A stretch of DNA of 64,000 bases from the IMG/VR virus record IMGVR_UViG_2639762822_000001; one strand, given 5' to 3'. Each line of letters starts with the position of its first letter. Position 1 is the first letter of the stretch. Positions 1 through 64,000 of the stretch are shown here, one piece after another. Origin of the DNA: a virus. Its lineage: Duplodnaviria > Heunggongvirae > Uroviricota > Caudoviricetes. The translations under genes and the position numbers were made by a program. Under the pieces are notes generated by a model, which ran no database searches, was not told the origin of the DNA, and was given only the letters and a program-made list of their open reading frames with translations.

Positions 1-32
1 AATAGATAAGTACCTACCTATCAATCCGGAGC

Positions 33-602
33 TTATAAAATTCCTGAAAGAACGTCTCGAACCTGTCGGAATTGGTCTGTCTGCATACCGGTGTAAATCG
101 ACGCCACGGCATCTGCAAGGTGCTCGTTTTTACCCACCAGCACTTCTTTGCCAGATTGTTTCCGTCGAAGCCACGGGGCATTTGGTTGCTTCTGCGTAGC
201 CCATTGTATGATTTCTTCTTTCGATGTAGTCAGCTTGTTTCCGACATAATGCTTGATCTCATTTGGTGTAACCTGAATGAGCGGCTTATCTACGCACGCG
301 AGCACGCCAATGCAGACACCATATGAGGTCTGAGCACGACTCGATTGACTGCCAACCGGCAACTCGCAAAAGACCATGTGTGCCTGCTCAATAATGGGCT
401 TGGCTGTACGCCATATTTCATTGGCGCGGCGAAGATCGTCGCTGTTCACACGGACTGTTTTTTTATTGCCACCGGCTTTGGTTTCTACCAGCGTTAGTCC
501 GGTAATATAAAGATTACCCGTCTCCAGATCCAGCGTACCAATCGCCAGGCCAAAGTTGCTCATTGAAGGGTCTACACCGACCACCCGAATAGTTTTACTC
601 AT
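33..602 (-). CDS. RuvC-like Holliday junction resolvase (phage-type)
   Basis: N-terminal VVGVDPSMSNFGLAIG resembles the RuvC/YqgF first catalytic Asp motif; C-terminal HLADAVASIY resembles the RuvC HAxDA motif; sits within the recombination gene block. Confidence 0.5.
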   Translation of the reverse strand: MSKTIRVVGVDPSMSNFGLAIGTLDLETGNLYITGLTLVETKAGGNKKTVRVNSDDLRRANEIWRTAKPIIEQAHMVFCELPVGSQSSRAQTSYGVCIGVLACVDKPLIQVTPNEIKHYVGNKLTTSKEEIIQWATQKQPNAPWLRRKQSGKEVLVGKNEHLADAVASIYTGMQTDQFRQVRDVLSGIL

Positions 603-612
603 TTTGGTCTCC

Positions 613-1386
613 TTACCACGAAGCCCAGATAGGGCACTCCATTAATTTCTGCTCAAGGGTCTTCTCCACCGCACGAGTCGCCGAAGATGCGTGTGACTTG
701 TCCACAACGTTAACGATGTCATTAGTGAAAGAACCTGTCGCAGTGTCTGCGCTGATCATGCTCTGCCCGATGAAGCAGCTCAGGATGTCGATCAACCGCC
801 GCGCTTTTCGTCTATCAGCATAAAACACATGCGGGAGAGCGACTTCGATCCTCGCTACACCGCCATCCTCACCTACAAAGCACAGTTTTGCTCGCTCATG
901 AGCAGGTCCCTCTGGATTGTACTCTATGTGGAAGTTGACAAACGCAACGCCCGGCATCGTAACGTGGCCGGCGCTCTCGTTAGCTTTGCGAATCAGATTG
1001 GTGAAAGCGATGCCGAGGTGCGACTCCATCGCGTCGAAAAGCGCACTTTCGTTGATGTTCAACTCACCAGTTTCAGGGATCGTTACAAAACCCGGCCCAG
1101 AATATGGAAGATAACCGCCTTCCGCGAATGGGTTGATCAGGATTGGCGCGGTGCTTCCTGACGGCAGAGCGTCCAGGTTTGGCATCGTCGGAGTCGCGGC
1201 CAAAAGGTTTGTCAGAACCGAAAACTGGTCAGTGAGAACATTGCCGTTGTACCAGGCAAGCCTCGGAGCTGCACCAACTGACGTATGACTATTGATCAGC
1301 CTGATGGACTGCATAACTGCAAACATCTGCAAAAACTGTGTGCGGCTCAAATTAAACGACATAGCTGCGGCCCTCTTTGACTTCAA
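613..1386 (-). CDS. hypothetical protein
   Basis: 257-aa ORF, no recognisable motif; overlaps the sbcC 3' end by about 35 nt. Confidence 0.4.
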   Translation of the reverse strand: MKSKRAAAMSFNLSRTQFLQMFAVMQSIRLINSHTSVGAAPRLAWYNGNVLTDQFSVLTNLLAATPTMPNLDALPSGSTAPILINPFAEGGYLPYSGPGFVTIPETGELNINESALFDAMESHLGIAFTNLIRKANESAGHVTMPGVAFVNFHIEYNPEGPAHERAKLCFVGEDGGVARIEVALPHVFYADRRKARRLIDILSCFIGQSMISADTATGSFTNDIVNVVDKSHASSATRAVEKTLEQKLMECPIWASW

Positions 1387-3268
1387 CAGTGATTGTTTCC
1401 CTGAACCACGACTTCATCTCCTTATGCGAAATGATCATCACTGTGCCGCGCTCGCGCGCTTTTGACTCAAGAATCCCCATGAGACGTTCAAGGCCGGCAG
1501 TGTCCAGCGCATCGTCAATCTCATCGCCGATAAACAGTTCAATGCTCTTGCTGGCGCGACTGGCGACCAAATCCTGCAAGGCAAGTGAGCACGCTATGCG
1601 CACCTTTCGCTTCTCTCCTCCTGATAATGTCTGGAAGGATTTGCTGGCGCCGGTTTTCGTCACGCTGATATTAAACTTATCGCGATATTCCCCTTTCTTG
1701 GTGGTCTCCATTGTTGACCATTCAGCAACAATATTCCCGTCAGAAAGCGTGTTGAGATACTCCGCAGTTCTGATATTCAGGAACGGTGTCACAGATGTCA
1801 AAATGTGGGAGCGCACTCCTGCTGGGGAATAAACTTGGCGTGCCTTCTCCAGTAGCAAAGCCTGCTCCTGTATATTCTTTAGCTCTGTTTTTAATACTGC
1901 GTAATTAGATTTATTGGCAGCCAGGCTCTCTTCGTGACGCTTAATGACTGCGGTAAAAGGGTTAACCTCCGCAATGATTCTGTTCACCTCAGAACGTGCT
2001 CTGGCGACCACAGCTTCTACAGCGGCAAGCTCGCGTTCACGGTGGTTCAATGCACTCAGTTCATTGGTCAGCCGCTCAATTTTGGCGATAATGGCTGACA
2101 TATCGGGAGCGGCTGCGACCATTGCGGATTCGATACCGAGCGCTTTTTCAAGATGCTCTTTGTATTTAACCACTGCCGCTGCTGATGCCTGCGCCTGGCT
2201 GATCTCGTTACGCGCTTGTTCAATGAAACTCTCCTTTACGGTGGATAAATCTTCTTCACAGTAGGGTTTGCCACACGTCGCGCAAGGGGCGCCAACTTTG
2301 GTACCTACCTCTTCTGCTTTTGCTTTGAATGCACGAGCGCGGCCTGTGGAATTGTTCTGGGCGGCTTCCGCGCTACGGATACTGGCGCGAATGTCCGTGA
2401 TCACAGTTCGCACTTTTAACAACTTTGAATCATGTTCTTCTTTGGAGGCCAGCTTCTCGCGCTCAGAAATAATTGCTCTTTCCGTATCACGAATTTGCTC
2501 AGGGAGTGTGCGGATCTCCATCTCCACTTCGGAAAGAGTTACTTCTGCGCCGGCCAAGTCTACGCGAGCCTTATCCAGACGATCGCCGCGCTCACGCTCC
2601 CAGCTTTCAGAAGACGCTTTAGCCGACTCAATTTCCGACTGTGCCGTTTCAATGAGTGTGATGCAGGCGTCCATTTTGGTCTTCGTAACATCCATTCGTG
2701 CGGCAGCTGCATTGGCTCGTTCACGGGCAATCGCGTAGGCACGAGTGAGTCTGTCAACGCCCGCAGCCTCCTCTACAATGGTTTTGAGGTTCTTATCTGA
2801 CATGCCGGGAAGATCTGGCATCGCCTCCTGACTGGCATAGATTGACGCCATAAAGACCTCTTTTGAGGCGCCAATCAGACGTTCAACGAACTCCTGCGTC
2901 AACGTATCCTTGCCTTTAGTCATATCGCCGTCTTCGCCACGGACGATTAGCCTGTTTTTGAACTCTTTATGTTTGCGATGGCGAATGATGGCGTAGCGCT
3001 TGCCCTCATCTTCAACAGTCACCATCACTCGACAATTTTTTTCATGGCCCGTCGACAGAACATCGTCCCCTTTAACGCCATGCGCAGTTTCGCCATAAAG
3101 ACACCACATCAAACTGTTCATCAGGGTGGATTTCCCCGCGCCATTACTGGCAGCAGACGTATCGCCACTGTTCACGCCCTGGATTAACACCAGCCCACGC
3201 TGATCTAACTCAACTTCGGCGCTGGCCAGCGCCATAAAGTTCTCAACCTGGAGCTTAAGAAATTTCAT
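1352..3268 (-). CDS. sbcC: SbcC/Rad50-family ATPase (T4 gp46-like recombination nuclease subunit)
   Basis: Walker A GAGKSTL near the N-terminus, long coiled-coil middle with a CxxC zinc-hook-like CATCGKPYC, ABC signature LSGGEKRK and Walker B LFIGDEIDDALD at the C-terminus. Confidence 0.85.
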   Translation of the reverse strand: MKFLKLQVENFMALASAEVELDQRGLVLIQGVNSGDTSAASNGAGKSTLMNSLMWCLYGETAHGVKGDDVLSTGHEKNCRVMVTVEDEGKRYAIIRHRKHKEFKNRLIVRGEDGDMTKGKDTLTQEFVERLIGASKEVFMASIYASQEAMPDLPGMSDKNLKTIVEEAAGVDRLTRAYAIARERANAAAARMDVTKTKMDACITLIETAQSEIESAKASSESWERERGDRLDKARVDLAGAEVTLSEVEMEIRTLPEQIRDTERAIISEREKLASKEEHDSKLLKVRTVITDIRASIRSAEAAQNNSTGRARAFKAKAEEVGTKVGAPCATCGKPYCEEDLSTVKESFIEQARNEISQAQASAAAVVKYKEHLEKALGIESAMVAAAPDMSAIIAKIERLTNELSALNHRERELAAVEAVVARARSEVNRIIAEVNPFTAVIKRHEESLAANKSNYAVLKTELKNIQEQALLLEKARQVYSPAGVRSHILTSVTPFLNIRTAEYLNTLSDGNIVAEWSTMETTKKGEYRDKFNISVTKTGASKSFQTLSGGEKRKVRIACSLALQDLVASRASKSIELFIGDEIDDALDTAGLERLMGILESKARERGTVMIISHKEMKSWFRETITVEVKEGRSYVV

Positions 3269-3456
3269 ACAACACCTCTGATCCCGTGAGTCAGTTTCTG
3301 ACCTTTTTTCAATCTAAACTCCGTGTGCGCCGGGAAGGACTTACGCTTTAGCAAGCCTTGTTCAGTAAGTCTCCCCAGATAAAACGCCATTGGATTTCCG
3401 TCTGGCGGATAGGGCTTGTGGAACATCACCGTCTGGCCTCGTTCAAGTCTTTTCAT
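3265..3456 (-). CDS. small hypothetical protein between sbcD and sbcC
   Basis: 63-aa ORF starting at an internal ATG of the 3265..3600 frame; weak ribosome-binding site. Confidence 0.2.
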   Translation of the reverse strand: MKRLERGQTVMFHKPYPPDGNPMAFYLGRLTEQGLLKRKSFPAHTEFRLKKGQKLTHGIRGVV

Positions 3457-3497
3457 CGTGATGGCAAAGTCCCGAAAGCTCCCAGCATGATTTCTGC

Positions 3498-4583
3498 TCA
3501 CACTGCCTCCGCGCTCTCCGCTTCGGTAAGAATTTCCTGACACAGCATGTCCAGTTTGCTTAAGTCGAAGCCGCCGTCCGTGTCGTGGACAATCTTGCAA
3601 TACGCCGCTACGGACTCACCCAGACTGTCAATTTTGCTGGTCTCCGATGTACTGGCAGAACCCTCCATCATTGACGCCTTGCGAATGAAGTTGCAGACAA
3701 TGCCTTTCGCGCCCATTGTTTTCAGGACGTTCTGGATTTTGATCCCTTCCTCATCGCTATCAACGACGGCGCGGAAACGCACGTAATTCCCGCGGATCTG
3801 CGTGTCTTCCACATCATCTTCAAGGTTCACGAATTTGGGTGCAGAGGTTTCATGGTGGCTGAAAGAACCGTCCGGATTGACGATCATGAAACCAGCCAGC
3901 GAGCCTACATCTCCCCAATTCTGGTGTGTCAGAGCGCCGATACTCACGACGCCAGGCAGCACCTCTTTGTGGTTGTGGTAATGCCCGGACAGCAGCAGGC
4001 GAAAGCCAATGTCTTTCAGTTCTTGTGCGTCTATGCCCACATCAGGCATGGTTGGAATGGCTTTGTTGATCGAGGTATGCACTACAACGTCATGCTTTCC
4101 GTCGTCCAGACCAGACCGCAGCGTCTTCAGGTCGCTAATCAGTTCCGCGTGGTTGTTTCGCCAGCTCACCATATGGACTGAAACATCGCCCATTTTGATG
4201 GTATGGGGGCGTTTGCCGCAGACGATCTCCACCCCAATCGAGCGCAAAGATGCCGCGGCGTTAGCGCTGTAAACGGAGTCGTTTGTTTCAAGGTCGTGAT
4301 TGCCCGCCAACATAGCTACTTCGAGGCCAAGCTCTTTGATAATCCATTCGTATGTTTCCGTGACGAAATGCAGAACAGAAGGCGATACGGCGCCACGAAC
4401 ATGAAACGTATCGCCAGCCACCAACATGTACTTGCAACCGGCCGCTTTCATGGCTTTCGCAGCTTCTTTGGTGGCGTCGAGTTGAATCACCAGTCTGGAG
4501 TTCAAGCCGTCAGCGTTTGTTGTCGCAAAAGCATCCCAACGATGATAATGGGGATCTGAAATCACCCCGTATGGAACAGTCAT
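3498..4583 (-). CDS. sbcD: SbcD/Mre11-family nuclease (T4 gp47-like)
   Basis: Calcineurin-like phosphoesterase motifs DPHYH, GDTFH, GNHD; directly upstream of sbcC; start preceded by AAAGGAAAGACACATG. Confidence 0.85.
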   Translation of the reverse strand: MTVPYGVISDPHYHRWDAFATTNADGLNSRLVIQLDATKEAAKAMKAAGCKYMLVAGDTFHVRGAVSPSVLHFVTETYEWIIKELGLEVAMLAGNHDLETNDSVYSANAAASLRSIGVEIVCGKRPHTIKMGDVSVHMVSWRNNHAELISDLKTLRSGLDDGKHDVVVHTSINKAIPTMPDVGIDAQELKDIGFRLLLSGHYHNHKEVLPGVVSIGALTHQNWGDVGSLAGFMIVNPDGSFSHHETSAPKFVNLEDDVEDTQIRGNYVRFRAVVDSDEEGIKIQNVLKTMGAKGIVCNFIRKASMMEGSASTSETSKIDSLGESVAAYCKIVHDTDGGFDLSKLDMLCQEILTEAESAEAV

Positions 4584-4807
4584 GTGTCTTTCCTTTGTGG
4601 TTATTTTGATACAGATGTTAAGCGTGTTTTAGAGGTGAACAACCCAGACAACACGGTACATAAGAAAATTTACAGGCACATGATTATGACAAATACATAA
4701 GTAAGTAAATACCTATTTTAGGGCGGCAAAGATTTCTAAATGTTACAAGCCACTCTATAATCGCACTCACTCAATGATGACAACCAAACGAAAAAGGAGA
4801 ACGGACG

Positions 4808-5311
4808 GTGAAAGGCGTAATTATAGGGACGATGGCCATTGCTCTGATCGGATGCGTGCCAAAACCGCCTCAAGATGAAAAGTCAGCTGGCGGATACGTC
4901 GATATTTATTCCACTTCAAGCGTAGCAATTGCCCAGGACAGAGCCGACAAATTGTGTGGAAGCCATGCCTATTATGTCTCCAACGACAATGATTTAACCA
5001 AAGTCATGGGTAGACACGCGCCTTCATTCCCAAAAATCCGTTTCAACTGTGATCTTGAAATGGCCGCTTATCTCGGCAGCAAAGAGGCAAAGGAGATCAA
5101 AATGAAGCGCATAGAGGAAGCCTACAAGGAGATGTACAAGGCCCAATATGAGCTGAAAGAAGTGCGCCGTAAGAACGCTGATCCGAAGAAGCTGGAGTCC
5201 TACACAGAACGCGATCCGGACGGCACTATTCGCAGCTACAGCTTCTTGAACGGCAAGTCGTGCGAATCCATCGTATACCCAGACGGCACTGGCAAAACAA
5301 CTTGCGATTAA
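4808..5311 (+). CDS. putative lipoprotein
   Basis: GTG start with AAGGAGA ribosome-binding site; signal peptide with lipobox LIGC; one of the few plus-strand genes. Confidence 0.5.
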   Translation: MKGVIIGTMAIALIGCVPKPPQDEKSAGGYVDIYSTSSVAIAQDRADKLCGSHAYYVSNDNDLTKVMGRHAPSFPKIRFNCDLEMAAYLGSKEAKEIKMKRIEEAYKEMYKAQYELKEVRRKNADPKKLESYTERDPDGTIRSYSFLNGKSCESIVYPDGTGKTTCD

Positions 5312-5320
5312 TTCTTCCGG

Positions 5321-5345
5321 AGCACCCTATATGGGGTGCTTTTTA
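5321..5345. terminator. bidirectional rho-independent terminator between convergent genes
   Basis: AGCACCC-TATAT-GGGTGCT hairpin followed by TTTTA. Confidence 0.6.
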
Positions 5346-5837
5346 CTTCGGATCGCGAAACAGCATCTGCGTGCCTTTTGGTGATGTGTCGAAAAGGTGA
5401 AAACCTCTGCGCTTTAGCATATCGGCCATTTGAGAGGATTTGATATAGCATTTCGCCATCATTGGCTGGCTCGGGTTTGAATCAATCATGTCGGAAACCA
5501 GCATTGACCCATAGCCTTTCCCGCGAAGCTCTTTGACGATACTGACGGCACGGAGTTCAACCCGTGGCGCACCAGTTGGATCGAGGGCGGCACAGAACCA
5601 GATTAGCCCTGCTTTTTTATCATCAGAGCGGCGAAGCAGGATGAAAATATAATGCCCAGAGTATTGGCCCTGCTCGTTCGTCTTAATTGCCAGCCTGATC
5701 TGCTTCTCAAAGGTCTTACCCTCCTTTGATGTGAGGATCTCTTCGTAGAAGTGACCTTTGCGTGCGCCGTCTTCAAACTCACCCATGATAAATGGCATGT
5801 CTGCCACAGTTGCTGCCCTTGAATAAAATTCACTCAT
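5343..5837 (-). CDS. GNAT-family N-acetyltransferase
   Basis: RGKGYGSML acetyl-CoA binding motif A (R/Q-x-x-G-x-G/A) and typical GNAT length. Confidence 0.55.
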   Translation of the reverse strand: MSEFYSRAATVADMPFIMGEFEDGARKGHFYEEILTSKEGKTFEKQIRLAIKTNEQGQYSGHYIFILLRRSDDKKAGLIWFCAALDPTGAPRVELRAVSIVKELRGKGYGSMLVSDMIDSNPSQPMMAKCYIKSSQMADMLKRRGFHLFDTSPKGTQMLFRDPK

Positions 5838-5912
5838 GTATTAACCCCTAAAGCTCTCAGCGTCTTTCTAAGACACCATATTTTATGCCCCGGTAAAACC
5901 ATGAGTTTACGT

Positions 5913-6620
5913 TTAAAACGTCTCAGGGGGCTTCTGACGCGCTACGCTGATGTCGATAACCCCAGCTTTTGGTCGAGGGTCGAAGAGATTTAGCTCTTCA
6001 GCGCTGTGATACTCCGTATCGAACTCCCGATCGACATGGCGGATATAGATGGCTGTGAGCAGGCTGTCATCATTCAGGAAGTGTCCGTAGGATTTGCGGA
6101 TCACTTCACCCACCTTCTCGATTTTTTCCCCGCCTATGCAGAGATGGTTAAATCGACTATGTTTCCGCAACATCTCATCCACCGGGCCGGAGTATACCTT
6201 ATCGACTCTTCCGAACCGGATGATACTTCCCTTTTCAGCCTCGACCAGACAAACGAGCTTGCCAGGCTCGACTCTGTCTTTCCACGTTACACCAGAGCGT
6301 AGCGTGTTGAAGTAGGGTGCATCTAATCCGATGATCGGTTTACGAAATGCCAGCAGTGGAACATACCTGATGCAGCTGTTCAGGTGAAAGTGAGCACCGG
6401 CATCATGTAATTTTAAGCGAGCCTCATTGATAGGGCATTTCGATGCTATGCCGCAAAGGTCACAGAGTAGCTTCAGCTTGTTCAGGCTACTGTTGGACTC
6501 AATAGTGTATGAACCGTCTTCAAGACGGCGAACCCATCGCGTGCGTTTAAGATCCATTTTTGCTTTCTGATAGTGATTGTCGGTGCCACGATAACTTACA
6601 AGGCGCACCGATGTTTGCAA
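5913..6620 (-). CDS. hypothetical protein (N-terminal Cys/His cluster, possible PUA/ASCH-like C-terminus)
   Basis: 235-aa ORF; CDLCGIASKCP...HDAGAHFHLNSC metal-binding-like cluster; no confident family. Confidence 0.45.
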   Translation of the reverse strand: MQTSVRLVSYRGTDNHYQKAKMDLKRTRWVRRLEDGSYTIESNSSLNKLKLLCDLCGIASKCPINEARLKLHDAGAHFHLNSCIRYVPLLAFRKPIIGLDAPYFNTLRSGVTWKDRVEPGKLVCLVEAEKGSIIRFGRVDKVYSGPVDEMLRKHSRFNHLCIGGEKIEKVGEVIRKSYGHFLNDDSLLTAIYIRHVDREFDTEYHSAEELNLFDPRPKAGVIDISVARQKPPETF

Positions 6621-7299
6621 ACGCCTGTTTTACTTATTCCCATTATTCACAGGACCGATCCAATAATAAGATCCCCAGAGAGATCATACAGAAGATCAAA
6701 AGAGATCCCCGATCGTCTCCAGCCCTTGGGGTTACTGGTCTGAGAAGGGTTTACTATCCACTATGGGGAGGAAAGTAACCTCTGTAGAGAGCGTAATAAC
6801 CGCTGTGGGTAGCAAAACAACCTCGCTGGAGAGCGGCTACTATCCACTGTAGAGAGTAGAACAGTATGTCTTCCCTGAATAACTACATGCCTGTAATTTT
6901 TGCTCATATAGCTGATTTACAAAGATAAATGCCAAATCCTGCCAGCAAAAATTCTGTTTCAGACACAATTTCTCCCCAGAGAGGGCGGCCAACCTCGCTC
7001 TGCAATTGCCTGATTTTTATAAACAGGCCCGATCCAGTAATTCAGATCCTAAAGAGAACCTAAGAGACCCACAAAGACCCAAAAAGATCCCCGCACCCCG
7101 CAAACCCTTATCGTGTCTGGCTTTAAGGATGATCGTTATCCACTATAGAGAGCAAATCAACCACTGTAACGAGTAAGACAACCACTATGGAGAGCAGAAA
7201 AACCACTATAGACAGTGTATTAACCGCTATGTTGAGTGATACTATCCACTATAACCAGTAAAAGACGCTGCCTGCGGCTACGCATTAGAGACTATCTGG
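6621..7299. promoter_or_regulatory. plasmid-type replication origin: GATC clusters, AT-rich spacer and 11 iterons (about 22-bp phase, consensus A/TACCACTRTAGAGAGC) upstream of repA
   Basis: Iterons at about 6755, 6777, 6797, 6817, 6839 and 7137, 7158, 7180, 7202, 7224, 7245; 6 GATC in 6650-6720 and 4 in 7030-7100; iteron core TATCCAC resembles a DnaA box. Confidence 0.65.
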
Positions 7300-8355
7300 A
7301 TGAGCGAAAACGACAATAAAAACATTGCGATAAGCGAAGCATTTTCCGAAACAGACAAAAAAACCGGCGAACTTGTTACGTTAGTTCCTAACACCAACAA
7401 CACAGTCCAGCCCGTTGCTCTCATGCGTCTAGGACTCTTTGTACCCACGCTTAAATCCACAGCAAGGGGTAGAAAGGGACAAATGGTCTCAATGGATGCC
7501 ACAGCTGAACTCAAACAACTTTCTCTGGCCAAAGCCGAAGGGTATGAGGACATACGGATCTCCGGGATGCGCCTGGATATGGACAATGACTTCAAAACCT
7601 GGGTCGGCATCATTCATGCCTTTGCCAAACACAAGGTAGTTGGCGACACTGTCACGTTATCGTTTGTCGAGTTCGTCAGGCTTTGCGGCATCCCGACTGC
7701 AAGGTCATCAGCGAGGCTGCGTAAGCGTCTTGAAGACTCTCTCAACCGTATTGCCACAAACACCATCAAGTTCCGAAGCAAAGGCTCTGAAGAGGTTTAC
7801 GTAACGCACCTGGTGCAAACAGCGAAGTACAGCACCAAGAAAGACACAGTCGAGCTGAAGGCTGATCCTAAAATTTTCGAACTCTACCAGTTCGACAAAA
7901 AGGTCCTTCTTCAACTACGAGCGATCAACGAGCTTTCCAGAAAAGAATCCGCGCAGGCGCTCTACACTTTCATCGAAAGTTTGCCTCCTGACCCGGCGCC
8001 TATCTCAATGGCCCGCTTACGCGCCAGGCTCAATCTAACCAGTCGCACCATTACCCAGAACGCGACAGTCAGGAAGGCGATGGAGCAGCTGCGGGAGATT
8101 GGCTATCTCGACTACACAGAAGTGAAACGCGGTAGTTCTGTTTATTTCATTATCCACTATAGACGGCCAAAGTTGCGTCCGGCTCAGATACCGGTCAAAG
8201 CCGGGCCAGACGAGCCTGAAGATAATTTCCCTGATGAAACTCAGGAGGACATCATCGATGTTGTCCCGGAAGAAAAAGAATGCAAGATGGTCATGTTGAG
8301 CAAAGAAGAACTGGCGATTCTCGAAGAACTGCGTAAGGCAAAAGCGCGTAAATGA
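7300..8355 (+). CDS. repA: iteron-binding replication initiator RepA
   Basis: 351-aa plus-strand ORF flanked on both sides by arrays of the same iteron; P1/F-like repA-iteron architecture; the last iteron overlaps the promoter region. Confidence 0.7.
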
Positions 8356-8935
8356 CCTAACCGCTGTAGAGAGTAAAAGGCTCGCTAACCACTGTAGCGA
8401 GCCTTTTTTTATTCATAATCTGCCATCCGCTGTAGTGAGCAGCAGACCACACATCCTATCCACTGCAGGCAGTAAAGGGACTCAGGGCTGTTTATGTTAG
8501 TATTCGCAAACATAGACGTGTCACGGGCTGCGGAGTTAGTGGTCACTGGGTAGCGGGGTAGTCGCACTATCCACAGTGGATATCTTGGCCCCTCATCCTT
8601 TAACTAACCACTATAGAGAGCATACGCGGGTGATCGATATTACCAACCACTATGGGGAGTAGATATCCGCTGAAAACAGTAAAGGGTTACTCCCCATAGT
8701 GGATACCTGCTGGCGGGCGCAGTTTTCCACTCTCTATAGTGGTTGTTCATCGAGAATGAACGTCTGTTTACTCACTACAGTGGATAGATTTCCCGGCTAA
8801 CACGGCTTTACTCACTACAGTGGTTGGATCGCCAATCGTGATGGCACTCTACTCTCTACAGTGGATATGAGTGGGGTACCACGCGGTGAGCTAATTACTC
8901 ACCGCAGTGGTTAGTGCTATCAGTGGATGTTCTTA
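8356..8935. repeat. downstream iteron array in both orientations (incA-like copy-control locus)
   Basis: About 14 copies of CCACTRTAGAGAG and its reverse complement CTCTCTAYAGTGG; includes the palindromic TATCCACAGTGGATA at about 8566. Confidence 0.65.
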
Positions 8936-9132
8936 AGTAAACCCCAGAGCGTTCCGGCCTTTTTGGTGAGCTTTCCTGTTTCCGGATCGTACATGCGCCA
9001 CTCCCGCCTCTGATGGACAATGTACCCATCTTCACGCTCAAGTCGTTCCAGCGCACCGGTTTGTTTAAAGCCCTTTGCCCGCCAGTAGCCACTTGCTTTT
9101 TCGATTTCCAGACCTGCCAGCGTAACTGCCAT
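8920..9132 (-). CDS. hypothetical small protein
   Basis: 70-aa ORF, last gene of a small three-gene minus-strand cassette. Confidence 0.35.
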   Translation of the reverse strand: MAVTLAGLEIEKASGYWRAKGFKQTGALERLEREDGYIVHQRREWRMYDPETGKLTKKAGTLWGLLKNIH

Positions 9133-9467
9133 TAACCAACCTCCTTGCAGTCATCGAAAAGATAGCTCGCGTCTTTTACGTGAACGCCATAAAAATCACC
9201 GGACTTGTTATAAATAAATTTATCCTCGCCGGTACCAGAATATTTCCCATCACGTTTGATCAGGGTTGGGGAAGACAAGACACGATCATCACGAACGACA
9301 TAAAACTGATCCCCACTGTCGACGACCATTGCCCCGTATGACGCCCTCATAACGTTTGAGATGCTGCCATTTTTTGTTTCTGCTACAGACATTGCACATT
9401 CATAGACGCGTGTCTCAGCGCAAACAGGCTGTATCAGCAATAATATTGCCAGGCCAATCTTCTTCAC
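9132..9467 (-). CDS. secreted/periplasmic hypothetical protein
   Basis: GTG start; N-terminal signal peptide MKKIGLAILLLIQPVCA. Confidence 0.45.
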   Translation of the reverse strand: MKKIGLAILLLIQPVCAETRVYECAMSVAETKNGSISNVMRASYGAMVVDSGDQFYVVRDDRVLSSPTLIKRDGKYSGTGEDKFIYNKSGDFYGVHVKDASYLFDDCKEVG

Positions 9468-9643
9468 GCTGCCACTCCTTGAAAAACGTCAAATGCCGAA
9501 TTGAACACGAGTACTATGGCGAGCGCGTTGACCATTGTGCCGTTTACGGGCGCCAGCGCTTTTCGGATCGCCCCTGTAAAGAGACAGTCGAGAACAAACG
9601 CTATCGAGATAATAAGTAATAAGGTGTCTAATATGTTAATCAT
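9464..9643 (-). CDS. small hydrophobic membrane protein (59 aa)
   Basis: ATG at 9643; two predicted TM helices; stop overlaps the GTG start of the next gene as GTGA; below the 60-aa cutoff of the ORF track. Confidence 0.35.
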   Translation of the reverse strand: MINILDTLLLIISIAFVLDCLFTGAIRKALAPVNGTMVNALAIVLVFNSAFDVFQGVAA

Positions 9644-9683
9644 GATAGGTAGATACTAACTTATATATTTTAGGCTGTAAATA

Positions 9684-9959
9684 TCACTCGTAAGTGCTTA
9701 TCCCCAAGATACGCTGAAGATGCTCGGCGTCCTCTTCGCTGATCGGGCGCGTTTCATCTACATACCAGCAACACCCGTTGTGCCAGCAAACACCATCTTC
9801 ATCAACAAATACCGAGTCTGCGTCATGGCCTGTGTATTCAACCAGAATGCGCTGTATTGCCGTCTGAACCTCTTCCTCGTTCAGCCCGTCGCAACGCACC
9901 ATAAACAGGGGGTATACGTCATAATCATTTCTGGCTGAGATGCGAACCAAAATTTTCAT
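9684..9959 (-). CDS. hypothetical protein
   Basis: 91-aa ORF flanked by palindromic promoter-like motifs. Confidence 0.4.
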   Translation of the reverse strand: MKILVRISARNDYDVYPLFMVRCDGLNEEEVQTAIQRILVEYTGHDADSVFVDEDGVCWHNGCCWYVDETRPISEEDAEHLQRILGISTYE

Positions 9960-10026
9960 GTGTTTTTCCTTATTGGTAAGTACTTATTCATTTTATTGTG
10001 TGCCAGAAGGCACACAATAAGCGTGT

Positions 10027-10437
10027 TTAGGCTGGTGGAAAGAACTTTGTCAGAGTGCGATCGATAGCTTTATCAAGGTGCATGAGGTGCCAGACAACCA
10101 TATCTTTGCTACCCAGACCGCGGTTGTAGATTACGTCGAATTTTCGCCAGGCAGCATGAAACCAGTGAGGGGTGTCATCGACCGGCAGATTCTTTCCTGC
10201 CTCCTTGAAGTACTTGAGCAGCATGGCCTGTTCAGCGGTTGGCGTCGGGCCAATCTCTTCCGCATACATTCTGATGAAACGCTGCCAGTCGGCTTCGTCA
10301 TCTGCAGGCTCCGGCGCGTTCATTTCGGCAATTGCCTCACGCAGCTGCGTCGCCCATTCTGGTTCCGGGAAGCCTTGAGCAATTTCGGCATCAACGACAT
10401 CAAGTGCGGCATTGGCCGCTTCATATAGTTTCTTCAC
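10027..10437 (-). CDS. hypothetical protein
   Basis: 136-aa ORF, start overlaps the end of the upstream gene. Confidence 0.45.
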   Translation of the reverse strand: MKKLYEAANAALDVVDAEIAQGFPEPEWATQLREAIAEMNAPEPADDEADWQRFIRMYAEEIGPTPTAEQAMLLKYFKEAGKNLPVDDTPHWFHAAWRKFDVIYNRGLGSKDMVVWHLMHLDKAIDRTLTKFFPPA

Positions 10438-11201
10438 TCTGTTTCTCCTGCATCTAATAAATGTTGAATATCGATTTGTAGGCTTTCTGGACCTGCTGAC
10501 GCTTCGGACATTCCAGCTCGCATAGCCGCGCTGGAAATATACGCTTCAACTTCTGCCTTCCCGGAAGACACAATTTTGTCCATCGATTCCTGCATCAGCC
10601 GGGTGGCGAAAGAGAGGTTTAAAGGCAGATTGTTGGTAGCCGCACGTAGTGACGTATACACCACCTCCAGCTCTCGTTTTCCGGCTCTGCCCTTTTTAAC
10701 GAGGTCACCAAGACGAGCGACTTCGTCTCTGATCTTCTCGATTTCTTTGGCTGTCGTGGCCTCTATCTGTGATTCGAACTTGTCACGAACACTTTTTTGC
10801 TCAGTAATATCTGGCAGCCTTTCTGCCTGACCCAAACTCCGGTACGAAATGGTACAGGGCACACCATCACCTACCCCGAAGCTGCTAACCATTGCGGCCC
10901 ATTGTGCCTGGCTGAGTCGAAATTCAACGACAGGTCGGCGTCTTTCTGAGCTTCTTCGTGGGGTAGGGTGCTCGCGATCCATCACCATCTCAGCCTCATA
11001 GATCCCGATTTCAATGTATTCCTGGTGCTCCAGTTCAGAATCGAATAAACGAATGCCGGTCGTATGAACACGGCTGGTTTTTACAAGACCGAAAGCCGGA
11101 TGAGATTGGGTGGTTTCACCATGCTTATTAATAGCTGTAACCGGATCTTCTTTTCTTCGAATGCTCATATCATCCTCTGTACTCGATAAATGCCAGGGCA
11201 A
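10434..11201 (-). CDS. hypothetical protein
   Basis: 255-aa ORF, no recognisable motif. Confidence 0.45.
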   Translation of the reverse strand: MPWHLSSTEDDMSIRRKEDPVTAINKHGETTQSHPAFGLVKTSRVHTTGIRLFDSELEHQEYIEIGIYEAEMVMDREHPTPRRSSERRRPVVEFRLSQAQWAAMVSSFGVGDGVPCTISYRSLGQAERLPDITEQKSVRDKFESQIEATTAKEIEKIRDEVARLGDLVKKGRAGKRELEVVYTSLRAATNNLPLNLSFATRLMQESMDKIVSSGKAEVEAYISSAAMRAGMSEASAGPESLQIDIQHLLDAGETE

Positions 11202-11415
11202 GCTGCTCTACGCTGTACCCGTCCTTCAACTGCTTCCCAAACACTCTTTCAACAACGCCCTTGTCTGGATTAAAGATGTAGTTACCGGGATACTTGGTTC
11301 TGAAAACGTGCCCGTCTTTTACTAGCCACCAGGCGTTTACGATTGCCACTCGATAGCTGCGTGGCACTGTCACTTCTGATAATGCGATCGGCGTTAATTC
11401 CATATGAGTAACCAA
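11170..11415 (-). CDS. hypothetical protein
   Basis: 81-aa ORF upstream of and overlapping 10434..11201. Confidence 0.35.
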   Translation of the reverse strand: MVTHMELTPIALSEVTVPRSYRVAIVNAWWLVKDGHVFRTKYPGNYIFNPDKGVVERVFGKQLKDGYSVEQLALAFIEYRG

Positions 11416-11442
11416 TTTGTTTTCTTATATGTGATATTAATC

Positions 11443-11478
11443 AGAAAAAAACGGCGTCCAACTGGACGCCGTAATTTG
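11443..11478 (-). terminator. rho-independent terminator of the SPFH operon
   Basis: ACGGCGTCC-AACT-GGACGCCGT hairpin preceded on the plus strand by AAAAAAA, which is the T-run on the minus strand. Confidence 0.5.
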
Positions 11479-11486
11479 GGTAGTGC

Positions 11487-12317
11487 TTATTTGACTGTTA
11501 TGAAGGGGGTGTTTGCTCCTTGTGTCATGTATTGGGGCAGCTGGCCATTCCATTTGTTGATTGCCTCAAGCTCCATGACATTAGGGTTCTGGCGTAGCGC
11601 TTCACCACGTAATTTAATCGCATCAGCTTCTGCTTGAGCGCGTTTGCGGATAGCATCAGCTTCCCCTTCCGCTTGTTCACGTAACATGTTCGCTTCTGCT
11701 TTACGTTGCTCCACTTCCTGCTGACGCTGGAGTGTTTTCTGGTTCGCGGTTACTTTGGCATTGATGGACTCAATGACCGTGTCCGGATAGTCTGGTTTAC
11801 CTACCCATGACAGGCTTAAGACCTCTATGCCGACCGGGGTCATTTCTTTTTGAATATCTTTCAGCGCATTGTCGAGCAGGGCAGCTTTTCCACCGTCGAT
11901 GAAGGCGTCTGTCGTCATGCGGCTGGCCAGACGATTTAAAGAGTCTGCAATTTTCTGGCGTAGATCCGTATCTGTAATATCATCCACACCCTTACGGTAA
12001 GTCTGGAAAACGGTGGTGACCTTGTCTCGGTTGACCAGATAAGCCACACCGATTTTGTGACCGATCGCCGTACCGTCACTCATCTGAAAAGTGAAGGGTT
12101 CATCGTAAGTCTTCATTTGCTTAAAGGTCGGAAACACGTAGAGTTCGGTATTGATACCTGTCCACTGACGACCGACCCCAACAACTTCCCCGATGCCTTT
12201 GTCTTCGCCTAATTTGTTGACCTTAATTCCAACGTAACCAGGCTCTACACGATCACAACCACTCAGACCCATCGTGCAAATGGCCGCAAGCACTACCGCC
12301 AATAAACCTTTCTTCAT
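11487..12317 (-). CDS. SPFH/band-7 (prohibitin/HflKC-like) domain lipoprotein
   Basis: Signal peptide with lipobox LSGC; SPFH-like core followed by a coiled-coil QRQQEVEQRKAEANMLREQAEGEADAIRKRA. Confidence 0.55.
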   Translation of the reverse strand: MKKGLLAVVLAAICTMGLSGCDRVEPGYVGIKVNKLGEDKGIGEVVGVGRQWTGINTELYVFPTFKQMKTYDEPFTFQMSDGTAIGHKIGVAYLVNRDKVTTVFQTYRKGVDDITDTDLRQKIADSLNRLASRMTTDAFIDGGKAALLDNALKDIQKEMTPVGIEVLSLSWVGKPDYPDTVIESINAKVTANQKTLQRQQEVEQRKAEANMLREQAEGEADAIRKRAQAEADAIKLRGEALRQNPNVMELEAINKWNGQLPQYMTQGANTPFITVK

Positions 12318-12520
12318 TACTTATTCTCCTTAGAATTTTTTAGTGAGTTGATATAGCGGCGTCCTACGATGAAGCCGATAACAGGGAAGCCAAACGCTGT
12401 GGAAAAGCCGATCAGTAAAGCTAAATCGCTTTTGGCCGACACAAGCGACGGAACCAGTAATCCGTAAACAATAGAGACTGAAACGACAGTCAAAACTGCC
12501 ATGAGATAACCTTTGATCAT
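12317..12520 (-). CDS. small two-TM membrane protein (SPFH partner, NfeD/YqiJ-like role possible)
   Basis: 67-aa hydrophobic ORF directly upstream of the SPFH gene; start preceded by GAAAGGAAACACATG. Confidence 0.4.
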   Translation of the reverse strand: MIKGYLMAVLTVVSVSIVYGLLVPSLVSAKSDLALLIGFSTAFGFPVIGFIVGRRYINSLKNSKENK

Positions 12521-12549
12521 GTGTTTCCTTTCGTTGTTAAGTTTTGCAG

Positions 12550-12578
12550 ATGATAAGTAAGTACTTATATATTTTCAA
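12550..12578 (-). promoter_or_regulatory. sigma70-like promoter whose 17-bp spacer is the palindromic motif
   Basis: On the minus strand: TTGAAA, then ATATATAAGTACTTACT (17 bp), then TATCAT; lies between an upstream terminator and the 12520 start codon. Confidence 0.45.
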
Positions 12579-12579
12579 G

Positions 12580-12612
12580 TAACAAAAAAGGCGCCCATTG
12601 GACGCCTTGTTC
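12580..12612 (-). terminator. putative terminator downstream of the recombinase gene
   Basis: AAGGCGCC-CATTG-GACGCCTT imperfect hairpin with a flanking A-run. Confidence 0.4.
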
Positions 12613-13686
12613 TTATTCTTCAACCTCGGCTGGCGCTGACTCCTTTGCCCGTCGCTCATCGACTGCTTGAAGCGCCGCTATGATTTCTGGAAGTGGCTTA
12701 TCGCGGTACATCTCGACGATCTGCGATTTCGTGTATTTCTTATCGCCAATTTCTACGCGCCCGCTGGCGTTCTTGGGCAGGTATCCTTCCTCCAACATGT
12801 ACTCAACCAGAGATTCGATGACGTCCAGCCCGCGGGTCGGGTCGAAGTAGAATTTCCATGAGCATTTGCCAAACGGAGGCGCAACTTTGTTTTTAATGCA
12901 TTCGGCGCCCACGTCCTGTCCGATCTTCTCTTTCCCATCCTTCATAACGGATGCACCCAGACGGATGCGTACCGACGCGTAGAACTTCGGAGAGTCGCCA
13001 CCCGGAGAGGTTGTCGGATCGCCAAACATCACGCCAATTTTGGTACGCACCTGATTCAAGAAGATGATGCAGGCGTTGTACTTACGTGCCCATAGCGCCA
13101 AAGTAGGGAAGTTGGCACTTGTGGCCCGAGCCAGCGCCGTGTTGTCGTTCATGTTCAGCTGGTCTTTATCCTTCGCGGTACCTTCTGCCATCTTGTCGAA
13201 CTTCTCAGCCTTTGAGTTCGGAACCATCGACGCCAGAGAATCGGCAACGATACAGATAGGTGCTGATTCCGGAATCAGCTCTTCATCACGAACCAGTTTG
13301 AGGATGGTGCCGATCAGCTCAACAGACTCTTCAAAAGTGTCAGGCTGTTTGTAAACCCACTGGCCGTCGTCTTCATCCGCGTTCAGACCGTTCGCTACAG
13401 CTAAGCCAACGTCAAAGCTGTTTTCGTGGTCGAGGAACACAGCCAGACCTTCCTGTCTTTGTGCGGAGACCATCGCTGCCGTGGCCAGAAACGTTTTACC
13501 GGCGCTTGGCGGCCCGAAAATCTCAACGATACGCCCTGATGGGAAGCCGCCGTCATAACGCCCTGAAATGGCTTTGTTGAGCGGAGGGAAACCAGAGTCG
13601 ATCCAATGGGACACCTTTTGTATTTCGTCGTTGCTGCCAATTTTCTTTTTCAGTGCCATTGCGAGGGCGGATTTTCCTTTTGCCAT
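12613..13686 (-). CDS. uvsX: RecA-family recombinase (T4 UvsX-like)
   Basis: Walker A IVEIFGPPSAGKTFLA; CIIFLNQVRTKIGVMFGDPTTSPGGDSPKFYASVRIRL matches the RecA L2/multimerisation region; AAGGAG ribosome-binding site. Confidence 0.85.
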   Translation of the reverse strand: MAKGKSALAMALKKKIGSNDEIQKVSHWIDSGFPPLNKAISGRYDGGFPSGRIVEIFGPPSAGKTFLATAAMVSAQRQEGLAVFLDHENSFDVGLAVANGLNADEDDGQWVYKQPDTFEESVELIGTILKLVRDEELIPESAPICIVADSLASMVPNSKAEKFDKMAEGTAKDKDQLNMNDNTALARATSANFPTLALWARKYNACIIFLNQVRTKIGVMFGDPTTSPGGDSPKFYASVRIRLGASVMKDGKEKIGQDVGAECIKNKVAPPFGKCSWKFYFDPTRGLDVIESLVEYMLEEGYLPKNASGRVEIGDKKYTKSQIVEMYRDKPLPEIIAALQAVDERRAKESAPAEVEE

Positions 13687-13688
13687 GA

Positions 13689-13955
13689 TTAGGCTCCTTT
13701 GGTTTCGTTAATACGCTTCGATGCGGCGACTTCGTCGAATTTGATTAAGTCGTGGTTAAGGTGTTTGGCTACGCGAGCGAGGATCTTCACAACCTGCTCG
13801 CTAACCAGTGTGAACTCGCGTTCAGTTGCGGAGATGCCGGCAGCACCCAGAATGCTCGGCAGCGCCATTACTGCATGTTCTCCGTGGCAGAAAACAATCT
13901 CTTTAGCCAGCATGGTTGGCGTGGCTGTCCCACCAGTGATAATGGATTTCAGCAT
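13689..13955 (-). CDS. hypothetical protein
   Basis: 88-aa ORF translationally coupled (ATGCTGA overlap) to the upstream exonuclease gene. Confidence 0.4.
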   Translation of the reverse strand: MLKSIITGGTATPTMLAKEIVFCHGEHAVMALPSILGAAGISATEREFTLVSEQVVKILARVAKHLNHDLIKFDEVAASKRINETKGA

Positions 13956-14899
13956 CAGCAGTACCTCTCAAACGGAAGTACAAAGACTTCCAAGTCTTCC
14001 AGAAAAGAACGGAAATTCAGCTCATGGCACATCTGTTCGAACGCCTTCATATCCCGAACGCCTTTAATCGACTCGATCTCGCTGGGCGGGAATTTGGTTT
14101 CAATCAGGTTCATCAGCGTCATATTGCGTTTGAAGGCTTCCAGCATTCGACAGCCCGTCTTCTCGTTGAAGGCGTTCTTTGCCAGCTTGTTGAAAGCCGT
14201 TTTATAACGGCCTTTGTCGATGACGATTGAGCCGTTATTGATGCCTCGCACCATTGAGGCGACGCTTCCCCATTCATGCAGCAGTTCTTTCGCACCACCA
14301 TCACCGATACCACCAACACCTTTGATGTTGTCCGATGTATCACCCTGTAGCGCTTTGGCTTCCAGAAACGCGCGCGGGGTGGGCAGACCAGTCAGTTCAG
14401 CGAATTGTTCAAAATTCACCTGCTTGTGCTTGGCATCTTCACGCAGGCTTACCCAGCTCACGTTTTCGCGAACCAGCTGGAGCCAGTCGCCATCGCCTGT
14501 CAGCAGGTAGATATGATCAACGGTCGGCTGCGGGGCCAGGCGAGAGACCAGCATTCCGGCCAGGTCGTCAGCTTCTGCGTCCTTTGCGATGAGATGGTTA
14601 ACGCCCAGAGCGGTCATCATTTTCAAGATGTATGGCTTCTGGATGGCAAAGCCTTCTTTCATCTTTTTCATATCCGGATCGTCATCGCGGTTAGCTTTGT
14701 ATTCCGGGTAATAGTCGCGACGTTTGTCGCTGAATCCATCCCATAAGATCATCGGCCGGGCATGGAGAATTGAGGCGTAACGACGAACGTTCTTCACGAA
14801 GCCAAACGCAGCCTGAACTTCCATTTCGCCGTTATGTAATTTGTCGGATTGCTGGTGGTAATAGCCCAGGCTGTTACCATCCACTAAGAGATAATTCAC
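13955..14899 (-). CDS. rnh: 5'-3' exonuclease / flap endonuclease (T4 RNaseH/T5 D15-like)
   Basis: N-terminal LLVDGNSLGYY, TGDGDWLQLV and C-terminal GVGGIGDGGAKELL (H3TH) motifs; GTG start with GGAAGGAG ribosome-binding site. Confidence 0.85.
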   Translation of the reverse strand: MNYLLVDGNSLGYYHQQSDKLHNGEMEVQAAFGFVKNVRRYASILHARPMILWDGFSDKRRDYYPEYKANRDDDPDMKKMKEGFAIQKPYILKMMTALGVNHLIAKDAEADDLAGMLVSRLAPQPTVDHIYLLTGDGDWLQLVRENVSWVSLREDAKHKQVNFEQFAELTGLPTPRAFLEAKALQGDTSDNIKGVGGIGDGGAKELLHEWGSVASMVRGINNGSIVIDKGRYKTAFNKLAKNAFNEKTGCRMLEAFKRNMTLMNLIETKFPPSEIESIKGVRDMKAFEQMCHELNFRSFLEDLEVFVLPFERYC

Positions 14900-14911
14900 C
14901 GGTACACTCCT

Positions 14912-14941
14912 TCCAAAAAGTAAGGCGTCCGTAGACGCCTT
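14912..14941 (-). terminator. rho-independent terminator downstream of the SSB gene
   Basis: GTAAGGCGTC-CGTA-GACGCCTTAC 10-bp stem preceded on the plus strand by AAAAA. Confidence 0.5.
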
Positions 14942-14959
14942 ACTGGTTACGTTATGGGG

Positions 14960-15982
14960 TTACAGAGCGTCCAGTTCAGCCAGCAGGTCATCGAGACCTT
15001 CGTCAGCTGGTGCAGTCGCGGCGGCTGCGGATGCGCTTGCAGCTGCGGCAGCTTCTGGTGCTTTCGCTTCTTCTGGCTTCGTTTCTGGTTTGAACTCAGC
15101 TTCTGCGGCACGCAAGATCTCTTCGTCAACCAGGCTGCTGGTTTCCGTAGCAGGAGTGTGCGCTGTCGCAACCGCAGCGGCGCCTTCTGTATGACCAGTG
15201 ATAGTGCCAAAGCCTGGCAGTTCAGCAGCAGCGGATTTCGCCGTAGAGGAAATAGCTGGCGTGGACATGGTGGCGGCCGGCGCAGCGATACCAATCAGAC
15301 GACCCATAGTGCGAGCGGTGGAAAGCAGGCGAGTCTCATCAGCCTGGTTCGCGTAAGCGATCAGGTCGTGCTGGGTAGTCCAGAGCTTCTCAGCAATATC
15401 GCCTTTGTAGACTTTACGCTTCGGTGAGACGTCGTATTTGGTGTCACGACCTGAGCCGGTACGCTTAATCAGGAATGCATAGCCTTCTTCCTTGCTAAGC
15501 GGATTGCCGATGTCATCAGCGATGTCTTCAGACATCACCTTACAGATGTCGTCGAAAACAGTGGACGGCAGTTCAATCAGCTGGCATTTCTCAGCATCGC
15601 CAAAGTCTTCACGAGCAGACAGTACGCCGTTGACCAGATAACGCGGGGTAGCACGCATAGAGTTGATGCGCTCTTCCATTGGCTTGTGGCCTTTGTGACG
15701 AGCACGACCTTCCATCACCATCTCGCACAGCTGGCAGGCGCGACCGTGAGTGTGTTGCTCACAGACATAAGCAGTGGTTACTTCTTTGCCTTCCTCATTC
15801 TGATGCTTGACGTAGTGCATACCGAAAGTTTGGAAAAACACACCATTCGGATCGTCCTTGTTAGGGAAAATTCGAAGATAGTTATTGCCGTCTTTCAGAC
15901 GAGTCAGATCAACGTTATTGCCGCGCTTTGAGGCAATATCACCACGGGTCTTGTTCAGCAGATCGAGTAATGACTTAGACAT
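14960..15982 (-). CDS. gp32-like single-stranded DNA-binding protein
   Basis: Start at the internal ATG (15982) with CCAAGGAGAAACACATG; LKDGNNYLRIFPNKDDP resembles T4 gp32 LDNAGNGQAVIRFLPSKND; zinc ligand pattern CEQHTHGRACQLC; Ala/Glu-rich acidic C-terminal tail ending DDLLAELDAL. Confidence 0.7.
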   Translation of the reverse strand: MSKSLLDLLNKTRGDIASKRGNNVDLTRLKDGNNYLRIFPNKDDPNGVFFQTFGMHYVKHQNEEGKEVTTAYVCEQHTHGRACQLCEMVMEGRARHKGHKPMEERINSMRATPRYLVNGVLSAREDFGDAEKCQLIELPSTVFDDICKVMSEDIADDIGNPLSKEEGYAFLIKRTGSGRDTKYDVSPKRKVYKGDIAEKLWTTQHDLIAYANQADETRLLSTARTMGRLIGIAAPAATMSTPAISSTAKSAAAELPGFGTITGHTEGAAAVATAHTPATETSSLVDEEILRAAEAEFKPETKPEEAKAPEAAAAASASAAAATAPADEGLDDLLAELDAL

Positions 15983-16101
15983 GTGTTTCTCCTTGGTATG
16001 ATTGTGGCCATTGGCGCGGTGCGCTTTGGGCATTCGTTTGTTACTGGCTCCTGCGAGCGCATAGAATAATAGATCAGTACTTACTTATGATCTACTATAA
16101 A

Positions 16102-16533
16102 TTAACGGGTGGAGTGGAATCGTTCGGCACCCAATCGCTCTATCTCCACGATAGCCATTTTTGACGCCTGGACGATCATGTCACGACGATGGGAAAATGC
16201 AGAGACGGCGTGCTTGTACAGGTCTGCTATGTATCGGGCTTCATCTAATTTTTGCCGTTTGGCGAGGTATTGCGGATTCGTTTTAACCTTTGCGTCGAGC
16301 ACAGACTCATTGAACTTAATGCCGTTCATACTCAGATTCTTACGTTCGTTATCATAGATTTTTGCTTCTATTGCATCGAGGGAGAGTTTCGCATCAGCGA
16401 CTTCTCTTTCGGCCCAGGCAAGTTTGGAACCGTACTCCATCAGCAGACGAGGTTGTTGTCGCCAGACCTCCTCAAGATTGTCACGGTCAAACTCAAGATC
16501 GGTCATAATTTTATCGTAAATTGTGGTGTCCAT
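16102..16533 (-). CDS. hypothetical coiled-coil protein
   Basis: 143-aa ORF. Confidence 0.45.
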   Translation of the reverse strand: MDTTIYDKIMTDLEFDRDNLEEVWRQQPRLLMEYGSKLAWAEREVADAKLSLDAIEAKIYDNERKNLSMNGIKFNESVLDAKVKTNPQYLAKRQKLDEARYIADLYKHAVSAFSHRRDMIVQASKMAIVEIERLGAERFHSTR

Positions 16534-16598
16534 CCGTTAGGTGCTCGCTTATTTATCTATATCAATTATACAATCGATCATCATGCCTTCAAATCAAG

Positions 16599-16633
16599 AC
16601 CGTTACAAAAAACCCGCCAAGCGGCGGGTTTGT
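16599..16633. terminator. bidirectional rho-independent terminator
   Basis: AAAAAA-CCCGCC-AAGC-GGCGGG-TTTGTTTT. Confidence 0.55.
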
Positions 16634-16634
16634 T

Positions 16635-17078
16635 TTAAGCGACTCGCTTCCTGAAAATGTTCGAAAGCGTAACTCTGGTCTGACGTCGCAACCTGTATTT
16701 CCTCACATCGCCAATCTTATTCACTTCCATGAACTCTTTGGCCACCTTCAGTACCAGTCGATTGCGGAACACTTTGAACGCCTCCAGCTGTTCCTCTGGG
16801 TTATCCGATTCGTAGATCTCTAACAGATACTGGCACGCCTTCGGATCTTGCGTTTTGAGCGCCAGCGCTCTGGCACATTTACGCAAGCGACTGACTTTAT
16901 CGGCTCCATCCAGCCCTGCAAACGCCAGTGCCAGATCTAACGTGACCGGGCAGTCGATGATTTCCCAGAACTGCGAGCGCATGGTGGCCGCTACCGCTTT
17001 GTCTTGAAAGTCCGCTGGAATTGCCGCCAGCTCGTGTGCAATCTTCTGTGCCTCACTCATGTTGTTCTCTTTGCTCAT
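16635..17078 (-). CDS. hypothetical protein
   Basis: 147-aa ORF, ATGA-coupled to the dnaE stop. Confidence 0.45.
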   Translation of the reverse strand: MSKENNMSEAQKIAHELAAIPADFQDKAVAATMRSQFWEIIDCPVTLDLALAFAGLDGADKVSRLRKCARALALKTQDPKACQYLLEIYESDNPEEQLEAFKVFRNRLVLKVAKEFMEVNKIGDVRKYRLRRQTRVTLSNIFRKRVA

Positions 17079-20000
17079 TTGCCAATCGTCTCCGCTACCT
17101 CGGCCAGAATCGCCTCCAGCTTCTCTCCTTCCTCTGGGCGGAAGTACAAAATGTTTGGGTTAAAACCGTAGAAGACGGTCACATCCAGATCCGGCAGATA
17201 CTCTTTGCGACCAACCAGATCAGAGGGTTTGCTCTTATTGTTGAAAAGAGATGTCGCCCGGCTGCCACACGTCAGCACATAGGTCGGACGTACCAGATTG
17301 ATTTCTTCACGCATGAAGTCGTTGAACTGGCCGATCTCATCTTTGGTGTAGTCCTTCTCCTTGTCCTTTACCTTCTTGCACACGCCAGTGACGTAGAGGT
17401 CTCCCATACGCAGATCGCCTGCAGTAAGCAGCTTCGCCTTAAAATCGTCGTAACCGTTCTCCATGAAGTAGCCGGTACGTCCATCATTGCCGTTCGCGTT
17501 GTCCAGAATGACCATGATTTTCGGCTTAATGCCAATGCTCGGGCGGATCAGGTCGTCACCCAGCCCCATTTCAGCCGCCATGCGAGTCATCAGTACATTC
17601 ACTTCAGCAGAACGCTTAGGGTTCATCTCGAACGGACGGGAGGCTTTTACAGCGTCGATCACCAGATTGCCCATCAACTCTGCCTGGTCGCGCAGCCGTT
17701 CCGGATCTGTCGCTGGCAGACTGCCAGGTTCAATCGATGCGAACGCACCTACTTTTTGCAGTGATTCGCGTACCCGGCTGTTACACGCACGTTTCTCGAC
17801 CGCTTCTTCGAATTGCTCCAGCGACTCAAATTTGCCACCGACTTTTTCTCTCGCCCGCATAATGGCCTTACAGCCATTCTCCGAGCAGCCTTTGACTGCG
17901 GAGAAGGGGGCATAAAGAACCTGGCTACCATCTTCCAGTGTGCGGATCTCGATGCGGTTCGACGACACGTTTACATCTGGTGGTAAGACGCGGATGCCAT
18001 AGGTGAGCGCATCCTTAACCAGACCCTGGTGTTTGTCCTCGCCCAGAATAGTGAGCGCAGCAGCAAAGAACTCAGCAGGGAAATGAGTTTTCAGCCACAT
18101 GGATTGATAACTGATCAGCGAATAGGCCACAGAGTGTGATTTGTTGAACTGGTAAGCACCGTTCTTCTCGAATGCCTCCCAAATTTCTTTCGCTTTCATT
18201 TCTGACAAACCCGCGTGTGAGCCTGTCACGCGCACAATTGCCATAGGTAACTTCGCGCCTTTCTCAAGAGCCTCTTCCACTGTTAGCAGTGTTCCGTCTT
18301 CACATTTGAAATGTTCGGCTCGATGAACGCGCTGCGTTGTGCCGTCTGCCAGCTCAACATCAATCCATCCAGCTTGAGCCTGGGCGATAAATCTTTCCCC
18401 CATGCTCTTCATTTTCTCCATATCTTTCTTACCGATCGCCTTACGTACCCCATCTGCCTCAGCCATTGTGAAGCCGGCCAGCAAACGAGTCGCGCTCATG
18501 GTTTGCTCCTGATAGAGAATGACGCCATTTGTTTCGGCGGTTAACTCATCCAGTACCGGGTGCAGTGATTGCGGAGTCATGAAGCCTTTGGCAACTGCGA
18601 CGTAATCATCCAACATGCCTGACTGAATTGGGCCAGGGCGAAATAGTGCGGTCGTAGCGACAACGGTTTTAAAGCTCATTGGCTCAATGCCACCGCCCAG
18701 ATCTTTAAGTAACTTGCGCATGGGGCCGGACTCCAGCTGGAAGACACCCTGCGTATATCCGGCAGCAAACCCATCCAGAACCTTACGATCGTCAAGCGGA
18801 ATGGCGTCGAGATTGATGTCTTCCCCTGTGCTTTCTTTGATGTATCGCTTCGCGCTGTCCAGAAGGTCGAGCGTTGCCAGACCGAGAACGTCCAGCTTAA
18901 TCAGCCCCATCGCCTCGCAGTAACGCTTGTCGAATGCGATACAACGAGCATTGCCTCGCAGCTCGACAGGGGTTCTTTCAATCAGTGGTACGCCAGCAAC
19001 GATCATCCCCGCAGCATGGCGGCCGAAGCCACGCATCAGATTTTGAAGTTTGCAGGCGGCTTTGAAAGCATCCGGGTATTTGGTGGCGTATTTATCCAGG
19101 CTGGCCAGTTGTTCACGCAGCTCTTCAAGGGACAGGCTGTCGTCTTCCAGATTTTTAAATTCTTTAGAAACGGCCATGTCCGCGGCGTCGACACCGAAAA
19201 TGCGCGCGGTGTCGCGCAAAGCAGAGGCGGCGCCCAGATAGGTAAAGTTAGGAATGCCGGCGACATACTCTTCGCCATAGCGTTCATTCAGATACTCGAT
19301 CACCTCATGGCGACGCGCCTGGCTGAAGTCCAGATCCGCATCCGGAAGGTCAAGACGTTCTGGGTTAATGAAACGCTCAAACAGCAGACCGTGGCGAATA
19401 GGGTCTACGTTTGTGATGCCAATGCACCACGCCACCAGAGAACCAGCAGAAGAACCACGCCCAGGCCCAACGGGAATACCGGCTTCACGACTGTGATTCA
19501 TCAGATCACGAACCATCAGAAAATACCCGCAGAAACCCAGCCGAGTCAGCGTGTCCATCTCGTATTTGAGGCGATCGACATACACACGGTGCTCAGAAGC
19601 TGGTGGAGTGTAGCCAAACTCTTTGGTAGTAAGACGCTTGCGCAGCCCTGCGACTGCCAGCTTCATCAGCGTTGCAGGCTCGTCGTCTGCCATCTTTGGC
19701 AGTGCTGGGGGCAATTCATGCCAGCGCCAGGTGCAGGCTTCAACAATGGCGTCCTGAGTGGAAGAGGCCATTGCAGCTGTGACCGGCACATCCATACGAA
19801 CGGAGAACGCTTTCAGCGCTTCAAGCAGATGACGGCGTCCGTTAACGGCATTATCACGCTGGTGGGGAATACGCAGACGATGCGGCTGGTCGATTTTGAT
19901 GTTGTTCGTCACCATGTGCGCAATGTCTTTAATGTCAGCATCGTCGACCGCTTCGTAATAAGCGGGGTAGAACGCCACTGGCTCAAGTTTTAGTGCGCTT

Positions 20001-20593
20001 GCCACTTTCATCGCCCGGACGTTAATCTGGTCGTAGAATGGGGTAGGGTGCGGATAAACTACGCTGTAAAAGTTCTCTCGCCCGCCAGCACTTACAAGCG
20101 TGCCAATGATCTTCGCGAAATCGCGGCGCTGGAAGACACTGCCAATGTCAGAGGTCAGAAGGATAATGTTGCCTTTGGCATACGCGTCTGCCAGTTGGTG
20201 GAGTGCCAGGCGCGGAACGAAGTAAAATTGCTCGCGCTTGTTGGCCAGGGTCATCAGCTCACACACGTCACGATAGCCCTGTTCGTTCTTAATCAGAGCG
20301 GTGAAGCTGTAGCTCCGTTCACGAACCAATGATTCCATACATCCCCCTGACTCTTTCGCCAGGCGAGCGCGGTGCTCATACATAGGATCATCGACAATAT
20401 TCAGCTTTACACCACAAATAACAGCGATGTCGTCACCCGCGGCGCGCTGAAGGGGAATGACGCTGGCAATGTTCATGCTGTCAGCGGAAATCACAGCGGT
20501 GTAGCCCGCGTCTCTGGCTACCTTAACCGCGTTGTCTGCTTTAAGAGCCGATTCCCCAAGTGAGAAATCAGTTCTGACCATCAGAGCCTTCAT
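17075..20593 (-). CDS. dnaE: DNA polymerase III alpha subunit (DnaE-type, N-terminal PHP domain)
   Basis: 1172 aa; PHP N-terminus; palm motif [43 protein letters not shown]; start context AAAGGTAAAAACACATG. Confidence 0.9.
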   Translation of the reverse strand: [1172 protein letters not shown]

Positions 20594-20771
20594 GTGTTTT
20601 TACCTTTCTGGTTTTTCTAATCTTGTCATTGGGGAAGCCTACGAACTTCCCATACATCAAAATCGCAACCTCTTTGGCCGCCTGGTGACAGTCGGGCCTG
20701 TCAGTGCAGTTCTGACAAGCCAGACCAGTTTCAGACGCTGCGATAAGAGAACCGAAACATCCTTTACGCAT
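20568..20771 (-). CDS. small Cys-rich hypothetical protein
   Basis: 67 aa with CQNCTDRPDCH; overlaps the dnaE start by 26 nt. Confidence 0.3.
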   Translation of the reverse strand: MRKGCFGSLIAASETGLACQNCTDRPDCHQAAKEVAILMYGKFVGFPNDKIRKTRKVKTHEGSDGQN

Positions 20772-20773
20772 GA

Positions 20774-22009
20774 TTAACCGAAGATCTTCTGAACCACTTC
20801 ACGAGCCGCTTGTGCAGACGTTGAAGGAAGTTTGTTGATGAATGACTTCTCGATGCCAGCAGCGAAATCGCCGCGCATCATTCCGATCCTTGCTGAAAGC
20901 AACAGCTCGCGAGGGCCTATTGGCTGGCTGATCAGGTGCTGTTCGTAACCGTCTCTGACGAGATTTGCGAATTTCACCATTTTTTCTGCGTATTCCCGGA
21001 TAATCCCGGCTTCAACCAACATATTGACCTCTGTCTTAACGCTCATGTATTTGACGTTCGACACGATGCCAAAGCGTGAGAAGTTCGCGGCGTTCTGAAT
21101 GTTCGTACCCTGATACAGTCCTGTTTCGTCACCAGATCCGTTGGTGTTGCCAGTGCCGATAAATGCAAAACGTTCGTGAGGAGTGATTCGGCGCCAGTCT
21201 GGAGTTGCCTCTTTGATGACCAAAGGCTCACCTTCCAGCACGGGCTGGTAAACCCCGAGAATCTGAGGAAATGCGAAGTCATATTCATCGGCCAGATAAA
21301 CCCAACCGTTTTTCATAGCTAGTGCCAAAAGCCCAGGCTCAAAGTAGGTGGAACCGTCACGGGCAAGGATCTGGCCAGTAACATGTGCCTCTTCCATCGA
21401 CGCTGTGTGCTGGGCGCGAATCAATGGACGGTTTAGCAAAGCGCATAGTTGGGTCGGCAGAGAGGATTTGCCTGTGCCGGCGTGTCCCCAGAGATAACCC
21501 GGGATTCCGATCTCTAACATCATGAAGATGTCCTTAATCAGATCGAAATCCCCATAGACGTAACCTTTCTTCGCTTCTGGTACGAACTCTGGATATGGGG
21601 AGTTAACATTCACAGTCACCTGCAGCGGTTTACCACGAGGCGTACCCAACTCTTTAAGCGTTACGCCAAGCAGCTCGTGCGCGGCAACCAGTTCGGTTTT
21701 GTATTCAACCGTACCTACGTACCCGGGGTGGGTGCTGATTTCCGCTACCTTTCCTTCGCCTGTATGTTTCTCAGCACGCTTCTCTTTCAGTTTGGCCAGC
21801 GCGGTTCGTGAAAGAGTTGGCTCTTCGGGAAATTCGGCGGTGTACATTTTCACCACCTCGTCAACATCGAGACCTTTTGCCGACTCTGGTATGCCTTCAC
21901 AGCGACCCATCGAAATATGTGACTTAAGGTGGTGAAAGGATTTGCCACACCACTTACAGATAATGGTTTCCGGCAAAAGCTCTTCTTGCTGTAGTGCAGT
22001 AGCGGTCAT
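20774..22009 (-). CDS. cobS: CobS-like AAA+ (MoxR-family) ATPase with N-terminal zinc ribbon
   Basis: CKWCGKSFHHLKSHISMGRC zinc ribbon; Walker A GHAGTGKSS; partner vWA gene immediately upstream; start context AAGGAAAAACACATG. Confidence 0.75.
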   Translation of the reverse strand: MTATALQQEELLPETIICKWCGKSFHHLKSHISMGRCEGIPESAKGLDVDEVVKMYTAEFPEEPTLSRTALAKLKEKRAEKHTGEGKVAEISTHPGYVGTVEYKTELVAAHELLGVTLKELGTPRGKPLQVTVNVNSPYPEFVPEAKKGYVYGDFDLIKDIFMMLEIGIPGYLWGHAGTGKSSLPTQLCALLNRPLIRAQHTASMEEAHVTGQILARDGSTYFEPGLLALAMKNGWVYLADEYDFAFPQILGVYQPVLEGEPLVIKEATPDWRRITPHERFAFIGTGNTNGSGDETGLYQGTNIQNAANFSRFGIVSNVKYMSVKTEVNMLVEAGIIREYAEKMVKFANLVRDGYEQHLISQPIGPRELLLSARIGMMRGDFAAGIEKSFINKLPSTSAQAAREVVQKIFG

Positions 22010-22105
22010 GTGTTTTTCCTTACTCGTTTGTCGTTCGTGCGTATATCTTATAGAAATATATCAGGCTGTATAGTAAGTGGTTACTTAATTTTAAGGGTAA
22101 GCGAT

Positions 22106-24430
22106 TTACCCAAGAATGATACGAGATAGCTCAGTAACCACAGACGGGCCTAACTCCTCCACACTGTTAACAAGGGCGTAGTTTTTGTAATAGCGTTTCG
22201 GGGCATTGGTCAAAATTCCTATCGCCATGAGATCAATATCACTAAGGTGCTCAATCTCTTTGGCTACAGTGCGCAGGTGCTCGCTGAACCCATCGCCGGC
22301 AGCACATGGCGAACCGTCACTCATGACCAGCATGATTTTTTTGTCTTCTGTTCGCCCCGAAAAGAGTGATGCCAATTGCGCGATACTCTCCCCATCAACG
22401 TTGTTGAGTAACGGGAACGTTTCTCCGACGCAACCCATACGAGCGCGGATCTCTGGTGAGTTAGCTTTCTCGTTCCAGTTTTTGATGATAGGCAACATCA
22501 GGGCTTCAAAACGCGAAAAACCACGTTTAGACATTGTTCCATGATCAGGGGCGCCGAAAGTGGTAAAGCCGGTGATGATATTCGGTACGTTAATACGATC
22601 GAGTGCATCAGCGATTGTGTAGGCGCTGGCGAGTGCCAGATGAATCTTTCTGCCGCCCATTGAACCTGACAAATCGATTACCTGCTGCACACAGGCGTTA
22701 ACTGCCTTGTGATCTTCTTTCCGTCGAAATACGCGATCATCCTTCATTGCCAGACGATAAAGACTTGAGCCATGAACACGCCCTCGACGTTGGCCAGGGA
22801 CAAACTGGACACGATTACGACTGGCGATCGCCCGTTCCAAATCTTTGGCCAGGGTTGAAGACACTCCGGCTGAAAGGTGTTCTTCAACCCGCAATTCAAA
22901 AAGTTTTCGACCCTCTGGAACCATACGATAGCGATCAACAGGAGAGTGCATAGGGATTGCGCCAAAAACTTTTTTGGCCCGCTTGATATGCTCTTCCGCC
23001 TCGTCAATTGGACCGATGAAATCGTAAGAGCGGTCATACGGACGGTAATCAGAAAGAGAGCCGCTCATCAGCTCTTTGCTGATGGTTTCCGACAGCGCAT
23101 CCTCGGTCATTTCATCGGCACCGTCTTCTATTTCATCAAGCGCCTTCAGTGCATCTTCCAACGTCATTCCGTCTGTTTCTGCAACGAAGCCTGTGTCACC
23201 ATCAGGCGTCTCTTCTGTACCCTCGTCCTTTTCGCTCCCGTAGCTCTCTTCATCTTCTTCGCCGGGCACCCCATCGCTATCGCCAGCTCCACCATGTTCG
23301 GCAGTGTCATCTTCTCCTGACCCATAACCATCGGAATCATCGGCGTCATCTTGAATGCCGTCACCAGGGGCCGGAGACCCATCGCCCTCTGAGCCAGAAC
23401 CTTCTTCATTTGCAGAATCCGGTGGTGTGGTGCTGCCATCTTCGTCGGTATCTGGGTGTTCTCTGTGTTCTTCTTTACCTGTTTCTGAAGAATCATCACT
23501 TGTATCACTTATGTCTTTATCGTCAGTAGGTAAGTCCTTATCTAATGAACCGGGCGAATCAGAATCACCAGAATCGCGATCTTTGGCTTCTTCTTCTTTT
23601 TCCTCGCCTTCTTCTTTCCGCCCTGGTGTGGCTTCTTTATGGCTGGGGTTTTCTGGCGCTTCAGGTTTATCTCCAGACTCATCATCGCGCGTGGAGGGCT
23701 TCTTTGCAGAAGATTTCATTTCAGGAAGTTTACCTTCTGGTTTTTCCTTCATGTCTTTCATGATCTGCGCAATAGCCGCGGCTACTTTGACGCAGTCCTC
23801 AGTACTCGACATGTTGCGAACGGCAGAGTCGATACCGTGTTCTTTAAGCAGGGCGACGGGTTTTGAGATGTGATGCCAGTTATCTTCCATAAACTCGACG
23901 AAAGGGCTTTGGCCATCCCAGGCTCTGACTACAGGGCACAGGAAAAACTTCAGAAACAGATCTCGCTGATCCCCGCGACAGATAGATACTGCCTCGACTA
24001 CTTTGGTCTTAAAGTATTTGTCGATAATCAGGTTTTGGGTTGCCAGAAGGTTACGACGAGTCCCATTAAAAACCTGCCCCATCCTGCGTTCGATAAAGAC
24101 ATCTTCCAGGGCATTCCAGAGACCTGTAGATGGCGCTTTCCCTTTCTCGCGCATCTTCATGGCGACCGTCGGATCAGTAAAAAGGATATGGGCTACCTCA
24201 TGGTCTAGAAAGCCACGTACTGCGTTCATCAGCGTAGGTGTTGCATCATCAGGTATGGATGGTATGTTGACCAACACCGGCTCTCCACGCTTGTTGTAGC
24301 GTACAAATGCTTCATTACCACGCTCCGCTACAGGGATGCTTTTTCCGGAAAGCATGGCGACTACTCGTTTAACGCAATCGCGAAAGTCCTGTACCTCTTT
24401 CAGTACAGCTTTAGAAGATGCTTTAGACAT
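22106..24430 (-). CDS. cobT: CobT-like von Willebrand factor A domain protein with very large acidic low-complexity linker
   Basis: Start at the internal ATG (24430) with AAGGAAA ribosome-binding site; C-terminal vWA MIDAS DLSGSMGG; about 200 aa of D/E/S/G-rich sequence in the middle. Confidence 0.75.
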   Translation of the reverse strand: MSKASSKAVLKEVQDFRDCVKRVVAMLSGKSIPVAERGNEAFVRYNKRGEPVLVNIPSIPDDATPTLMNAVRGFLDHEVAHILFTDPTVAMKMREKGKAPSTGLWNALEDVFIERRMGQVFNGTRRNLLATQNLIIDKYFKTKVVEAVSICRGDQRDLFLKFFLCPVVRAWDGQSPFVEFMEDNWHHISKPVALLKEHGIDSAVRNMSSTEDCVKVAAAIAQIMKDMKEKPEGKLPEMKSSAKKPSTRDDESGDKPEAPENPSHKEATPGRKEEGEEKEEEAKDRDSGDSDSPGSLDKDLPTDDKDISDTSDDSSETGKEEHREHPDTDEDGSTTPPDSANEEGSGSEGDGSPAPGDGIQDDADDSDGYGSGEDDTAEHGGAGDSDGVPGEEDEESYGSEKDEGTEETPDGDTGFVAETDGMTLEDALKALDEIEDGADEMTEDALSETISKELMSGSLSDYRPYDRSYDFIGPIDEAEEHIKRAKKVFGAIPMHSPVDRYRMVPEGRKLFELRVEEHLSAGVSSTLAKDLERAIASRNRVQFVPGQRRGRVHGSSLYRLAMKDDRVFRRKEDHKAVNACVQQVIDLSGSMGGRKIHLALASAYTIADALDRINVPNIITGFTTFGAPDHGTMSKRGFSRFEALMLPIIKNWNEKANSPEIRARMGCVGETFPLLNNVDGESIAQLASLFSGRTEDKKIMLVMSDGSPCAAGDGFSEHLRTVAKEIEHLSDIDLMAIGILTNAPKRYYKNYALVNSVEELGPSVVTELSRIILG

Positions 24431-24545
24431 TAGAATTTCCTTGTTTTTAAAACAATTTGTTTTCTGATGTGTGAAATTTATCACTGTACGAACAGGCCGC
24501 TAAACTGTTCGTACAGGTCAACTTAGGGGGATCAGGGAAGGACGT

Positions 24546-24767
24546 TTAGTTCGTTCTGACTGCTAAGGAGCCGCAGCCGGTATTGATGAGTGTGAAGCGC
24601 TTATCACAAAGTTCGAAGGTAAAGGCGGTGGCGTCACCCATATCGAGGGAAATCTGTTTTGCTGGAAGGTCGGCTAGGATTGCTGCCACCTTTTCCTCGT
24701 GCAAAGAGAAAATATGGCCAACTTCAAGTTCGTTCAAATTACAGGCTATTTTTTCCATTTCATTCAT
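24546..24767 (-). CDS. hypothetical protein
   Basis: 73-aa ORF. Confidence 0.35.
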   Translation of the reverse strand: MNEMEKIACNLNELEVGHIFSLHEEKVAAILADLPAKQISLDMGDATAFTFELCDKRFTLINTGCGSLAVRTN

Positions 24768-25019
24768 CCAACTACATGGTTTCTAAACGTTTCTGAATAC
24801 TACTACCTATTGTATCAATAAGGAATATTTTCATATCAGATGTTTCTGCTTGCCATGTAATGAAAATGCCAGTCATTACACGCTTAAGTGTTGCCCTGCC
24901 TGGGATTAAGGAGCATAATGTGCCGCCAACAAATGGTAGATAAGTCTTTACAACCCTGGCCTTTGATGTAATATCAGTAAGCACTTACCAGAGATAAATA
25001 AAACACGCAGGGTATAAAC

Positions 25020-25400
25020 ATGGCTACCAACGAAGCTAAACAAGGTCGCTACGCCGCCTATATCGACTCTCTAATCACAATTTCCCCTAAAAGTCAGGCC
25101 ACTATCGCTAAGGAAATTGGGTATAAAAACCCTAACAATCTGTCACTTATCAAAAGTGGCAAAATTCCTTTGCCGGTGGACAAGGTTCGCCCGTTGGCCG
25201 TCTCTTTGGATGCTGACCCAGTACGCCTCATGCTCATGGTTCTCGAAGAGCGTCACCCGGAGCTTCTTGAGTTCTTCCGAGATGAAGGCACGGCTCCGCT
25301 TTCTCAAGACGAAAAACAGGTACTGGATGCTTTTCGCAAGCGTTTCGATGGTCAACAAGGTGCTTCAGAACAGGTCGTCGAGGCCATCAAGTCAATGTGA
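25020..25400 (+). CDS. helix-turn-helix (XRE/Cro-C1-like) transcriptional regulator
   Basis: QATIAKEIGYKNPNNLSLIKSGK HTH-like segment; divergent from upstream genes and convergent with the recombinase gene. Confidence 0.5.
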   Translation: MATNEAKQGRYAAYIDSLITISPKSQATIAKEIGYKNPNNLSLIKSGKIPLPVDKVRPLAVSLDADPVRLMLMVLEERHPELLEFFRDEGTAPLSQDEKQVLDAFRKRFDGQQGASEQVVEAIKSM

Positions 25401-26498
25401 GAAATTTATACGAATAAGCTCTGTCGCTAGACGATCTCCCTTGAAATTATGGTCTATCTCGTCTAAATCTGGTTGTTCTACGATGGATGCGATGTGCGCC
25501 GAAAATTTACATAAGGCGTCTCGCATTTCATCCATATAGTCGTGACGGTCGTAAACTCGATCTATTCCCTCAAGGCTATGGTTCATGATTTTACGAGAGA
25601 CTTCCTGATTAATACCCAGGGCAGGGAAATAGCTACGCGCTGTTCTTCGCAGATCGCGAGGAGTGAAGACCTCAACCTCCATCAATTCCGGACGTTCCAA
25701 AATCCTCCGGAGCGCCTGTGATATGGCTACTTTTGACATTGGCATGTCCTTATCGCGTTTCTTATTTGAGGGCACCAGCCACTGGCTGTCTTTCCCATAT
25801 TTAAACAGTTCCTCGACGCACTTCCTCATCAGCGGGCTTAACGGTAGAGCATGTTGTCTGGCCGATTTATTACGTGTGCCTTGATTCCATACATCACGTT
25901 GAAGGTTGAACTCACTCTTCTTGGCCCGGAGCACTTCATCGGGTCGCCTGGCAGCAACGAGACATAGTCTGGCCGCCCACTTTGTCCCTTCGCATACGTT
26001 GAAATAATCCCAGACGTTCCAAAAAACCCAAACTTCGGCGTCCGTTAGCTTGCGTTCCCGGGGCGTAGGTTTGGCGCCACCTGCGACCTTGTTGAGTGAC
26101 ATATCGTTCAACGGCGACGTTTCGATGACCCCCTGGAAGGCGCACCAGCCCAGAAACTGCTTCATCAGGGAAAACACACGCCTGCCCATGACGATCTTCC
26201 CTTCCAGAATGAGCGGGTTCACCAGCTGGTTGACGAGCACCCTACTAATATCACTTACTTTTACATCAGAGATAAAAGGTAAAACATGTATCAAAACACA
26301 ATGGACGGCGATCTCCGGTCGGCGTCTTGTTATGAGTAAAGATAAGCGAGTGAATAACAAGAAGGCATCTGAAAACTTCATCTCGCCACTTACCAGAGAG
26401 GCTGCCATCGCATTCATTTGCGAAGCCCGTTCCAGAAACTCAATCGCTTCTCGTGAGGTGTTTTCGGCTGCGCGTGCTCGATCAAACGAATTTTTCAT
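25392..26498 (-). CDS. tyrosine recombinase (phage integrase family; integrase or multimer-resolution recombinase)
   Basis: C-terminal catalytic pattern FTPRDLRRTARS ... IMNHS ... VYDRHDY (R, H-x-x-R-like, His, Tyr nucleophile). Confidence 0.75.
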   Translation of the reverse strand: MKNSFDRARAAENTSREAIEFLERASQMNAMAASLVSGEMKFSDAFLLFTRLSLLITRRRPEIAVHCVLIHVLPFISDVKVSDISRVLVNQLVNPLILEGKIVMGRRVFSLMKQFLGWCAFQGVIETSPLNDMSLNKVAGGAKPTPRERKLTDAEVWVFWNVWDYFNVCEGTKWAARLCLVAARRPDEVLRAKKSEFNLQRDVWNQGTRNKSARQHALPLSPLMRKCVEELFKYGKDSQWLVPSNKKRDKDMPMSKVAISQALRRILERPELMEVEVFTPRDLRRTARSYFPALGINQEVSRKIMNHSLEGIDRVYDRHDYMDEMRDALCKFSAHIASIVEQPDLDEIDHNFKGDRLATELIRINFSH

Positions 26499-26524
26499 AG
26501 TCCAATCACTTAGTTAGCCGCAAT

Positions 26525-26544
26525 ACTGTATGCATAAACAGTAT
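26525..26544. promoter_or_regulatory. LexA (SOS) box upstream of the recombinase gene
   Basis: TACTGTATGCATAAACAGTA fits TACTG(TA)5CAGTA / CTGT-N8-ACAG, 27-46 bp upstream of the recombinase start. Confidence 0.6.
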
Positions 26545-26595
26545 ATTAGGCATTGTTTCTTATGGGATCAAGCCTAACGTTACAGTGATTTTACC

Positions 26596-26628
26596 AATGA
26601 TTCCATACTTAATAGGTATGGAATCATT
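26596..26628. other. lox/dif-like recombination site candidate (13-bp perfect inverted arms, 7-bp spacer)
   Basis: AATGATTCCATAC-TTAATAG-GTATGGAATCATT about 100 bp upstream of the tyrosine recombinase gene. Confidence 0.5.
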
Positions 26629-26766
26629 TAAGGTCGATATCTTTAAATCTGAAGGATTTTTGTGTACCGTTTTAGCAATGGCAAAAATGCGGTATACCCA
26701 TGCACTCCCATGGTCGGTTAGGGTACAATATGCCAACGTATACTAATAATGAGGGATTGAAGGTAG

Positions 26767-27306
26767 ATGCACGCGCATAAGTTGGTAACACCAGGCTTGG
26801 CTTCGCTCCCTGGCGATCTGTCCTACCTAGATATAGAGTTTGTTTTTTCCGGAAATGAGACGCGTAAAGCTTGCTACCGCTTAGTCTTCTGCCCACCTTC
26901 ATTAGATCCAGTTGCTGCGGAAACCATGCACGGTATGTTGGGTACTGATGTTAATTCGTTGTGTGTATCAGTAGTTAGCTTTGTCGACATGGTTCAGCTT
27001 GACAGGCAACAGGAACAAATAGACAATCCAGTTGTTGGCGAGGAACCGGTTAACCTGTTCGCTAAACCGGAAGGGGCCTTTAACCTTACTTTGGGCGAAC
27101 TACAGTATCTTTACGGTACTTTAGTTGACTTCATGATCAAAGTTGCCGACAATGAAGGCATACAAGTTTTGTTCTTTGCAGCTGAACGCGAAGAACTGAT
27201 AGCCACATACGAAAGATATGTGAAGAGGTTTACACGAGATCGTGGCCTAACTTACTTAAATGACGGAGCTTCCTATGCGATACGAACGCAACACTACCCA
27301 GAATAA
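26767..27306 (+). CDS. hypothetical protein
   Basis: 179-aa plus-strand ORF. Confidence 0.45.
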   Translation: MHAHKLVTPGLASLPGDLSYLDIEFVFSGNETRKACYRLVFCPPSLDPVAAETMHGMLGTDVNSLCVSVVSFVDMVQLDRQQEQIDNPVVGEEPVNLFAKPEGAFNLTLGELQYLYGTLVDFMIKVADNEGIQVLFFAAEREELIATYERYVKRFTRDRGLTYLNDGASYAIRTQHYPE

Positions 27307-27421
27307 GGGTAAGATTGATTTCAAAGCGATCCATGCTAGCAAAGTCGAAATGATGAAACAGTTCATGACCGCTAAAGCTGAAGCTGAACGCAAGGGTGAA
27401 GTGGTCTTTAAACCACTGTAA
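27275..27421 (+). CDS. small hypothetical protein (48 aa)
   Basis: ATG with GGAG ribosome-binding site; MRYERNTTQNKGKIDFKAIHASKVEMMKQFMTAKAEAERKGEVVFKPL; followed by a terminator. Confidence 0.25.
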   Translation: MRYERNTTQNKGKIDFKAIHASKVEMMKQFMTAKAEAERKGEVVFKPL

Positions 27422-27440
27422 TCATTCGCTAGCAGTTATG

Positions 27441-27470
27441 AAAAGGCCCATACGGGCCTTTTTTGTTTTT
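27441..27470. terminator. bidirectional rho-independent terminator
   Basis: AAAAGGCCC-ATAC-GGGCCTTTTTT. Confidence 0.55.
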
Positions 27471-27756
27471 ACAACGTACTCACTAAAGCTGCAAATTCTG
27501 TATAGCCGCCGATAGGCTCGCCATTTACGAACACCTGCGGTATGGTCCCCACCGGCTTGCCAACCAGGTCGCTCAACTTCTCTTTGTCGATCCCGGCCGA
27601 CATAATGTCGATGTATTCGTAATCATCAAAGCCGTGGCCATGCAGCTGCTTCGCCAGCTCGACCGCACGTTTGCAGTATGAGCAATTTTCGCGTCCGTAG
27701 ATAACGACCTTCATGCCTTTGGTCATGATCTTTTTTTCGATTTCCATATCGACCAT
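27469..27756 (-). CDS. nrdC: glutaredoxin (NrdC/NrdH-like)
   Basis: CSYCKRA active-site CxxC in a thioredoxin-fold-sized protein; C-terminal GG motif. Confidence 0.8.
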   Translation of the reverse strand: MVDMEIEKKIMTKGMKVVIYGRENCSYCKRAVELAKQLHGHGFDDYEYIDIMSAGIDKEKLSDLVGKPVGTIPQVFVNGEPIGGYTEFAALVSTL

Positions 27757-28015
27757 ATTAGTCTCCTTACATAGAGCGAGTTACCCGAGCGAGAAGAATC
27801 AGCTCATAAGACCCTCATCGCGCCTATCTGCTTAGGACCTCAGCAGATATACCGCGTAGATTTGCTAAAAAACTAAGTCATGCGACTTTCTGATGTACTC
27901 AATGATGATTTCAACACACTGATACTACAGTAATTTCCATAAAACTTGTCAAGTAGCGATTTATTCATCAATTTCAGTTAAACTTTGTCTCAGGTTTCGG
28001 TGAGTTAGGGCAGAC

Positions 28016-28348
28016 ATGAGAATGACCAGCGAAGAAGCACTTTTAAAATCAGGTTTTAGTAAACGTGATCTACAAAAGCTGAAGAACAATATTGAGAACT
28101 ATGGTGGCTCACTTGATAGCGTTACTCATGATCTGGCCAATCGGTTTAAAGCATCGAAGTGGATAACAATCGTTGCCTTCATCATATTGGCTTTCACTCT
28201 CTTCTTTGCGTCAAAGGATACAAGTTTGATACTTGCGTTAACTTTGATGATTGTTCTGCCTTTTATCTGGTATATAACGCCAGCAAAACTAGGCTACAAA
28301 TCCTGGCGTTACCGTAAAATTCTCACTAATTCTGGGACGAATCACTGA
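28016..28348 (+). CDS. small membrane protein
   Basis: Two predicted TM helices. Confidence 0.45.
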   Translation: MRMTSEEALLKSGFSKRDLQKLKNNIENYGGSLDSVTHDLANRFKASKWITIVAFIILAFTLFFASKDTSLILALTLMIVLPFIWYITPAKLGYKSWRYRKILTNSGTNH

Positions 28349-29210
28349 CGGAAAGCAGATCAAAAATAATCTTAGCTTTCACGCCATAGCCAACGATTTT
28401 CATTGTAAGCTGAGGACGGCTCAGCGTGCTCACCTTCCGATAATAGTCAGCAGGCAGATATCGAAAGAGTCGCCAAGTGCCTGGTCTGCGTAAAAGACCA
28501 AAAATGGTGTACGCATTAGCGGCCAATGATATTGATTTGTAGACACCTAACCCGTTCTCTCGACTAAAGCCCATAAACTGAGCTGTTGACATCGCGGCAT
28601 CCGCGACTAATCCTTCACTGGTGGTGTTGTTAGTTGCGTAACGAGCCACTTCTTTACTGACGCTGTTGATCCCGTCAGTAACCAGAACCGCACCGGCCAA
28701 AACCCCGAGAGGGGTCATTGTGCCAATAAGGGTTAATCCTGCCGCAATTTCAGCACCTGCCAAGACAACGCTAACTGCCGATATCACATACCCAACAATT
28801 TTGTTGTTCTCTCGGATAAACTCGACTTTAGCGTAAAGTTTCGCTGCCTTCGTTCGTAATAACCGGGCTTGCTCCAGCAGGTTATTGTTTTCTTCTCTTA
28901 GCGTTTTAACGCATTCAAGGCAATCTTCATCTGATTTAGCCCGACGGGCTAACGCAAACTGTTGTTCTACGAGGTCCCGGATTTCCTGAATAAACTTCAT
29001 TCGAGTTAGGCCATCGCTGAGATGAAACGCAGACAAAGTATTGGCTGTATTTATCAGCTTCCTAGCTTCCATATTTACCATAGTTTCAGCCCAAGCTTTG
29101 TTTCTTCCGCCTGAGTGCATCATATTGAGCAATGCTGCGTCCATTGTGATTCCTCTAAATGGCTTTACCGGTGTCTGGTCAGACTGATAACGATTTACCC
29201 TAACATGCAC
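28326..29210 (-). CDS. hypothetical membrane protein
   Basis: Central hydrophobic segments; true start may be internal. Confidence 0.4.
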   Translation of the reverse strand: MHVRVNRYQSDQTPVKPFRGITMDAALLNMMHSGGRNKAWAETMVNMEARKLINTANTLSAFHLSDGLTRMKFIQEIRDLVEQQFALARRAKSDEDCLECVKTLREENNNLLEQARLLRTKAAKLYAKVEFIRENNKIVGYVISAVSVVLAGAEIAAGLTLIGTMTPLGVLAGAVLVTDGINSVSKEVARYATNNTTSEGLVADAAMSTAQFMGFSRENGLGVYKSISLAANAYTIFGLLRRPGTWRLFRYLPADYYRKVSTLSRPQLTMKIVGYGVKAKIIFDLLSVSDSSQN

Positions 29211-29280
29211 AATATAGTAGCAATGTTGTTACGAGTCCTGAAGTGGAACTCGCAATTTCATAATTCGTACCTACTGAGCC

Positions 29281-30078
29281 TTATTGGTAGGCTTCAAGCG
29301 CAATTTTGCATAACTCAGACCGTACACAGTCCTCGCTCTCGAACTCAATCCGTCCAACATATTCAGACGGCTTAAAGCGCTCCATAGCGTCTTCCAGCCC
29401 TGATTTGACGCTGCCTGGAAGATCGCATTGGGTGATATCCCCGTTAACGATAACCGTAACGTTTTCTCCCATACGGGTCAGGAACATTTTCATTTGTGAC
29501 GCTGTCACGTTTTGAGCTTCATCCAGAATCACCACAGCGTTTTCGAAAGTGCGCCCACGCATGTAAGCGAAGGGGGCAATCTCCACTTTGGCCACCTCTG
29601 GCTTTAAGCAATATTCGAGAAACGAGCCACCCAGACGCTTCTGTAGCACGTCATAGACTGGCCGGAAGAACGGAGCGAACTTCTCGCTCATGTCGCCCGG
29701 AAGAAAGCCCAGATCTTCGTCTGCTTGCAATACCGGACGAGTCACGATGATCTTGTCTACTTCCTTATTAAGTAGACGCTGCGCTGCAACGGCCGCGGCC
29801 AGGTACGTTTTACCGCAGCCAGCTTCGCCAGTGGCGAACGTTAGCGTTTTGGTATCGAGGGAGATGAGATAGTGGGCCTGGGCCTCGTTTCGCGCTTCGA
29901 GAGGAGTGTTGTCGCGCTTCGGTTTCGGAGGCAGAGCAGGGGCGGCAGCCAGTTCGTCAACAATGATTGTGTCGATTTCATAACCACGAATGCGTGATTT
30001 TGACTTCAGTGCCTGGCGAACTGCGCGACGCGCCTGTTTACGTTTGTTTCTCATATTGAGTCCTTTCAAGTGAGTCAC
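29281..30078 (-). CDS. phoH: PhoH-family ATPase
   Basis: Walker A GEAGCGKTYLA and Walker B VILDEAQN in PhoH arrangement; start may be the internal MRNKRK. Confidence 0.85.
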   Translation of the reverse strand: MTHLKGLNMRNKRKQARRAVRQALKSKSRIRGYEIDTIIVDELAAAPALPPKPKRDNTPLEARNEAQAHYLISLDTKTLTFATGEAGCGKTYLAAAVAAQRLLNKEVDKIIVTRPVLQADEDLGFLPGDMSEKFAPFFRPVYDVLQKRLGGSFLEYCLKPEVAKVEIAPFAYMRGRTFENAVVILDEAQNVTASQMKMFLTRMGENVTVIVNGDITQCDLPGSVKSGLEDAMERFKPSEYVGRIEFESEDCVRSELCKIALEAYQ

Positions 30079-30118
30079 CGAAAAGACTATACATGAAAAA
30101 AAATAGGTAGGTCATTAC

Positions 30119-30913
30119 CTACCATGAGATGTTCTTGTCTACTTTGCCTCTTGGTTTTGCTTTCACGATTGTCCTCTTCAATGCTTCATAGGCGTACTTG
30201 CAACGATAGGGATCGGCCAAAACATGCAAAGGTACATTGTTAGATAGCTTTCTAAATTTAGCTGTTAGGTCAATGTAAAAGTCGAACTCAAATATAGAAA
30301 AAAAATAAAAATTAGGTCTTTTCGTCTCAACAGGGAAGAAAGTTCCATATCGTGGAAACCAAAACGAAGGCGCGATTTCAACCTTATAGCTCAGATCATT
30401 ATTTTCAGGATCGAGCAAAAAGACTCTCAACTCTTCTTTGGCTTCTTCGTTTATTTTAATTGGTATGCAACCGTTCCAAACATCAAAGGTAGCACGCCAT
30501 AAGATACTGATCGCTAGGTAGTAAATGCTATCAACATCTATGCTTGGCAAGAACCCTGATCCGATGGAAACGTTAGGTGCTATTCTGGGATCTAAACTAG
30601 CGTTATCCCAAAATGGGATGACCTTCTCTTTGGCTATTTTGAAGAATTTAGAAACATCAACGCGGTTTAGTGGCGGCAAGCACATGCGGGCATAGCTGTT
30701 TTCACCATACTTCGATAGTTTGCCTTCACAATCTTTGCATAACAAATAGCTTTTAACTTCTTTTGACAGGATATAGGTATTACCGTCTTTATCTGTCATG
30801 TTCAAATTTTTGCCTTCTGCGACCATATTACGCGCACGGCGATAAATTTGTTTTGGCAAGAAGTGACTGTCTTCTAATTTGTCAACTTCTTCTCTACACA
30901 TAGGGCAAAACAT
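30119..30913 (-). CDS. AT-rich orphan gene: zinc-ribbon protein of unknown function
   Basis: Start at the internal ATG 30913 with AGGAG ribosome-binding site; N-terminal CPMC...CKDC; local GC visibly lower than neighbouring genes; flanked by hairpins. Confidence 0.45.
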   Translation of the reverse strand: MFCPMCREEVDKLEDSHFLPKQIYRRARNMVAEGKNLNMTDKDGNTYILSKEVKSYLLCKDCEGKLSKYGENSYARMCLPPLNRVDVSKFFKIAKEKVIPFWDNASLDPRIAPNVSIGSGFLPSIDVDSIYYLAISILWRATFDVWNGCIPIKINEEAKEELRVFLLDPENNDLSYKVEIAPSFWFPRYGTFFPVETKRPNFYFFSIFEFDFYIDLTAKFRKLSNNVPLHVLADPYRCKYAYEALKRTIVKAKPRGKVDKNISW

Positions 30914-30950
30914 CTGCGAACTCCTGAATAATTTACGAAGAGACAATATA

Positions 30951-30978
30951 GCAAAAAGGGGCCGAAGCCCCTTTGGAT
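30951..30978. terminator. rho-independent terminator
   Basis: AAAAAGGGGC-CGAA-GCCCCTTTGG. Confidence 0.5.
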
Positions 30979-31147
30979 TTTGCACTGAAAAAAAGTATAA
31001 CTACGATGCTAAGAAGCACTATGGTTAAGAACGTCTGCCGTGTCTATCACAGCGTTGAACGGTCTGGGTGACGTTAGCGGAGTCATTTAGTGAATGGAAT
31101 CCCAAACCGTTCAGCGATGTGCTGGCCTCCGCAGAGGCCAGTCAGTA

Positions 31148-31759
31148 TTACGATTTGCCGGCGTTAACAACCACGCCCTGCCGACGAGAGTCAGCTTCTG
31201 CAATCTTCAGTCGAGTTTCGCGTTCGGCCTTCAGCTCGCCCTGCAATTGGGCCACCTGCGACTCAAGGAACTCGATACGAGAGTCTTTCGCAGCGCTGGA
31301 TGCGTTCAGTTCCGCCATTTCCACACGATGATCAGATTTCAGCTGGTTGATTTCCGCAGTAAATTCGCTGGCTGCTGCGCTATAGCCAGCTTCGCGAGCT
31401 GTGTTAACCGCCTCTTCGTTGTTGTCCAGCGCGTTTTCAAGATCGCGCTTAAGCTGTGTCAGCTCGACGTTGGAAATGCTGGCCAGACCGCGCTTCTTCA
31501 TCAGATCCGCAAGTACGCCATCTTCGTTTTCGATTACCTTCAGACGCAGTTCCGCAGCCTTCTCTCGCTCTTTACTTGCGAACTGGCTATCCAGACCAGC
31601 CAGTTCAGCCTGGCGATATTCAATTTCTTCGGCCAACGTAACGCTGGTTTGTGAAAGGGTGTTCAGCTCGGTCGCAACCTTCGCCATATCACCGGCAGCT
31701 TTAACCATTGCTTTGGTGGAACGCTCAGTTAGAGAGATGACTTTCTTAACTTCGGACAT
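31148..31759 (-). CDS. hypothetical coiled-coil protein
   Basis: 203 aa, heptad-rich; start context AAGGAAAACACATG. Confidence 0.5.
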   Translation of the reverse strand: MSEVKKVISLTERSTKAMVKAAGDMAKVATELNTLSQTSVTLAEEIEYRQAELAGLDSQFASKEREKAAELRLKVIENEDGVLADLMKKRGLASISNVELTQLKRDLENALDNNEEAVNTAREAGYSAAASEFTAEINQLKSDHRVEMAELNASSAAKDSRIEFLESQVAQLQGELKAERETRLKIAEADSRRQGVVVNAGKS

Positions 31760-31783
31760 GTGTTTTCCTTCGTCGTTTTTATA

Positions 31784-31870
31784 TTGGCGGAAGGTAATGG
31801 AATCGAACCATCACCGCGCTAGCAGTGAGACGGTTTTCAAGACCGCTTGAGCACCATGCTCCCTACCTTC
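31784..31870 (-). tRNA. tRNA-Ser (anticodon UGA), class II with long variable arm
   Basis: Acceptor GGAAGGT/ACCTTCC, anticodon arm GCGGT-CUUGAAA-ACCGU, T-loop TTCGATT, 3' GCCA; 87 nt. Confidence 0.7.
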
Positions 31871-32122
31871 CGTTATTTAGTGTGGTGGCCGGCGCTGATC
31901 TCCGGCATAACAACCCGACTTAAATTCGCGACTTTAAATCGGTTCCTCCGTTTGTTCACTTCAGCCCGGAGTTAGCAACCTCAGTCACTCACCGATATGC
32001 CTATCAGTGGCGCGCATCAGCCTGCGCATTCACCACAACGGAAAGAGCACTGCATGACGTTTGCACGGACTTACGACTTTCGTGGCAGTCTCGGCGGTTC
32101 TCAATGCTCTTACCTGTTGTGT

Positions 32123-32255
32123 TGGTGCCGGTTAACGGACTCGAACCGTTGACCTCTGGCCTAACATCGGATCGTTGTCATTGACCAGCCATGCTGTCTA
32201 CCGAAGTAGAAACGATGCTTTGGCTCTCGCGCTCTACCAACTGAGCTAAACCGGC
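32123..32255 (-). tRNA. tRNA-like gene with extra internal sequence (possibly disrupted tRNA-Asn(GUU))
   Basis: Canonical 5' half GCCGGTT-TA-GCTCAGTTGGTAGAGC and 3' half AGGTC-AACGG-TTCGAGT-CCGTT-AACCGGC-A-CCA with a perfectly complementary acceptor, separated by about 57 extra nt that include a UUCG-tetraloop hairpin. Confidence 0.35.
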
Positions 32256-32257
32256 AT

Positions 32258-32332
32258 TGGCGATGATGGGTGGATTCGAACCACCGACCAGTTGATTAAC
32301 AGTCAACCGCTCTACCACTGAGCTACACCATC
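32258..32332 (-). tRNA. tRNA-Asn (anticodon GUU)
   Basis: GATGGTG-TA-GCTC-AGTGGTA-GAGC-G-GTTGA-CTGTTAA-TCAAC-TGGTC-GGTGG-TTCGAAT-CCACC-CATCATC-G-CCA. Confidence 0.8.
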
Positions 32333-33051
32333 AATTTCGCAGCGGTACTGGCTTCAAAGATAAAGTTTTCCCGCAACTTGCACTTTACGTTAGTGCCAGA
32401 CGAGGCTTGCGGCTCGCTCAAATAGAGCGAAGATCTTAAACACTGCTCGGTGCTTCAGAGAGCGCCGGGGAGTCAGATCTTATTGGATGTATGGAATCAT
32501 CCGTGTTGTGGCAGCTACATGCTAAAACCAGAGGGTATTACTATTGCCACAACGTTGAGGCCACTAAACTAGTAATGTTTGCCCAACATCTTTGTCAGTC
32601 GCTACAGCCTCTGTGGATTCACCTGTATGATTGAAAGAAACAGTGGCCTCAACGTTGTGTGCTGGCTAACCAGGCCAGCCGGGTTACGTCGCCGATCTTC
32701 TTTAACCCAAGACAAAACGACATAAGTAATGGAAATGACGTAACAGGATGAACGGTCGATAACTGAAACCGGGATAGGTGAATGGAATGAGGAAACCAAC
32801 CGCCCATCCTGTTACTTCATCGGAGAGGGCATGGGTGGTGCCGTATCATGCCCTCTCCTGCGTTCTGCAATCACACTCGCTCAGTGTGTCCCATTTCGGT
32901 GACGAGGCTGGAAACTGACCTCGCTGGTGTTTGGCTTATTAGGCTACTGCCAGATACTGATTGTCGTTTGCGGTTATCTTTAAACGTTCAAACAGTCGCG
33001 TACTAACGAAAACAAAGCAATCTTATATATATCATAAAAATAAGTAAATAC

Positions 33052-33357
33052 TTATTTATCAGCTATGCGTTCAGTTGATAACTTTTTGATCAGAGTCCCC
33101 TTCGAAGAGGGGGTTCGTGAGACAGTGACGGTAAATCGCTTCCCCTGGATAGTAATACTCTCGTGCTCCTTCAGTTCCCCATAGCGGATTTCCAATAGGG
33201 CGCCAAGACGCCATAGTCCATCATCGATACGCTTTTTACTGGCAAACTTTATCATCAACCATTTCACAATAAATTGGCCTGTAGCGAATGCGCACGCAAC
33301 GCCAGCCGCCGTAAAGTAGGCGACCAGCCACCAGTCGAGTGAGGTCAGTTCCGTCAT
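33052..33357 (-). CDS. small membrane-anchored hypothetical protein
   Basis: N-terminal TM helix. Confidence 0.4.
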   Translation of the reverse strand: MTELTSLDWWLVAYFTAAGVACAFATGQFIVKWLMIKFASKKRIDDGLWRLGALLEIRYGELKEHESITIQGKRFTVTVSRTPSSKGTLIKKLSTERIADK

Positions 33358-33502
33358 TTTGGCGCCCCTGTTTCATGAACTACACGATATACACGCTTGC
33401 CTATGCGCATAGATTTTGTTTTAAGCTGCTGCTTAACCAGATGTCGATGTGCGATGAAGCCGAGGTTCGCGCCAACAATCAAAGCTAATGTGATGTATGG
33501 AA

Positions 33503-33721
33503 TCATGAGTAAGCACCTGTTTCCGTCAGTTGTTTCAGTAATTCTCGGCCTTTTTTGGTCAGCTGATAGTTCTCCGTTTTGCCCTCTGGCTCGACGTTGG
33601 CGACAAGGTTCATCCTCTCAAGTTTGGCACGCGTTTTTGGCTGCCAGTGTGCGTAGAAACACGACCATTTACTGATTTCTCGAAGGGTGTCTCGTTCCCG
33701 CTTACTAAGCATGATCATCAT
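33503..33721 (-). CDS. hypothetical small basic protein
   Basis: 72-aa ORF. Confidence 0.4.
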   Translation of the reverse strand: MMIMLSKRERDTLREISKWSCFYAHWQPKTRAKLERMNLVANVEPEGKTENYQLTKKGRELLKQLTETGAYS

Positions 33722-33881
33722 TCACCTCCTGCAACTTATCAGTAATATCAATGATGCGATAAATGCGTCCTCTTCTCTGCATGATGCCTTCTTTCACGTA
33801 ATCATTGAGACAACTACTCATCACCATGCTGCCGATAACAATCCCCAACCCCCAAAAAGCAATCATCCAGCCAAGCATCAT
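33705..33881 (-). CDS. small membrane protein (58 aa)
   Basis: GGAGACAAGGAATG start; N-terminal TM; stop overlaps the start of the 33503..33721 gene. Confidence 0.3.
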   Translation of the reverse strand: MMLGWMIAFWGLGIVIGSMVMSSCLNDYVKEGIMQRRGRIYRIIDITDKLQEVNDDHA

Positions 33882-35200
33882 TCCTTGTCTCCTATGCGAT
33901 CTTCCGTATCACGTAAGCAGCGCGGCCACTTTAATCGAGGGTGGCGCAAACTACCGTCTGGCGTTTTCTCGTGACAATGAACCTCTACAATGCGCCCGCG
34001 ATACCTCTCCTGATTGTTCCAAATTTCATCCAGGTAACGGTGCTTTATGCCACTGGCTCGAACGACAACTCCATTCTCCAGCCGGATAACGATTTTCCCC
34101 AATGTATGTGCAAAACCAGAGTCCGGATCGCCTGGCTCGAAGTCGATAATTTCCCCGTCTTCAGAGTCTTCGTCTTTTAGCTTCCACCAGCTGCGGGAGC
34201 GCTTAAACTCATAAACAGAATCCGGATCTTTGCCCATCTCCCCTTCTTCATTGTCATCCAGGCGTTTCATGAAGCGCTCAATGAAGTCTTCGTGGCTATG
34301 GATTATGTAGAACGGGTGCAAATGGATGTCCGGTGCATAGTCTTCACCGCGGGTGTTTCTGAACCAAGCCACCAGTGAAGACAGGCGTTCTTTCAGCTTC
34401 ATGCCTGTCTTCGCATATTCTTTTGACTTTGACAGAGAGCGCCATTCCGGCAAGAAGAAGTCAAAAATGTGATAGACCGCGCCGATCGCTTTTACGTTTT
34501 TCTTCCGCAGCGCGGAAACAGACTGATTGAACGAGCCTGCAGTTCCCTCTCCATCAAAGAAAATGTGTTTGTGGCCAGTGATTCTCCCCAGCTCTAACAT
34601 GGCCGGCTTTAAGTGATCGAGCGAAGTGATCGGATTGCCTGTACGTGAAAGAAAATTAACCTCTTCCTCATCGACAATGACCTCACAGATGACGCGCAGC
34701 CCATCCAGCTTGAGACTGCCGATCATTGGCCATTTTGCCTTCGGATTTGGCTTGAACGGATATTTGTCGCCTTTCTCCTTATATGCTGTTGCCAGCTGCA
34801 CCTCGAACTTGGGAATTGGAGTTTCAAATACCTTGTTGCACAAACTTATACCAACGCCGGCTTTCGGATCTTTCAGCAGAAAGCGGCGAAAAACATCCTG
34901 CCCATCAGCGCACATCGAGGCCACAATAGACTCAACGGCAGTGATGGCCGCATTACCGGTTAGTTCGCGTGCTGCGAGTCTCTCCAGTAACTCAACTGCC
35001 TTTTCATCGCTTGGAACCGACTGTTCCAGCGGCATGGCCACTTTATATTTCTTTACCCCGAATCGAATAAACGGGTTGAGCATCAGCGAAACCATGCTCT
35101 GTTCGAAAGCATCCATGCTGGCCAATGCCTCTTTTTTGGCATTGGTTCCCATCGTTTTAATGGCATCCAGCTTGTGCTTCAAGGCGATCAATTTTTCCAT
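33878..35200 (-). CDS. lig: ATP-dependent DNA ligase
   Basis: KxDG adenylation motif in GSLKLDGLRVICEV; ligase-sized; GGAGG ribosome-binding site. Confidence 0.85.
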   Translation of the reverse strand: MEKLIALKHKLDAIKTMGTNAKKEALASMDAFEQSMVSLMLNPFIRFGVKKYKVAMPLEQSVPSDEKAVELLERLAARELTGNAAITAVESIVASMCADGQDVFRRFLLKDPKAGVGISLCNKVFETPIPKFEVQLATAYKEKGDKYPFKPNPKAKWPMIGSLKLDGLRVICEVIVDEEEVNFLSRTGNPITSLDHLKPAMLELGRITGHKHIFFDGEGTAGSFNQSVSALRKKNVKAIGAVYHIFDFFLPEWRSLSKSKEYAKTGMKLKERLSSLVAWFRNTRGEDYAPDIHLHPFYIIHSHEDFIERFMKRLDDNEEGEMGKDPDSVYEFKRSRSWWKLKDEDSEDGEIIDFEPGDPDSGFAHTLGKIVIRLENGVVVRASGIKHRYLDEIWNNQERYRGRIVEVHCHEKTPDGSLRHPRLKWPRCLRDTEDRIGDKE

Positions 35201-35234
35201 AGCTATTCAACCTCCATCGGTCGCTCGGGAGTTC

Positions 35235-35702
35235 TCATGTGTTTTCTTTTGTTGCTTCTTCAACAAGTGCCGCGTACACGTCAGTGACGGGCGCCAGTGA
35301 TTCTTTAGGCGTGGTATCTGGGTTCGCTTTCTTAGTACGCTTGACCAGACTGTTTATGTTTGTGGAATTGCGTTTGCGGTGGTTGGTTGTGGCGTTCCTG
35401 TTGCGCTCTTCAACTTCCTTAATGAGAGCAGCCATATCGACGAAGTAGATGGGTTCCCCTTTGCGGATCTCCTCAACCATCATCTTTACCGCTTTGCATT
35501 TGCCAGCGGCAATAGCTGTGGCGCAGGACGTAAAGGACGTTGCCGGCAAACGATTCTCTTTGTAAGCGAGTATGGTGTGCTGGCAGACTGTGTAGCTGCA
35601 ATGCGCATCATCACCGCCTATCTTCACTTCGGGACAGCGAAGCGAATAGCCGTTGATTCCTGAGATGGACGGGATTTTAGAAAAATCTGTTTTTGTGGAC
35701 AT
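35235..35702 (-). CDS. Cys-rich hypothetical protein
   Basis: Start taken at the internal ATG (MSTKTDF); several Cys pairs. Confidence 0.4.
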   Translation of the reverse strand: MSTKTDFSKIPSISGINGYSLRCPEVKIGGDDAHCSYTVCQHTILAYKENRLPATSFTSCATAIAAGKCKAVKMMVEEIRKGEPIYFVDMAALIKEVEERNRNATTNHRKRNSTNINSLVKRTKKANPDTTPKESLAPVTDVYAALVEEATKENT

Positions 35703-35783
35703 ATAACAAACCGTAGCTTTGTACTTACTTAATAAAAGGATTCTAAACAAGCCCCATCAGGGGGCTAAGTGTTTAAGTAAGGC

Positions 35784-36578
35784 TTACCAAGTCGCCCAGC
35801 CAGTCATTTTGTCCTGAGCGGCTTCGAACCGGTATGGCTCCAGTAAATCGTTGGCATGGTGGACGGCGTAGGATTTTGCCTCCTGTTTAATCATCGGCAG
35901 CTCGTTGGCCAGGCGTGCCACCTGCCCTGCAAAACTGGCGAGCACACCGTCACATGCCTGACCCGCATCGACAATGATGCGCACCAGGTCTAAGTCGCTG
36001 CGGCACATATCGCAGATGATGCCGTATTCCACCTCACGAATGCGCTCAACGGCTTTTTTGGTATCGCCACTGACCACCAACTCCAGCAAACCAGGTGGGG
36101 TTGTCAGATCTGTAACGCGTTCGGTAACTTCAGGCAGTTCGACAATGCTCAGGAACGCCGCGATAGAAGGATCATCCTCTACACCAGCCCTGCCTTTGAT
36201 CGCGCGAAGAGTCGCGTCGATAATTTCCTCAAACCGTTCACCTTCATCGCACACTGCTTGATTGGTGTAGACAACGCGACCGTCGTACCATGCACCGGCG
36301 TGTACTTCGACCGTTGCGTCCTTCATCTTGCGAGTGAACGCCACGAGTGCCGCGCGTTTCTGCTTAACACCAGGCAGCTCCGGGGACTCTCCAAAACGAA
36401 CCCAGACCCGCATGTATTTCGAGCCTTCCCCAAGAGGTGCGGTGCTCACAGACGTGGCGATGTGTTCCAGCGCAGTTTGGATCGCCTCATCGATAATCTT
36501 CTGGCGCTCTTCTGTATCAATATCTACGCCTGATTTGTCGATGATTTCGGTAACGGACTTCTGAATATCTGCTTTCAT
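35784..36578 (-). CDS. hypothetical protein
   Basis: 264-aa ORF. Confidence 0.45.
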   Translation of the reverse strand: MKADIQKSVTEIIDKSGVDIDTEERQKIIDEAIQTALEHIATSVSTAPLGEGSKYMRVWVRFGESPELPGVKQKRAALVAFTRKMKDATVEVHAGAWYDGRVVYTNQAVCDEGERFEEIIDATLRAIKGRAGVEDDPSIAAFLSIVELPEVTERVTDLTTPPGLLELVVSGDTKKAVERIREVEYGIICDMCRSDLDLVRIIVDAGQACDGVLASFAGQVARLANELPMIKQEAKSYAVHHANDLLEPYRFEAAQDKMTGWATW

Positions 36579-36761
36579 AAAGGTTCCTCAATTCCTTCGT
36601 TGCGCATATTCTTACAGAAAAATAAGTATGTATCTACTTATCAATATAGGCATTTAGTTTCGCTTATAAAAGATGCTCTTAATCCTATCCAGTTGTAGCT
36701 GTCAGGTCACTTCTATATGATTTCACTAAACTAATACGTTAAACACACAAGGCTTAGGTCT

Positions 36762-37832
36762 ATGACAACGTTGTCCAAAAACGTGATGCAACACAGGAAG
36801 GTATTGAAAGAAACTGGTTTGGCGTTTGCCAAATCTATACCGCTTGTTGGACCTCATATTGAGGCAGCGGAAAAAATGTTCACGTTGTTCTCAGATATAA
36901 ATGCGACGACTTGCCGTGATCGATTCAACCGTTACATTATGGGCATTGGTGAAATTTGCGACGATGAGGTCGATATCTCAAGAGAACACTTTTCGGCGTT
37001 AGTCAAAAAGCTCGTGCTTGATGATGAAGACAAGAAAACAGAATACTACATCCGCTTGACGGTAAGCCTAGCCCGCAGCAGCCTTAACGACGATGAACGG
37101 CTACTTTTTATTCATATATTAAGTGAATTAACCTGCTCTGATATCGATTATGCCCGCAAGCTCTACATTGCAACGAATGCTTCCATCAAAGGTTTTAAGA
37201 CATCGGCATCAGCTCAAGCCAGCATCACATCACAAAAAAAAGCACTGTCTCTGCGCTCACTCAATAAGCTCATTTCTTCAGGACTCGTTTACGAGGATAG
37301 AACAGGTGAGATCAAGGCCAATCCGGGCTACACATTAACAAGCGATTTAGAGCGTCTTTTGGGGTTCATTTTCCATAGTGACGATCTACAACCTACGGCC
37401 TTGTCCATTGAATCGAAAGAAGAATATGACGTCATTATTATTGACAGCGACAAGATTTACCGAGGCTCATATCCAAACATTATCTATCGTCAGCTTCGGG
37501 CTGCTGGAGTTAAAGTTTGCATAGAGAAAAGTGAAGACTGTATTGCCTACAAGCTAGCAACGCTCTTCATTTCAGTCAAAACAGGTAGCGGGTTGAACGA
37601 TCTTGGCGAGTGGATAAATTACGGCGATATTAACGTCCTCACACATTTAGATAACAGCACTGATCGCTTTTATGAAAGTGCATTCAGAGAGACAGTCGAC
37701 CGCGAGCATTTTGCACCTGGAGACGACGATTCGTCATTCGATGCAAGTAAGCTAAATAACGCACTAAATAAGGTAGCTGCGTTTGTTTTAGACCGACTAT
37801 CTCCTTCTATAGAAACTAAATTAAAGCCTTAA
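36762..37832 (+). CDS. orphan plus-strand gene of unknown function (possible accessory or exclusion cargo)
   Basis: 356 aa; opposite strand to the surrounding replication genes; 3' end overlaps the primase 3' end by 17 bp; lower GC than neighbours. Confidence 0.45.
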   Translation: MTTLSKNVMQHRKVLKETGLAFAKSIPLVGPHIEAAEKMFTLFSDINATTCRDRFNRYIMGIGEICDDEVDISREHFSALVKKLVLDDEDKKTEYYIRLTVSLARSSLNDDERLLFIHILSELTCSDIDYARKLYIATNASIKGFKTSASAQASITSQKKALSLRSLNKLISSGLVYEDRTGEIKANPGYTLTSDLERLLGFIFHSDDLQPTALSIESKEEYDVIIIDSDKIYRGSYPNIIYRQLRAAGVKVCIEKSEDCIAYKLATLFISVKTGSGLNDLGEWINYGDINVLTHLDNSTDRFYESAFRETVDREHFAPGDDDSSFDASKLNNALNKVAAFVLDRLSPSIETKLKP

Positions 37833-38931
37833 TTCCCCGTACCTTGCTTTGTAGCTCCAACTGTTTGGAGTACGGCTTGGAACGATAATAGGCTTTGAGG
37901 ATCTGCTCAGGCGTCGCGTCACCCGGGTCGAGACCTTCTTCGCCCAGACAGCCCACTTTGACATTGAGTCCGATGCTGGTGAGACGTTTGGCTGCCGACA
38001 TGGTGTTGCGGATCGCTTGCTTTTCGCTGTCCCACATCATGATGACGTTGCGTAATCCACGCGCCTTGAGCGTCAGGAACGCGCCCAACTGATCTTCAGC
38101 ATCCTCATTCATATTTCCGGATAAGTGCATCCCGAACGTGCCAATTGGTTCCACGTAATCCCGCAGCGTCTCTTCGTCGAAAATGGCACGCTTCACGCCC
38201 ATTACGTCAAATGCCCCTTCACACACAACGACCGTTTGTTTTCCGACTGCGTTGTGGCCGTTGTAGAGAAACTTACCTGACGCCGGCAACTGCATTGGGA
38301 AGAGATAACGGCGTTCTGCTGTGCCGGTGACATCACGCCCCTGGAATGTCTTCATGACACCATCCAGATCGTAAACCGGTATGAGAATGCGCATGTCAAA
38401 CACCTGCCCCTTCACTTGGTCGGTGTAGGGATCGACATATGCGTGCTTGCCTTTCACGCAATAACGAAGGTCAAAGTATCTGGCCATTTCCGGCGTTATG
38501 AGACGCTTAACGAGATAATCAGGAAGTCGCCCATCGATAGGCAGTTCATAGTGGCGAGGAAGAGCAACTGGTCCCTCAAGCTCAACACCACTGGATAACA
38601 CCACTTCTTCTTTCTTCGGCGCCCACCCCTGCGAGATTAAGGCATTCTGAACGTATGCCTCGAAATCTCGACGTGATTTGCCACTGTAGTGCTTGAGAAA
38701 AACCAGCTTGTTAAACTGAATCTCTTCGGGGTGATCGCCCGCAAAACATTTACCTACGCCATGAGAGAGGTTGAAATACACTTTCCAGTTTGAGCTGCCG
38801 CATACTGGACACTCTTTGATGTTAATTTCTCGCCCGCGCGTACTCACTCCGCCGCGACGATAGATAATGCCTTCAGTATCGAGCCATTGTTCAAAATCCA
38901 GCTCGGTCAGTAACTCTTTCAGGTCGCTCAC
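37816..38931 (-). CDS. DNA primase (DnaG-like zinc-binding domain plus TOPRIM)
   Basis: CPVCGSSNW...CFAGDH zinc ribbon; TOPRIM VVVCEGAFDVMGV; GTG start. Confidence 0.85.
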   Translation of the reverse strand: MSDLKELLTELDFEQWLDTEGIIYRRGGVSTRGREINIKECPVCGSSNWKVYFNLSHGVGKCFAGDHPEEIQFNKLVFLKHYSGKSRRDFEAYVQNALISQGWAPKKEEVVLSSGVELEGPVALPRHYELPIDGRLPDYLVKRLITPEMARYFDLRYCVKGKHAYVDPYTDQVKGQVFDMRILIPVYDLDGVMKTFQGRDVTGTAERRYLFPMQLPASGKFLYNGHNAVGKQTVVVCEGAFDVMGVKRAIFDEETLRDYVEPIGTFGMHLSGNMNEDAEDQLGAFLTLKARGLRNVIMMWDSEKQAIRNTMSAAKRLTSIGLNVKVGCLGEEGLDPGDATPEQILKAYYRSKPYSKQLELQSKVRGIKALI

Positions 38932-39081
38932 GTTTAAACCTACTTTTTTCAGGCAATATTTTGATTACTCTCGGTTTTTAGTTACCATAGAGGCTCATGT
39001 GTTTTTCTTTTGTGGTTTTGGCAAAAGAAAACTTAAATCTCTGATGGATTAAGGCGTGGAGAGACTTTCCACGCCTGTTTT

Positions 39082-40422
39082 TTATAAAACATCCATGATT
39101 CTTTCGATAAACCGCATTTGTTCCAGGTTCTGCTTGACACGGATGCTCACCCCGCCCTTCTGGTTACGTGAACCAGCAAAGTAGAGTCTTGCCTCGCCTT
39201 TTGCTTCTTCCTCTTCCGTTTTGTTGATAGTGATGACCAAGTCAGCGATACGCACCTTCTCGATGTTGTCTGCCGCGTGCATCATGGTCGCCACTTCCGA
39301 TGCCCCACCTTCCCTGTTGGTCTGGGATGCGGTGATGCCGGCAACGTTGTGCTTGTCGTACAGCGCACGAAGATCGGTGTAAATGCTTCGTATGTTTGCC
39401 CGGTCATCACGGAGGTCGTAGCTCGGCCGCATCAGATCGGCATAATCGACAACCACCATATCCGGGATCATGCCATTTGCCTTCATGCCGCCCAGCATAC
39501 GGTCAAGATCTGCAGGCGATACGCTTCCGGATGGCCGCTCAACAATCCACAAGCTCCCAACCCCTTTCGTCGCCCCCAACTCCGCCAGTTTGCGATGGAC
39601 GTCGTCGCGGCGCTCCACCAGCTTGGACATTTCCGTCTCCGACAGACGGGCGTCAAAACGGTCTGACAGAATAGACGTGTGTACTTCCAGCGAAAGATAC
39701 AGGACGTTGTAACCGGCAAGCGTGGCGTTGACAGAGAACTCACCCATCGCCGTCGATTTACCAGACTTCGCGAAGCCCATGAACAGCACCATTTCACGCT
39801 TGGCCCAGCCTTTCTGGTAAAGCAGTTTATCGAGCAGGGGGAGGCCCGTAGTGATGCTGTTTGGCACGTAATCATCGGATGCCTCGTACTCACGCGACTT
39901 GTAACGCTCTGCTGACTCAGAGAAGTAATCGTAGATACCGGTCGCTTCGTTAGAGCCGATTTGCTGGACTTTGGCCATGATTGCCATCGCGCCCTGGAAA
40001 TCGCCCTTCTCCTTCATCTCAGCCGCTTTGATTAGCGCGTCGTCGAACGCCACGCTTTTGGCGAACGTCGCGACCTGGTCGACCATGTAAGCCGTGTCTG
40101 ACAGCTTCTCAGCGAGAATCCGCTTAAACGCCTCAACAACATCGGGGAACAGCTCTTCGCGGATCGTCTTATCGCGTTTGGCGCGTTTGAGCATGTCGAG
40201 GATGGCCGACGACGAAGGTGCGCTTTTGTACATTCTGTAATAGCCAGACACCATATTCACCAGCAGGGCATTGGCCGCGTTGGAGAACTGGTTAGGTGCA
40301 ACCAAATCGCCTGCACGAGTCAGAAACTCATGGTCGCGACAGAAATAGGCTGCGAGCCGGTTCTGGAAGTCGTCATCGAACTCTTCTGACAACCCTCGTC
40401 CTGTATGGCAAAGTTCGGTCAT
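39082..40422 (-). CDS. dnaB: replicative DNA helicase (DnaB/gp41-like)
   Basis: Walker A GFAKSGKST and Walker B MVVVDYADLM in a RecA-like C-terminal domain; start context AAAGGAAAGCACATG. Confidence 0.85.
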   Translation of the reverse strand: MTELCHTGRGLSEEFDDDFQNRLAAYFCRDHEFLTRAGDLVAPNQFSNAANALLVNMVSGYYRMYKSAPSSSAILDMLKRAKRDKTIREELFPDVVEAFKRILAEKLSDTAYMVDQVATFAKSVAFDDALIKAAEMKEKGDFQGAMAIMAKVQQIGSNEATGIYDYFSESAERYKSREYEASDDYVPNSITTGLPLLDKLLYQKGWAKREMVLFMGFAKSGKSTAMGEFSVNATLAGYNVLYLSLEVHTSILSDRFDARLSETEMSKLVERRDDVHRKLAELGATKGVGSLWIVERPSGSVSPADLDRMLGGMKANGMIPDMVVVDYADLMRPSYDLRDDRANIRSIYTDLRALYDKHNVAGITASQTNREGGASEVATMMHAADNIEKVRIADLVITINKTEEEEAKGEARLYFAGSRNQKGGVSIRVKQNLEQMRFIERIMDVL

Positions 40423-40484
40423 GTGCTTTCCTTTGGTTCTTAAACAAATTGTTTTCTAATGCTATAAAAAAGCCAGATAGGGGA

Positions 40485-41222
40485 TCAACAGAAACGCCGC
40501 GCTTCTTCCAGTTCTTCCGGAAAGTGGGCGTAGATAACTCGCTCAGGCACAACTTCCATGAGCCAGATGGCAGAAAAAATTATGCGTATGCGCTTATCCC
40601 GGGTGATGCCACGTAAACGCTCCAGAACCCACTCAAAATAGCTTTCCTGAATCGGGTCGTGCTGCATGTCTCCCAAATGCTTAAAACTCACCAGAGAGTC
40701 ATCCAGACGGGTTACAGCGCGTTTAGCTAACTTCTCTTCGAATATCTCGATTAGCTCTGGCTGCCAGAGATGTTGTGGGCGAGGTAATTTGTCCCACAAC
40801 CGACGTGCAGCAGCGGAGAGAACGGTGGAGATGAAGTAGTCATAAGAGCAGCAATAACGATCTGCGAACTGTCTGGCTTTCCAGAGAGAGGTCTTATTGG
40901 CAGTGGATAGCTCCTGATATGGCAAACGCTTCAGGCCAGTTGTAAACGGTGCTGTCTCGAAGTGTTCACGTCCATGCGACAGCATGATGTAGGAGTACTG
41001 CCGCTTGTATGCTTCGGTGAACAGACATGTCGCCATTAGCGGGTGCATATCCCGGTAGTCGAACCACTTAGAGTCATACAACTGGGCCTCATCCTTACAG
41101 CGAGAAAGACCGATGTTTTCGGCCACCCACTTGTCCATGACAGCGGTGTCCCACTCCTTCATGAAGGCGTACTGGTCGTTGTCGATAGTGTTGAAGAAAA
41201 TTTGGCTCATGTGATCCGCCAC
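40485..41222 (-). CDS. hypothetical protein
   Basis: 245-aa ORF, GTG or internal ATG start. Confidence 0.45.
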   Translation of the reverse strand: MADHMSQIFFNTIDNDQYAFMKEWDTAVMDKWVAENIGLSRCKDEAQLYDSKWFDYRDMHPLMATCLFTEAYKRQYSYIMLSHGREHFETAPFTTGLKRLPYQELSTANKTSLWKARQFADRYCCSYDYFISTVLSAAARRLWDKLPRPQHLWQPELIEIFEEKLAKRAVTRLDDSLVSFKHLGDMQHDPIQESYFEWVLERLRGITRDKRIRIIFSAIWLMEVVPERVIYAHFPEELEEARRFC

Positions 41223-41415
41223 AGTAGGTAGTTACTTACTTATCAAAGTGAGCGAATCATAACGACTGGTGACAGCTTTTGGAAGTGGCAACTGGAGGGA
41301 ATGTGTCTGGGAAGTCGGCATAGGAACAGACCTGCTTCCGTATAAATAATAATAAGTAACTTAGTAGTTATATACAGAAGCAGGTTCTCAGTGCCCCCAG
41401 ATCATCTTAGAAGCT

Positions 41416-42579
41416 CTATCGATACTCAGGAAACCAACCCTTAACTATATGTCTAAGTGCGACTTGAGATATTTCAAATACCTGTCGAGACACCAAGGCG
41501 CCATCTGGATGGCGCTGGTCAGAAATGTCATTCGCTATATCATAAAAATTATGCGTTATTTCAGGAGAAGAGAAGACACTCTTATCCAAAGGCACGGTTG
41601 CATAAGGGTTGTAATATACATGCAGGCCATCGAAGTGTGTTTCTGTGTAATCCCTAGAGTGGCACATCACGATATCCGCACCAACAACCTCATTGTTGTA
41701 AAATTGCCGTTTGGTGGTCACATAATGTTCGTTTGAAAGTTTTGTCGTATGTGAACCTTCATTCTTCATGCCTTCAGAGGCTATAAAATCATTCAGTTCA
41801 AGGGCGCGGAATCTTGTATATCGCACATATCGGTCCACACCACTTTGGACGACGGCCTTGCCATAAGTTCCAGTTGTTGAAAATATGACAGCACTGATTT
41901 CCTTGTAGGAGTCATTTGTAAAAATACCTAAAGGTAATTCCGTATCTTCATTTTTTTTAATTGATAATACTTTTCTCTGCTTACCATCAACGATGTCTCT
42001 CATCGTTGGTTCTTCGATTCCGAACAACACTCGATTAATAATCGTATTATTTTGGCTTAACGATAGGTCTGAATCAAATGGGGCCAATGCCAAAACAAAC
42101 GGTTTTCCAGCCACATGTTCCATTGTTCCATAAGGAAACTTCTTGCCGTTAACACCGGTAAAAAGATCATGCTTATCTTTAATCTTTCCGAGAAGTTTTA
42201 AAGTTGATTGATGTTTAAACCTCGCTTCGCTGAAAACTTCACTGGCAGGTGGTTTATGAGGTTTGTCAGAGACCATCGCCTCTACAGTAAATTGATAACC
42301 TGATGGTGTGGTAACACAAAAGTCAGGACGGTCTTTTGTATAGTCTATCGAATAACCTAGGCGAATAAACATCTCATTAAGATACAATTCCCACATAGCA
42401 GAGTTAAAGGTAGTCTGGAACTCGTTCACAAATTTAGCTTGCTCGCCAGTGCGTTCTAACAACCCGCGTCCCCATGATTGAATGACTTCCCTAACAGGAG
42501 CAAGCTTGGGGTCTTTATAGATTGCTTTAAAACTTACATGTAATTTATTTTTCGCTATTTTTGTTGAGAATAAATCCAT
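41416..42579 (-). CDS. AT-rich orphan gene of unknown function
   Basis: 387 aa; markedly lower GC; preceded by about 200 bp of noncoding sequence. Confidence 0.45.
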   Translation of the reverse strand: MDLFSTKIAKNKLHVSFKAIYKDPKLAPVREVIQSWGRGLLERTGEQAKFVNEFQTTFNSAMWELYLNEMFIRLGYSIDYTKDRPDFCVTTPSGYQFTVEAMVSDKPHKPPASEVFSEARFKHQSTLKLLGKIKDKHDLFTGVNGKKFPYGTMEHVAGKPFVLALAPFDSDLSLSQNNTIINRVLFGIEEPTMRDIVDGKQRKVLSIKKNEDTELPLGIFTNDSYKEISAVIFSTTGTYGKAVVQSGVDRYVRYTRFRALELNDFIASEGMKNEGSHTTKLSNEHYVTTKRQFYNNEVVGADIVMCHSRDYTETHFDGLHVYYNPYATVPLDKSVFSSPEITHNFYDIANDISDQRHPDGALVSRQVFEISQVALRHIVKGWFPEYR

Positions 42580-42756
42580 TATTTCCCTCTCTAGTCAACT
42601 CAATTAAACACCCTGACATCATGAAATAACATCCAAAGCCAGAATTATTAAAGCATTGTTTTCATCAATTCATAACCGTCAGCAACTGTAGCCAGTTTCC
42701 AATACTGGATATGTGGATTTTATTTAGCCAATTGTCGAGCATTTGGCTTCCTGTAA

Positions 42757-42775
42757 AGAGAGGCGCATAAGCGCC
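42757..42775 (-). terminator. putative terminator after the partition operon
   Basis: GAGGCGC-ATAA-GCGCCTC hairpin. Confidence 0.4.
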
Positions 42776-42784
42776 TCAAGACAT

Positions 42785-43144
42785 TTAACCTTTCTTCATC
42801 AACTCACGCTTGATTTCATCAGTGCGCATCGTGACATCAGCAGCGGTGATCGCCTCGTTCAGTTTCACAATGTCTTCGATTTCCTGCGGCGACTTCTCTG
42901 CCAGATGGAAAATGGCGGCACGAATCACGTCAGAACGGGTGAACTTCTCAAAGCGAGGGATGAATTTCATCATCTCCAGTAGATCGAAGTATTCGTCCTC
43001 CAGCGACATGGTACGGCTCTTTATTTTCTCTTTCCCACGAGTCGGGCGACCCTGTGGTCTGACTGGCTGGCGCAATGGCGTGCTGTTTTTGGCCGGAGCA
43101 TCCGGTTCTTTGCGCTTAGCAAGGTCTCCCATCTTCATGGACAT
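42785..43144 (-). CDS. parG: ParG-like ribbon-helix-helix centromere-binding partition protein
   Basis: Small basic protein directly after the small ParA; C-terminal SDVIRAAIFHLAEKSPQEIEDIV is RHH-like. Confidence 0.45.
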   Translation of the reverse strand: MSMKMGDLAKRKEPDAPAKNSTPLRQPVRPQGRPTRGKEKIKSRTMSLEDEYFDLLEMMKFIPRFEKFTRSDVIRAAIFHLAEKSPQEIEDIVKLNEAITAADVTMRTDEIKRELMKKG

Positions 43145-43809
43145 TACTCTTCCTCCAGACTCAAGATATAATCAACAAACTGTTCAAACTCGGCTTCTGC
43201 CTTCTTGTCGCGTTCGGCGCCAGTCATTTCAAAGATAGAGCGACCAGCCTCTTCTGCATCATCGTAAACGTTACGGTTGTACAAATTGACCGGTGCAGCT
43301 TCGATACCAAAGGTCTCAACGATTTCTTTGGCGGCCAGAATACGCGACACCTGAGAAGGTAGTGACGGGCACTGGTTGATAACGGCACGTATTTTCACCT
43401 TCTCATTCACATTGCGTACATTGTCGATAATCGGGTCGATGTCGCGCAGCGATTTCAGATCACGACGTTTAGGGCGCAGCGGTATGACGATAACATCAGC
43501 CATCAGCATAGCTTGTCGCTGGATTTCGGAGTCGAAGCCCCCTGCATCTACAACCACGTAGTCGACACGCCCTTGGAGCGATTTAAGGTGCTTAACGATG
43601 TCGTCCTGAACATAAGCGAAGGGGATAAGCTCTAGGTCTTCATTCTGGCGACGATCTTCGCACCAGCTTGTTGTGGTGCGCTGGATGTCGATATCGGTAA
43701 CTTGGGTTTTCTTCTTCTTTTTCACTTTGAGGCATACCGCAATCTGCTGGGCAACTGTTGATTTGCCCGGGCCGCCCTTTGTGCCGCCAACCACAATGAT
43801 CTTGGTCAT
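43144..43809 (-). CDS. parA: ParA/MinD-family partition ATPase (small, type Ib)
   Basis: Deviant Walker A KIIVVGGTKGGPGKST; 221 aa; AAGGGAAC ribosome-binding site. Confidence 0.8.
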   Translation of the reverse strand: MTKIIVVGGTKGGPGKSTVAQQIAVCLKVKKKKKTQVTDIDIQRTTTSWCEDRRQNEDLELIPFAYVQDDIVKHLKSLQGRVDYVVVDAGGFDSEIQRQAMLMADVIVIPLRPKRRDLKSLRDIDPIIDNVRNVNEKVKIRAVINQCPSLPSQVSRILAAKEIVETFGIEAAPVNLYNRNVYDDAEEAGRSIFEMTGAERDKKAEAEFEQFVDYILSLEEE

Positions 43810-43995
43810 TGGATAGTTCCCTTTGCGTGAATTATTGTCGTTTGAAACAACTTGTTTTCTTGTATGCGATATAGCCTAAATGTCTACGGCTGCGGTGTAA
43901 AGTGTTTAGCGCAGGCTTTTTTATCAGATCAGTTAGGCATAAAATGTTGGAGAATGTGGACACAAATCACTGAACAGATGTTTTATAAGGATCAT

Positions 43996-45195
43996 ATGAC
44001 GCAGATTAACCCTAAAAAAAGAGAAAGCATCAAGAATACAATAACTAATATTTTCAACAACACCATACTTAACAAATACACAGCCTCATTCAAGAGTCCG
44101 GATTATGTTAATTTTGAAAAACTAGCAAAAGAAATTTCCAAAAATAATGACTTTCAGATGGATCAAATCTCATCGATGTTTCTTTATTTGGACGCAACCG
44201 CGTATTACAATAAATTCATAAAGCCAACTCAAGAGCCGACAACTGATCTTGAAAAATTAGACGCAGAGGAAAAAAATAATTTCATAGATTTCATATGTGA
44301 GTTTTACTTAAAGTATCCATTCCCATACACTATTAAAATACCTTTAAATCATTTGGAATTACCTAGTTATAGTGATGGAGAGACAATTAACATTTCTTAT
44401 ACTAAGCTTGCTACTGCTACTCGTGGCTTTGGTAGTTTAGGGGCATCGAATATTGCTAAAACCAATGTCGTGATACCTGCGATTGGCTATTATAGCGTTT
44501 ATGAAAAAGAATACTTCATTAAAGAAACCACGTTATCATTAAATGTATTGATTTACGCCCTCCGTGAAAATGAAATTATTAAAAGGAATCGTAATAAATC
44601 GATACAAAACGCTATGCACTGGTCGCCCATATTCGAAAAAAGGCACCAAATCATCGATCATACTGCCATAATTGTAAACGACTATTATCCTGCTGAGGAA
44701 GACGAGTATTCTTTCCCAATACCATACGCTAAATTTCTGAGTGAGTTAGAAATGTGCGATGATATGGCAAATCAAACTTTTCAGGAAAAAGCGTTAGAAA
44801 CAATCAAAGAAACGAGTATGTTACTGGACAATGAATCAGTTGAAGCTAAAAATATAGTCTCAGCAATCGACTGGTGTGTCCAATCAGAGATTAACCTCGA
44901 CATTACAATGGGTTTTATACAGACCTGCATGGGCTTAGAAGCTCTTCTTGGCGATAATAGCAATGAAGCTGGCCTAACATTAACACTTACCGACCGATGT
45001 GCCTACTTAATCGGAAAAGGCATGACTGAGCGCTCAGAAATTAAGAAAGACTTTAAAGCAATTTACCAGCTTCGTTCAAAGTTGGTACATGGAAGAGTGA
45101 ATAAAATCAGTCCAAAAGATCGAGTGTTGTGTGGGAAGGCAACAAAATATTTAAAACGAGCTATTCAAAAAGAATTAACTCACCTTTTTGAATAG
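43996..45195 (+). CDS. AT-rich orphan gene encoding a protein with C-terminal HEPN-like Rx4HG motif (Abi-like candidate)
   Basis: ORF opens at 43852; the ATG at 43996 with an AAGGAT ribosome-binding site is the more likely start; C-terminal AIYQLRSKLVHG fits the HEPN Rx4-6H motif; about 33% GC. Confidence 0.45.
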   Translation: MTQINPKKRESIKNTITNIFNNTILNKYTASFKSPDYVNFEKLAKEISKNNDFQMDQISSMFLYLDATAYYNKFIKPTQEPTTDLEKLDAEEKNNFIDFICEFYLKYPFPYTIKIPLNHLELPSYSDGETINISYTKLATATRGFGSLGASNIAKTNVVIPAIGYYSVYEKEYFIKETTLSLNVLIYALRENEIIKRNRNKSIQNAMHWSPIFEKRHQIIDHTAIIVNDYYPAEEDEYSFPIPYAKFLSELEMCDDMANQTFQEKALETIKETSMLLDNESVEAKNIVSAIDWCVQSEINLDITMGFIQTCMGLEALLGDNSNEAGLTLTLTDRCAYLIGKGMTERSEIKKDFKAIYQLRSKLVHGRVNKISPKDRVLCGKATKYLKRAIQKELTHLFE

Positions 45196-45196
45196 C

Positions 45197-45232
45197 GGAT
45201 GAGCGCAAAGCGCTCATCCGTGTTTATTGTTC
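45197..45232 (+). terminator. rho-independent terminator
   Basis: GGATGAGCGC-AAA-GCGCTCATCC followed by GTGTTTATTGTT. Confidence 0.55.
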
Positions 45233-45444
45233 CAGTGGCATAACCGCTCTCCCATCGTGTTGTGGAAGAGAATTTCGCGCTCTGTCTCTTCTGTCATATA
45301 GTCGTTGCGGCTAACATAAATGGGATTAGCCCCGTCACAGAACAACACACCGGCAGTTTGCGGTTTAATCACGCATCCACTTATCGCTAAGCTCGCGATG
45401 AATGGCAGAAGCATCCTTAGCCCTGACTTCATTAATCGTTTCAT
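45214..45444 (-). CDS. o-spanin-like outer-membrane lipoprotein (Rz1-like)
   Basis: Signal peptide with lipobox ISGC; 76 aa; its start lies inside the i-spanin candidate (overlapped architecture). Confidence 0.5.
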   Translation of the reverse strand: MKRLMKSGLRMLLPFIASLAISGCVIKPQTAGVLFCDGANPIYVSRNDYMTEETEREILFHNTMGERLCHWNNKHG

Positions 45445-45616
45445 TTTTCACATCCACTGTGTTCTGAAGCCGTTTTCTGTCGTCTTGCCGCGCCTTTTCT
45501 TCCATTGCTTGCCGCGCCGCACGACCGCCCATCGTATACGCGCCTACAAGCACTAAAAGAACGGCAGCCGCGGTAACCAGAGCAATCTTTAGCTTCGAAA
45601 ATAGGCTGCCGAACAT
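45365..45616 (-). CDS. i-spanin-like protein (Rz-like)
   Basis: Start at the internal ATG (MFGSLFSKLKIALVTAAAVLLVLVGAY); N-terminal TM then a charged coiled-coil region. Confidence 0.45.
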   Translation of the reverse strand: MFGSLFSKLKIALVTAAAVLLVLVGAYTMGGRAARQAMEEKARQDDRKRLQNTVDVKNETINEVRAKDASAIHRELSDKWMRD

Positions 45617-45617
45617 A

Positions 45618-46310
45618 TCAGACGATTCCTTTCTGATGCTTTCTAACCTGCGACCAGGCAATGAAGCCGGCCACGACGATAGTTGCGATCCCGAAGACGA
45701 TGCGGATTGTGTCACCGCTGGTAATGTGGCCCTGTGCCTTGTCCATTGCCACCGATACCTGTGGCATAACATCGGCCAGCTGCGCCAGGCCAATACCTGC
45801 CGTAACGGTCGCACCGGCAGTCTCTTTGGTAACGGGAACAGCTTTTACAGTCTTTATCGGTTTGACGATGCCGGCACGTCGCAGACCTTCTTCGATAAGT
45901 TCGGATGCGTACCAGGTATTTGGTGTTTTCAGCGGACCTCGACCATTTTCGTGTCTGATGATCGCCTCTACCAGCGGTCTTAGGGTCTCGTAGTCATGTA
46001 AATCGATGACCATGTCCGGCGTGACACCAACAGCTTTGGCCACCTCATTCACATAAGCCAAAGTGTTGTTCTCATGCGGAGGCGCCCAGCGCTCAATAAC
46101 TTCGCGGATCGTGTCGATGCTTGAGCCGTCTTTGGCTCGACGTTTGTCATGGTAGGTGATGAGCGTAACTGCCAATGCCCGAATCCCCCATACGGGATCT
46201 TTGAAAGTGCAGAAGCGCGGTTCTGAAGGGTTGTCGACTAAGCCCTGCCACGGAGAACCTTTATCAAGATTGCCAGGGTTGTTGTTGCGAATACCTCTTG
46301 GAGTTTTCAT
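45618..46310 (-). CDS. putative endolysin/peptidoglycan hydrolase with C-terminal TM segment
   Basis: N-terminal GIRNNNPGNL-type motif; position immediately upstream of the spanins; C-terminal hydrophobic helix. Confidence 0.4.
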   Translation of the reverse strand: MKTPRGIRNNNPGNLDKGSPWQGLVDNPSEPRFCTFKDPVWGIRALAVTLITYHDKRRAKDGSSIDTIREVIERWAPPHENNTLAYVNEVAKAVGVTPDMVIDLHDYETLRPLVEAIIRHENGRGPLKTPNTWYASELIEEGLRRAGIVKPIKTVKAVPVTKETAGATVTAGIGLAQLADVMPQVSVAMDKAQGHITSGDTIRIVFGIATIVVAGFIAWSQVRKHQKGIV

Positions 46311-46321
46311 CCTTGATCTCC

Positions 46322-46657
46322 TTATTGCAGTCCATTTTTAACGCCGTAAGCGGCCAGCCCCAACAGCAGTACGGTAATCAGGAACGACGTAATCTTTGAG
46401 ACAATGCCGCCAAAAAACCCGCTGGAAATGGAGTCGAGCCGATTAAGAAGTTTGTCCAGATTTGAATGCTGGATGCTGTGTTGTGCCGGGGTCATATCGC
46501 CAAAGTAGGTCTTGAGCTGATCGTTAACTTCCTGACCAATCTCCTCGCGCAGTTCTTTGCCCAATTTGCCGACTACCTCGCGGGCGACAATCGCGGCAAT
46601 GCGCTCTACCTGCTCTGGCGTTACGCCTGCCATCTCGTTCGACATTATTTCCTCCAT
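46322..46657 (-). CDS. small protein with C-terminal TM helix (holin-like role possible)
   Basis: 111 aa; C-terminal ITSFLITVLLLGLAAYGV. Confidence 0.3.
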   Translation of the reverse strand: MEEIMSNEMAGVTPEQVERIAAIVAREVVGKLGKELREEIGQEVNDQLKTYFGDMTPAQHSIQHSNLDKLLNRLDSISSGFFGGIVSKITSFLITVLLLGLAAYGVKNGLQ

Positions 46658-46735
46658 GAAAAGTCAAATCGGGATGGCAGGTTTATAACACATTATCAAA
46701 TATTTTTATAGGTAAGCACTTACTTATTATCAAAT

Positions 46736-47557
46736 TTAAACACGAGTTCCATAAATAGTGCCGACGGTCACCCACGTTGGGGCATTACCATTAACAGCAG
46801 CACCACCAGCCCCACCTGCATACGGAGTGATATTTTTCCCACCTCCAGAATGCGAAGCAGTAGCACCAGCGGAACCCAAGTCCCCCCCTCTCCCGCCAAT
46901 AGATGTTCCAAGGCTTGTGGAAGTATACCCTGCACCTGGTGCCGTAAGCGAAGCATTGCTACCGTTGCCGCCACCATTGGGGAAGGTTTTTGTACCACCG
47001 ATACCAAATGGTCGCCCACCGCCGCCGCCTGAATATGTTGGTTTATTATTACCAGCCCCTACAGCGCCACCGCCTCCACCACCGCCTCCAATAATGCCGT
47101 TATTTTGGATGCGAAGTTTAGTTCCGATGGCATTGGTGATTGCAGGACCGCCAGGCTTACCGATGTTGGCATCACCATTTCCGCCGCCGCCGCCATTTCC
47201 GCCGCGTCCCAGCACCATTTGTCCCGAGTTAATCACAAGCAAAATATAAGCGCAGCCGGCAAGCTCGCTTGTAAAATTGAGACATGGCGCACCGGTGGAA
47301 CTGGACACAATGGTTCCGGTGATATTAACCCTGAAAGCGTTGTCCTTCACCCCTAATGATTTGATCTGACTCACCAAAGTAGACCAAGAATAGTTGTTGT
47401 TCGCTGACACATTAATAACCTGCTCTCTGGACTTGCCTACCAAGGTTTTTATCCAGAAAGGAGGACTAACCTGAACAGCTCTACCGGCAGCTGACATCCA
47501 CCGTTGCCCCGTCTCATTCACTGCGGAAGATCCGACCCATCCTGATCCAATCGCCAT
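46736..47557 (-). CDS. glycine-rich tail fibre-associated protein
   Basis: Poly-Gly/Asn/Ser tracts typical of distal tail fibre or adhesin proteins; immediately downstream of the tail fibre gene. Confidence 0.5.
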   Translation of the reverse strand: MAIGSGWVGSSAVNETGQRWMSAAGRAVQVSPPFWIKTLVGKSREQVINVSANNNYSWSTLVSQIKSLGVKDNAFRVNITGTIVSSSTGAPCLNFTSELAGCAYILLVINSGQMVLGRGGNGGGGGNGDANIGKPGGPAITNAIGTKLRIQNNGIIGGGGGGGGAVGAGNNKPTYSGGGGGRPFGIGGTKTFPNGGGNGSNASLTAPGAGYTSTSLGTSIGGRGGDLGSAGATASHSGGGKNITPYAGGAGGAAVNGNAPTWVTVGTIYGTRV

Positions 47558-50500
47558 TATCTGCTCTCCTTGATTTCACGGATTTCATCGCGCAGCTCTT
47601 TTACCGCTTCGACCAACAACCCAATGACGCCGTTGTAGTTCAGACGCAGACGCTCTTCCCCAGATTGGTCATTTTTGTCAACCGTTACCAGTTCTGGCTG
47701 CACCTTTTGAACATCCTGCGCGATCAGACCACCAGACTGCTCGTATCGGTCGTAAACTTTAATCTCATAAAGAACACCTTCAATCTGCTCCAGCTTGTCG
47801 AGCGCACTATCAATTCTACGGATATTGCGCTTACTTCTACGATCAGAACGGATATATACATCATTGAAACTACCATTACCGCCGCAATACCATACCCCAT
47901 CGCTTTGAAGAAATGCCTGAGCATCGGTACCATTTGCAGTACGCGAGTTATTTATCATGTAAAAACCGAACTGGCTGTTACCCAGACCTCCGACGAAAAA
48001 CTTACGATCGGCATGATCTTGTCTCAGTAACGCCTGTGCTGAACTTGTCGCCACAGCATTACGTCCAAAGATAACGTTCTGATCGCGCATACTAATCCAC
48101 GAGCCGGAACCACTATTAATGGCAAAACGGTTGGCGTAAACCCATGCACTGGAGGTAATGTCGCCAGAAACAGAAAGAGGTTTATTACTTTGTAAGGTTG
48201 AGTTTATAAACCGAAACACATGAGCGCTGTTAGCATATACATCCAGAACTCCATCCCCATTTTGCTTAAATCCGGTATCGTTATCGCCAAGAACAATAGA
48301 GTTTCCCCCTAACCCGTTAGCCACGCCTATTCCAAGCGCACCATTAATAACAGCCCCACCAGAAACAGACAGCCCATTGGATACTGACATTTGTCCAGAA
48401 GCATTATTGATGGTTAACGGACGAAGACCATTCCATCCGCCATATGCATTACCTGAAGGAGTTAAAAGAAAGTAGGTGTTTCCGCCGTCATTCCTGATAA
48501 TGAAACCAAAATTCCCGCTTACTGCTCTGAATTGCCCCCCATCGCCTTTAACTGACGAGACCTGAACCTCGCCACGGAAACGTGCATATTGTGCTGTTGA
48601 AATTTGCAGTTCTTCCTGTGAGTCGGTATTACCAGTTGCTAAACGATAAACGCCGCCCTGAACAGTTTCATGCCATATAGTATCTGCATTGCCGCCACGC
48701 ATTTTCCTCAGGAAGTTTTTTGAACCTGTTGCAGTCGTGCTCAATGCACTCATGCAATATACATTTTGGTTCAAACCATCTTGATTAATGGTGCCGCCGC
48801 CAGGGAGGGTAAATACGCCATCTTCACCGAATACAAAATCTCCGGAAGAAGCAGTATTGCCAGAGACTTTATTAGGAGTTCCACAGTTGATGCGGATACC
48901 CTGGCGTCGTGAAGAATGATCCACTCCATCTTTGAAGATGTATCCGTCTACTGCTGTAGTCCCATCATTTTTAGTGTATTCAAAACGGATATGCCTGTTA
49001 ACGAGATTCCTAAAAGTAATATCACCCGTTGTTAACATGCCTGGTGTTGTTAATGCACCTGTTAAAGCCCCTCCCGCAATTGGTAACGCCCCGATGTCCG
49101 CAGGGGTTGGCTTATTGAGAGTGGTATATATTTGCGCCCAAGCCGACCAGTTGGCATCCGTTGAATCTCGGCGCGAACGAACATAAACCGGGGCATGGGC
49201 ACCACTCGTACCACTCCAGCCAATTAAAAGTTCTCCCTCGCCAACAGCTGCCGAACCTTTGAGGTGAACAACATTCCCGTACGCTACGGGGTAACCATTG
49301 TTGTAGGCTTCATACATCTGGATGCCAGGCATTGCACCCTGAGTGTTAGCACCCAATGCCGTAACTCGGCCACGAGAAACTAGTGTCGGGATACTGATGT
49401 TTGCCGTGCCATCGAAAGAGACGTTGTTAATGGTTCTCGGTGTCTGCAACTTACTCGCCGATACGGCATTAGCGTTTGAAGCAAGAGCGCCAATATCGGC
49501 AGGCGTAGGTTTATTGCGAGTATTATACAAACGTCGCCAACCAGGCGCGTAGCCATCACCATTATTAATGTATATAAACTCGGCGTTAGTAATTCCCCCA
49601 TGCCCTGTGGTTGTGGGGGTTGTGACACGTATTGTGTAGCTACTTGTATTTGCATTACTGAAAACTTCAATTACCGACCCAGAGAGGTCAATCCTGCCGC
49701 ATCCGGTATCGTCAATGTAATTGTTGCCCGCGTAGGCCCATGAGCACCGGGCGATCCAACATTTGTATTCAAAAGCACCTTGTTCATTGAGCCATGTTAC
49801 GAATTGGGCAGTTGTAAAAGGCGAACCATTTCCACTATTCAGCCAACCGCTAACCGCTGCTGCTGCATTTATGTTGGCTGGACTGATGCTAATGTCGGAA
49901 GAACCGTCAAAATTTACACCTGCAATTTTTCTTGCAGTTTGCAGTTTCGTGGCGGTAGCGGCATTTCCAACCAAAGAGCCAGAGATGGAGCCATTGATGT
50001 CTGAAAGTACTCGGTGATATACCGTTCCCTCGACCGCACCTTCCGGCAACGAGTCAACCGACTCGATTACATCCAGTGTTTCTACCGCGGCGCCGGAGAA
50101 TTGTAGGTTAACAATCAACTTCTTAGCGCCCGCTCCCACATGGAGGAAGATGTCGTAATTATCTTCGTCGGTATTCACGGTAGCCAAGCTATTTACGGCG
50201 GAGTCCTGCGTTAAATAGGCAACCGCATTGAGACCTCGCGGATCATCGTCCGCGGTTCGCAGAACAATATCAGCCATCGCCGCCTGGCCTGGGCTATCGG
50301 CCTCATAACCAGCGCCACCGATCACTTCGATGTAGACAGTGCTGGTCGCTTGCGGCATACGCGCACGCGAGATTTTTACCCACTTGGGCGTTTCAGAAGT
50401 CAAATCAAGTTCGGCGGATGTACCCTTCCATTTCACACTGGCGACACTGGACTGCGCATTCTGCGCATATTCATAGGCCTTGTCCTCAGACGCTTTCGCT

Positions 50501-51792
50501 TTCGTTTGAGATGCTTTGGCCTCAGCCGCCGAAGTCGAGGCCTCGGACGCTTTTGCTGTCGCGAGTGTGGCCGACTCAGCGGCTTCTGCTGCATTTGCTT
50601 CAACACTTGCCAGAGCATCACTTGCGGTTGTAGCTGATGCGGCTGCGCTTGCTTCATACTTCTTAGCCTCACCAACGCTTGATGCGGCCGCGTCTTTGCT
50701 AGCCTCTGCCGCATCAGCATACTCACCAGCTGTAGCGGCGCTTCCCGCCGCCGCGTCAGCGCTTAAACCGGCAGCCACTTTGCTCGCGGAGGCGGCGGTT
50801 TCCGAGGCGGCAGCGTTGGTCTCAGACACTTTAGCCGCGGCAGCGCTGGTGGCCGACCCATCGGCGCTCTGCGCCGCGTTTGTTTCAGATGTTTTGGATG
50901 CGTTCTGAGATGCAAGAGCGGCGGCTGCACTGCCCGCTGCTGCGCTTTCCGATGCGGCGGCATTGCTCTCAGAAACTTCAGCAGCTGCGGCGGAATTAGA
51001 TGCTGCGGTCGCGGAATCCGCAGCAGAGACAGCACTGCCAGCAGCGTTAGTTTCTGAAGCTTTCGCGGCATTTTTTGACGCTGCGGCACTCGAAGCAGAT
51101 GCCCCTGCTTCGGCGGCTTTCTCCGTTGCGGTGGCAGCTGAAGCTACAGCAGTCTCTTTATGGCTTTCTGCATTCGTTTCGGAGGTCTTTGCACCCTTAG
51201 CGGCTTCGCTGGCAACGCCTTCGGATGCAGCTGCTGCTGCGGCACTGTTACTGGCTTCAGTCGCCTTTGTTCCGGCAGTGCTTGCGCTATTGGCAGCTGC
51301 CGCTGCGCTGGCGGCGGCCTGTTTAGCTTTGTCGCCCGCGGCATCGATTGCATCCGCATTGTCCCTGTACCATTGCTGGTTGGCATTGTGCTCATCGACG
51401 ATTTGGGTGAGCGATTTAACCGTTACCTCAGTACCATCCTCGCGTTCGAGTGTCACTTCATCAATGGCAGTTAACCAGCTTCTCATTGTCTTCGAGTCGG
51501 CTGACATTCGGGTCATCAATGCTGTAAAGCGGGCGCTGAACTGGGTCAGATCGCCTTCATAGGTAGTGATGATCCGGCATGGGACCTCATTCTGGGTCTC
51601 ACCAGTGTACTGCTCCATGAGTGTCAAGCGGGTGTCATTTAGCACGCGCTTAATTTCGTACAGCCTGTTATCGGGTCCGATGACAATCATACCCGGCAAT
51701 ACACCATTGGCAGTGACGTTCCAAAACGTACCAGTGCCCTCAAGTGTGTCACTTCCCTTTGTAAATGTGATAGTACCTTCCCTGTACCACAT
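47557..51792 (-). CDS. tail fibre protein with C-terminal intramolecular chaperone (peptidase S74-like) domain
   Basis: Start at the internal ATG with AAGGAG ribosome-binding site; long Ala/Ser-rich repeat region; C-terminal ...SDRRSKRNI...LDKLEQIEGVLYEIKVYD...LLVEAVKELRDEIREIKE resembles the auto-cleaving chaperone domains of T5 pb1 and K1F endosialidase. Confidence 0.8.
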   Translation of the reverse strand: MWYREGTITFTKGSDTLEGTGTFWNVTANGVLPGMIVIGPDNRLYEIKRVLNDTRLTLMEQYTGETQNEVPCRIITTYEGDLTQFSARFTALMTRMSADSKTMRSWLTAIDEVTLEREDGTEVTVKSLTQIVDEHNANQQWYRDNADAIDAAGDKAKQAAASAAAAANSASTAGTKATEASNSAAAAAASEGVASEAAKGAKTSETNAESHKETAVASAATATEKAAEAGASASSAAASKNAAKASETNAAGSAVSAADSATAASNSAAAAEVSESNAAASESAAAGSAAAALASQNASKTSETNAAQSADGSATSAAAAKVSETNAAASETAASASKVAAGLSADAAAGSAATAGEYADAAEASKDAAASSVGEAKKYEASAAASATTASDALASVEANAAEAAESATLATAKASEASTSAAEAKASQTKAKASEDKAYEYAQNAQSSVASVKWKGTSAELDLTSETPKWVKISRARMPQATSTVYIEVIGGAGYEADSPGQAAMADIVLRTADDDPRGLNAVAYLTQDSAVNSLATVNTDEDNYDIFLHVGAGAKKLIVNLQFSGAAVETLDVIESVDSLPEGAVEGTVYHRVLSDINGSISGSLVGNAATATKLQTARKIAGVNFDGSSDISISPANINAAAAVSGWLNSGNGSPFTTAQFVTWLNEQGAFEYKCWIARCSWAYAGNNYIDDTGCGRIDLSGSVIEVFSNANTSSYTIRVTTPTTTGHGGITNAEFIYINNGDGYAPGWRRLYNTRNKPTPADIGALASNANAVSASKLQTPRTINNVSFDGTANISIPTLVSRGRVTALGANTQGAMPGIQMYEAYNNGYPVAYGNVVHLKGSAAVGEGELLIGWSGTSGAHAPVYVRSRRDSTDANWSAWAQIYTTLNKPTPADIGALPIAGGALTGALTTPGMLTTGDITFRNLVNRHIRFEYTKNDGTTAVDGYIFKDGVDHSSRRQGIRINCGTPNKVSGNTASSGDFVFGEDGVFTLPGGGTINQDGLNQNVYCMSALSTTATGSKNFLRKMRGGNADTIWHETVQGGVYRLATGNTDSQEELQISTAQYARFRGEVQVSSVKGDGGQFRAVSGNFGFIIRNDGGNTYFLLTPSGNAYGGWNGLRPLTINNASGQMSVSNGLSVSGGAVINGALGIGVANGLGGNSIVLGDNDTGFKQNGDGVLDVYANSAHVFRFINSTLQSNKPLSVSGDITSSAWVYANRFAINSGSGSWISMRDQNVIFGRNAVATSSAQALLRQDHADRKFFVGGLGNSQFGFYMINNSRTANGTDAQAFLQSDGVWYCGGNGSFNDVYIRSDRRSKRNIRRIDSALDKLEQIEGVLYEIKVYDRYEQSGGLIAQDVQKVQPELVTVDKNDQSGEERLRLNYNGVIGLLVEAVKELRDEIREIKESR
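50440..51260 (-). repeat. Ala/Ser-rich low-complexity repeat region within the tail fibre gene
   Basis: Reiterated ASETNAA/SAAAA units in the protein; GC-rich GCNGCN runs in the DNA. Confidence 0.45.
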
Positions 51793-51855
51793 ATTCGCTC
51801 CTTGAAAGTGCGGGCATTCCCGCCCGCATAAGTAAGTACACACCTATCATTGTAA

Positions 51856-54800
51856 TTAATGAATTGTCACCGAACCAGAAATTTTATATAGCATTAGAAT
51901 TCCTGTGAACTGGAGATACCCCTTATCGCCCCTGTTTGGGAACTGAACTGTCAGGTTTTGGGTCGTGCCATACGACGAAGCCGGTATCCTTAATAACAAG
52001 TTATTCCATTTTTTTGTAGAATCGCCACTTGAACCATCGTTTCCTGTGTCATATTGGAAAACGATCGACTCATCACATCTAATTGTAACGTTCTGTCGCC
52101 AAATGGTATGCGCAGCAGTTGTCCCTAAAAATAAAAAAACTCTTTCGAAAGGTGCACCATGTATGGTTGCAATTGGGTAACGCGTACCTGAGCTAGTGCC
52201 ACTAACATTTCCCCAAACCTTATCGGTCAAATTGGATGATGCTGTAATAATGTCTCCATAGATGTTTTCAGCGAATAGCTTTTTAACAGTACATGTCTCA
52301 TCAATTACGACATTACTCATCCTTCCCGTTGTTGCAATAATCTCCCCTCTGGCTTTGATGTTCTGAAATTCAGAAGAGCCATTTTTGTTTATATTCCACC
52401 CTCTGACACCGCTTTGGAAGTCGTTAGACTGAATGAACTGCCCTATTTTTGCATTATCGATAGTGCCATTTTGTATCCAAGCTCCGCTCATATATGCCAC
52501 ACCGTTTTCAATGACGAAAGGCGTTGTAACCTTTCCATTCACTGAGTTCACCAACCCAAAACGGTCGGCTTGAACAAGGAATTGAGACAGACCAGTGCTG
52601 TCGATCCCCAACGCAATGCCGGCAACATACTTCTGCCCACCGCTTGTCGATGTCTCCATCTTAAGCGTCCAGGCTGTAGAGACTTTTTTATTGGTGTCCG
52701 CAATAGCTGTCGCCTGTTGTTTAATCGTTGCAGAGTTACCGTCAACAGAGGCTTTTAGCGTATCGATACGTGATCCCAACGCCCCATCAGCATTTGCCCT
52801 GGCGTTCGCCTCGGACGTAACTGCTGCATTAATATCCTTGCCAGTCTGGGCTTTCAGGCTTGTGATCTGCCCGGCCAGCGCCGAATCGGCATCGGTACGA
52901 GCTTTAGTCTCAGTAGCAACCGCTGCTTTGATGTCCTGCGCAGTCTGGGCCTTTAACGTGCTGATCTGAGTTGCCAGTGCGCTATCTGCGTCAGTACGCG
53001 CTTTCGTTTCACTGGCAACTGCCGCCTTAATATCCTCACCTGTCTGGGCCTTGAGGCTGGTAATCTGTTTGGATAATGCCTCATCCCCCGAAGCTCGGGC
53101 GATCTGCTCTTCGGTAAGAGCCGCACTAATGTCACCTTCTACCTTCGCCTGCAGTGACGTAATCTGCCTGGACAGGGATTCATCCGCAGTGGCTCGGGCC
53201 TCCTGCTCAGAAACAATGGCCGCAGAAATATCATCATTGATCTGGGCTTCCAACTTGGTGATTTGTGTTGCGATCGCCTTATCAGCTTCAACACGAGCCG
53301 TTGTCTCTTCGGTAATCGATGCCCGGATGTCCTCACCAATCTCTGCGCGGATCTCTTCCACTTTGGAGGCCATCGCAGACATATCGTCAGCAAAGGTCTT
53401 TTGAGTGGTGGCAATCTTGGCATTATTGACCATCTGCTTATGCTGGTCTTCGTCCTGTCGCAGCGCGAGGTCGATGTTGGTTTTGGCCAATGCCTCGATA
53501 TTAGTCGTCACTTCTGCGCTGGCACGTTCGACTTCGGCAACGGTCTTTTTCATCTCCTCTACAGCGGCTACGCTATCATCAACAGAAGACTTCATCGCCT
53601 CAATCTGCTTGGCGTTCGCCTTGTCACCCTCTACTCTGGCCTCTCGCTCTTCAGCAATTAAGGCAGATGAATTGTCCAGAGCCGCTTGAGCCGCTTCAAC
53701 CGCGCCGGCCACTGCTTTACCCTGTTCAGACACAGTTTCCTGCAATTCAACCAGGGCGGCGTTTGAGTCTTCGACTTGACTCAGCGCCTCGTTAACCTTA
53801 TCGAGCGTGCCAGACACCTCTGTTTTCAGGTCATTCTGGGCCTGCTCAAGTCTTTCGCTTGTCTCTGACAGCTTCCCGTCTAGATCGGAAACAGACTGGT
53901 CGAGTTCTTTGAGGCTTTCCTCCATCTGCTTATTGATGGCGTCAACGGCTTCTTGAGAGGCTTTGGTGTCAATTTCCTCCAACAGCTCCTGCCCCAGCTC
54001 AGAAGACGTGATCTTACCTGTCAGGAAAGAAAGCACGTCTTTCGTCATAGCCTCTGTACCCAGATTAGAGTTAGGTGGACTCAACATGCCTCGTTTATTG
54101 GCTGCGCGTACCCAATAGAACCAGGTCTCGCTATCCCCTAAACCTGCATGGGTAAAGGTCGTGCTGGCAGACTCAGCGATCAGCTTGGCTGTGTCCAGAT
54201 TGTTAGTCTGGGATGCATATACGTTGATATGGTCGAGGTCGATTGAGTCTGGGTTTACCCAATTCAAAATCACATTTCGATAGTCGCCAACGGCCGTCAA
54301 AGTAGTCGGGGCGTCAGGCGGAGTCATAGTTCCCTGCACTTTGTATACGGTGCTGATAATCTCCGTTTTCTTACCGCCAAACGACACTGCGTACAGCTGG
54401 ATGTCGTACTGCCCGTTTTCAGCAATATTGATGATCTCATATTGCTCTTCCGTTACGCGTGCCGACTGCCAGTTAGAAACATTGTTAGCATCAGAACGTC
54501 GCCAGCTGATCCAGTATTCAGCAGATTTACCTTCCCACGTAGCAATGAGCTTGATTGAAAGGTTACCCGGGCTGGAAATATACGTCCCTTCCGTAACATG
54601 CAAATTTGTCGGCTTCGAGAAAGTCGGGTCAAGAACAGTATTGTTTTCCGGAATCAACGTCGCCCCGTTGTCGATGGCTTCGTATTTCGATGGGTTGTTC
54701 TGGACAACCGTAACATCGAAAGATCCCTGGGCATCACCTTGCGCAACGTTAATAACACGCACACGCATTGGCTCCAGATCTGGCTCGGTGATAGTCCAGA

Positions 54801-56550
54801 TGCCGTTCAACACAGGCATGTCGCCTGACGACAGCGATTTTGAGAAGGTAACTTTGGTAAGGTTCTCACCGGTTTCAAGAATGTCTCTCTCAACGATTTG
54901 ACCTTCCTGATTCATGACACGGATGTAGCTGCCGCTTTTCTTCAGCGTTACCGGCGCATCGAGCGTGATGCTGTTTTTGTTGAACGCCATAATGCGCCCG
55001 GAATTGCGTTTGCCGGCGCGATATTTGTTCTGGATCAGAACTGTCTCGCCAGGTATTAAAAAAGAGGCATCCAGACCCGCAGTAAAGGTGATTACGTCAG
55101 ATTCCATGCGAGCGGTATACAGGAGCCACAAACCGATTCGATGAGCCTGGCCACGACTGGTGCAGCCAAACGCCACGACTTCAGTTTTGCGCTCGCCATA
55201 GCGACGCATCGCCTCCTGGTCTTCAACGTATTCGATGTTCTGCTTATAGCCATCTTCCTTGTTGTTGTAGGTTACAAGTGCAACGGAAGGACGGTCTTTG
55301 CGAGCAGATCCTTTGTAGCTGAATAGACCATCTTTCACGTTGGCATTGGTGAACATCATTACCGGATCGGACGGGCTATCCTGCATGACATTGACCATAC
55401 CACCAGCCCAGAAAACCATACCGCGGAACGCTCCAGCGATGTCTTGAATCAGTCGGTAAGCGTCCTGTCGGCTCGTAATCTGAGTGTTGATGGCGAAGCG
55501 TTTTTCTTTACCGCCGAAACCATCGTCGATCTCTTCATCGCAATAGCGACCAATTTGGTAGAGCTGCCCAAGGTCGATCATGGATTCAGAAACAAACTGC
55601 CCGAGGCCGTAACGTGTGTTTGTCAGGACGTCAAACAGAATCCACGCCGGGTTCGAAGATGACAACAATTTGAAAGTGCCATCCCAGATGCCTACATAGG
55701 TGTTGGTTTGCTCGTTGTAGTTTGACGGCACACGAATTTTTAGACCGCGTACCAGGTACGAACGAGAAGGCATAGAACTACCAAACTGCTCGGAGTTAAC
55801 CTTTAGCCCCACCAGAGCGGAATTCGGGTAGTTCATTGGCGTATCAACGATCTCACCAATCGAGTCAACCCAGGTGTCGTTATATAGATATTGGGTATTA
55901 CTGTCGTCAGTAAGCCGGATGACGCGAACCTTATATGCCCGTCCAGGTTTAGGAAGCTTCAGCTCATAGCTGCGGTAGTAAACGCCTGTTTTCTTCGCTG
56001 TCAGCGCGATCTCAACGTTTTTCTCTCCTTCAGCAACCACGTCAGAGAATGTCCCGTCGCCGTTGGCGATCTGGAACTTGTACTGGACGGTCGTACCATT
56101 GGTATCCCCGGACTTTTTATCCACGCTACGCAATGAAGGAAACTTGAGGATGACGCGAACGCGATCGACTTCGTCGTTGTCGATTGAGACCGTAACGTCA
56201 TGCGTTTTTTTCAACTGAATGTTGATGGACTTCGGCGTCTCAACGAAATCAAAACCGGCCATAGGCGTCTGGTCTTGAGAGCCATCGCGAAAATCCCATG
56301 TTATGCCGCTGTAGTTTGCAGAGCCGTCTTCGTTGAGGATCGGCAGATCATCGATAAAAATCGACTTCGCGCCATCTACCAGGCCACCAATAACACCTTC
56401 CCCGAGTAGATCGAGGATGGATGCCATAGCACGCGAGTTAACGGTATCATCCGCTTCAACCGGTGTGCGGCTTGAGCCACTGCTTTTCTTACCGCCTGCA
56501 CCTGCGATCAGGAGAGGAAGTCTTTTCTTCTTGAACTGTTCCATGTTCAA
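51856..56550 (-). CDS. lambda gpJ-like tail tip/host-specificity protein with C-terminal coiled-coil repeat extension
   Basis: N-terminus ...ILDLLGEGVIGGLVDG... matches the gpJ N-terminal pattern; 1564 aa; follows the I, K, L homologues. Confidence 0.75.
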   Translation of the reverse strand: MNMEQFKKKRLPLLIAGAGGKKSSGSSRTPVEADDTVNSRAMASILDLLGEGVIGGLVDGAKSIFIDDLPILNEDGSANYSGITWDFRDGSQDQTPMAGFDFVETPKSINIQLKKTHDVTVSIDNDEVDRVRVILKFPSLRSVDKKSGDTNGTTVQYKFQIANGDGTFSDVVAEGEKNVEIALTAKKTGVYYRSYELKLPKPGRAYKVRVIRLTDDSNTQYLYNDTWVDSIGEIVDTPMNYPNSALVGLKVNSEQFGSSMPSRSYLVRGLKIRVPSNYNEQTNTYVGIWDGTFKLLSSSNPAWILFDVLTNTRYGLGQFVSESMIDLGQLYQIGRYCDEEIDDGFGGKEKRFAINTQITSRQDAYRLIQDIAGAFRGMVFWAGGMVNVMQDSPSDPVMMFTNANVKDGLFSYKGSARKDRPSVALVTYNNKEDGYKQNIEYVEDQEAMRRYGERKTEVVAFGCTSRGQAHRIGLWLLYTARMESDVITFTAGLDASFLIPGETVLIQNKYRAGKRNSGRIMAFNKNSITLDAPVTLKKSGSYIRVMNQEGQIVERDILETGENLTKVTFSKSLSSGDMPVLNGIWTITEPDLEPMRVRVINVAQGDAQGSFDVTVVQNNPSKYEAIDNGATLIPENNTVLDPTFSKPTNLHVTEGTYISSPGNLSIKLIATWEGKSAEYWISWRRSDANNVSNWQSARVTEEQYEIINIAENGQYDIQLYAVSFGGKKTEIISTVYKVQGTMTPPDAPTTLTAVGDYRNVILNWVNPDSIDLDHINVYASQTNNLDTAKLIAESASTTFTHAGLGDSETWFYWVRAANKRGMLSPPNSNLGTEAMTKDVLSFLTGKITSSELGQELLEEIDTKASQEAVDAINKQMEESLKELDQSVSDLDGKLSETSERLEQAQNDLKTEVSGTLDKVNEALSQVEDSNAALVELQETVSEQGKAVAGAVEAAQAALDNSSALIAEEREARVEGDKANAKQIEAMKSSVDDSVAAVEEMKKTVAEVERASAEVTTNIEALAKTNIDLALRQDEDQHKQMVNNAKIATTQKTFADDMSAMASKVEEIRAEIGEDIRASITEETTARVEADKAIATQITKLEAQINDDISAAIVSEQEARATADESLSRQITSLQAKVEGDISAALTEEQIARASGDEALSKQITSLKAQTGEDIKAAVASETKARTDADSALATQISTLKAQTAQDIKAAVATETKARTDADSALAGQITSLKAQTGKDINAAVTSEANARANADGALGSRIDTLKASVDGNSATIKQQATAIADTNKKVSTAWTLKMETSTSGGQKYVAGIALGIDSTGLSQFLVQADRFGLVNSVNGKVTTPFVIENGVAYMSGAWIQNGTIDNAKIGQFIQSNDFQSGVRGWNINKNGSSEFQNIKARGEIIATTGRMSNVVIDETCTVKKLFAENIYGDIITASSNLTDKVWGNVSGTSSGTRYPIATIHGAPFERVFLFLGTTAAHTIWRQNVTIRCDESIVFQYDTGNDGSSGDSTKKWNNLLLRIPASSYGTTQNLTVQFPNRGDKGYLQFTGILMLYKISGSVTIH
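52745..53520 (-). repeat. tandem repeats of about 90 bp (30 aa) inside the J-like gene
   Basis: Repeated QITSLKAQTGEDIKAAVASETKARTDADSALAT units, at least 6 copies. Confidence 0.5.
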
Positions 56551-56560
56551 AAATCCCTTA

Positions 56561-57151
56561 TTACATAAGCTGGTCGATAGTGATTGAAGAACTCACAACC
56601 TGCGAACCAACCAAAATTTCTTCTCCGTAGATGAGCTGCACCGGATTGCCCTGATTGGTGGTGTTCTGCGGCCCATCGAAATAAAACGAGTTGGAATTGT
56701 CTGCCTGCCGAACGCTATCATTCGTAGCCTGTGGGGAGATCAGCTGCGCCACCCCCCCCATCATCAGAGACAATCCCAACGGTGCGAGGGCGGGAACCCA
56801 GATTGAGGCAACTAACAGGACTGCGCCGACAACGGTCTGAAACCACCCAAATGCAGAGCCGCCGCTACCGCGAGGAACTGGCGTGATACGGATCTTCGCG
56901 ATATTTTCAGACTGACCCATCATCTGGTATTCACCTTCGTCGACAGACCATTTGTGGCCTTGTTTGTTGGTGATCTGGATGTGGTAACTGTCATATCTTT
57001 TAATGTTGCGCTTCATCCAGGCTTTAAATCCCGGTCGATTTGCGTCGATTAAATCCAGCGCCTGCTTTGTATTACGCACCTTTAAATGCCAGTGGCGGCC
57101 AAAGTGTTTGGCCATCGGGCCGCCAAGTTGAACATGAACTAACTCAGACAC
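56561..57151 (-). CDS. lambda gpI-like tail assembly protein
   Basis: Size, position and C-terminal hydrophobic/Gly-rich segment PRGSGGSAFGWFQTVVGAVLLVASIW. Confidence 0.7.
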   Translation of the reverse strand: MSELVHVQLGGPMAKHFGRHWHLKVRNTKQALDLIDANRPGFKAWMKRNIKRYDSYHIQITNKQGHKWSVDEGEYQMMGQSENIAKIRITPVPRGSGGSAFGWFQTVVGAVLLVASIWVPALAPLGLSLMMGGVAQLISPQATNDSVRQADNSNSFYFDGPQNTTNQGNPVQLIYGEEILVGSQVVSSSITIDQLM

Positions 57152-57936
57152 GTCTCATCTCCCTTGAGTAAGTCTCTATGACGCAGGTGATGCGTCGTAT
57201 GTTTCTGGTACATTCCTCCGTAATAAGCCCGGCAGCTAAGACGGTCGATTTGGTGATGGAGAATCATTCCCTCTCCGATATAGACCGCGCAGTGATCAGG
57301 CATCTTCCCGTACTGGATGAAGAAGATGTCTCCTGGCTGTGGTTCCGTCCCTGGGGCCAGGCGCACTAATCCTTCTTTGCGATAGTTCTGATCAAGAATG
57401 TCGTTGTCGCCCGTGTACCACGATGGAATGTGCAAATGGGCATTGGGGTTAAGGTCGACGCCGAACTTGCGCTTAAGGTAGTCGCGGCACAACATCCAGC
57501 AATCGAAAACGCCAAACACATACGGCCGGCCTACATAGGGCATTTCGAAGCCATCCGGGGTGATCACATTCATCTCGCTAAAGTGGAAAGAAGCATCCCC
57601 CTCAACATTCTTGCGAACAGCCAGAATCATCCACGGTACTTCCGTGGCTTCGCAGCCTGCACGATCGGCATCTGACGCTTCCGCAGACTCATCAGTATGT
57701 GAATGCCAGATAGCAATCACCTCGCCTGCATCTTCTGCGGCCATGATGTCGTCTACGTGCATAACGAAAGTGTTTTGCGGGTTTTCCGACACGTTCCGAG
57801 CTTCCATAAAGCGATATTTATCGCCATGAGTACGCACCAGAAAGCCACACGCTTCGTTAGGGTAGCGATTGATGGCGCAGAGATAGATTTGCTGCATAAC
57901 GTCCGAACCAAGCTCAGGGAGCGCTTTATTACCCAT
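57139..57936 (-). CDS. lambda gpK-like tail protein (MPN/JAMM plus NlpC/P60)
   Basis: JAMM motif HSHTDESAEASD (HxHx7Sx2D) and a downstream Cys-containing NlpC/P60-like segment. Confidence 0.8.
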   Translation of the reverse strand: MGNKALPELGSDVMQQIYLCAINRYPNEACGFLVRTHGDKYRFMEARNVSENPQNTFVMHVDDIMAAEDAGEVIAIWHSHTDESAEASDADRAGCEATEVPWMILAVRKNVEGDASFHFSEMNVITPDGFEMPYVGRPYVFGVFDCWMLCRDYLKRKFGVDLNPNAHLHIPSWYTGDNDILDQNYRKEGLVRLAPGTEPQPGDIFFIQYGKMPDHCAVYIGEGMILHHQIDRLSCRAYYGGMYQKHTTHHLRHRDLLKGDETCLS

Positions 57937-58660
57937 AACGCGTTGCTCCTATAAACCCGCCAAAATGGATAACGCCATTGGCGAAGAAATTTCGACGAGC
58001 GTTGCATGAGTCGTAGCGTTTCGTGCAGTAATCCGCGCCTGACATCGTGGTTTGCTGGTTGTTCTTGTCGAAGTACGGACCGGTGTAGCCGCATTCGGGG
58101 CCACGGTACTTCCACGGACAGGTATTTTTGATAATCTGGCGATACGGCAGCTGCACGCCCATTAGATCGAACACACTGGACAACTCGAACTCGACAACCT
58201 CATGTGTTTCGAGAGTTTTTTGTTCGATAAACCACATTTCATCCGGGAAATGCTGGTTTGGATCGGCGGTGGGATTGCCGTCTTTGAAGTTGGCCGCATC
58301 GAGGAAACGGGCCAGCGTCATCTTGCGAATTACACGGCAACCAACCAGATCATCATTGGCCTGGACTTCAGCCGAGACGGTTCCTGCAAAGTTGGAAACC
58401 TGAATTTTTGGACGCGGCAAAGTACCCTGACCAGTCTTATCAAAGCCTGATGCTTTGATTGGCCACGGTTCATAGGTCACCCCCTGCCAAACGACTGACT
58501 CCATCAGTTCGTTCGTGCCGGCGTGAAAATACAGCTTGCCCCCAGAAGTAGTGTTCGACATATCCAGCTCGAACAGCTCAATGAGCGCGGAGGGTGACAA
58601 GCTTTGAATATCAGCTTTAATACCCATTGTTTCATCCTTGAAATTAACAGGCGCCAACAT
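57929..58660 (-). CDS. lambda gpL-like minor tail protein
   Basis: Conserved C-terminal NTCPWKYRGPECGYTGP motif and overall collinearity with gpL. Confidence 0.85.
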   Translation of the reverse strand: MLAPVNFKDETMGIKADIQSLSPSALIELFELDMSNTTSGGKLYFHAGTNELMESVVWQGVTYEPWPIKASGFDKTGQGTLPRPKIQVSNFAGTVSAEVQANDDLVGCRVIRKMTLARFLDAANFKDGNPTADPNQHFPDEMWFIEQKTLETHEVVEFELSSVFDLMGVQLPYRQIIKNTCPWKYRGPECGYTGPYFDKNNQQTTMSGADYCTKRYDSCNARRNFFANGVIHFGGFIGATRYG

Positions 58661-58716
58661 CCTGTCAGCGCCTACAAATAATAGTAAATAAGCACTTACC
58701 TATCCAGTAGGATAAA

Positions 58717-59052
58717 TCAACCCTCAAACACTTGTCTGAACGTAGCTGTGAGTAAGAGATGCCCCTGATAGCGTTTCACCGTGTGGCTGTCGCACACCAC
58801 AATGATTTTCTTGCCTCTCGGGTTCGTCCAATAAAATGACTCGACCGCGGCCCGCTCTGTCAGGAAATCGTCAATGGCGTTAATCACATCATGTGTTCTT
58901 GTGAAGGTTAGAGACCACTCTTCTTTAATGCGATTAAGCCCTTTGCTCTGGCGCTGCTCATAATCGTCGCCAAAATTTAAAACTGTCACATTCGGTTTGA
59001 CGGTTATTTCAGACTCGTAATCCGGGTACCAAGTGAAGGTTTTTCTTTCCAT
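58717..59052 (-). CDS. lambda gpM-like minor tail protein
   Basis: KTFTW...NFGDDYEQRQSKGLN...FYWT pattern as in gpM; start at the internal ATG. Confidence 0.75.
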   Translation of the reverse strand: MERKTFTWYPDYESEITVKPNVTVLNFGDDYEQRQSKGLNRIKEEWSLTFTRTHDVINAIDDFLTERAAVESFYWTNPRGKKIIVVCDSHTVKRYQGHLLLTATFRQVFEG

Positions 59053-59092
59053 TTCATGTCCTTGTGATGCTGCCCGCCAGGGCAGCAATTGG

Positions 59093-62000
59093 TTAGTTAC
59101 GTTTCGAGTTCGGGTTAAGTGATCCGCCTGGTCTCTTTTCCTGAGCGATGGTTTCGAGTGCGATCGCTTTCATTCGCTGTGCGGCATTGTTCCATGCACT
59201 CTCTGTGTTAGCGCTCTCTGTTGTGCTTCCATCGCTGTTGACGTTGATCGCAATGGAAACCGGGGACACAACGCTTCCACCACCTTTAAACCCATCGGTG
59301 TTAAGCGTAACCGGAATGGTTCGTCCATCAGGCAGAGGTACGTATGCTTCGTTCATATCCCCTTCGCCAAACAGCGCAAGCTGCGGTGAATTGGCAATCC
59401 CGCCGTTCCGATAAGCGCGAAGCGGAACAACGCCGTCCTTGCCGAAAATGCCACCGTTAGCGAACTTCGGAATATCAGGAATACCACTCGTTCCATCCGC
59501 GGCTGAACCGGTCAGGTTGTTAAAACCTGATGTTGAGCTGGATGAGCCAGAAGATGTGCTGTCAAACCCACCTCCTGCCCAGGCAGATGCCAGCCCAGAG
59601 GCGATGGTCATACCAAAGCCCAACCACTTGTTACCTGAACCCGATGCATTCGCGCCCAGCATGGCAAATGCGGCAGAAAGAGCACCGGTTACAGAACTGA
59701 GGTTTTGCATAGAGAAAATCGAAGTCTTCACCGCTTTGGTTTCGGCATCTTTGGCCTCAGTACTGGTGAACAATCCATTTACCCAGCTGCCGATCGCGTT
59801 CGTTGCCGAGCCGATCGCATTTGCTGTCTCCTGGGTCGTCTGCCCCAGACCGGACACAGAGCTGGAGGTCTCCTTCGTTGCTTCACCTACAGATTTGTCA
59901 CCATTGACAGCGTTCATACGGACGCCCTGGTTCGCGACGGCTGAAGATACGCCTGTCAGCAGGTTTCCGCTTTGAGAGCTGCCGGCCGCCGTCGTCCCCA
60001 TGCCCAGCATGTTCATAAGCGGCAGAGTGATCTGCGTCTTAATAACCATGTTGGTGATGTCACGGAGAATGGATTCGGCCAGGCTGGAGAAATCCATTTT
60101 CCCCTTCATGACAAAGTCGGTGAGCGTGTCTGTCAGGCTACTAAAGAGATTGCTCCAGCTGCTTTCCAGCTGCTCGGCCAGGTTCTCATATTCAAGCGCC
60201 AGCTTTTGTGTAGCAGTCCCGGTCTCTTTAATGAGCGCGGTATTACCAGCGGCAACAAGCTGGTTGATCTGCTTCGTATACAGGGCCACGATTTTCGGGT
60301 CGGAAGCCTGTTCGCGCAGATCCATCAGAGCTTTCAGATTACGATTGTAGGTGTCGTTGAAATCAGCCACCTTCTCTTCACGAGACTTCGTATACCCTGC
60401 GCTAATGATGGAGTCGGACTCCGGCGCCCAGGTAGAGATCATCTGCTCGACGTTGCGGCGATTGAACATCTCACGATAGTCGTCGCTCGCATTCGCCAGA
60501 TCAGCCAGGCGAGATTTTGCCTTGTCGATCATCTCCTGAGTGATGAACTCGTTCGGAACAGCGTTAGCAAGGTCAGTCAGTGATTTTGTGGTATTTCGAA
60601 GAGACTGATCAAACGACACGGTCGCTTTAGAGCTTTCACCCATTTGCCCCATCAGCTGATCGGCTTTATCCAATGCTTTCTGGTAGCCGGCCGCCAGTTT
60701 ACGCTGCGCACTCTCTTCTTTCTTCGCTGCACGCTGGGCAGCGTTTGCTGTACGCTGGCCCGCTTTTTCTGCTGCTGCTGCGTCCTGCTCACGCGCTTTG
60801 GTCAGAGCGGCAATAGCTGCGGTTCGCTCCTCGTCGCTCATTTTCTCCAGAGAACTGGCACTTGAGGCTTTTTGCAGGTTCAGCTGAGTCTTGAGCTGCT
60901 TAGGCCCAATAATCGGCTTACCCTCAAAGTCCATCATCGGTGTGCCGTCTGGCAAGGTTCGCTGGTACGTTCCAGAATCCATCTGGTTGCGCATAAACTG
61001 AGCCAGAGCTTTCTGAGCAGCTTTATCGGTCGTCCCGAGGCCCAGAACCGTTCCCTGGTTGGAAAGGACGCCCTTACCAGTTTTGGCTGCATTATCACGC
61101 TCAAACTCTGCCTGAGTCAGTTCCTGAGCAACCGCCTCCAGATGCTCCTGATAGCCGCGAATACTGCCTTGCAGCTTCTGTACCTGCTCGGTATTACCCT
61201 CCTTTTTGGCTTTCTCCAGCAGGTCGCTAAAATGTGCAATCTGCTTTTCGGTAGCAGTCTTACGTGATGACAAAGAGTCGACCAGCTTTTGTGCTGGTTC
61301 CAGATAGGACTTGTTTACCGTTTCGCGAAGCGGTTTGAGCAGGTTGTTCTTCTCTTCGTCAGAGAGAGATTTGTCGTCATTGATTTTCTGGATCTGTTCC
61401 AGTGCATCCTGACGCGCCTTCACGAATGTCGCGGAAAATAACTGGTTATCCGCGCGGATTTTTTCAATCTGGGATTCGGCAGCCTCTTTTGCCAGACGCT
61501 TCGCTACAGCGCCGTCCCCAAGCGCGATCGTGCCGGTGAGCGTTTTGTACTCTTCCTGATTCTTTTTCAGGCGAGCCTCAATATCAGCCTTCGACTCAGT
61601 AACGGTCACAGCACCGACAGTGCGAGAGACATAGTTCAGCCCTTGCCCCGTTTTCAGGGCTTGCTGGTCTGCCTGAATTTCTTTTTCAAGTTTGCCTGCA
61701 CGTTCTGCCATCTGCGCACGTTTGGCCGCCGTCATCGCTTCCGGGATCTTGCGAATCTCGTCCACAACTTTTGACGTTTCGCTGCGGAGCATGGTCATAT
61801 ACGTGATCAGCCCGGCAACAGCTACGGTAGCAACGGTAAATGCTGCACCAATGGGGTTGGCTGCGATGAACGCAGTCAGTCCGGCGAATGCTCCCTGCAG
61901 ACCCGTAATCGCACCACGAATGGCAAAAATGAGTGATGGGATCGGGGCCAGGCCCAACCGAGCTGCGCGGTTGAATCGGGTAATGGCCGTCGCGCCAAGA

Positions 62001-63673
62001 TTGAACGGCGCCTGGAGAACAGTCGACATCGTCGCGAACGTATTCACCATCTGTCCGGCTGTGCCGATCACGCCCATGATGCCGGCTCGCATCAGTTTGA
62101 AAGCCACCATCGCGGCCACAACCTTACCGAGATTGATGATCAGTTCCTGATTCTTCGCCAACCACTGAGCCAGCTCTCTCAGGGCGTCAATAGCAGTGGA
62201 AAGGCCAGCTCCCAGAGAATTAGCAAAGGAAATGCCTTCTGCGCTGTTCATGATGGAAGCCAGCTCTTTCATCCCCTTGGAAAGAGAATCCAGATAGCCC
62301 GCCTGACCGATGCGATCAGCAAACAACGTGAAGGAGGTTTGCAGCTGCGCCAGCGCACCGGTGTAGGTTTGCATCATGTCTTTGGCCGCGTTTTCGTTTT
62401 CAGCACGCAGCCCAACAAACATCAGCGATAGCGCCTGCTTCGCTTCCACTGTACCGGTGGAAACTGCTTTGGTCAGTTCCCCCATAGTGATACCGGCAGC
62501 GTCTGCCATCGCTTTCATCGCGTTAGGAACGGCTTCACCCAATTGCTGACGCAGTTCTTCCATCGACACGACGCCCTTACCGGACATCTGCTGGACAGCT
62601 ACGGCTGCACGTTTAAGTAGTTCACTGTCCCCGCCAAAACGTGCGACCGAGTCCACCAGCGCTTTCAAAGAGCCGTCAGTAGGATCAAGACCAGCCGAAC
62701 GGAATTTGACGAAGGAGTCGGTCAGCGCCTGCATAGCGAACGGGGCATTTTGTGCCATATTGACGATGTACTGCATATCGTCAGCGGCCGCCTGGCCAGG
62801 GTTGGCCTTGTCCTTATTCAGACCGCGCAGCATGACGCGCATACGCTCCATCTCGGCAGCGGCTTCAATAATCGGCTTCTGCCAACCGAAAAGAATGTCG
62901 GTTACTGTTCGGGCCGCATCACCGATCTCACCCAACAGAAAAATGTTACCGCGCAGCCCGGAGAACATGCCTCCTTCATAGCTTCTGCCGTCATGACCGG
63001 AAGACCAGCCGCGGCGACCATTTCCGCCATAACCAGAGCCATTCCCGTCGCCCGTCGCCCGTACACGTACCGGCTTGCTAATCAGCTGCTGGCGACTGAT
63101 AACCGCATCCATCTGATCGCGGACCTTTTTAAGCCCTTCGGCAGCCTGGTTGGTCGTGACGCCCCAATTACTTAATCGCTTAGTTGTGGTGTTAAGGCGT
63201 GTATTCATGCCGCTGACGGATGCAGAGGCTTCCTTTACCTCCGTACCAAAGCGGCCAGCGCTTTTGCTCGCAAACGTTGCCCAATCTGAAAACTCATTGA
63301 GTTCAGACTGAACCTTTCGCAGCGAGGAAGTCAGTTTGTTGACGGATGAGGTTGTGTGGTCGACTCTTTCAACCAGGGTTTTTAAGCCTGAGTTGAGACT
63401 GGTGATATTGCTACGCGTTTTACGAGAAGCATCAGAAACAAGCTCGAAGCCGGCAGCTACGTCCTGTAGTTTATCTGCCGTGGCATCGAGCTTAGATTCA
63501 AGAACGCCGATGATGCGGGAGACCGAACCCAGCGAGCGTTCCAGACTATTAATTTTTTGAGCTGGCTTAGTGGCCTGCTCTCCGAATCTGGTAAGTAGCT
63601 TACCCGCCCGGTCAATTGACGCTGTAAACTGTTTGTCTTCCAGCGACAGGATAAACTCTACGTTTTGTGACAT
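59093..63673 (-). CDS. tail tape measure protein (gpH-like)
   Basis: About 1500 aa, coiled-coil rich with internal hydrophobic segments; the ORF opens at a TTG (63694) but the first ATG with an AGAGGA ribosome-binding site is at 63673. Confidence 0.85.
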   Translation of the reverse strand: MSQNVEFILSLEDKQFTASIDRAGKLLTRFGEQATKPAQKINSLERSLGSVSRIIGVLESKLDATADKLQDVAAGFELVSDASRKTRSNITSLNSGLKTLVERVDHTTSSVNKLTSSLRKVQSELNEFSDWATFASKSAGRFGTEVKEASASVSGMNTRLNTTTKRLSNWGVTTNQAAEGLKKVRDQMDAVISRQQLISKPVRVRATGDGNGSGYGGNGRRGWSSGHDGRSYEGGMFSGLRGNIFLLGEIGDAARTVTDILFGWQKPIIEAAAEMERMRVMLRGLNKDKANPGQAAADDMQYIVNMAQNAPFAMQALTDSFVKFRSAGLDPTDGSLKALVDSVARFGGDSELLKRAAVAVQQMSGKGVVSMEELRQQLGEAVPNAMKAMADAAGITMGELTKAVSTGTVEAKQALSLMFVGLRAENENAAKDMMQTYTGALAQLQTSFTLFADRIGQAGYLDSLSKGMKELASIMNSAEGISFANSLGAGLSTAIDALRELAQWLAKNQELIINLGKVVAAMVAFKLMRAGIMGVIGTAGQMVNTFATMSTVLQAPFNLGATAITRFNRAARLGLAPIPSLIFAIRGAITGLQGAFAGLTAFIAANPIGAAFTVATVAVAGLITYMTMLRSETSKVVDEIRKIPEAMTAAKRAQMAERAGKLEKEIQADQQALKTGQGLNYVSRTVGAVTVTESKADIEARLKKNQEEYKTLTGTIALGDGAVAKRLAKEAAESQIEKIRADNQLFSATFVKARQDALEQIQKINDDKSLSDEEKNNLLKPLRETVNKSYLEPAQKLVDSLSSRKTATEKQIAHFSDLLEKAKKEGNTEQVQKLQGSIRGYQEHLEAVAQELTQAEFERDNAAKTGKGVLSNQGTVLGLGTTDKAAQKALAQFMRNQMDSGTYQRTLPDGTPMMDFEGKPIIGPKQLKTQLNLQKASSASSLEKMSDEERTAAIAALTKAREQDAAAAEKAGQRTANAAQRAAKKEESAQRKLAAGYQKALDKADQLMGQMGESSKATVSFDQSLRNTTKSLTDLANAVPNEFITQEMIDKAKSRLADLANASDDYREMFNRRNVEQMISTWAPESDSIISAGYTKSREEKVADFNDTYNRNLKALMDLREQASDPKIVALYTKQINQLVAAGNTALIKETGTATQKLALEYENLAEQLESSWSNLFSSLTDTLTDFVMKGKMDFSSLAESILRDITNMVIKTQITLPLMNMLGMGTTAAGSSQSGNLLTGVSSAVANQGVRMNAVNGDKSVGEATKETSSSVSGLGQTTQETANAIGSATNAIGSWVNGLFTSTEAKDAETKAVKTSIFSMQNLSSVTGALSAAFAMLGANASGSGNKWLGFGMTIASGLASAWAGGGFDSTSSGSSSSTSGFNNLTGSAADGTSGIPDIPKFANGGIFGKDGVVPLRAYRNGGIANSPQLALFGEGDMNEAYVPLPDGRTIPVTLNTDGFKGGGSVVSPVSIAINVNSDGSTTESANTESAWNNAAQRMKAIALETIAQEKRPGGSLNPNSKRN

Positions 63674-63680
63674 TCCCTTG

Positions 63681-63950
63681 TCATCCTCTGCCAAAAATTT
63701 GCATCAGTTGCTCTTTGGCGTCAGGGTCTGCCTTATCCTTACGTGGATCGTAGACTTTATCGGTAACGACTGGTCTTCCAATCCTGAGTTGCAAACCCTC
63801 CATGAACGCCTTTACGCCCTCGCCATCTGCCTGGGCAGCGCGAGCGACTTGTAGGTTGCGGACATCCTCTTCCGCACGTAGACGGTCGATGTTGCGACTG
63901 AGCATCCAGAACATCGTGAGAGGGACGCCCAGCAGCTCTATTGGCGACAC
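63681..63950 (-). CDS. tail assembly chaperone T-like frame (probable -1 frameshift extension of a G-like gene that begins beyond the window)
   Basis: Position immediately upstream of the tape measure; no ATG start (the first codon is a GTG located just past the annotated start, and the frame stays open upstream of it); the upstream gene is cut by the window edge. Confidence 0.35.
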   Translation of the reverse strand: MSPIELLGVPLTMFWMLSRNIDRLRAEEDVRNLQVARAAQADGEGVKAFMEGLQLRIGRPVVTDKVYDPRKDKADPDAKEQLMQIFGRG

Positions 63951-64000
63951 GGCGTAGTGAGCAACTACACGACTGAAATAGAACCCGAGATCTATCGAGA

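Follow-up and report, generated by a model that had tools for sequence, protein, structure and literature searches.

We found that a 64-kb stretch of DNA (the window), an SSU5/pHCM2/pMT1-type phage-plasmid (P-P), carries a tyrosine recombinase gene, int, with a 33-bp palindrome directly upstream, and that the two probably form a self-contained site-specific recombination module, predicted to be LexA-controlled in P-Ps, whose task would be the resolution of plasmid multimers. The module is most likely a Cre/loxP-like or ResD/rfsF-like multimer resolution system that is so far uncharacterised. Phage-plasmids of this type, which include the Yersinia pestis pMT1 lineage, are frequent in clinical Enterobacteriaceae and bear resistance genes. 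In the literature searched, neither multimer resolution nor DNA-damage sensing is described for the SSU5 type. The palindrome and the LexA box that lies between it and int are both conserved and thus go far beyond chance. A first-pass annotation of this DNA had proposed a DNA-damage-inducible recombination step specific to this element, such as multimer resolution, integration/excision or inversion.

The int gene (25392..26498, minus strand) encodes a 368-aa protein with core-binding and catalytic domains. It matches PF00589 (Phage_integrase; E = 7.2e-10; 39.4 bits, cutoff 27.1) and the PHROG family phrog_1, ‘integrase’ (E = 1.4e-44). Across 42 homologues R185, K211, R284/R285 and Y316 are invariant and H307 is found in at least 90%, while Arg281, invariant among the six sequences compared, occupies the first-His position of HxxR. 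The AlphaFold model of Int (pLDDT 86.9, pTM 0.78; all-helical N-terminus) has the two-domain fold of the tyrosine recombinases, to which the protein belongs by family match, catalytic residues and structure. Its best Foldseek matches were lambda Int (residues 75-356, arm-less; TM 0.75, E 2.5e-6) and Tn1549 Int; XerH was also found, as were IntI4 (E = 6e-4) and Cre (E ~0.06), both weaker than lambda Int. A sequence search of the PDB gave no match for the single Int protein and only XerH (E = 0.038) for the profile.

The Int family forms a cluster of its own, its members sharing at least 45% identity. Its nearest sequence relatives, at 31% identity or less, are the P4-type (CP4-57-like) integrases, and a P4-type integrase domain model was the sole NCBIfam match of int. 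The two groups have the central PF22022 and catalytic PF00589 domains in common, but P4-type integrases have ~415-437 aa and an N-terminal PF13356 domain, which occurs in none of ~110 members of the Int family. Neither PF13356 nor any other arm-binding domain was matched in Int, which in this respect departs from the lambda- and P4-type integrases. Int is an intact tyrosine recombinase of two domains that has no arm-binding domain and most likely descends from P4-type integrases.

The palindrome (26596..26628, no strand) is composed of the arm AATGATTCCATAC (26596-26608), the spacer TTAATAG (26609-26615) and the arm GTATGGAATCATT (26616-26628). Its 13-bp arms pair perfectly, and the 13-7-13 repeat is exactly as the first-pass annotation had placed it. 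Three perfect repeats (arms of at least 13 bp, spacers of 3-12 bp) occur in the window and none in 30 block shuffles; the other two have G+C-rich stems between A/T runs and are terminator-like. All 136 loci that encode a homologue (45-100% protein identity) have the 13-7-13 repeat directly in front of int, and the loss of the site from genomes that keep the recombinase, which had been named as an outcome that would speak against the idea, was seen nowhere among them. Information content reaches 2 bits at the arm positions as compared to less than 0.8 bits in the flanks. Eleven of the 13 arm positions never vary, and the other two covary symmetrically (T>C and T>G, in both arms together). The arms fall into the classes TGATTCCATAC and TGACTCCAGAC and a hybrid class, which track the divergence of Int; in three Chimaeribacter genomes that encode a pair of Int paralogues, the arms are of two distinct types.

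The 7-bp spacer is variable in sequence and asymmetric, never palindromic, at all 136 loci, while the DNA that flanks the repeat is scrambled among them. Because of the strict co-occurrence, the symmetric covariation over 45-100% identity, the always-asymmetric spacer and the scrambled flanks, we take the repeat to be the recombinase's own site, and sequence comparison supports its role as the putative cognate site of the neighbouring tyrosine recombinase. Exact reverse complements of the spacer (relative to int) were also seen in both arm classes; we read these flips as hairpin-loop inversion or free orientation, which is neutral as to recombination.

A repeat that folds well as single-stranded DNA (-12.4 kcal/mol, z = -6.6), with compensatory changes in its two arms, could be a terminator, an attenuator or a DNA cruciform and no protein-binding site, but we give this almost no credence. 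The stem is not followed by a T run, no terminator was called, no Rfam family matched, and the repeat moves with int into unrelated gene contexts. That 11 of 13 arm positions stay fixed while Int identity ranges from 45 to 100%, with just two sequence states among the arms, favours sequence-specific recognition over pairing alone.

As a candidate for an arm-type site around the core we saw only a short conserved CAGAWT motif; the lone arm copies are kilobases off. The motif belongs to a conserved A/T-rich flank, CAGATTTAAAGATA (26638..26651, minus strand), lies at -39..-34 from the centre of the repeat and may be an accessory element. Of 105 sequences, 95 have its A at -38 and 87 its T at -34, and it is present in both arm classes, the remaining flank being different. 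In a full-text literature search, the arm sequence returned unrelated primers only.

The geometry had been likened to the core sites of Cre, FLP and Xer recombinases, a comparison that holds for lox and FRT in part. Two inverted elements of ~13 bp enclose an asymmetric spacer within the 6-8 bp range of simple lox/FRT-type sites, and site and recombinase are co-inherited and covary (136/136). However, dif is built as 11-6-11 and lox/FRT as 13-8-13, while lambda-family cores typically have a 7-bp overlap, and the 7-bp spacer and identical arms bring the site nearer to the lambda-family cores than to dif or lox/FRT. Nor is it a Xer/dif site of the cer or psi kind, which has distinct XerC and XerD arms and depends on host recombinases: its 13-bp arms are identical, its spacer has 7 bp, and a recombinase of its own is encoded beside it.

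The overlap length would suit the core of an attP, at which Int would integrate the element into a chromosomal attB and, once SOS-induced, serve excision; Int is also closest to P4-type and lambda-type integrases, and some of the contigs that carry the module measure 0.2-0.9 Mb. We nevertheless consider an attP improbable. All 136 sites are intact palindromes beside int and none is a hybrid attL or attR, Int has no arm-binding domain, and no excisionase gene is annotated beside it. The hosts of the module are plasmids and megaplasmids, and SSU5-type elements are reported to be exclusively extrachromosomal and mitomycin C-inducible (PMC9600943). With such carriers and such a recombinase, multimer resolution fits best among the functions first proposed, as far as the sequences allow us to judge, while integration/excision and inversion found no support, since our in silico search for recombination products turned up no second or hybrid site. 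In two natural mosaics (L067 and L017) one recombination endpoint falls exactly at the 33-bp site, but homologous recombination explains these endpoints equally well, as the two sequences have diverged on either side and are identical over these 33 bp only, and so they cannot separate site-specific from short-homology recombination.

In the mechanism that we propose, two Int monomers would bind the two identical 13-bp arms, strands would be exchanged across the asymmetric 7-bp spacer, and the likeliest job of the reaction would be to turn plasmid dimers, produced by homologous recombination, into monomers. Cre/loxP resolves dimers of P1 and ResD/rfsF those of F. Like our module, Cre/loxP in the phage-plasmid P1 comprises a plasmid-prophage tyrosine recombinase and a simple site beside its own gene, with two 13-bp inverted elements, an asymmetric spacer and no arm sites; dimer resolution is presumed for the module described here. 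It is unlike ours in that the spacer here has 7 bp rather than 8, Cre is a distant fold match and the site here overlaps a predicted int promoter, and we know of no LexA control of cre. ResD/rfsF and Rsd/crs (the latter of Salmonella virulence plasmids), which are devoted to multimer resolution, likewise have a plasmid tyrosine recombinase and a resolution site just upstream of its gene. They may differ in their recombinases, the Int family being nearest to P4-type integrases at 31% identity or less. TnpI/IRS of Tn4430 and Tn5401 also pairs a tyrosine recombinase with an inverted-repeat core site beside or over its own promoter, where binding both resolves and autoregulates, but it is transposon-borne and has accessory direct repeats of the core motif, in place of which our site has the short CAGAWT flank only.

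On its outer side, the site borders a variable slot of at least seven states, including an empty one, which in the window holds a 179-aa moron gene (phrog_28788; 26767..27306, plus strand) that we regard as context outside the module. Its orthologue in the related phage-plasmid Cyrano, CYRAN_43, is expressed 723-fold over the prophage background in the lysogen. An inversion of this neighbouring gene was considered and rejected, because the window's 179-aa gene and the 185-aa gene of pSA20094620.2 are not related, so that neither is the other in inverted form.

Integron integrases are reportedly under SOS control, and the IntI/attI layout resembles the present one, with a LexA box over the recombinase promoter and, upstream, first the recombination site and then variable genes. 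Here one-gene cassettes start from the outer edge of the arm, and Int might insert or swap them beside its site in the manner of an integron or shufflon. We hold such gene capture to be even less probable than an attP core. The cassettes have no second site, half-site or attC-like element at the far end, simple replacement accounts for the difference between empty and filled slots, and the distal boundary is the start of the conserved grx gene, as for homologous exchange. Moreover, int matches no NCBIfam integron-integrase model, the fold match of IntI4 is weaker than that of lambda Int, and the site is a perfect palindrome, which attI is not. The module thus departs from integrons both in its recombinase family and in having no cassettes bounded by attC or a second site.

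The LexA (SOS) box TACTGTATGCATAAACAGTA lies at 26524..26543 (no strand), 26-45 bp upstream of the int ATG; the box that the first-pass annotation had seen at 26525-26544, 27-46 bp from the recombinase start, is real, though it sits one base farther left than stated there. It is a CTGT-N8-ACAG palindrome with an A/T-rich centre and agrees with TACTG(TA)5CAGTA at 17 of 20 positions, a score reached by none of 100 shuffles. A motif scan had been suggested as a check, and it returned this one CTGT-N8-ACAG, at int, within the 64-kb window. The CTGT and ACAG half-sites are retained at the same offset, around a variable centre, in 77 of 80 IMG/VR relatives, as is expected under selection. The box is found in 84 of the 92 loci of the ATTCCATAC arm class, which holds the phage-plasmids, and in none of the 44 loci of the other, non-phage arm classes; the Chimaeribacter plasmids likewise have no box.

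The box shares one base with TAATAT (26543..26548, minus strand), the -10 hexamer of a promoter, P2, that we infer from the sequence, and whose -35 hexamer, TTGATC (26566..26571, minus strand), is 17 bp away and contains a Dam GATC. P2 has 8 of the 12 consensus promoter bases, too few for the promoter scan to list it. The stretch GCCTAATATACTGT, which covers the -10 of P2, is almost invariant across 62 distinct upstream regions, and TTGATC is invariant in all phage-plasmid relatives but two loci (L050 and L093), in which the LexA box and the -35 of P2 decayed together. The sequence, position and conservation pattern of the box are those expected of a working LexA operator and support its reading as such.

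A second predicted promoter, P1, appears to be the ancestral one. Its -10-like element, TAACGT (26577..26582, minus strand), occupies +30..+35 from the centre of the repeat, and of 105 distinct sequences, 96 have T at +30, 89 have A at +31 and 92 have T at +35. The P1 -10 of non-phage plasmids is TAGAAT, TAAAAT or TATGCT at the identical spacing and is near-consensus. The centre of the site would lie ~42 bp upstream of the P1 start, where bound Int may also regulate its own gene. In SSU5-like P-Ps, P2 (TTGATC-17-TAATAT) would have been placed between P1 and int. Since the LexA box would cover the -10/+1 region of P2 and lie downstream of P1, int is expected to stay low under LexA and to go up once DNA damage inactivates LexA.

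The Int/site pair is present on ~940 plasmid records in PLSDB and in many Enterobacterales genera, and the LexA box is common to the whole SSU5-like group, contrary to the first supposition that the feature belongs to this element alone. Non-phage carriers include megaplasmids of Pantoea, Erwinia and Rahnella with unrelated neighbouring genes, and int alone is shared between the phage-plasmids and the plasmids of Pantoea, Erwinia, Rahnella, Chimaeribacter, Hafnia, Xenorhabdus and Photorhabdus. SOS control is not intrinsic to the module, because it is absent from the non-phage relatives (0/44). The best reading of these comparisons is that P-Ps may have added a LexA-controlled promoter to an older module whose site overlaps the ancestral int promoter.

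Besides the palindrome, the window contains lone arm copies. Three of them are followed by ATC: CATGATTCCATACATC (33492..33507, minus strand) at the start codon of a 50-aa gene, GATGATTCCATACATC (32486..32501, minus strand) ~160 bp upstream of tRNA-Asn, and AATGATTCCATACATC (20328..20343, plus strand), antisense within a Pol III alpha-like gene. The first two have orthologous copies in Cyrano at 37803 and 38815, and the third is kept there at 47010 despite differing flanking codons. A slightly degenerate copy, CTTGATTCCATACATC (25880..25895, plus strand), lies antisense within int and has decayed in the E. coli lineage. The pair formed by the first two copies, with its spacing of ~1 kb, is found again in many phage-plasmid contigs, and only such pairs are informative in an exact 15-mer scan of IMG/VR, which otherwise gave mostly chance singletons. 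The lone copies are not a coding artefact, since their reading frames differ and some lie outside genes, nor are they P1-type promoters, since their flanks have no TAnnnT at the P1 spacing.

The dispersed copies are not predicted by a simple resolution model. That they are kept at orthologous places in P-Ps, and that the centre of the site falls at ~-42 from the predicted P1 start in all lineages, might mean that Int, or a regulator that was once a recombinase, binds the repeat and the lone arms as operators to control its own promoter and other P-P genes, with no recombination at all. We judge this unlikely. The catalytic residues, including the tyrosine, are conserved over 45-100% identity, which a pure DNA binder would not need, and the polarity of an ever-asymmetric spacer would be superfluous for an operator. 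On the non-phage plasmids, moreover, no lone copies were found within 3 kb either side of int. The recurrence of the arms had also raised the idea that the repeat serves as operator for the XRE repressor or some other regulator of the phage. We dropped it, since int is the only gene that the repeat accompanies into plasmids in which such regulators are missing.

The expression of int in Cyrano is correlated with that of SOS genes. In RNA-seq data, int rose from log2 values of 5.6 (LB) and 6.1 (B6) to 8.9 (MB1) and 10.3 (MB6) (PMC9928086, S1 Table), and its mRNA increased in macrophages parallel to sulA, dinI, umuDC and CYRAN_98, while the grx gene upstream of int stayed flat; the rise is confounded, as the toxin-antitoxin and some late genes of Cyrano were also up (PMC9928086). 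Cyrano has just two perfect LexA boxes, one at int and the other before a UmuD-like S24 gene, CYRAN_98 being the only non-int gene with one, and it has no second annotated site-specific recombinase. It is hard to see what a multimer resolution module would gain from more recombinase in SOS or lytic induction, and the enzyme could then even cut replication concatemers.

Downstream, int is convergent with and overlaps by 9 bp at its 3' end a gene for a 126-aa XRE-like putative prophage repressor (25020..25400, plus strand) that falls in PHROG transcription-regulation families. The Cyrano orthologue is annotated as a putative repressor; it is transcribed in the lysogen, matches HTH_19 weakly and contains no S24 peptidase domain. 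Farther on, on the same strand as int, a 73-aa ORF (phrog_2627; 24546..24767, minus strand) is located in the cro position. The box might be an SOS trigger of the prophage switch, in which read-through from P2 across int would run antisense over the repressor gene into the 73-aa gene and tip the balance of lysis and lysogeny without repressor cleavage, a speculative model that is compatible with our preferred explanation and that we regard as possible, although we would not bet on it.

Several observations would suit this trigger. Although an S24 autocleavage domain is missing from the putative repressor, Cyrano and SSU5-like elements of E. cloacae can be induced by ciprofloxacin or mitomycin C, and one of the two perfect LexA boxes of Cyrano is the one at int. 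The convergent overlap of int and repressor recurs in P-Ps with 58-100%-identical Int, including one with 58% identity, and box and repressor gene are both missing from the non-phage relatives, a co-occurrence that is weak evidence because it comes from a single lineage. There is no convincing intrinsic terminator between int and the 73-aa gene, whose orthologue CYRAN_46 tracks int (6.0 to 10.8) (PMC9928086), and expression drops at CobT (5.9), beyond a perfect 12-9-12 hairpin. Against the trigger, the repressor mRNA climbs too in macrophages (7.5 to 9.9), no virions are made there, and CYRAN_46 may own a separate promoter, the read-through being putative.

Prophages with a LexA-controlled trigger are known: the Tum protein of coliphage 186 and the antirepressors of the Gifsy phages are under LexA control and the repressors are non-cleavable. 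Similarly, the LexA-repressed promoter of N15 AntC lets a prophage with a non-cleavable repressor sense DNA damage (PMC11652158). The int promoter is like these in being a putative LexA-repressed promoter in a prophage whose repressor does not appear cleavable, and unlike them in that the LexA-controlled gene is a recombinase, so antirepression would need the putative read-through or antisense transcription. A somewhat bolder form, in which the LexA-controlled int promoter of SSU5-type P-Ps is a damage sensor through read-through and SOS-induced Int may also regulate at the conserved lone arm copies, we can offer only tentatively.

If the module acts as we propose, its compact recombinase family and defined 33-bp site would provide a concrete candidate for multimer resolution in SSU5-type elements, one that also occurs on large plasmids of Pantoea, Erwinia and Rahnella. 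The Int/site pair, with two natural specificity classes that are two arm positions apart, could also become a recombination tool. In the phage-plasmids, the box at int would be the only LexA box beside the lysogeny module, in elements that are mitomycin C- or ciprofloxacin-inducible and have a non-cleavable repressor.

The 2.1 kb around the tyrosine recombinase gene int matched 252 plasmid records, most of them 100–120 kb, from Enterobacter, Yersinia, Salmonella, Citrobacter, Cronobacter, and Escherichia, and matched Escherichia phage Cyrano (pLF82), a phage-plasmid carried by strain LF82, at 78% identity. The encoded protein, Int, is 100% identical to "putative integrase [Enterobacter hormaechei]", a protein encoded on ~108-kb contigs. 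By these matches, the window is a portion of a phage-plasmid of the SSU5/pHCM2/pMT1 type. The int gene (25392..26498, 368 aa, Pfam Phage_integrase) lies on the minus strand, as do nearly all genes around it; the plus strand holds only a 126-aa XRE-like gene (25020–25400) and a 179-aa gene homologous to CYRAN_43 of Cyrano (26767–27306).

The 13-7-13 inverted repeat that the first-pass annotation had likened to lox and dif sites, AATGATTCCATAC-TTAATAG-GTATGGAATCATT, was confirmed at 26596–26628 with perfect 13-bp arms. Perfect inverted repeats with arms of at least 13 bp occur three times in the window and in none of 30 shuffles; the other two are terminator-like, with G+C-rich stems between A/T runs, and the int-proximal repeat has no T run, drew no terminator call, and matches no Rfam family. 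Its arms are identical in all 80 IMG/VR relatives, Cyrano, and pSA20094620.2, across which seven versions of the 7-bp spacer occur and the DNA outside the repeat is unrelated from lineage to lineage. The arrangement had been thought specific to this element, which did not hold, the rest of that interpretation being largely right: tblastn found Int homologues on ~940 plasmid records, including homologues of 47–58% identity on 130–560-kb non-phage plasmids of Pantoea, Erwinia, and Chimaeribacter. A 13-7-13 repeat stands just upstream of int in all four of these records that were examined in detail and in all 49 further loci obtained by scanning one genome per species; the neighbors there (a TonB-dependent receptor, pagP, an H-NS gene, treZ) are unrelated to those in phage-plasmids. 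Since Int is the sole shared neighbor and the arms are conserved in sequence, not just in pairing, we conclude from these comparisons that the repeat is the predicted binding site of Int. On the same grounds, an operator for the XRE repressor is excluded, and the conservation of arm sequence rather than pairing alone makes a plain hairpin very unlikely.

Among 105 distinct sequences, arm positions carry 2 bits of information as compared to <0.8 bits in the flanks, and the two arm positions that vary switch jointly in both arms (TGATTCCATAC versus TGACTCCAGAC). The first class accompanies Int proteins at least 55% identical to that of the window and the second those of 45–53%, while the Biostraticola site is intermediate. 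Three Chimaeribacter species with two Int paralogues (C. arupi, C. coloradensis, and C. californicus; loci L130–L132 versus L094–L096) have two different arm types each, AATGATTCCATAC arms at one paralogue and an asymmetric TGTGACGCCAGAC / TGTGACTCCATAC pair at the other, as expected if co-resident replicons avoid cross-reaction. The spacer is never palindromic; read one way it is T...G, with TTAATAG the commonest form, and each arm class includes spacers in either orientation relative to int.

Lone copies of an arm followed by ATC (AATGATTCCATACATC) are present at 20328–20343 and 25880–25895 (plus strand) and at 32486–32501 and 33492–33507 (minus strand). All are oriented toward the repeat, and Cyrano and other phage-plasmids have them conserved at orthologous positions; on non-phage plasmids, the 3 kb to each side of int contain none. 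Elsewhere, an Rfam tRNA model matches 130 nt at 32126–32255 (minus strand), where ARAGORN called no tRNA; the Cyrano counterpart is a 76-nt tRNA-Thr, and the sequence is either a tRNA with a ~55-nt insert or a decayed copy.

The Int family is a tight group of ~110 clusters (at least 45% identity, ~365 aa, PF22022 and PF00589), none of which has the arm-binding domain PF13356 carried by its nearest outside relatives, the P4-type integrases of 414–437 aa (at most 31% identity). R185, K211, R284/R285, and Y316 are invariant among the homologues compared. An AlphaFold model of Int (pLDDT 86.9, N-terminus all-helical) best matched lambda Int, with a TM of 0.75 to the arm-less fragment 75–356, followed by Tn1549 Int, XerH, and IntI4, with Cre more distant. 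Judged by sequence and model, Int looks like an active recombinase of a type that uses simple sites.

On non-phage plasmids, a near-consensus −10 element (TAGAAT, TAAAAT, TATGCT) lies exactly at +30 to +35 from the site center, and int starts shortly downstream. Phage-plasmids retain TAnnnT at this position with the same spacing, in the window as TAACGT (26582..26577, minus strand). The site center would then fall near −42 of this presumed ancestral promoter, P1, so that Int bound at the site should regulate its own gene.

Phage-plasmids have an additional stretch of ~60 bp, which contains a LexA box and a second promoter, P2, that we infer from conservation. On the int strand, the −35 hexamer TTGATC (26571..26566) is followed after 17 bp by the −10 hexamer TAATAT (26548..26543) and immediately by the palindromic box TACTGTATGCATAAACAGTA. 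This box, noted in the first-pass annotation, is real, and its position is 26524–26543, one base to the left of that first placement; it is the sole CTGT-N8-ACAG in the 64-kb window and matches the 20-mer LexA consensus at 17 of 20 positions, a score reached by no shuffle. P2 is absent from the list of a consensus promoter scan because it matches at only 8 of 12 positions. The 80 IMG/VR relatives (Int 80–99% identical) gave 62 distinct upstream regions, in which TTGATC and GCCTAATATACTGT...ACAGT are nearly invariant and variation falls on the eight middle bases of the box, as would be expected of a palindrome that binds a protein. CTGT-N8-ACAG is retained in 77 of these relatives; in L050 both the box and the −35 are gone, and in L055/L056 the box carries CTGG. 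The LexA box is found at 84 of 92 loci of the ATTCCATAC arm class as compared to 0 of 44 loci of other classes, a distribution by which SOS control of int is an addition made in phage-plasmids.

The invariant TTGATC includes a Dam methylation site (GATC, 26566–26569), recalling the cre promoter of phage P1, which is Dam-sensitive. A Klebsiella-type relative (L073 1096–2913, IMGVR_UViG_3300045988_154041) carries a group II intron (Rfam RF02005, 182.7 bits) in the int 5'UTR; the intron directly follows the LexA box, is inserted in the sense orientation, and contains a 495-aa ORF.

Expression in LF82/Cyrano was taken from RNA-seq (PMC9928086, S1 Table; log2(fpkm+5), mean of two replicates) in LB, B6 (a bacteria-only sample), and macrophages at 1 h (MB1) and 6 h (MB6); the authors describe the macrophage as a genotoxic environment. 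In that order, int (CYRAN_44) reads 5.6, 6.1, 8.9, and 10.3, tracking the SOS genes sulA (7.2, 7.3, 8.4, 9.9), dinI (7.3, 5.8, 9.1, 10.2), and umuD (5.4, 4.1, 8.2, 8.9), while grx (CYRAN_42, upstream of int) does not (3.7, 5.5, 6.6, 5.7). This agrees with LexA control of int; toxin-antitoxin genes and some of the late genes rise as well, which confounds the parallel. The only other perfect LexA box of Cyrano, TACTGTATGTGTATACAGTA (in the region L084 39277–39700; Cyrano 89277–89700), lies just upstream of CYRAN_98, a 129-aa, UmuD/HumD-like S24 peptidase gene that lacks an HTH domain and goes up with the SOS genes (7.2, 9.1, 11.3, 12.2).

P2 might also act, by read-through, as the SOS input of the lysis-lysogeny switch, since the putative repressor has no S24 domain, yet ciprofloxacin and mitomycin C induce the elements; the convergent int and repressor genes overlap by 9 bp in the window, and overlap also in a phage-plasmid with a 58%-identical Int; no clear terminator was found after int; and CYRAN_46 (70 aa, cro position) tracks int in the RNA-seq, with expression falling at the next gene, beyond a perfect 12-9-12 hairpin. 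However, repressor mRNA does not decrease in macrophages and no virions are made there, and we regard this role as rather improbable. The hairpin in the window, CTGTACGAACAG-N9-CTGTTCGTACAG (24484–24516), lies between the 73-aa cro-position gene and a CobT-like gene; expression in Cyrano drops ~30-fold across this point, and the repeat may be a terminator or attenuator.

Locus L067 shares 98–100% identity with L005 as far as the site's outer edge and once more beyond ~+1000; over the interval from +17 to ~+1000 its identity is 99–100% to L017 and only ~80% to L005. L017 in turn joins an L019-type backbone to an L004-type cassette ending at −17. Recombination endpoints thus fall repeatedly at the site, which fits site-specific recombination, short of proof; homologous exchange could also place them there, as no identical stretch other than the 33 bp of the site is available to it. 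The slot between the site and grx (26629–27465) is a hot spot for single-gene morons, with at least seven states in relatives, from empty (85 bp) to ~2.1 kb, and variable DNA beginning at the outer edge of the arm. In the LF82 lysogen, CYRAN_43 is expressed 723-fold over background.

As the function of Int and its site we favor multimer resolution on plasmids, because plasmids and megaplasmids carry the module in single copy, the site is never hybrid or apart from int among the loci compared, Int lacks an arm-binding domain and its gene has no annotated excisionase gene as a neighbor, Cyrano has no other annotated site-specific recombinase, and an exclusively extrachromosomal state is reported for SSU5-type phage-plasmids (PMC9600943). 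The constant asymmetry of the spacer would be what a resolution site needs to distinguish direct from inverted repeats. In the literature searched, neither this module nor SOS sensing by SSU5-type elements was described. Int and its site would form a lox-like resolution module, which in phage-plasmids would have come under an integron-like SOS control.

What the first reader, a model, noticed from the sequence alone, without database searches (positions are those of the whole stretch)
32333..33051. About 720 bp of noncoding DNA packed with long perfect inverted repeats downstream of the tRNA cluster
No ORF of 60 aa or more. The region contains a long-range 18-bp inverted repeat (32548-32565 and 32642-32659), a 12-bp-stem hairpin GGAGAGGGCATG...CATGCCCTCTCC at 32822-32858, AACAGGATG...CATCCTGTT arms at about 32750 and 32808, and GCTGGC-TAACCAG-GCCAGC. 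It also carries one copy of the GTATGGAATCAT 12-mer and ends in a promoter-type palindrome at 33037. Candidates include a structured regulatory RNA, a lytic origin or a packaging site.
Basis: seen in the sequence. Interest (0 to 1): 0.55.

Follow-up and report, generated by a model that had tools for sequence, protein, structure and literature searches.

The report
Phage RNA that may reprogram tmRNA
The "noncoding" 720 bp is a gene for a large folded RNA. Its first part is antisense to the host's ribosome-rescue RNA (tmRNA), and the next part carries its own tmRNA-style tag-coding template, so phages and phage-plasmids may use it to rewrite the host's protein-tagging system.

Summary
The inverted repeats are real and far beyond chance (fold z about -6.9). 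The region is a minus-strand RNA gene of about 680 nt (33013 to 32333). It has a sigma-70-like promoter and is co-transcribed with tRNA-Asn, a tRNA-Thr-like gene and tRNA-Ser. Across 41 SSU5-like phage-plasmids its helices covary, and only the minus strand folds well.

The first ~145 nt form a module shared by five or more unrelated phage lineages: SSU5-like plasmids including pMT1 of Y. pestis, Felixounavirus, Webervirus-like, Taipeivirus and Carvajevirus. The module has two halves.
- A 5' leader antisense to host tmRNA nt ~54/82-106, which covers the resume codon and tag codons 1-6.
- A tmRNA-like messenger domain: an A-rich context with invariant A at -4, a GCA resume codon, a 10-codon tag (ANDNQYLAVA here), stop codons in a hairpin loop, and a covarying pseudoknot.

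There is no tRNA-like domain in the window. ARAGORN, Rfam and PGAP annotate nothing here, and I found no description in the literature.

Best reading (inferred, not shown): the RNA docks on host tmRNA, masks its template and supplies its own. An origin or packaging site is not supported.

The parts
33041..33054 (.). Palindrome TAAGTA-AA-TACTTA overlapping the -35. It belongs to a motif family spread over the window and is probably a promoter or operator element.
   Evidence: 25 matches with up to 2 mismatches against 1.17 expected; perfect copies at 12554 and 33041. Invariant in 41 homologues.
33020..33048 (-). Sigma-70-like promoter: -35 TTTACT (33048-33043), 17-nt spacer, -10 TAAGAT (33025-33020). 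The predicted start is about 33013.
   Evidence: Read from the sequence. It falls below the strict consensus scan. The equivalent position in wV8 has TTGACA-17-TATAGT, and the predicted start coincides with GUUUUCG in both. The start site is inferred, not mapped.
32333..33013 (-). The whole RNA gene, about 680 nt, from the predicted start to the 5' end of tRNA-Asn. The 3' end is presumably made by RNase P.
   Evidence: No terminator-like site lies between the promoter and the tRNAs.
33005..33013 (-). Antisense block 1, GUUUUCGUU, complementary to host tmRNA nt 96-104 (tag codons 3-5).
   Evidence: Positions pairing with ssrA 97-104 are 88-100% Watson-Crick in 48 distinct leaders.
32990..32999 (-). 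Antisense block 2, GCGACUGUUU, complementary to host tmRNA nt 82-91 (U85, A86 and the resume codon).
   Evidence: Positions pairing with ssrA 86-91 are 85-100% Watson-Crick. Variants are mostly wobble-compatible.
32972..32984 (-). A-rich single-stranded context upstream of the resume codon (UUUAAAGAUAACC). A at -4 and A at -3 are invariant.
   Evidence: invariant A41, A42. For comparison, A86 of E. coli tmRNA is the main frame determinant (PMC2481249).
32936..32971 (-). Resume codon GCA, the 10-codon tag frame ANDNQYLAVA, and tandem stops UAA UAA.
   Evidence: There are 25 distinct coding sequences, all 10 codons plus a stop. Codon 6 is only Y or F, codon 10 is GCC/GCT/GCG, and the stop is TAA, TAG or TGA.
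32932..32952 (-). H5-like hairpin (UGGC / GCCA) with the stop codons in its loop.
   Evidence: 100% paired, with G-C to G-U variation only, so there are no compensatory changes.
32889..32924 (-). H-type pseudoknot. Stem 1 is 32924-32918 / 32908-32902. Stem 2 pairs the loop UUCC (32913-32910) with GGGA (32892-32889).
   Evidence: Stem 1 has 2 pairs with compensatory changes and stem 2 has 3 of 4. Register of stem 2 in SSU5-like sequences.
32872..32888 (-). Hairpin CACACU-GAGCG-AGUGUG that closes the conserved module.
   Evidence: 100% paired, 2 pairs with compensatory changes.
32397..32867 (-). Lineage-specific 3' domain closed by the long-range helix CAGAACG (32867-32861) / CGUCUG (32402-32397).
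   Evidence: the pair at columns 189/719 is G-C in 34 sequences and A-U in 7.
32822..32858 (-).
   Evidence: five pairs with compensatory changes. It is deleted in one homologue (L125).
32734..32821 (-).
   Evidence: One search shows AGG/CCU becoming GAG/CUC in L014.
32661..32679 (-). Hairpin GCUGGC-CUGGUUA-GCCAGC.
   Evidence: one compensatory pair plus G-U variation.
32548..32659 (-). 18-19-bp long-range helix (32659-32641 / 32566-32548) enclosing a variable insert.
   Evidence: compensatory changes at three pairs.
32486..32500 (-). Probably a protein-binding site shared with five other places in the window.
32380..32396 (-). Hairpin GCA-CUAACGUAAAG-UGC. Its loop resembles the host target CGACGAAAACU and is complementary to antisense block 1. 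It may be an internal partner or decoy.
   Evidence: I3; stem compensatory at 2 pairs.
32339..32377 (-). Last hairpin before tRNA-Asn.
   Evidence: one compensatory pair.
32258..32332 (-). tRNA-Asn (GUU), immediately 3' of the RNA. It presumably defines the RNA's 3' end through RNase P cleavage.

Best explanation
The region is a gene for a minus-strand RNA of about 680 nt, made from its own promoter and released by processing at the downstream tRNA-Asn. Its conserved 5' module has two halves.
- A 5'-terminal leader that base-pairs with the single-stranded messenger region of the host's tmRNA. In some lineages the pairing also covers the 3' half of pseudoknot 1. It hides the host frame-setting nucleotides U85/A86, the resume codon and tag codons 1-6.
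- Ten to eighteen nucleotides further on, the RNA's own tmRNA-type template: A-rich context, GCA resume codon, 10-codon tag, stops in an H5-like loop, and a pseudoknot.

Proposed mechanism: the RNA has no tRNA-like domain of its own, so it docks on alanine-charged host tmRNA. The ribosome rescued by that tmRNA then resumes on the phage template. Stalled proteins receive (A)ANDNQYLAVA instead of (A)ANDENYALAA. In effect this is a split tmRNA whose two pieces come from two genomes.

Shown: the repeats, the strand, the covariation, the homology of the two halves to antisense and sense tmRNA, the peptide-level conservation of the tag, and the absence of a tRNA-like domain in the window.
Inferred: the start site, the pairing in vivo, translation of the tag, and any benefit to the phage.
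For: Structure and strand
- Fold z is -6.9.
- 13 compensatory pairs across 41 SSU5-like homologues.
- The minus-strand consensus is -134 against -85 kcal/mol for plus, with 564 G-U cells against 5 A-C cells.

The module is shared by unrelated phages, always on the tRNA strand. There is one copy per locus by covariance model.

Sense half
- Rfam tmRNA matches over the tag region: window E = 0.02, wV8 E = 2e-4.
- My model hits E. coli ssrA on the sense strand at E = 0.02.
- A at -4 is invariant; compare A86 in PMC2481249.
- 25 distinct tag sequences all keep 10 codons plus a stop. Variation by codon position is 2/4/7. Codon 6 is only Tyr or Phe, and all three stop codons are used.
- With an anchor outside the tag frame, every related element recovered still had an intact frame.
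- Module structure: 97.5% of cells paired against 28-47% when slid; covariation score 0.32 against 0.11 or less; the second pseudoknot stem is compensatory at 3 of 4 pairs.

Antisense half
- The best hit of the model on the ssrA locus is the antisense strand, ssrA nt 64-106, E = 7e-4.
- Leader-to-host duplex energy is -23 to -42 kcal/mol, against -10 to -20 for the leader with its own template, in all 14 lineages tested.
- The core pairing positions are 85-100% Watson-Crick.
- Cofolding gives a net gain of -7 to -20 kcal/mol.
- The target is identical in the Klebsiella, Enterobacter, Citrobacter, Escherichia and Kluyvera ssrA sequences examined.

No tRNA-like domain: ARAGORN, Rfam, a T-arm scan and a custom acceptor/T-arm scan find none in the window.

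Background that makes a swap plausible: pseudoknot 1 and the tag template of tmRNA can be replaced without loss of activity, and the resume codon lies 12 nt after pseudoknot 1 (PMC2481249).
Against: - There is no expression or interaction data. The start site is inferred from promoter spacing only, and the promoter is too weak for the strict consensus scan.
- For the window's own lineage the leader-tmRNA duplex energy is not exceptional against shuffles (z = -1.15). The case rests on block-wise conservation and on homology with the longer leaders of other lineages (z = -4 to -4.6).
- In this lineage the leader has drifted (UUAGU instead of UUGAG). It loses one pair with tmRNA and gains three with the RNA's own 3' hairpin loop. 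An internal partner therefore competes.
- From memory, not checked, Salmonella's tag is ANDETYALAA. That would add one mismatch in block 1 for this Salmonella plasmid.
- The host resume codon would sit inside a duplex that a ribosome might still unwind.
- Whether a tethered second RNA can be loaded into the mRNA channel is unknown.
- The phage tag still looks like a degradation tag, so the benefit of swapping is unclear.
- Host tmRNA is invariant across these hosts, so leader-host covariation could not be tested.
- wV8 carries its own alanine-type tRNA-like element next to the module. That hints at a different arrangement in at least one lineage.
Confidence: 0.45

Rival explanations
1. A pure antisense inhibitor or sponge of host tmRNA. 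The leader blocks the host resume region and shuts down or slows tagging and rescue. The tmRNA-like half only helps to compete for tmRNA partners (SmpB tail, S1, RNase R) and is never translated.
For: The antisense complementarity is the same as in the best explanation. A TLD-only tmRNA fragment in mycobacteriophage DS6A has been proposed to inhibit tmRNA by titrating SmpB (PMC4131195), so phage interference with trans-translation has a precedent.
Against: The tag frame behaves like a translated sequence. It is always 10 codons plus a stop, with synonymous third-position changes, Tyr or Phe only at codon 6, all three stop codons used, and invariant A at -4. A decoy does not need these features.
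Confidence: 0.2
2. A structured leader or 'ornate' large RNA of the phage tRNA operon, in the manner of GOLLD, ROOL or the T4 stable RNAs. Its function would be unrelated to trans-translation, for example processing, stability or a scaffold. The tmRNA-like pieces would be relics of a captured, inverted ssrA fragment.
For: The RNA is large and highly structured. It lies next to tRNAs in phages. The 3' two-thirds are lineage-specific and show no tmRNA similarity.
Against: The 'relic' is the most conserved part and is the only part shared across five lineages. Its leader stays tuned to host tmRNA rather than to its own diverged copy. The tag shows peptide-level constraint. There is no Rfam match to GOLLD, ROOL or any other family.
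Confidence: 0.15
3. A complete phage ribosome-rescue RNA with an unrecognised tRNA-like partner. The template RNA would work with a phage-encoded tRNA-like piece (a true two-piece tmRNA) rather than with host tmRNA.
For: - In wV8 a D-armless tRNA-like element with G3:U70, A73 and CCA follows the module directly.
- In Carvaje and some Webervirus-like contigs, T-arm-bearing units flank the module.
- In the window, a tRNA-Thr-like gene with its anticodon arm replaced by a 75-nt insert lies about 750 nt downstream of the module, two genes on in the same transcript.
Against: - The window and most lineages have no element with alanine identity.
- The window's odd tRNA has C3-G70.
- No pairing between the module and such partners was found.
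- This model leaves the conserved antisense match to host tmRNA unexplained.
- Rfam's permuted-tmRNA model scores only 13-29 bits against a threshold of 47.
Confidence: 0.12
4. A DNA-level element, either a lytic replication origin or a pac/cos packaging site, built from inverted repeats.
For: Dense inverted repeats, and proximity to DNA ligase and primase genes.
Against: - Only short two-copy direct repeats, with no iteron-like array.
- Strongly strand-asymmetric conservation with G-U pairs.
- Compensatory changes that preserve pairing rather than sequence.
- A promoter and co-oriented tRNAs.
- The conserved core recurs in virulent phages with different replication and packaging modules.
Confidence: 0.03

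Closest known systems
tmRNA (SsrA, Rfam RF00023), one-piece form
   Same: An A-rich upstream context with the critical A at -4, a GCA resume codon, a 10-codon ANDxxY...A tag, stop codons in the loop of an H5-like hairpin, and a pseudoknot directly after it. There are weak but specific covariance-model matches in both directions.
   Different: There is no tRNA-like domain (no acceptor stem, T-arm or CCA), so it cannot be charged or enter the ribosome on its own. It carries a 5' arm antisense to tmRNA itself. It is followed by a 500-nt lineage-specific domain. It is encoded by phages and phage-plasmids inside tRNA operons.
Two-piece tmRNA from permuted ssrA genes (alpha-proteobacteria, cyanobacteria; RF01849, RF01851, RF04321)
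   Same: The tag template sits on a separate RNA that must be held to the alanine-accepting piece by base pairing.
   Different: In those systems both pieces come from one gene and pair through the acceptor stem and helix 2. Here the proposed partner is the host's complete tmRNA, and the pairing is to its messenger region and pseudoknot 1. The Rfam permuted model scores far below threshold.
Phage tmRNA genes: mycobacteriophage Bxz1 group, Bacillus phage G, and the TLD-only fragment of DS6A (PMC4131195)
   Same: Phages carrying all or part of the trans-translation RNA. DS6A carries only one half and was proposed to interfere with host tmRNA.
   Different: Those are complete tmRNAs or the tRNA-like half. 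This one is the messenger half plus an antisense arm. It was missed by the exhaustive 2014 survey of RefSeq plasmids and viruses.
Prophage-encoded anti-sRNAs and trans-acting antisense sRNAs with 5'-terminal seeds (AgvB and AsxR of EHEC prophages, from my own knowledge)
   Same: A mobile-element RNA whose 5' end is complementary to an abundant host regulatory RNA.
   Different: The target is tmRNA rather than an Hfq-dependent sRNA. The RNA also carries a replacement coding template.
GOLLD, ROOL and the phage T4 stable RNAs (rnaC, rnaD): large or stable phage RNAs next to tRNA genes (from my own knowledge)
   Same: The genomic setting (phage, adjacent to tRNAs, co-oriented), and the size and ornate structure of the full 680-nt RNA.
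   Different: No sequence or structure match (Rfam). Those RNAs have no tmRNA-like template and no antisense arm.

Membership tests
tmRNA (SsrA) | tRNA-like domain: acceptor stem with G3:U70, T-arm, 3' CCA | tested here: not met
   ARAGORN finds no tmRNA. Rfam at gathering score finds only three tRNAs in 64 kb. T-arm motifs occur only in those tRNAs. A custom acceptor/T-arm scan finds no G3:U70 element in the window.
tmRNA (SsrA) | Resume codon preceded by an A-rich context with the conserved A at -4, and no start codon or Shine-Dalgarno sequence | tested here: met
   with PMC2481249. The upstream in-frame codons contain no AUG or SD (read).
tmRNA (SsrA) | Short tag reading frame of the ANDxxYxxAA type, ending in stop codon(s) in the H5 loop | tested here: met
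   ANDNQYLAVA plus UAA UAA. 25 variants are all intact. The H5-like hairpin is 100% paired but without compensatory changes.
tmRNA (SsrA) | Pseudoknots flanking the template | tested here: inconclusive
   One covarying pseudoknot lies 3' of H5. There is no pseudoknot 1 and no PK3 or PK4; other helices take their place.
tmRNA (SsrA) | Score at or above the Rfam gathering threshold | tested here: not met
   10-15 bits against a threshold of 47.
Two-piece (permuted) tmRNA | An acceptor piece with T-arm and CCA encoded upstream of the coding piece, the two held together by acceptor-stem and helix 2 pairing | tested here: not met
   A promoter and a protein gene lie upstream in the window. RF04321 scores 13-29 bits against 47, and in wV8 only by borrowing the neighbouring tRNA-Ile.
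Trans-acting antisense RNA against host tmRNA (proposed) | Conserved complementarity to the target, stronger than to self, at an accessible site | tested here: met
   That ssrA nt 79-106 is single-stranded rests on published tmRNA structure knowledge, not on a test here.
Trans-acting antisense RNA against host tmRNA (proposed) | Physical pairing in vivo, and covariation of the leader with the host target | not testable with these tools
   The target is identical in the nine ssrA sequences examined. No interaction data are available.
GOLLD / ROOL and other Rfam large RNAs | Match to the family covariance model | tested here: not met
   No hit at E up to 1-10 or at gathering score.
Replication origin / pac site | Iterons or DnaA boxes, an AT-rich unwinding element, or terminase recognition repeats, with sequence rather than pairing conserved | tested here: not met
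   No iteron-like direct-repeat families. Conservation follows strand-specific RNA pairing.

The most novel reading that the evidence does not exclude
A natural trans-acting tag template. A phage or plasmid RNA hybridises to the host's charged tmRNA, silences its template and makes rescued ribosomes translate a phage-specified tag. This would be a split tmRNA assembled from two genomes. The module is spread by horizontal transfer among at least five phage lineages and sits on pMT1 of Yersinia pestis, on SSU5-like phage-plasmids of Salmonella, Enterobacter, Citrobacter and Cronobacter, and on Klebsiella phage-plasmids.
Probability: 0.45. Interest if true: 0.95.

Novelty: new variant of a known kind. 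Interest (0 to 1): 0.85.

Why it matters
If true, this would be the first known case of a virus or plasmid rewriting the output of the bacterial ribosome-rescue system rather than merely carrying its own copy or blocking it.

The module is common. It was found in more than 120 IMG/VR contigs, 808 plasmid records and 345 phage records (the record counts are hits to any part of the 719-bp region). It occurs in medically relevant replicons (pMT1, Klebsiella phage-plasmids) and in phage genera used for therapy (Felixounavirus, Webervirus, Taipeivirus). It is unannotated in the records examined.

It turns an open question, why phages carry pieces of tmRNA and what trans-translation does during infection, into simple experiments: tag mass spectrometry, pairing mutants and ssrA dependence. 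It also suggests a design for programmable protein tagging, using a small RNA that redirects endogenous tmRNA.

Even if the swap model fails, a conserved phage RNA antisense to tmRNA would still be new.

Tried and rejected
- **Known RNA families.** Rfam at E-value and gathering thresholds, and ARAGORN, find only tRNAs plus sub-threshold tmRNA fragments.
- **A hidden tRNA-like domain in the window.** A T-arm motif scan and an acceptor/T-arm/G3:U70 scan find none. Pairing of the 5' end with the 3' end before tRNA-Asn is not conserved.
- **Permuted tmRNA.** Only weak hits, and these borrow neighbouring tRNAs.
- **A conserved internal partner for the GUUUUCGU motif in all lineages.** The result is inconsistent. 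Several candidates lie inside tRNA-Ser. Only SSU5-like RNAs have a matching hairpin loop.
- **Collinear 8-10-nt identities with E. coli ssrA outside the template** (GCCCTCTC, TTAGTGGC, AGCATGTAG). At least AGCATGTAG is not conserved among homologues, so I treated these as chance.
- **Small ORFs.** The SD-AUG inside the 12-bp hairpin (MIRHHPCPLR), MIPYIQ at the 12-mer, and the 65-aa TTG ORF are not conserved.
- **A hammerhead-like CUGAUGA in Webervirus flanks.** No Rfam ribozyme hit.
- **Expression evidence from Y. pestis sRNA-seq.** The two pMT1 sRNAs, sR082 and sR083, map elsewhere on the plasmid, near ymt and IS elements.
- **An SmpB homologue in the window.** None, using a query sequence recalled from memory.
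- **Leader-host covariation.** Impossible, because ssrA nt 41-108 is identical in the hosts sampled.
- **Literature.** Six searches found no description of such an element.
Full report
**Context.** The window is an SSU5-like phage-plasmid. It is 99% identical over the region to Salmonella plasmid NZ_CP030187. It is about 84% identical to phage SSU5 and to Enterobacter, Citrobacter and Cronobacter plasmids, and 76-87% to Klebsiella, E. coli and Yersinia pestis pMT1 plasmids. All genes around the finding are on the minus strand:
- a 101-aa ORF at 33052-33357;
- tRNA-Asn at 32258-32332;
- a tRNA-Thr-like gene at 32126-32255;
- tRNA-Ser at 31785-31871.

SSU5 and phage Cyrano have the same unannotated gap of about 750 bp between the small protein genes and tRNA-Asn.

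**The observation.** The region folds much better than dinucleotide shuffles, with z = -6.9 on the minus strand and -6.6 on the plus strand. There are two corrections. A mechanical 65-aa TTG ORF exists at 32602-32799 on the minus strand, but homologues disrupt it by indels. Also, the region lies upstream of the tRNAs in the direction of transcription.

**It is an RNA, read from the minus strand.** I aligned 41 distinct SSU5-like homologues from IMG/VR. RNAalifold found 123 pairs, 13 of them with compensatory double changes. These fall in the 12-bp hairpin, the 18-bp helix, a long-range helix (32867-32861 / 32402-32397) and three further hairpins. The consensus energy is -134 kcal/mol on the minus strand and -85 on the plus strand. 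G-U cells outnumber A-C cells 564 to 5, which is what a minus-strand RNA predicts and DNA cruciforms do not.

At the right end there is a -35 TTTACT, a 17-nt spacer and a -10 TAAGAT (33048-33020). They lie inside a palindrome, TAAGTA-NN-TACTTA, that recurs across the window (25 matches against 1.2 expected). The promoter is too weak for the strict consensus scan. However, the equivalent place in phage wV8 has a perfect TTGACA-17-TATAGT. In both, the predicted start falls on the G of GUUUUCG. No terminator-like site precedes the tRNAs. The 3' end is therefore probably made by RNase P at tRNA-Asn (inference).

**A module shared by unrelated phages.** BLAST showed that 100-165 nt at the 5' end of this RNA (window 32869-33017) also occurs elsewhere. 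It is in Klebsiella siphophages of about 46-49 kb, in Carvajevirus, in Taipeivirus (about 158 kb) and in Felixounavirus. In each case it lies in an unannotated gap, on the same strand as adjacent tRNA genes. These cluster into 39 groups at 93% identity. A covariance model built from 38 representatives finds exactly one copy per locus, at 110-183 bits.

**The sense half is a tmRNA messenger domain.** On the minus strand the core reads UUUAAAGAUAACC | GCA AAC GAC AAU CAG UAU CUG GCA GUA GCC UAA UAA. That translates to ANDNQYLAVA, against E. coli ANDENYALAA.
- Rfam's tmRNA model aligns this stretch to its resume and tag positions. The window gives E = 0.02 and wV8 gives E = 2e-4, far below the gathering score.
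- My model hits E. coli ssrA on the sense strand over nt 39-111.
- A at -4 and -3 and the GCA are invariant in all 38 representatives. In E. coli, A86 at -4 is the main frame determinant (PMC2481249).
- Across 25 distinct tag-coding sequences the frame is always 10 codons plus a stop. Variable sites by codon position number 2, 4 and 7.
- Codon 6 is only TAT/TAC/TTC/TTT (Tyr or Phe). Codon 3 is Asp or Glu. Codon 10 is GCC/GCT/GCG. The stop is TAA, TAG or TGA.
- A second scan, anchored outside the tag, found further variants (ANEEMYLAAA, AKDDQFLAVA, synonymous LAVA codons), all intact.
- There is no AUG or Shine-Dalgarno sequence in frame upstream (read).
- The stops lie in the loop of a 4-bp hairpin. 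After it come an H-type pseudoknot and a hairpin. On 62 distinct sequences 97.5% of cells pair, against 28-47% when partners are slid. The covariation score is 0.32 against 0.11 or less, and 7 pairs have double changes, including 3 of the 4 pairs in the second pseudoknot stem.

**There is no tRNA-like domain.** ARAGORN, Rfam, a T-arm scan and a custom acceptor/T-arm scan find none in the window. Most other lineages also lack one next to the module. The exception is wV8. There a D-armless tRNA-like element with G3:U70, A73 and CCA follows the module. The exhaustive ssrA survey by Hudson et al. found tmRNA genes only in mycobacteriophages and Bacillus phage G, plus a TLD-only fragment in DS6A (PMC4131195). 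PGAP annotates nothing under the matches listed, out of 248 matching E. coli plasmid records.

**The 5' leader is antisense to host tmRNA.** I looked for a partner of the invariant 5' motif GUUUUCGU. No consistent internal partner emerged, but there is a consistent match to E. coli ssrA nt 95-106. The match extends further.
- The leaders resemble the reverse complement of ssrA nt 54-107 (alignment).
- Block 1, (UA)GUUUUCGU(C/UG), pairs with tag codons 3-6.
- Block 2, GCGACU(A/G)UUU, pairs with nt 82-91. These include U85, A86 and the resume codon.
- In the Webervirus, Carvaje and Taipei leaders, UUUGCGG(G)CUUUUUA pairs with the 3' strand of pseudoknot 1.
- Independently, the best hit of the covariance model on the ssrA locus is the antisense strand, nt 64-106, E = 7e-4.
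- In 48 distinct leaders the core positions are 85-100% Watson-Crick. The spacer between the blocks varies in length and sequence, and several variants are wobble-compatible.
- In all 14 lineages tested the leader binds host tmRNA about twice as well as its own template: -23 to -42 against -10 to -20 kcal/mol. The reason is that the phage tag codons 3-6 always differ from the host's GAC GAA AAC UAC.
- Cofolding predicts a net gain of 7-20 kcal/mol after unfolding costs.
- The target, ssrA nt 41-108, is identical in Klebsiella, Enterobacter, Citrobacter, Escherichia, Kluyvera, Kosakonia and Pluralibacter.

**Mechanism proposed (inference).** The RNA docks on host tmRNA through its 5' end. The duplex hides the host's frame-setting nucleotides and template. 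The phage's own single-stranded context and resume codon leave the duplex at the end next to pseudoknot 1, about 10-18 nt away. That is comparable to the 12 nt between pseudoknot 1 and the resume codon in tmRNA. Pseudoknot 1 and the tag template can be replaced experimentally without loss of function. A ribosome rescued by alanyl-tmRNA and SmpB could therefore resume on the phage template and add (A)ANDNQYLAVA. The peptide-level conservation of a frame that has no initiation signals is hard to explain unless it is read by trans-translation. With no tRNA-like domain of its own, host tmRNA is the obvious carrier.

**Weak points.**
- There are no expression or interaction data.
- The duplex energy for the window's own lineage is not exceptional against shuffles (z = -1.15). 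The longer leaders reach z = -4 to -4.6.
- In this lineage the leader has shifted towards pairing with the RNA's own 3' hairpin loop, CUAACGUAAAG at 32393-32383.
- The benefit of the altered tag is unclear. It keeps the AANDxxY part and ends in AVA rather than LAA. What this does to SspB or ClpX recognition is my speculation.
- Salmonella's own tag may differ by one codon. This is from memory and was not checked.

**The rest of the 680 nt.** It is a lineage-specific domain closed by a covarying long-range helix, followed by the target-like hairpin, a last hairpin and tRNA-Asn. Its role is unknown.

**Verdict.** The reading 'structured RNA' is right, and 'origin or pac site' is not supported. 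The region encodes a previously undescribed tmRNA-derived RNA, consisting of an antisense arm plus a replacement tag template and lacking a tRNA-like domain. It fails the membership test for tmRNA, but it most likely works through tmRNA.

Noticed in passing
window 32126-32255 (minus strand): A tRNA-Thr homologue keeps its acceptor, D and T arms, but its anticodon arm is replaced by a structured insert of about 75 nt. Rfam tRNA scores 46.7 bits with a 72-nt insertion, and ARAGORN misses it. The same gene is in IMG/VR contig L038 at 99%, while Cyrano has the normal 76-nt tRNA-Thr. It could be a natural 'tRNA-scaffold' RNA or an inactivated tRNA.
   Followed up: partly
One occurrence is the perfect palindrome ATGATTCCATAC-N7-GTATGGAATCAT at 26597-26627. 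Only the 33506 copy starts a plausible ORF (MIPYITLALIV..., 50 aa). It looks like a dispersed protein-binding or operator site. The copy inside the RNA gene is invariant in all SSU5-like homologues.
   Followed up: partly
window 12554-12567, 33041-33054 and about 13 other places: The palindrome TAAGTA-NN-TACTTA gives 25 matches (up to 2 mismatches) against 1.2 expected. It overlaps the -35 of the RNA promoter. It is probably a family of phage promoters or operators under common control.
   Followed up: partly
L005 (Escherichia phage wV8) 2322-2400, minus strand: An unannotated D-armless tRNA-like element with G3:U70, discriminator A73 and encoded CCA (alanine identity marks) lies directly after the tmRNA-like module. 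Rfam tRNA scores it at 31.7 bits.
   Followed up: partly
L003 (Klebsiella phage Carvaje) 2296-2871, minus strand; Webervirus-like IMG/VR contigs: The module sits in an array of structured units. Each unit is closed by a conserved helix, GGUAAGrrCrCU...AGUGCUCUUUCC or GUUGUGGUG...CACCACAAC. Some units contain T-arms. They may be processing signals or tRNA-like elements.
   Followed up: no
L004 (Klebsiella phage UPM 2146, Taipeivirus) 183-3517: About 3.3 kb with no annotated gene next to tRNA-Arg and tRNA-Met. It holds the module and also a match to Rfam STnc100 exactly at its gathering score (780-993, minus strand).
   Followed up: no
window 32380-32396 (minus strand): The loop of this hairpin (CUAACGUAAAG; CUAACGAAAAG in Cyrano-type plasmids) resembles the host tmRNA target CGACGAAAACU and is complementary to the RNA's own 5' seed. 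It may act as an internal 'safety catch' or close the RNA into a ring.
   Followed up: partly
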